Assembly: GCA_001244265.2 (NCBI GenBank)
Contig: LN717261.1
Coordinates: 1,055,813 to 1,106,590 of the forward strand
Length of the DNA: 50,778 nt
Source: Microbotryum violaceum
Lineage: Eukaryota
Direction of reading: 5' to 3'
Of this stretch, positions 1 to 50,778 are shown in pieces. Both the position numbers and the translations under genes were made by a program. The notes under the pieces are model-generated. The model had not been told where the DNA came from. It saw only the letters and a program-made list of their open reading frames with translations, and searched no databases. The stretch's first letter is position 1, and each line of letters opens with the position of its first letter.

Positions 1-44
1 CACGACCGAGGCGCCTCTGCCGAGCTGAGAGTGGACTTGTCACA
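1..44 (-). repeat. Family A 3' LTR of A1, first 44 bp only
   Basis: Reverse complement of the A LTR start TGTGACAAGTCCACTCTCAGCTCGGCAGAGG, next to the PPT. Confidence 0.9.
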
Positions 45-52
45 CCCCCCCC

Positions 53-1319
<1,267 letters not shown>

Positions 1320-1704
1320 TGTGACAGTCCACTCTCAGCTCGCAGAGGCGCCTCGGTCGGTGCGCGCACACGCGCTAGCCCGCGCTGACGCGCGCGACTG
1401 ACTCAGCGCGCCAGCGCCGGGTGGGTCCGTGCGCGTGCCCACTAGGCCGCCCCCTTGCGGTGTGGACTTAGGCGCGCGCGACTGCGTTAGCGCGCTAGAC
1501 TGCGTTAGCGCGCTAGCAACTTCACCCGCGACTGGGCCTATCCCAGCGCGGGTCCCCTTTCTATTTCTTAGCTTCCCTCTCACCACTTCTGTTCAACAAT
1601 CGACCTCTCCTGACAGTAGTGGTGATTGTCTCATAGGTATGCTGAAATAGACCACTTCTGTTCAACAATCGACCTCTCCTGACAGTAGTGGTGATTGTCT
1701 CATA
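1320..1704 (+). repeat. A2 5' LTR (TG...TA, two U5 units)
   Basis: Direct repeat of 6239-6621; ends CTCATA immediately before the PBS GGTTAT. Confidence 0.95.
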
Positions 1705-1705
1705 G
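1637..1705 (+). other. Putative 69-nt spliceosomal intron in the family A LTR
   Basis: GTATGC donor, CCTGAC branch motif, CATAG acceptor whose G is the first base of the PBS. Exactly this segment is absent from the A0 5' LTR (13163-13475). Confidence 0.7.
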
Positions 1706-1732
1706 GTTATTCGCCCATCGACCTACCGCTGG
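1705..1732 (+). promoter_or_regulatory. PBS complementary (with mismatches) to the 5' half of initiator tRNA-Met
   Basis: GGTTATTCGCCCATCGACCTACCGCTG directly after the LTR; compare the Ty5/copia half-tRNA PBS GGTTATGAGCCC. Confidence 0.85.
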
Positions 1733-1733
1733 C

Positions 1734-13475
<11,742 letters not shown>

Positions 13476-15213
13476 CGATCTCCTGCCACGCCCACGCGAT
13501 GTTGCTTCGCTATGCCAGGCGCAGGAGTTTCCGACGACGTGGATGACGCACTCCACTCACCCTCTGCCGTGGCCTACCTTGCCTCTGGCACTGCCGCCCT
13601 CATTGAGACCTCGCCCGCCGACCCTGCGGAACTGATTGCCCCCGCTCGCGACCCACCTCACTGGCGAGCGGCCATGGCCACTCCTCAAGCGGATGAATGG
13701 CGTCTTGCGGCCCGCGACGAGTTTGACTCACTCTTGCGAGATTTTTCGGCGTTCACACCGATTGACGAGTCCCTTGTCCAGCAGACGCCAAGGTCCTGGG
13801 CTCCGCTTTGTCTTCCGCACCAAACGCGACCAGCATGGCCAAGTCAAGTCCTACAAGGGCCGTCTTGTTGCTCGTGGTGACTCCCAACGCTCTGGCATTG
13901 ACTTTGACGAGACCTTTGCACCCGTGGCCAAATTCACCTCCATCCGCGCACTCCTGGCTCTTGCTGCTGCTCATGGGTACCACGTCCACCAGGCCGACAT
14001 CGACAAAGCCTACCTGCACGGCAAACTCGACGCACCCCTGTACATTCGTGTGCCTGATGGCATCTACATGCCAGGCAAGGTCCTCCAACTGCATCGGTCC
14101 CTCTATGGTTTGCGCCAGGCCGGTCGCATCTGGAACGACGAGATTGACTCTGCCTTGTCCGCACTCGGCTACGTCGCCACCGAATCCGACCACTGCGTCT
14201 ACGTCAGGACAACGGGTGATGTGCACCACTACATTGCGCTCTATGTCGACGACCTGCTCATGATCAGCCCCTCTCTCCCTGAGATTGAGCGTACCCTTCA
14301 GGGTCTTGAGCAGCGCTATGGTGTCAAACGGCTCGGTGAGGCGGAATATGTCCTCGGCATCCAGATCCGGCGCTCTCCAGACGGTTCCATCTCTCTGAGT
14401 CAGGAACAATACCTCAAGGACGTCCTTGCCCGATTTGGAATGTCTGATGCCCATCCCGTCGCCACGCCCATGCAGCCCGATCTCCGCCTCGAAGTCGAGC
14501 TGCAGCCCACCCCATTCCCGGATCGCACTCGGTACCTGCAGGCCATTGGTTCCCTTATGTACGCGTCCACTGGTACTCGGCCCGACCTGGCTTACACCGT
14601 CGGTTACTTGGCTCGCTTCTCTCACTCGCCTTCCGCTGCTGCTTGGGGAGCTGTCAAACACGCCTTCCGTTACCTCGCTGGCACTCTTTCTCACGGCTTA
14701 CGCTACGCTCGTGGGAATCCGGCACCGCTCTTAGGCTACTCCGACTGCAACTGGGGTGCATGCGTCCTCTCTTCCAAGTCGACCATGGGTTACACTTTTG
14801 TCTATGCAGGTGCTGCCGTCTCATGGTCCTCCCGGCTTCAATCGCGCGTTGCCGACTCCACTTGTGACGCCGAGTACCTCGCACTGTCACACGCTGGTAA
14901 GGAGGCAATCTTTCTGCGTCAGCTCTTTGGTGAGCTTGGCCTTTCGTCTTCAAAGCCCGTCCTCATCTACGGCGACAACCAAGGCGCCAATGCTCTCACC
15001 AAGAATCCGGTATTTCATGCTCGGACTCGGCACATCCGCCTGCGCGAACACTTCGTCCGGGATATGGTTTCCATGGGCGACATTGTCGTCCAGTACATCA
15101 ACACTGGTGAGATGACAGCGGACATCTTCACCAAAGCATTGTCACGCGACCTCTTTGCTCGGCACCGCGGTCGACTCGGTATCTGTGCTCCCTGATACTC
15201 GAAGTAGGGGGGG

Positions 15214-15720
15214 TGTGAGATCAAATATCTCCTTCATGTCCTTCTTGTATCTTGTACCTACCTCAACATCCTCCTCTCTTCGTTTTGATCACTTTTGGCC
15301 TACTTTTCACCACCTTAGCTCTCCCACTCTGGGCCTGGTCTCTGCACCTGGGCCAGGTCCGTGCGCCTGACTTTGGCTGGGCTGACTTGGGCCCAGCCAA
15401 ATGGCCCCACTCTGGTTTCTCTCCTGCTCAAGCAACTTCTTGGTCTGGTCTCCCTTGGTCCTTCGATCAGAGACTTACCACCGCTTGAGCAGGTGAGCAC
15501 TACTCTTCCTATCATCTTTCACCCTTCTAGATGCGGTAACTTACTGTAGTGCTTGAGCAGGTGTGTAATAAGCAACTTCTTGGTCTGGTCTCCCTTGGTC
15601 CTTCGATCAGAGACTTACCACCGCTTGAGCAGGTGTGTAATAAGCAACTTCTTGGTCTGGTCTCCCTTGGTCCTTCGATCAGAGACTTACCACCGCTTGA
15701 GCAGGCGTGACAACATCACA
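15214..15720 (+). repeat. Family B 3' LTR (507 bp, TGTGA...TCACA, three units)
   Basis: Same length and junction type as the LTR at 20698-21204. Confidence 0.95.
15493..15704 (+). other. Three abutting putative introns in the family B LTR (15493-15560, 15561-15632, 15633-15704)
   Basis: GTGAGC...CTTAC...GAGCAG (68 nt) followed by two GTGTGT...CTTAC...GAGCAG (72 nt each). 507 minus 212 is 295 bp, the length of the B3 5' LTR. Confidence 0.7.
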
Positions 15721-15801
15721 GGTGCCGTCATCCAGATGTCGTGATCGAGGTCGTCGTGAAGATAGGCTTTGTCGATGTCCGCTTGGTGTACATGCAGGCC
15801 G
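15721..15801 (-). pseudogene. 81-bp inverted fragment of family A RT (belongs to host element A3)
   Basis: Reverse complement of A2 4963-5043 ([22 protein letters not shown]); its continuation is at 21205 on the plus strand. Confidence 0.92.
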
Positions 15802-16235
15802 TGTGATGTTGTCACGCCTGCTCAAGCGGTGGTAAGTCTCTGATCGAAGGACCAAGGGAGACCAGACCAAGAAGTTGCTTGTTACACACCTGCTCAAGCA
15901 CTACAGTAAGTTACCGCATCTAGAAGGGTGAAAGATGATAGGAAGAGTAGTGCTCACCTGCTCAAGCGGTGGTAAGTCTCTGATCGAAGGACCAAGGGAG
16001 ACCAGACCAAGAAGTTGCTTGAGCAGGAGAGAAACCAGAGTGGGCCATTTGGCTGGGCCCAAGTCAGCCCAGCCAAAGTCAGGCGCACGGACCTGGCCCA
16101 GGTGCAGAGACCAGGCCCAGAGTGGGAGAGCTAAGGTGGTGAAAAGTAGGCCAAAAGTGATCAAAACGAAGAGAGGAGGATGTTGAGGTAGGTACAAGAT
16201 ACAAGAAGGACATGAAGGAGATATTTGATCTCACA
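15802..16235 (-). repeat. Family B 3' LTR (434 bp, two units)
   Basis: Reverse complement of the B LTR next to the PPT C-run. Confidence 0.95.
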
Positions 16236-16253
16236 CCCCCCCTACTTCGAGTA

Positions 16254-19200
16254 TCAGGGAGCACAGATACCGAGTCGACCGCGGTGCCGAGCAAAGAGGT
16301 CGCGTGACAATGCTTTGGTGAAGATGTCCGCTGTCATCTCACCAGTGTTGATGTACTGGACGACAATGTCGCCCATGGAAACCATATCCCGGACGAAGTG
16401 TTCGCGCAGGCGGATGTGCCGAGTCCGAGCATGAAATACCGGATTCTTGGTGAGAGCATTGGCGCCTTGGTTGTCGCCGTAGATGAGGACGGGCTTTGAA
16501 GACGAAAGGCCAAGCTCACCAAAGAGCTGACGCAGAAAGATTGCCTCCTTACCAGCGTGTGACAGTGCGAGGTACTCGGCGTCACAAGTGGAGTCGGCAA
16601 CGCGCGATTGAAGCCGGGAGGACCATGAGACGGCAGCACCTGCATAGACAAAAGTGTAACCCATGGTCGACTTGGAAGAGAGGACGCATGCACCCCAGTT
16701 GCAGTCGGAGTAGCCTAAGAGCGGTGCCGGATTCCCACGAGCGTAGCGTAAGCCGTGAGAAAGAGTGCCAGCGAGGTAACGGAAGGCGTGTTTGACAGCT
16801 CCCCAAGCAGCAGCGGAAGGCGAGTGAGAGAAGCGAGCCAAGTAACCGACGGTGTAAGCCAGGTCGGGCCGAGTACCAGTGGACGCGTACATAAGGGAAC
16901 CAATGGCCTGCAGGTACCGAGTGCGATCCGGGAATGGGGTGGGCTGCAGCTCGACTTCGAGGCGGAGATCGGGCTGCATGGGCGTGGCGACGGATGGGCA
17001 TCAGACATTCCAAATCGGGCAAGGACGTCCTTGAGGTATTGTTCCTGACTCAGAGAGATGGAACCGTCTGGAGAGCGCCGGATCTGGATGCCGAGGACAT
17101 ATTCCGCCTCACCGAGCCGTTTGACACCATAGCGCTGCTCAAGACCCTGAAGGGTACGCTCAATCTCAGGGAGAGAGGGGCTGATCATGAGCAGGTCGTC
17201 GACATAGAGCGCAATGTAGTGGTGCACATCACCCGTTGTCCTGACGTAGACGCAGTGGTCGGATTCGGTGGCGACGTAGCCGAGTGCGGACAAGGCAGAG
17301 TCAATCTCGTCGTTCCAGATGCGACCGGCCTGGCGCAAACCATAGAGGGACCGATGCAGTTGGAGGACCTTGCCTGGCATGTAGATGCCATCAGGCACAC
17401 GAATGTACAGGGGTGCGTCGAGTTTGCCGTGCAGGTAGGCTTTGTCGATGTCGGCCTGGTGGACGTGGTACCCATGAGCAGCAGCAAGAGCCAGGAGTGC
17501 GCGGATGGAGGTGAATTTGGCCACGGGTGCAAAGGTCTCGTCAAAGTCAATGCCAGAGCGTTGGGAGTCACCACGAGCAACAAGACGGCCCTTGTAGGAC
17601 TTGACTTGGCCATGCTGGTCGCGTTTGGTGCGGAAGACAAAGCGGGAGCCCAGGACCTTGGCGTCTGCTGGGACAAGGGACTCGTCAATCGGTGTGAACG
17701 CCGAAAAATCTCGCAAGAGTGAGTCAAACTCGTCGCGGGCCGCAAGACGCCATTCATCCGCTTGAGGAGTGGCCATGGCCGCTCGCCAGTGAGGTGGGTC
17801 GCGAGCGGGGGCAATCAGTTCCGCAGGGTCGGCGGGCGAGGTCTCAATGAGGGCGGCAGTGCCAGAGGCAAGGTAGGCCACGGCAGAGGGTGAGTGGAGT
17901 GCGTCATCCACGTCGTCGGGAAACTCCTGCGCCTGGCATAGCGAAGCAACATCGCGTGGGCGTGGCAGGAGATCGATCGGGTCCGGGGAGTCGGACCGAG
18001 CGGGTGAGGGTGGCGCTGGCAACGCACGGGAGGCCACGGGGCGCGGGGAAGGACAAGGCGTGGAGATGGCCGAGTCAGAGCTACCTTGGTCAGAGGCGCT
18101 TGATGCAGGTGATTCCGGGTCAGGGAGCTCACGAGCAGGGGAGCCTTGGTCAGGGGCAGGGGGTGCGAGCGAGTCCTGGTCAGGGACCTCGCAGGCAGGG
18201 GCGGGACGGTGCGGGCCCTGGTCAGGGGCTGCCGGCACGGGTCGAGGTGGCTCAGCGCGAGGCGCGAGTGAGTGAGGGGAAGCAACGAGCGAAGGCTCAA
18301 GGGGGTCTACCTGGTCAGGGTATGCGTCAACAGTGACGGGGAGTGGGATTGGTTCAGCGCGAACGTCGGTGGCTGGCCGGAGTGCAGGGAACTCGGATTC
18401 ACGGAAGACAACATTGCGGCTGAGTTGTATCCTGCGCGTGGACGGCTCGAAGAGTCGGAAAGCCTTGGCATGGTGGTCAAAACCAACGAACAGGAGGGGT
18501 ACAGCCTTGGGGTCAAGGTCCGTGCGCTTGGCCGAGGGAAGGTGGTGCCAAGCGCGGCAGCCAAATGCGCAAAGAGTGGAGATATCAGGCGCAAAGCCGT
18601 GCCAACGGGTGTCGGGGATCTCACCACCAATGCCGGCGTGAGGCATCAGGTTTTTGCAGTGCACGTAGTACAAGGCAGCCTCACCCCAGAGGCGCGAATC
18701 AGCGCCAGAGGAGTAGAGCAGAGCAAGGATACCCTCCTTGATGGTGCGATTGCTGCGCTCGACACGCCCATTTTGTTGGGGTGTGTAAGGATAGTGAGTT
18801 CCCGACGAATGCCTTTGCTTGTACAGAAGTCGACAAAGTTGCGCAGAGTGAACTCGCCTCCATTGTCAGAGCGGATGGTCTTCACCTTGTTGCCGGTGGC
18901 ATTCTCGACTTCAAGGATCCAGTCGCGAAGGCGAGGGAAGACGTCACTTTTGAGTGCCAGGAGGATACACCAGTGCTTGCGAGAGAAGTCATCAATGATG
19001 ACCAGCATGTACCGATGTCCACCAAATGTAGGGCGAGGCATTTGCGCTACATCGACATGGAGGAGATCCAGGCGGCCAGAGGCAATGGACTTGGACCGGG
19101 CAAAGGGAGGGCATGCGCTTTGGAAGCGAGACAAGCATTGCAGTAAAAATCCCGGAGCTCCTGATCCTTATACACCCAATCCACCCCAGTAACCAAGCCT

Positions 19201-20584
19201 TTCTGCACAATGGTTTTGATTTGCGCAACGGGCAAGTGCGCGAGGCGACGGTGCAGAGTCAGCAAGGACACTTTGGTAGGGATGGCGAGGAGGGCTTTGG
19301 GCGTACAGGGTGTAGGTCCAAGTGCCAAGGCGTACAGGTTGTTCCCGATGGCTTGAGCGGTAGCGACGACGGCACCCGAGGGACGGGCGATGCTTGCACA
19401 ACGAGATGCGAAGGAGACGCGGTAGCCAAGTTGATCCAACTGGAAGACGGACAGCAGGTTGCACGGGAGATCCGGTACGAGGAGGACATTGGACACGGTG
19501 ATCGGACCCGTTGAAGTCTGGATGCAAATGGTGCCGCAACCGGTGGAAGGGAGGGAGCCGGCGACACCTCCAACTCGTGGGCCTGCGACCGTGCGAAGCT
19601 CGGAAAAAAGGCCCCTGTCGTTCGTCATATGGCGATTAGCGCCCGAGTCAAGGAGCCAAGCCGATTTGCGAAATGGCGAAGGTGTTGCGAGGAGACAGGC
19701 CGTGAACGACACAGAGTTGGGTGTGTCCACTGCGGCTGGTGACGCGACTGGCTGGGAGGCCCTCTTCTCGGCGGTGCGACGAGCTCGGTAGGCGGCGGCC
19801 CAGGCGGTGTCGGGGCATTCCCGGAGCCAGTGCAACTTGCGACAAGACGGATTTGGGCACGGCCTTGAACAGCCGTGGCGGGCCTGCGGGGTGGCGACGG
19901 CGGCAACAGGAGTATCGACGGGGCGGGCTTTGACATCGCGGTAAAGGCGCGTGAAGATCTCGGTGGCGGAGGGCATCGCAGTGGAATCGCCCTGGTCAGC
20001 AACGAAGGTGGTGCGCCAGGCGTCGAAGGACGAAGGAAGGCGAGCAAGCAAGTGCGAGGCGAGAAGGGCGTTCACGGTGACCTGCGAGTCCTGCAGCAGC
20101 CGGGCGTCGTTTTCGAAACTGTCGCGGAATTGCAGGAACAGGTCGGAGTGACGGGCACAGGGTCGGAGCTGAAGAGGCGTTGGATGACCGGTAGCAGATC
20201 GACAGCAGAGACGGTGCCGTAGCGTTCGCGAAGTGCCTGCCAGACCTTGGGTGCTGCGAGCGGTTCGTCGAGGTAAGGTGACAGGCCCGGGAGGACAGTT
20301 TGCGAATCGACGGAGGCGCAAATGGAGGAGCAGGCGTAGTGGTCCCAGAGAGGGACATACGAAGCAGGCCAAGACTCGAGTGGTACGCCCGTGTTGAGGT
20401 AACGGACGACGCCGGAGGGCAGGCGCGAACGGATGGCGAGGACCCAGTCTCGGTAGCCGGACGAGTTGCGAAGCAGCTCGGTCGTTGCGAAGGCCGCAGA
20501 GTGGGTGGGCGGGCGCAAGGGCGGCGCATCGGGCGTGGGCTCGCGGAGCTTGGCTTCAGGCGCGGAGGCGCCGGCGTCGGACAT
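16254..20584 (-). CDS. B2 Gag-Pol polyprotein (apparent frameshifts)
   Basis: ORFs 20072-20611, 19047-20372 (LLDSGAN), 18646-19134 (IRSDNGGEF), 16715-18673 (YVDDLL) and 16254-16979 (RNase H). Confidence 0.9.
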
Positions 20585-20661
20585 GTTGCGAAGGGTGAAA
20601 AAGTAGAGCAAAGGGCGGGCACGGAGGTGGCCGCACTGGTAGCTCGGTTGGGCTAATAACC

Positions 20662-20697
20662 TGTTGGAGCAGCTGGTAGCTTGTTGGGCTCATAACC
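20662..20697 (+). other. DNA copy of tRNA-iMet 5' half (about positions 5-40), inserted as an extra PBS in B2
   Basis: TGTTGGAGCAGCTGGTAGCTTGTTGGGCTCATAACC contains a D-arm GAGC/GCTT, the G29-G31 initiator stem and anticodon CAT. Absent from B3. Confidence 0.8.
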
Positions 20698-22490
<1,793 letters not shown>

Positions 22491-22997
22491 TGTGATGTTG
22501 TCACGCCTGCTCAAGCGGTGGTAAGTCTCTGATCGAAGGACCAAGGGAGACCAGACCAAGAAGTTGCTTGTTACACACCTGCTCAAGCGGTGGTAAGTCT
22601 CTGATCGAAGGACCAAGGGAGACCAGACCAAGAAGTTGCTTGTTACACACCTGCTCAAGCACTACAGTAAGTTACCGCATCTAGAAGGGTGAAAGATGAT
22701 AGGAAGAGTAGTGCTCACCTGCTCAAGCGGTGGTAAGTCTCTGATCGAAGGACCAAGGGAGACCAGACCAAGAAGTTGCTTGAGCAGGAGAGAAACCAGA
22801 GTGGGGCCATTTGGCTGGGCCCAAGTCAGCCCAGCCAAAGTCAGGCGCACGGACCTGGCCCAGGTGCAGAGACCAGGCCCAGAGTGGGAGAGCTAAGGTG
22901 GTGAAAAGTAGGCCAAAAGTGATCAAAACGAAGAGAGGAGGATGTTGAGGTAGGTACAAGATACAAGAAGGACATGAAGGAGATATTTGATCTCACA
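22491..22997 (-). repeat. B3 3' LTR (507 bp, three units)
   Basis: Reverse complement of the B LTR next to the PPT. Confidence 0.95.
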
Positions 22998-23031
22998 CCC
23001 CCCTACTTCGAGTATCAGGGAGCACAGATAC

Positions 23032-23373
23032 TGTGAGAGTTACAACTCTCTGTACTTCCTTCTCACATCATCTCCCTCTTTCTGTCTTGTCCTCTCTGTG
23101 ATTTTTGGCCTGTCCTTCACCCTGCTCTATCATCACTGGGCTTGGTCTGTGCACCTGCATCAAGCGCACGGACCTAGTCACTCTCTGCCTGGCTCCCCTT
23201 GCCTCTAGGCTGGGTCTGTGCGCTTGGCACTGGGGCACGGACCTGGTTGCGCACTTGCCCCAGCCAACTGGTTCCGCGCTTCTCACTCTCCTGCTCAAGC
23301 AACTTCATTGGTCTGGTCTCCCTGGTCCGTCGATCAGAGACTCACCACCGCTTGAGCAGTTGTACGGTTCATA
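23032..23373 (+). repeat. C1 5' LTR (342 bp, single unit, TG...TA)
   Basis: Repeat of 27988-28404 minus a 75-nt GT...AG segment. Confidence 0.95.
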
Positions 23374-23487
23374 GGTTATAAGCCACAACAAGCTACCAGC
23401 GCGGTCACCTCCGTGCCGCCCTCGTCGTCGTTTTTTTTTTTCGCGCTTCGCACGACTCAGCCTCGCCCTGCACCCTGCACGCCTGGC

Positions 23488-26400
23488 ATGTCCGACGACG
23501 CCATGTCCTTAACGCCTGGCATGTCCGACGACGCCAAGTCCTTAACGCCTGGCATGTCCGACGACGCCAAGTCCTTAACGCTCGCGGTCCCCCACCGCGC
23601 CCTCCCACACAGGTCGCAGCCTTCGCTGTTTCCGACCTTCTGCGCGACACCAACGGCTATCAAGACTGGGTCCTGACGCTATGCTCCCGTCTGCCCTCCG
23701 ACGTTATCGACTACCTTCAGTCTGGCGTCCCTTCGTCGTCCTGGCCGCCATCTTACGTTTCATTATGGATCACTACGCCCGCGCCTCGATCTGCGCCGCC
23801 GTCGACCCTCGGATGGTTCTTCCCGGCCTCTCGCAATACTTCGGCGACCCTCGCAGCGGTCACAAGATTTGGGTAGCTCTGCGCATGCGATATGGCGCTG
23901 TTTCGGCGGTCGATCTTCTCCCTGTCATCTCTCGACTCTTCAGTCCCGACCCTATGCCCGACACCGTCGACGAGTTCCTTCAGTTTCGCGACCGATTCGA
24001 GAACGACTCCCGCCTCCTCGACGACTCAAAGGTGACGACGGATTCCCTACTAGCGTCACACTTGCTCGCCCGGATGCCCTCCTCCCTCTCCGCCTGGCGC
24101 ACTACGTTTGTCAATTCTCAGGGCACATCCCGTACACTGCCCCTGCCGCCGAGATCCTCGACCGTATCTACCGCGAGATCAAGGCTCGTCCGGTCGACTC
24201 CCCCGTTGCCGCCACTACCACCTCTCAGCAACGCGTTCCCCATAGCCCTTGCCCCAACCCCCTTGCCGAAAGATGCACTGGCTTCGGGACTGTCCCGACA
24301 CCGCCTGGGCCGCCGCCTTCCGCGCCCGCAAGGCTGCCGCCGGAGCGACTTCGCGAAATCACAAGAAGGGTTCCCGCGCCGTCGCCTCTCCTGCCGTCAC
24401 CTCCCCTGCCGTCGACGAGAAGTCAGAACCCGCCACCTTCACAGCGTGCCTCCTCGCCACTCCGTCTTCCTTTCCTAAGTCGGCTTGGCTCCTCGACTCC
24501 GGCGCTAATCGCCACATGGCCAACGACAGCCAACTCTTCTCCACCCTCCGGCCGTTCGCTGGCCCGCACGTTGCTGGAGTTGCCGGTTCTCTTCCGTCCA
24601 CCGGTTGTGGCTCCGTCTGCCTCTCGACGTCAGCTGGCCCCGTTGTAGCGACCGACGTCCTCTTGGTACCTTCGCTCCCGTGCAACTTATTATCGGTCCG
24701 CCGCCTGGATCGACTCGGTTTCACCACCTCCTTCGGTTCCGGCCGCGCCACGATCCGCAACTCCTCAGGCACCGTCGTCGCCACGGCACAAGCAATCGCA
24801 AATGACCTATACGCGTTAACCGTCGCACCCTCACCCTGTATGCCCAATGCCCTCCTAGCCACCCCCCACAGAGTTTCCTTACTGACTATGCACCGTCGCT
24901 TCGCGCATTTACCCGTCGCGCAACTCAAGAGCGTCGTGCAGAAAGGTTTGGTCACTGGGGTGGATTGGGTATATTCAGAGGAAGAGGTTAGGTCTTTCAA
25001 TTGCAATGCTTGTCTCGCTTCCAAAGCGCATGCCCTCCCTTTTGCTCGTTCCAAGTCCATCGCGTCCGGTCGCCTGGACCTCGTCCACGTCGACGTCGCC
25101 CAAATGCCTCGGGCCAGCTTCGGCGGTCATCGCTGCATGCTTGTGATTGTCGACGACTACACCCGCAAACATTGGTGCATCCTCCTCACTCACAAAAGTG
25201 ACGTCTTTCACCGTCTCCGCGCCTGGATTCTTGAGGTAGAGAACGTCACGGGTGACCGGGTAAAGACTATTCGCTCCGACAATGGTGGCGAGTTCACTCT
25301 TCGGAACTTTGTCGATTTCTGTGTGGCCAAGGGTATACGTCGCGAGCTCACTATTCCGTACACCCCTCAACAAAACGGACGTGTTGAACGCACCAACCGC
25401 ACCATCAAAGAGGGTATCCTTGCTTTACTCTACTCGGCAGGTGCTGACACGCGCCTCTGGGCTGAGGCCGCCACGTACTTTGTACACTGCAAGAACTTGA
25501 TGCCGCACGCAGGCATTCGCGGTGATATCCCTGACACTTGTTGGTATGGCATTGCACCGGATGTATCCTCATTACGTGCCTTCGGTTGTCGTGCGTGGCA
25601 CTACCTTCCCTCGGTTAAGCGCACCGCCCTCGATCCCAAGGCTGTGCCGCTCATGTTCGTAGGGCTCGACGACCACGCGAAGGCGTATCGCCTATTTGAC
25701 CCGGCTACACGCAAAATCCTCCTCAGTCGCAACGTCGTCTTTCGTGAATCCGAGTTCCCTGCCTTGCAGAGCGTGGTCGACACCCACACTGGCACCACTC
25801 CACTTCCTGTGGCCGCCGACATTCACCCCGACCAGGTAGACCACTCTGAGCCGTCGCTCGTTGCTTCCCCTCACTCTCTGGCGCCTCGTGCCGAGCCCCC
25901 AGGACCCGCGCCCGCTGCCTTTGACCAAGGCCCGCGCCGTCCACTCCCCGCCCGCGTCCTCCCTGACCAGGATTCACGCGCGCGCCCTGCCTCTGACCAA
26001 GGCTCTCCTGCCTCCGACCAAGGCTCTCTTCCTGCCTCTGACCAAGGCTCTCTTCCTGCCTCTGACCAAGGCTCCCTCATCAACCGTACGGGTGGCCTCC
26101 CTGACCAGGACTCCCCGACACCCACGCCTCTGACCAGGGCAGCTCCGACTCGGCAATCTCCACGCCTTGTCCATCCCCTCGACCGGTGGTGCCACGTCCG
26201 TTGCCCGCGCCGTCCTCGCCCGCTCGATCCGAGTCCCCCGACCCTATCGACCTCTTGCCACGCTCGGGTGATATCGCTTCCGTCTGTCTCGCACCTGAAT
26301 TCCCCGACGACCTGGACGACGCCCTCCACTCGCCTCCACCTGTCGCCCACCTTGCCTCCGGTGTCGTCGCCTTGCTCAACACCGCGCCTACGGACTCGAC

Positions 26401-27969
26401 GGAACTGATCGCGCCCGCCCGGGATCCCCCTCACTGGCGTGCTGCCATGGCAACCCCTCAAGCTGACGAGTGGCGTCTCGCTGCCCAGGCCGAATTCGAC
26501 TCACTTTCTCGCGATTTCTCCGCTTTCACACCAATTGATGAGTCCCTCGTGCCTGCAGATGCTAGGATCCTCGGCTCTCGATTCGTCTTCCGTACGAAAC
26601 GCAACCAGCACGGTCAGGTCAAGTCTTACAAAGGTCGACTTGTTGCCCGTGGCGACTCTCAGCGCTCGGGCATCGATTTTGACGAGACCTTCGCACCCGT
26701 CGCTAAGTTCACATCCATTCGCGCACTCCTCGCCCTCACAGCCGTCCATGGTTACCACATTCATCAGGCCGACATTGACAAGGCCTACCTCCACGGTAAA
26801 TTGGACAAGCCACTCTACATTCGCGTACCCGATGGAGTCTACATGCCGGGCAAGGTTCTCCAGCTGCACCGCTCTCTCTACGGCTTGCGCCAGGCTGGAC
26901 GTATTTGGAACGACGAGATCGACTCTGCCTTGTCGGCTCTCGGCTACACCGCCACGGAGTCGGACCACTGCGTTTACGTTTGGGCGGCCGGTGATGAGCG
27001 TCACTATATTGCGCTCTACGTTGACGACTTGCTCATGATCAGCCCTTCTCTCCCAGAGATCGAGCGTACCCTCCATGGTCTCGAGCAGCGTTACGGCGTC
27101 AAACGACTTGGTCAGGCAGAATACATCCTCGGCATCCAAATTCGGCGCTCCAACGACGGCTCCATCACTCTCAGTCAGGAGCAGTACCTCAAGGACGTTC
27201 TTGCTCGCTTCGGTATGTCCGATGCTCACTCTGTCGCCACACCCATGCAGCCCGATCTCCGCCTCGAAGTCGAACTCCAACCCACCCCATTCCCGGATCG
27301 AACTCGGTACCTGCAAGCGATCGGCTCTCTTATGTATGCTTCTACGGTACACGTCCCGACCTCGCCTACACCGTCGGATATCTGGCTCGCTTCTCTCGTT
27401 CACCGTCTGCTGCTGCCTGGGGTGCAATCAAGCACGCCTTCCGCTACGTTGCCGGCACTCTATCTCACGGCTTACGCTACACTCGTGGTGATCCGGCTCC
27501 CTTGGTCGGCTACTCGGACTGCAATTGGGGTGCATGCCTCTTATCCTCCAGATCGACTATGGGTTACAACTTTACCTACGCAGGTGCCGCCGTCTCCTGG
27601 TCCTCCCGTCTACAGTCACGCGTCGCCGACTCCACTTGCGACGCCGAGTACCTCGCTCTGTCCCACGCCGGCAAGGAGGCCATTTTCCTACGTCAACTCT
27701 TTGGTGAGCTTGGTCTCCCTTCTTCACAGCCCGTCCTCATCTACGGCGACAATCAGGGTGCCAATGCTCTCACCAAAAACCCGGTCTTCCATGCTTGCAC
27801 TCGACACATTCGGCTTCGCGAACACTTTGTCCGGGATATGGTCTCCATGGGCGACATCGTCGTCCAATACATTGCCACCAGCGAGATGACGGCGGATATC
27901 TTCACCAAGGCCTTGTCTCGTGATCTCTTTGCTCGGCACCGCGGCCGACTTGGTGTCTGTGCTCCCTGA
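23488..27969 (+). CDS. C1 Gag-Pol polyprotein (apparent frameshifts)
   Basis: ORFs 23413-23676, 23681-24478, 24249-26408, 26186-27889 and 27502-27969 with [22 protein letters not shown] and ADIFTKAL. Confidence 0.9.
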
Positions 27970-27987
27970 TGTTCGAAGTAGGGGGGG

Positions 27988-28404
27988 TGTGAGAGTTACA
28001 ACTCTCTGTACTTCCTTCTCACATCATCTCCCTCTTTCTGTCTTGTCCTCTCTGTGATTTTTGGCCTGTCCTTCACCCTGCTCTATCATCACTGGGCTTG
28101 GTCTGTGCACCTGCATCAAGCGCACGGACCTAGTCACTCTCTGCCTGGCTCCCCTTGCCTCTAGGCTGGGTCTGTGCGCTTGGCACTGGGGCACGGACCT
28201 GGTTGCGCACTTGCCCCAGCCAACTGGTTCCGCGCTTCTCACTCTCCTGCTCAAGCAACTTCATTGGTCTGGTCTCCCTGGTCCGTCGATCAGAGACTCA
28301 CCACCGCTTGAGCAGGTGTGTAATCTCAAGCAACTTCATTGGTCTGGTCTCCCTGGTCCGTCGATCAGAGACTCACCACCGCTTGAGCAGTTGTACGGTT
28401 CATA
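27988..28404 (+). repeat. C1 3' LTR (417 bp, two units)
   Basis: Follows PPT GAAGTAGGGGGGG; ends TTCATA followed by the TSD. Confidence 0.95.
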
Positions 28405-31400
28405 GATACCGAGTCGACCGCGGTGCGAGCAAAGAGGTCGCGTGACAATGCTTTGGTGAAGATGTCCGCTGTCATCTCACCAGTGTTGATGTACTGGACG
28501 ACAATGTCGCCCATGGAAACCATATCCCGGACGAAGTGTTCGCGCAGGCGGATGTGCCGAGTCCGAGCATGAAATACCGGATTCTTGGTGAGAGCATTGG
28601 CGCCTTGGTTGTCGCCGTAGATGAGGACGGGCTTTGAAGACGAAAGGCCAAGCTCACCAAAGAGCTGACGCAGAAAGATTGCCTCCTTACCAGCGTGTGA
28701 CAGTGCGAGGTACTCGGCGTCACAAGTGGAGTCGGCAACGCGCGATTGAAGCCGGGAGGACCATGAGACGGCAGCACCTGCATAGACAAAAGTGTAACCC
28801 ATGGTCGACTTGGAAGAGAGGACGCATGCACCCCAGTTGCAGTCGGAGTAGCCTAAGAGCGGTGCCGGATTCCACGAGCGTAGCGTAAGCCGTGAGAAAG
28901 AGTGCCAGCGAGGTAACGGAAGGCGTGTTTGACAGCTCCCCAAGCAGCAGCGGAAGGCGAGTGAGAGAAGCGAGCCAAGTAACCGACGGTGTAAGCCAGG
29001 TCGGGCCGAGTACCAGTGGACGCGTACATAAGGGAACCAATGGCCTGCAGGTACCGAGTGCGATCCGGGAATGGGGTGGGCTGCAGCTCGACTTCGAGGC
29101 GGAGATCGGGCTGCATGGGCGTGGCGACGGGATGGGCATCAGACATTCCAAATCGGGCAAGGACGTCCTTGAGGTATTGTTCCTGACTCAGAGAGATGGA
29201 ACCGTCTGGAGAGCGCCGGATCTGGATGCCGAGGACATATTCCGCCTCACCGAGCCGTTTGACACCATAGCGCTGCTCAAGACCCTGAAGGGTACGCTCA
29301 ATCTCAGGGAGAGAGGGGCTGATCATGAGCAGGTCGTCGACATAGAGCGCAATGTAGTGGTGCACATCACCCGTTGTCCTGACGTAGACGCAGTGGTCGG
29401 ATTCGGTGGCGACGTAGCCGAGTGCGGACAAGGCAGAGTCAATCTCGTCGTTCCAGATGCGACCGGCCTGGCGCAAACCATAGAGGGACCGATGCAGTTG
29501 GAGGACCTTGCCTGGCATGTAGATGCCATCAGGCACACGAATGTACAGGGGTGCGTCGAGTTTGCCGTGCAGGTAGGCTTTGTCGATGTCGGCCTGGTGG
29601 ACGTGGTACCCATGAGCAGCAGCAAGAGCCAGGAGTGCGCGGATGGAGGTGAATTTGGCCACGGGTGCAAAGGTCTCGTCAAAGTCAATGCCAGAGCGTT
29701 GGGAGTCACCACGAGCAACAAGACGGCCCTTGTAGGACTTGACTTGGCCATGCTGGTCGCGTTTGGTGCGGAAGACAAAGCGGGAGCCCAGGACCTTGGC
29801 GTCTGCTGGGACAAGGGACTCGTCAATCGGTGTGAACGCCGAAAAATCTCGCAAGAGTGAGTCAAACTCGTCGCGGGCCGCAAGACGCCATTCATCCGCT
29901 TGAGGAGTGGCCATGGCCGCTCGCCAGTGAGGTGGGTCGCGAGCGGGGCAATCAGTTCCGCAGGGTCGGCGGGCGAGGTCTCAATGAGGGCGGCAGTGCC
30001 AGAGGCAAGGTAGGCCACGGCAGAGGGTGAGTGGAGTGCGTCATCCACGTCGTCGGGAAACTCCTGCGCCTGGCATAGCGAAGCAACATCGCGTGGGCGT
30101 GGCAGGAGATCGATCGGGTCCGGGGAGTCGGACCGAGCGGGTGAGGGTGGCGCTGGCAACGCACGGGAGGCCACGGGGCGCGGGGAAGGACAAGGCGTGG
30201 AGATGGCCGAGTCAGAGCTACCTTGGTCAGAGGCGCTTGATGCAGGTGATTCCGGGTCAGGGAGCTCACGAGCAGGGGAGCCTTGGTCAGGGGCAGGGGT
30301 GCGAGCGAGTCCTGGTCAGGGACCTCGCAGGCAGGGGCGGGACGGTGCGGGCCCTGGTCAGGGGCTGCCGGCACGGGTCGAGGTGGCTCAGCGCGAGGCG
30401 CGAGTGAGTGAGGGGAAGCAACGAGCGAAGGCTCAAGGGGGTCTACCTGGTCAGGGTATGCGTCAACAGTGACGGGGAGTGGGATTGGTTCAGCGCGAAC
30501 GTCGGTGGCTGGCCGGAGTGCAGGGAACTCGGATTCACGGAAGACAACATTGCGGCTGAGTTGTATCCTGCGCGTGGACGGCTCGAAGAGTCGGAAAGCC
30601 TTGGCATGGTGGTCAAAACCAACGAACAGGAGGGGTACAGCCTTGGGGTCAAGGTCCGTGCGCTTGGCCGAGGGAAGGTGGTGCAAGCGCGGCAGCCAAA
30701 TGCGCAAAGAGTGGAGATATCAGGCGCAAAGCCGTGCCAACGGGTGTCGGGGATCTCACCACCAATGCCGGCGTGAGGCATCAGGTTTTTGCAGTGCACG
30801 TAGTACAAGGCAGCCTCACCCCAGAGGCGCGAATCAGCGCCAGAGGAGTAGAGCAGAGCAAGGATACCCTCCTTGATGGTGCGATTGCTGCGCTCGACAC
30901 GCCCATTTTGTTGGGGTGTGTAAGGGATAGTGAGTTCCCGACGAATGCCTTTGCTTGTACAGAAGTCGACAAAGTTGCGCAGAGTGAACTCGCCTCCATT
31001 GTCAGAGCGGATGGTCTTCACCTTGTTGCCGGTGGCATTCTCGACTTCAAGGATCCAGTCGCGAAGGCGAGGGAAGACGTCACTTTTGAGTGCCAGGAGG
31101 ATACACCAGTGCTTGCGAGAGAAGTCATCAATGATGACCAGCATGTACCGATGTCCACCAAATGTAGGGCGAGGCATTTGCGCTACATCGACATGGAGGA
31201 GATCCAGGCGGCCAGAGGCAATGGACTTGGACCGGGCAAAGGGGAGGGCATGCGCTTTGGAAGCGAGACAAGCATTGCAGTAAAAATCCCGGAGCTCCTG
31301 ATCCTTATACACCCAATCCACCCCAGTAACCAAGCCTTTCTGCACAATGGTTTTGATTTGCGCAACGGGCAAGTGCGCGAGGCGACGGTGCAGAGTCAGC

Positions 31401-32721
31401 AAGGACACTTTGGTAGGGATGGCGAGGAGGGCTTTGGGCGTACAGGGTGTAGGTCCAAGTGCCAAGGCGTACAGGTTGTTCCCGATGGCTTGAGCGGTAG
31501 CGACGACGGCACCCGAGGGACGGGCGATGCTTGCACAACGAGATGCGAAGGAGACGCGGTAGCCAAGTTGATCCAACTGGAAGACGGACAGCAGGTTGCA
31601 CGGGAGATCCGGTACGAGGAGGACATTGGACACGGTGATCGGACCCGTTGAAGTCTGGATGCAAATGGAGCCGCAACCGGTGGAAGGGAGGGAGCCGGCG
31701 ACACCTCCAACTCGTGGGCCTGCGACCGTGCGAAGCTCGGAAAAAAGGCCCCTGTCGTTCGTCATATGGCGATTAGCGCCCGAGTCAAGGAGCCAAGCCG
31801 ATTTGCGAAATGGCGAAGGTGTTGCGAGGAGACAGGCCGTGAACGACACAGAGTTGGGTGTGTCCACTGCGGCTGGTGACGCGACTGGCTGGGAGGCCTT
31901 CTTCTCGGCGGTGCGACGAGCTCGGTAGGCGGCGGCCCAGGCGGTGTCGGGGCATTCCCGGAGCCAGTGCAACTTGCGACAAGACGGATTTGGGCACGGC
32001 CTTGAACAGCCGTGGCGGGCCTGCGGGGTGGCGACGGCGGCAACAGGAGTATCGACGGGGCGGGCTTTGACATCGCGGTAAAGGCGCGTGAAGATCTCGG
32101 TGGCGGAGGGCATCGCAGTGGAATCGCCCTGGTCAGCAACGAAGGTGGTGCGCCAGGCGTCGAAGGACGAAGGAAGGCGAGCAAGCAAGTGCGAGGCGAG
32201 AAGGGCGTTCACGGTGACCTGCGAGTCCTGCAGCAGCCGGGCGTCGTTTTCGAAACTGTCGCGGAATTGCAGGAACAGGTCGGGAGTGACGGGCACAGGG
32301 TCGGAGCTGAAGAGGCGTTGGATGACCGGTAGCAGATCGACAGCAGAGACGGTGCCGTAGCGTTCGCGAAGTGCCTGCCAGACCTTGGGTGCTGCGAGCG
32401 GTTCGTCGAGGTAAGGTGACAGGCCCGGGAGGACAGTTTGCGAATCGACGGAGGCGCAAATGGAGGAGCAGGCGTAGTGGTCCAGAGAGGGACATACGAA
32501 GCAGGCCAAGACTCGAGTGGTACGCCCGTGTTGAGGTAACGGACGACGCCGGAGGGCAGGCGCGAACGGATGGCGAGGACCCAGTCTCGGTAGCCGGACG
32601 AGTTGCGAAGCAGCTCGGTCGTTGCGAAGGCCGCAGAGTGGGTGGGCGGGCGCAAGGGCGGCGCATCGGGCGTGGGCTCGCGGAGCTTGGCTTCAGGCGC
32701 GGAGGCGCCGGCGTCGGACAT
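28405..32721 (-). pseudogene. B3 Gag-Pol; last codons (23015-23031) separated by C1
   Basis: ORFs 32209-32721, 30443-32509, 29952-30707, 28853-29914 and 28365-28943. Confidence 0.9.
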
Positions 32722-32798
32722 GTTGCGAAGGGTGAAAAAGTAGAGCGAAGGGCGGGCACGGAGGTGGCCGCACTGGTAGCTCGGTTGGGCTAATAACC

Positions 32799-33093
32799 TG
32801 TGATGTTGTCACGCCTGCTCAAGCGGTGGTAAGTCTCTGATCGAAGGACCAAGGGAGACCAGACCAAGAAGTTGCTTGAGCAGGAGAGAAACCAGAGTGG
32901 GGCCATTTGGCTGGGCCCAAGTCAGCCCAGCCAAAGTCAGGCGCACGGACCTGGCCCAGGTGCAGAGACCAGGCCCAGAGTGGGAGAGCTAAGGTGGTGA
33001 AAAGTAGGCCAAAAGTGATCAAAACGAAGAGAGGAGGATGTTGAGGTAGGTACAAGATACAAGAAGGACATGAAGGAGATATTTGATCTCACA
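32799..33093 (-). repeat. B3 5' LTR (295 bp, single unit, intron-less form)
   Basis: Reads ...CTTGAGCAG|GCGTGACAACATCACA, followed by a single PBS at 32773-32798. Confidence 0.95.
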
Positions 33094-33455
33094 AGACGCG
33101 CGCGACTGACTCAGCGCGCCAGCGCCGGGTGGATCCGTGCGCGTGCCCACTAGGCCGCCCCCTTGCGGTGGGGACTTAGGCGCGCGCGACTGCCTTAGCG
33201 CGCTAGCAACTTCACCCGCGACTGGGCCTATCCCAGCGCGGGTCCCCTTTCTATTTCTTAGCTTCCCTCTCACCACTTCTGTTCAACAATCGACCTCTCC
33301 TGACAGTAGTGGTGATTGTCTCATAGGTATGCTGAAATAGACCACTTCTGTTCAACAATCGACCTCTCCTGACAGTAGTGGTGATTGTCTCATAGAAATA
33401 GACCACTTCTGTTCAACAATCGACCTCTCCTGACAGTAGTGGTGATCGTCTCATA
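33094..33455 (+). repeat. Second part of the family A LTR shared by A3 (as 3' LTR) and A4 (as 5' LTR); three U5 units
   Basis: Continues 22403-22490 after the TSD; the LTR is preceded by a PPT and followed by a PBS and gag. Confidence 0.92.
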
Positions 33456-34181
33456 GGTTATTTGCCCATCAACCTACCGCTGGCATGGACACGTCGTCGC
33501 CCCTAAAGACGGGTGCCCACCCAACAATCCCCGCCGAACAGCTTGCCGCACTTACGTCGCTGCTGTCGGGTCTCACCACTGCCACATCCGCCACGTCGTC
33601 CGGCACCTCTTGCCCGCCTTTCCCAAGCACGCACACTTGGATGGGCCCAAGACGTTTGCGAGCTGGACACGCCAGCTTCGCCTCTGCCTCGCGGACGACA
33701 TCCGCTCATACGTCCTCGACGGGATCGTGCCCGCCGACTGGACACCTTTGCACCGCTCTGCCCGCGATGTCGTGGCACGTGAGCTCCTAGCGAACTCGAT
33801 CGACTCAGCCGACATCTCGGCAGTCCTCGACCAAATCCCTACCGCCGACCTCACAGCGCCCAAAATCTATTCGACGCTGAAATCGCGGTATGCTCCGGAT
33901 GACGCCACTCGCACGCTCGAGCTCTTCTCACGACTATGGAGTTTCCGGCCCATGCCCGGCACCGTTGGCGAATTCGACGGCTGGATCATGGAGTTCAAAG
34001 CCATTGCGCAAGAAATCATTGATACGAAGACGACTATCAATGATGTTCCTGCCACACTCCTTCTCGCCATTGCACACCCGTCCCTCGAGAGCTTCAAGGC
34101 ATTGTTCACCGATGAACAGCGCACCCAAAGATCTCTCCCTGCCATTGATTCGCTTGCCGATCGCATGCGTGTCCAACTTCG

Positions 34182-34276
34182 TATTAGGAGCAATATACCA
34201 CTGCACCAAAAGGAGAGGCACCTCTGCTTCAGGGAGCGCATATTGTCCTAGAAGTGAGATGGAGGGAGGTTCAACA
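34182..34276 (-). mobile_element. Solo 95-bp LTR of a TRIM-like mini element
   Basis: TSD CTTCG at 34177-34181 and 34277-34281; near-identical reverse complement of 44554-44648; TG...TA ends. Confidence 0.88.
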
Positions 34277-34281
34277 CTTCG

Positions 34282-35530
34282 TACACCATCCGTCGCATCC
34301 GCGGGTCCTGAACGCGAAGGCCTTTACCAACACGCTCGGGCTCAAGGGACCACCGCAGCCGGACGACCTCAGGAGCTTTTGGAAGGCGGTCAACTCGAAG
34401 GCACTGACGGCGAGGGAGAGGGAAGTTTGGTTCAAGCTGATTCTCCGCTTCACCCCGACGCGCAAGCTGCAACACCAACAGAATCACGACACCTCTCCCG
34501 CGTGCCTCGTCTGCGAGGCGCGGTGGACGACACCGACCACTACTTTTTCGACTGCGTTGACTCTGGGAACGTTTGGATCGCGGCAAGGAGCGTGCTCTGC
34601 GACGCACTGGAGCTCGACACGATCGACAACACGCATTACACGGCTGTTCAACGCATGTTCGGACTTCCGAAGCTCAAGGCCAGTCTACGCGATCAAGAAG
34701 GAGCGGGAGGACGATCGAAATATTCACCGGGCTGGTCTTGGAGATGATCAGCAGCGGGAGGTGGGGGATGCAGAAGTGGGGACGAAGATGGAGGGTGTTG
34801 TGAGGAGGAGGATCATCTTGGAGGAGAGGTTGAAGCTGAGGGCGGGAGGAGCTTGGGGGAGGAGAGGGCAGTAGAGGCTGGGTTCGACTTTCCCCCCACC
34901 ACCACCACACACACACACCAAATTCTCGTGACATCATTTTCTCCTACTGTACACTAAATAGATCGCTTTCATCTTTCATTTGTTACAGGTTCACCGTTGC
35001 GGATCATGGACCATCTCGCGATTTGGCGTCGACTCGGTGTGGCTCGCGCTCTTCGGCTTCGGGGTTCTGAGTCAAGGGAGGGATCAGCGGACACAGGCAG
35101 AAAGTCGGCTTTGAGGGGCCAGGGACTGCCGATGGGGAGGTTTTGAGGGACCTTCACCGCGTCTTGTTGTGACTGAGCAGAGACTTGGAGCGTCGAGGGT
35201 CGTGGTGGTTGCGCAGTCGTGCTCTTGTCTTCGTCTCGACCGAGTGGGAAGTGGCTGTGGGGTGGGCCTTCTGTCGTTAGTACATTTCTTTTCTTTCTTT
35301 TTTCTCTTCATCTCTCTTTCTCTCTCTCATTAGTCTCCTGGGGGGAGCAACCGCTTGGCTAGGGCATTTGAATCCGAATCTCGGATTGGTGGACTTGGCT
35401 CGTTTCTCGCACTTTTGCGGGCGGTTTGTGTTATCATCGTAGTCTTCCATCTAGTTTTTCCGTAGGCCAAAACAGGGGGAACAGGAACTGGGGGCAATAT
35501 GATGAACGTTTTCTACAAAAAAAAAAAAAA
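34282..35530 (+). mobile_element. 5'-truncated non-LTR retrotransposon (L1/Tx1-like LINE) with poly(A) tail
   Basis: C-terminal zf-RVT-like motif FWKAVN...VWFKL...CLVC...DHYFFDC across ORFs 34254-34874 and 33890-34747; 3' UTR; A14 at 35517-35530; A4 gag resumes at 35531. Confidence 0.85.

Positions 35531-50778: not shown

Follow-up and report, generated by a model that had tools for sequence, protein, structure and literature searches.

One member of a copia-like retrotransposon family in Microbotryum violaceum, B2, carries a double PBS. On its sense (minus) strand, 36 extra bases (20662-20697) separate the end of the 5' LTR from the element's own PBS, and 33 of them are complementary to tRNA-Met(CAT), running from position 40 down to position 8. 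We regard the insert as probably a plus-strand strong-stop copy of nearly the whole half-tRNA primer that was rescued by an aberrant second strand transfer. All coordinates refer to the window, the whole stretch of 50,778 nucleotides of contig LN717261.1 that was analysed, which is a nest of LTR retrotransposons with a G+C content of ~60%.

The insert and the element that carries it

Self-BLAST delimits three B copies in the window: B1 (13476-15720, plus strand), whose 5' part is lost, B2 (15802-21204, minus strand), which as it stands has no target duplication, and B3 (22488-33093, minus strand), which has a C-family element inside. The B3 ORF at 30443-32509 contains Pol_BBD, gag_pre-integrs and rve (E 9.7e-13), and RVT_2 is found in the downstream ORFs of B2 (E 2.8e-58) and B3 (E 4.3e-61). 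With an integrase upstream of a copia-type reverse transcriptase, B is by its coding sequence a Ty1/copia element. Its structure consists of direct LTRs (TGTGAG...CATCACA), a PBS after the 5' LTR, the PPT GAAGTAGGGGGGG before the 3' LTR, and a 5-bp TSD, which is a perfect AGACG in B3 and GGTGC in the insertion P described below.

The sense strand of B2 reads LTR...CAACATCACA / GGTTATGAGCCCAACAAGCTACCAGCTGCTCCAACA / GGTTATTAGCCCAACCGAGCTACCAGTGCGGCC..., with the 507-bp 5' LTR (20698-21204, minus strand) ending in ...CATCACA where it adjoins the insert. B3 has the insert-free form, in which GGTTATTAGCCC... comes straight after the same LTR end and the PBS (32773-32798, minus strand) adjoins its own 5' LTR (32799-33093). 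A first-pass annotation made from the letters alone had noticed the 36 extra nucleotides between LTR and PBS in B2 and their absence from B3, and pairwise MAFFT alignment bears this out: over the shared ~4.4 kb, B2 and B3 differ by four substitutions, about ten one-base indels and the 36-nt indel, and their LTRs differ by 212 bp of tandem repeat. The indel has three equivalent placements, with ACA standing at both of its ends. The ACA at 20662-20664 (minus, sense strand) equals the last three LTR bases and could be either a duplicated U5 terminus or tRNA positions 5-7; the microhomology proposed for the join to the LTR end is present, and the exact placement of that junction is ambiguous. The complete 36-mer occurs once in the window, even with three mismatches allowed. 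Beyond it, the native PBS of B2, GGTTATTAGCCCAACCGAGCTACCAG (20636-20661, minus strand), is imperfect and now lies 36 nt away from the LTR; compared with the 33-nt block of the insert it has one mismatch at the first anticodon base, one extra C and one further mismatch. Thermodynamic folding was uninformative for the insert (z 0.21) and for the native PBS (z -0.65) alike.

The 5' LTR of B2 is identical at 507 of 507 positions to the 3' LTR of B1 (15214-15720, plus strand), which follows the PPT and is now inverted relative to B2. The LTR at the present 3' end of B2 (15802-16235, minus strand) comes from a second B copy, Q: it is 99.3% identical, has one repeat fewer and has no TSD in common with the 5' LTR. 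GGTGC at 15721-15725 corresponds to the reverse complement GCACC at 21205-21209, and the flanks of B1 (81 bp, the spacer 15721-15801) and of B2 fit a single site in an A-type element, at 5043..4963 and 5039..5232, where they overlap by 5 bp. From the LTR identity, the two TSD halves and the flanks, it follows that the 5' half of B2, insert included, and the 3' end of B1 are the two ends of one insertion, P. This insertion was split later, when two B copies in opposite orientation underwent an inversion that left B1 and B2 as the reciprocal recombinants. Since its LTR pair is fully identical and its target duplication matches, P is very young.

Several further features of these elements were observed. 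The LTRs of B and C vary in the number of ~72-bp internal tandem repeats, even within the LTR pair of one element (20698-21204, 32799-33093, 15802-16235 and 22488-22997; for C1, near 23032-23373 and 27988-28404). The roughly ten one-base G/C indels between B2 and B3 (20346, 20147, 19108, 18791, 18549, 18163, 17811, 16994, 16736 and 16288) disrupt the gag-pol frame differently in the two copies, and reflect either sequencing errors in the assembly or an unusual indel bias. The C-family element nested in B3 is complete (~23032-28404, plus strand), with an LTR and leader related to those of B, and the region consists of retrotransposons only; a protein-language look-alike search places the integrase region of the C element nearest to a cluster whose few classified members are Basidiomycota.

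Identity of the tRNA block and of its template

Read on the plus strand, the block at 20665-20697 is a tRNA 5' half from U8 to C40: U8 (T8 in the DNA), G9, a GAGC/GCTT D-stem around AGCTGGTA, G26, TTGGG, CTCATAA and CC, all of them literally present at the insert as the first-pass annotation had read them. Prokaryotic genomes, one per species, were scanned with the 33-mer, allowing Y at position 25, which gave at least 122 matches in at least 121 loci. Among the matches listed, the block is identical at 32 of 33 positions to all 122, and 119 are tRNA-Met (cat) by ARAGORN. The single difference is at position 25, which is C in 122 of the 122 matches listed and T in the insert, and this counts against the reading as a primer copy. 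The first-pass annotation had assigned the insert to tRNA positions ~5-40, which holds for positions 8-40 and is unsupported for 5-7, as ACA is the LTR terminus and TGT stands at positions 5-7 in none of the 121 tRNA-Met genes scored among the matches listed.

The exact 33-mer is absent from the metagenome contigs scanned (0 matches). A pattern restricted to positions 16-41 retrieved at least 120 metagenome loci; among those listed, ARAGORN finds a tRNA-Met (cat) spanning the match in 111 of 120, and positions 8-15 read TGGAGCAG in 96 of the 115 with enough upstream sequence (95 of these 96 have one D-loop base more than the insert). These eight bases are exactly the insert bases past the usual PBS, and the loci were chosen without using them; the chance of such an anchored 8-mer match would be about 4^-8. 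Judged by sequence, the loci retrieved with this looser pattern are tRNA-Met (cat) genes mostly of the bacterial initiator type, and they carry no information on the host. From position 40 down to position 8, insert and initiator-type tRNA-Met are colinear. Among 4227 Rfam families, tRNA is the only match (model positions 8-39, 13.1 bits, E 0.9) when the stretch is cut at 20697 and a truncated match is allowed, a weak score if taken alone; the 201-nt context of the insert gave chance matches only, and the tRNA match appears solely when the stretch ends at 20697. ARAGORN reports no tRNA gene anywhere in the window. As an observation apart, primer positions 8-40 are near-identical to bacterial initiator tRNA-fMet genes (A11:T24 pair, GGAGCAG...GGTAGCT), and we take this D-arm to be unusually bacterial-looking for a eukaryotic initiator when set against the canonical ones.

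The same tRNA complement recurs throughout the window. The PBS core motif has eight occurrences against 0.08 expected, and a fuzzy search yields 11 sites, namely ten native PBSs from five families (four of A, two each of B and C, and those of elements X and Y) and the insert. All 11 begin with GGTTAT directly after an LTR end, and the complement of positions 16-40 is common to all 11, with various mutations. The sites show copia/Ty5-type complementarity to the anticodon stem-loop of an initiator-type tRNA-Met, with a GGG/CC worth three G:C pairs, the CAT anticodon and a PBS start at about position 40 directly after U5. Position 40 as the primer end is already evident from every PBS, and the claim that the insert newly records the cleavage point therefore falls away. 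Since ordinary PBSs in this genome already extend to positions 16 to 10, the insert adds only positions 8-15, or 8-9 relative to element Y. Within B itself, the block runs 8 nt (positions 15 to 8) beyond the point at which the element's own PBS ceases to match.

Independent support for the D-arm bases comes from element Y, a small element unrelated to B, whose PBS GGTTATGAGCCAATGAGCTACCAGCTGCTC (44366-44395, plus strand) contains the complement of positions 10-15 (GAGCAG). The 13-mer CTACCAGCTGCTC, the complement of positions 22 to 10, is found in the window only in this PBS and in the insert. Y has an LTR end and leader unlike those of B and yet the same tRNA complement down to G10; B2 is therefore not alone in having the D-arm bases found in the insert. 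The PBS of element X, GGTTATGAGCCCAACGAGCTACCAGC (44649-44674, plus strand), matches the anticodon arm perfectly and reaches about position 15-16. In the B-related family C, the C1 PBS (23374-23400, plus strand) shares CAACAAGCTACCAGC with the insert, including the T at tRNA position 25; C2 (38157-38183) is the second copy of this family. Family A (1705-1728 and 33456-33479, plus strand; 9862-9885 and 13139-13162, minus strand) has the most decayed version of the complement. Position 25 is C in families B, X and Y and in three of the four A copies.

Two further aspects of these sites concern the anticodon and the bases past the PBS. Families A, B and C have a mismatch opposite the first anticodon base, C34, with a different base in each family (20655 in the native PBS of B2, 32792 in B3, 23380 and 38163 in C, 1711-1712 in A), and X, Y and the insert are perfect there; such a mismatch may be tolerated or even favoured in A, B and C. 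Acceptor-stem-like strings past the PBSs of B, C and X (e.g., GGCGGGG in X) were considered and set aside, with P ~0.14 against 4000 random 16-mers from this GC-rich window. Element Y (44230-44560, plus strand) is a small element or a fragment, possibly a non-autonomous element. Its LTR-like end (...GTAGTAGAGTTGATYGAATA) is repeated twice, its PBS is followed by ATGGGTTCAAGCCCCCC, which resembles a tRNA T-arm in sense orientation, and ~180 bp further on a purine run, CACAGGGGG, adjoins the short LTR of element X.

A candidate for the host gene is glimpsed in the loose ends of contigs from four public runs (X1, X2, X9 and X17) aligned onto 20600-20740. One contig each in X1 and X2 fits up to 20694 (A37), then has 19 other letters (CTTCG.../CCTCGTACGAGTTAAAGTG), and then continues with ACCCAAAGGTC. 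The last 11 letters of these contigs correspond to A38, the 3' strand of the anticodon stem (CCCAA, which pairs with TTGGG) and a normal variable loop, and the 19 extra letters occupy the exact site of nuclear tRNA introns. We take these contigs to show a putative nuclear gene for tRNA-Met(CAT) in the host lineage, interrupted by an intron and seen from position 37 onward. In the insert, and in every PBS here, A37-A38-C39-C40 are contiguous. Because position 37 is followed by an interruption in the gene-like contigs but not in the insert, the insert and the PBSs reflect spliced RNA rather than the gene. The template would be the mature, spliced tRNA, as judged from ~30 loose contig letters in two runs.

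The insert bases past the ordinary PBS are TGTTGGAGCA; a host tRNA-Met that would match them is indicated only indirectly, by loose contig ends that show the gene with its intron at and beyond position 37. Contig depth bears on the 5' side: the excess depth in the bin 20660-20664 is 15.2 x 5 = 76 in X1, against 74.5-76.7 for single-copy contigs, and 8.73 x 5 = 43.6 in X2, against 41.7. This would correspond to one single-copy contig beginning at 20664 and weakly suggests that the host gene fits only from position 7, a further point against assigning all of positions 5-7 to the tRNA. An organellar (mitochondrial) primer, considered on account of the near-identity to bacterial initiators, is made unlikely by the intron-bearing, gene-like contigs. 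The B3 form, with the 36 nt skipped, is present in X2, X9 and X17. No contig of the four runs bridges the B2-form junction at 20662-20665 or the whole stretch, which is not evidence of its absence, and the double PBS of B2 is seen in this assembly alone.

Origin of the insert

In orientation and place, the insert corresponds to plus-strand strong-stop DNA: it is a tRNA complement, starts at the primer 3' end and adjoins U5. According to the cited passage of PMC7197481, plus-strand strong-stop synthesis copies U3-R-U5 first and goes on into the primer, which is still joined to the minus strand, and transfer proceeds via PBS complementarity. The first-pass annotation had proposed that synthesis ran through the half-tRNA primer and left its copy as a second, LTR-proximal PBS, and this stands as the best explanation. 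B would have been primed from within an initiator-type tRNA-Met, as are Drosophila copia and yeast Ty5, with the primer 3' end at position 40. In the cycle that yielded P, or a very recent ancestor, plus-strand strong-stop DNA would have overrun the PBS part of the primer and read the anticodon arm, then G26 and all of the D-arm as far as U8, perhaps to position 7. The 3' end of this over-extended DNA would no longer have matched the decayed PBS of B, and may have joined, with 0-3 nt of homology, a minus strand extended three bases into U5 (ACA). From there, one strand could have served as the template for finishing the other, with the order LTR - primer copy - ACA - old PBS as the outcome, and the product would have integrated with a normal 5-bp duplication. 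It would now hold a new, perfect 33-nt complement at the proper place of a PBS, potentially usable as such in later cycles. The evidence shows the structure with its orientation and its start at position 40, its tRNA identity, its origin from spliced RNA and the youth of the copy, and from these we infer in what order the strands were transferred, that synthesis stopped at position 7/8 and that the new site is used.

In typical eukaryotic tRNAs, G9 and G26 are often methylated, and such methyls block reverse transcriptase. This weighs against a copy that extends to U8, which would require either read-through or a primer that is hypomodified. We speculate that reading past G26, G10 and G9 implies either a primer that lacks the usual blocking methylations or a tolerant enzyme, and that a halt at position 7/8 would be in keeping with an acceptor stem that had stayed paired with the 3' half.

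The block could also have reached B2 by RNA recombination, if a template switch between co-packaged RNAs took the LTR and block from a B subfamily with a long perfect block and the rest from an ordinary B, with no new primer copy made in that cycle. A 308-nt contig in X9 fits 20666-20712 without any other letter and thus places a B-type LTR end together with the perfect block in another organism, ahead of a different leader, and the summed depth of block-like contigs is appreciable in each of the four runs. However, the X9 contig diverges past 20666, reading CTCAA on the plus strand where B2 has T-TGT, so that such a donor is without the last one to four bases of B2 and has no ACA to guide the switch. 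Two exact switches at the block borders would be needed, and the block of any such donor would ultimately be a primer copy too. We consider this route unlikely. Less probable still is an event unrelated to priming, in which a tRNA cDNA or fragment was captured during break repair after integration, or an artefact of assembly. That the B2 junction comes from one assembly is compatible with either, and the many one-base G/C indels between B2 and B3 do suggest some sequencing error in it. Against a capture, the insert lies exactly at the U5/PBS border, has the orientation of a primer copy and begins at position 40 like ten of the ten native PBSs; against an artefact, the assembler had no overlap by which to join the block with the native PBS, and 47 nt of block and LTR are identical letter for letter in the independent run X9.

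The insert forms a direct repeat with the native PBS, the two being equally long (36 nt) and ~75-80% alike, as would be expected if the element's own ACA and PBS had been duplicated locally in tandem and then diverged or undergone patchy conversion. Such a history would have to account for at least seven differences, two of them indels, within 33 nt, against four substitutions in ~4.4 kb and none in the 507 bp of the LTRs of P, and each difference brings the insert nearer to the tRNA sequence. This contrast in divergence effectively refutes a tandem duplication, to which we give hardly any credence.

If the insert is a strong-stop copy of the primer, as we favour, primer capture may have occurred more than once, and we raise only tentatively, as a rather doubtful idea, that it is recurrent and perhaps a regular route by which decayed PBSs are renewed in these copia-like families. 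B2 has a perfect primer copy, of the kind ending at positions 8-11, LTR-proximal to an older, decayed PBS-like copy, and the same layout, with different junctions, may be present in contigs of two other organisms and in element X (44649-44718). As weak hints of this, the perfect block in X9 and X17 continues, past junctions at 20666 and 20668, into ...GGTTGGGCTC(G)AAAAATCC..., which looks like a decayed PBS complement, and element X has a similar decayed-PBS-like string 6 nt past its PBS. A contig in X1, X2 and X9 has the block with four other letters, then TGTGA, and then again GGAGCAGC.... Such arrays may stem from additional captures or from a single old one passed on by descent. If recurrence were real, the arrays would be a stratigraphic record of successive priming accidents, and the packaged tRNA half would be readable through G26, G10 and G9, and hence without the usual methylations that block reverse transcriptase.

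Comparison with known priming systems

Both the priming mode and the over-reading of the primer by strong-stop DNA are already known. Our literature search found no chromosomal LTR element with a near full-length copy of a half-tRNA primer as a second PBS; older Ty1 work may hold closer precedents. To our knowledge, half-tRNA priming has been described for very few elements, and the primer biochemistry comes mainly from copia. A primer copy in the chromosome would provide the identity of the primer without biochemistry, here a spliced, nuclear, initiator-type tRNA-Met, together with its 3' end (position 40) and the extent to which the reverse transcriptase read it (to U8, past positions that are usually methylated). 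B2 probably also indicates that over-extended plus-strand strong-stop DNA, usually deemed a dead end, can be rescued and integrated, and it points to a simple way for an element to regain a perfect PBS after its own has mutated.

Work on PBS inheritance and on errors at the U5/PBS border in Ty1 (Lauermann and Boeke 1994, 1997; Gabriel and co-workers) reportedly dealt with short additions in experimental cDNA. That work concerns the same replication step and junction as B2, and is not known to describe any natural genomic element with a 33-nt primer copy. For the half-tRNA priming of copia and Ty5, Kikuchi 1986 and Ke 1999 are said to be the references. In the passages cited here, copia uses a 5' half-tRNA as its primer, and in Ty5 the primer 3' end arises by cleavage in the anticodon loop (PMC5371799, PMC10275265). 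As described there for copia and Ty5, the PBS of the present elements adjoins the 5' LTR and pairs with the anticodon stem-loop rather than with the 3' end of the tRNA (PMC5371799, PMC10275265). The primer 3' end two bases past the anticodon loop, deduced here from the PBSs, likewise appears to agree with what these passages describe. Unlike copia and Ty5 as portrayed in the same passages, the ordinary PBSs here pair over 25-31 nt, into the D-arm, and one B copy has a second, near full-length primer copy.

In HIV-1, which is primed by tRNA-Lys3, the cited part of PMC8599865 names m1A58 and m5Um54 as stop sites in plus-strand strong-stop synthesis, and describes how an over-copied primer makes the plus-strand DNA non-complementary to the minus strand, leaving a product that is unable to complete and integrate. 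The plus-strand DNA of B2 would resemble this read-through in having copied more of the primer than the PBS. Unlike the HIV-1 product described there, the equivalent product in B2 was apparently completed, integrated and fixed in the chromosome, and its stop would lie near the 5' end of the half-tRNA, in contrast to a stop at a modified T-loop base (PMC8599865). Two sites for one primer tRNA in an LTR element are also reported in the cited section on the Gypsy endogenous retrovirus, which has two primer sites for tRNA-Lys,2, described as functional (PMC1635307). B2 is like Gypsy in this respect, and differs from the arrangement given in that section in that its double site is an insertion polymorphism between near-identical copies (PMC1635307).
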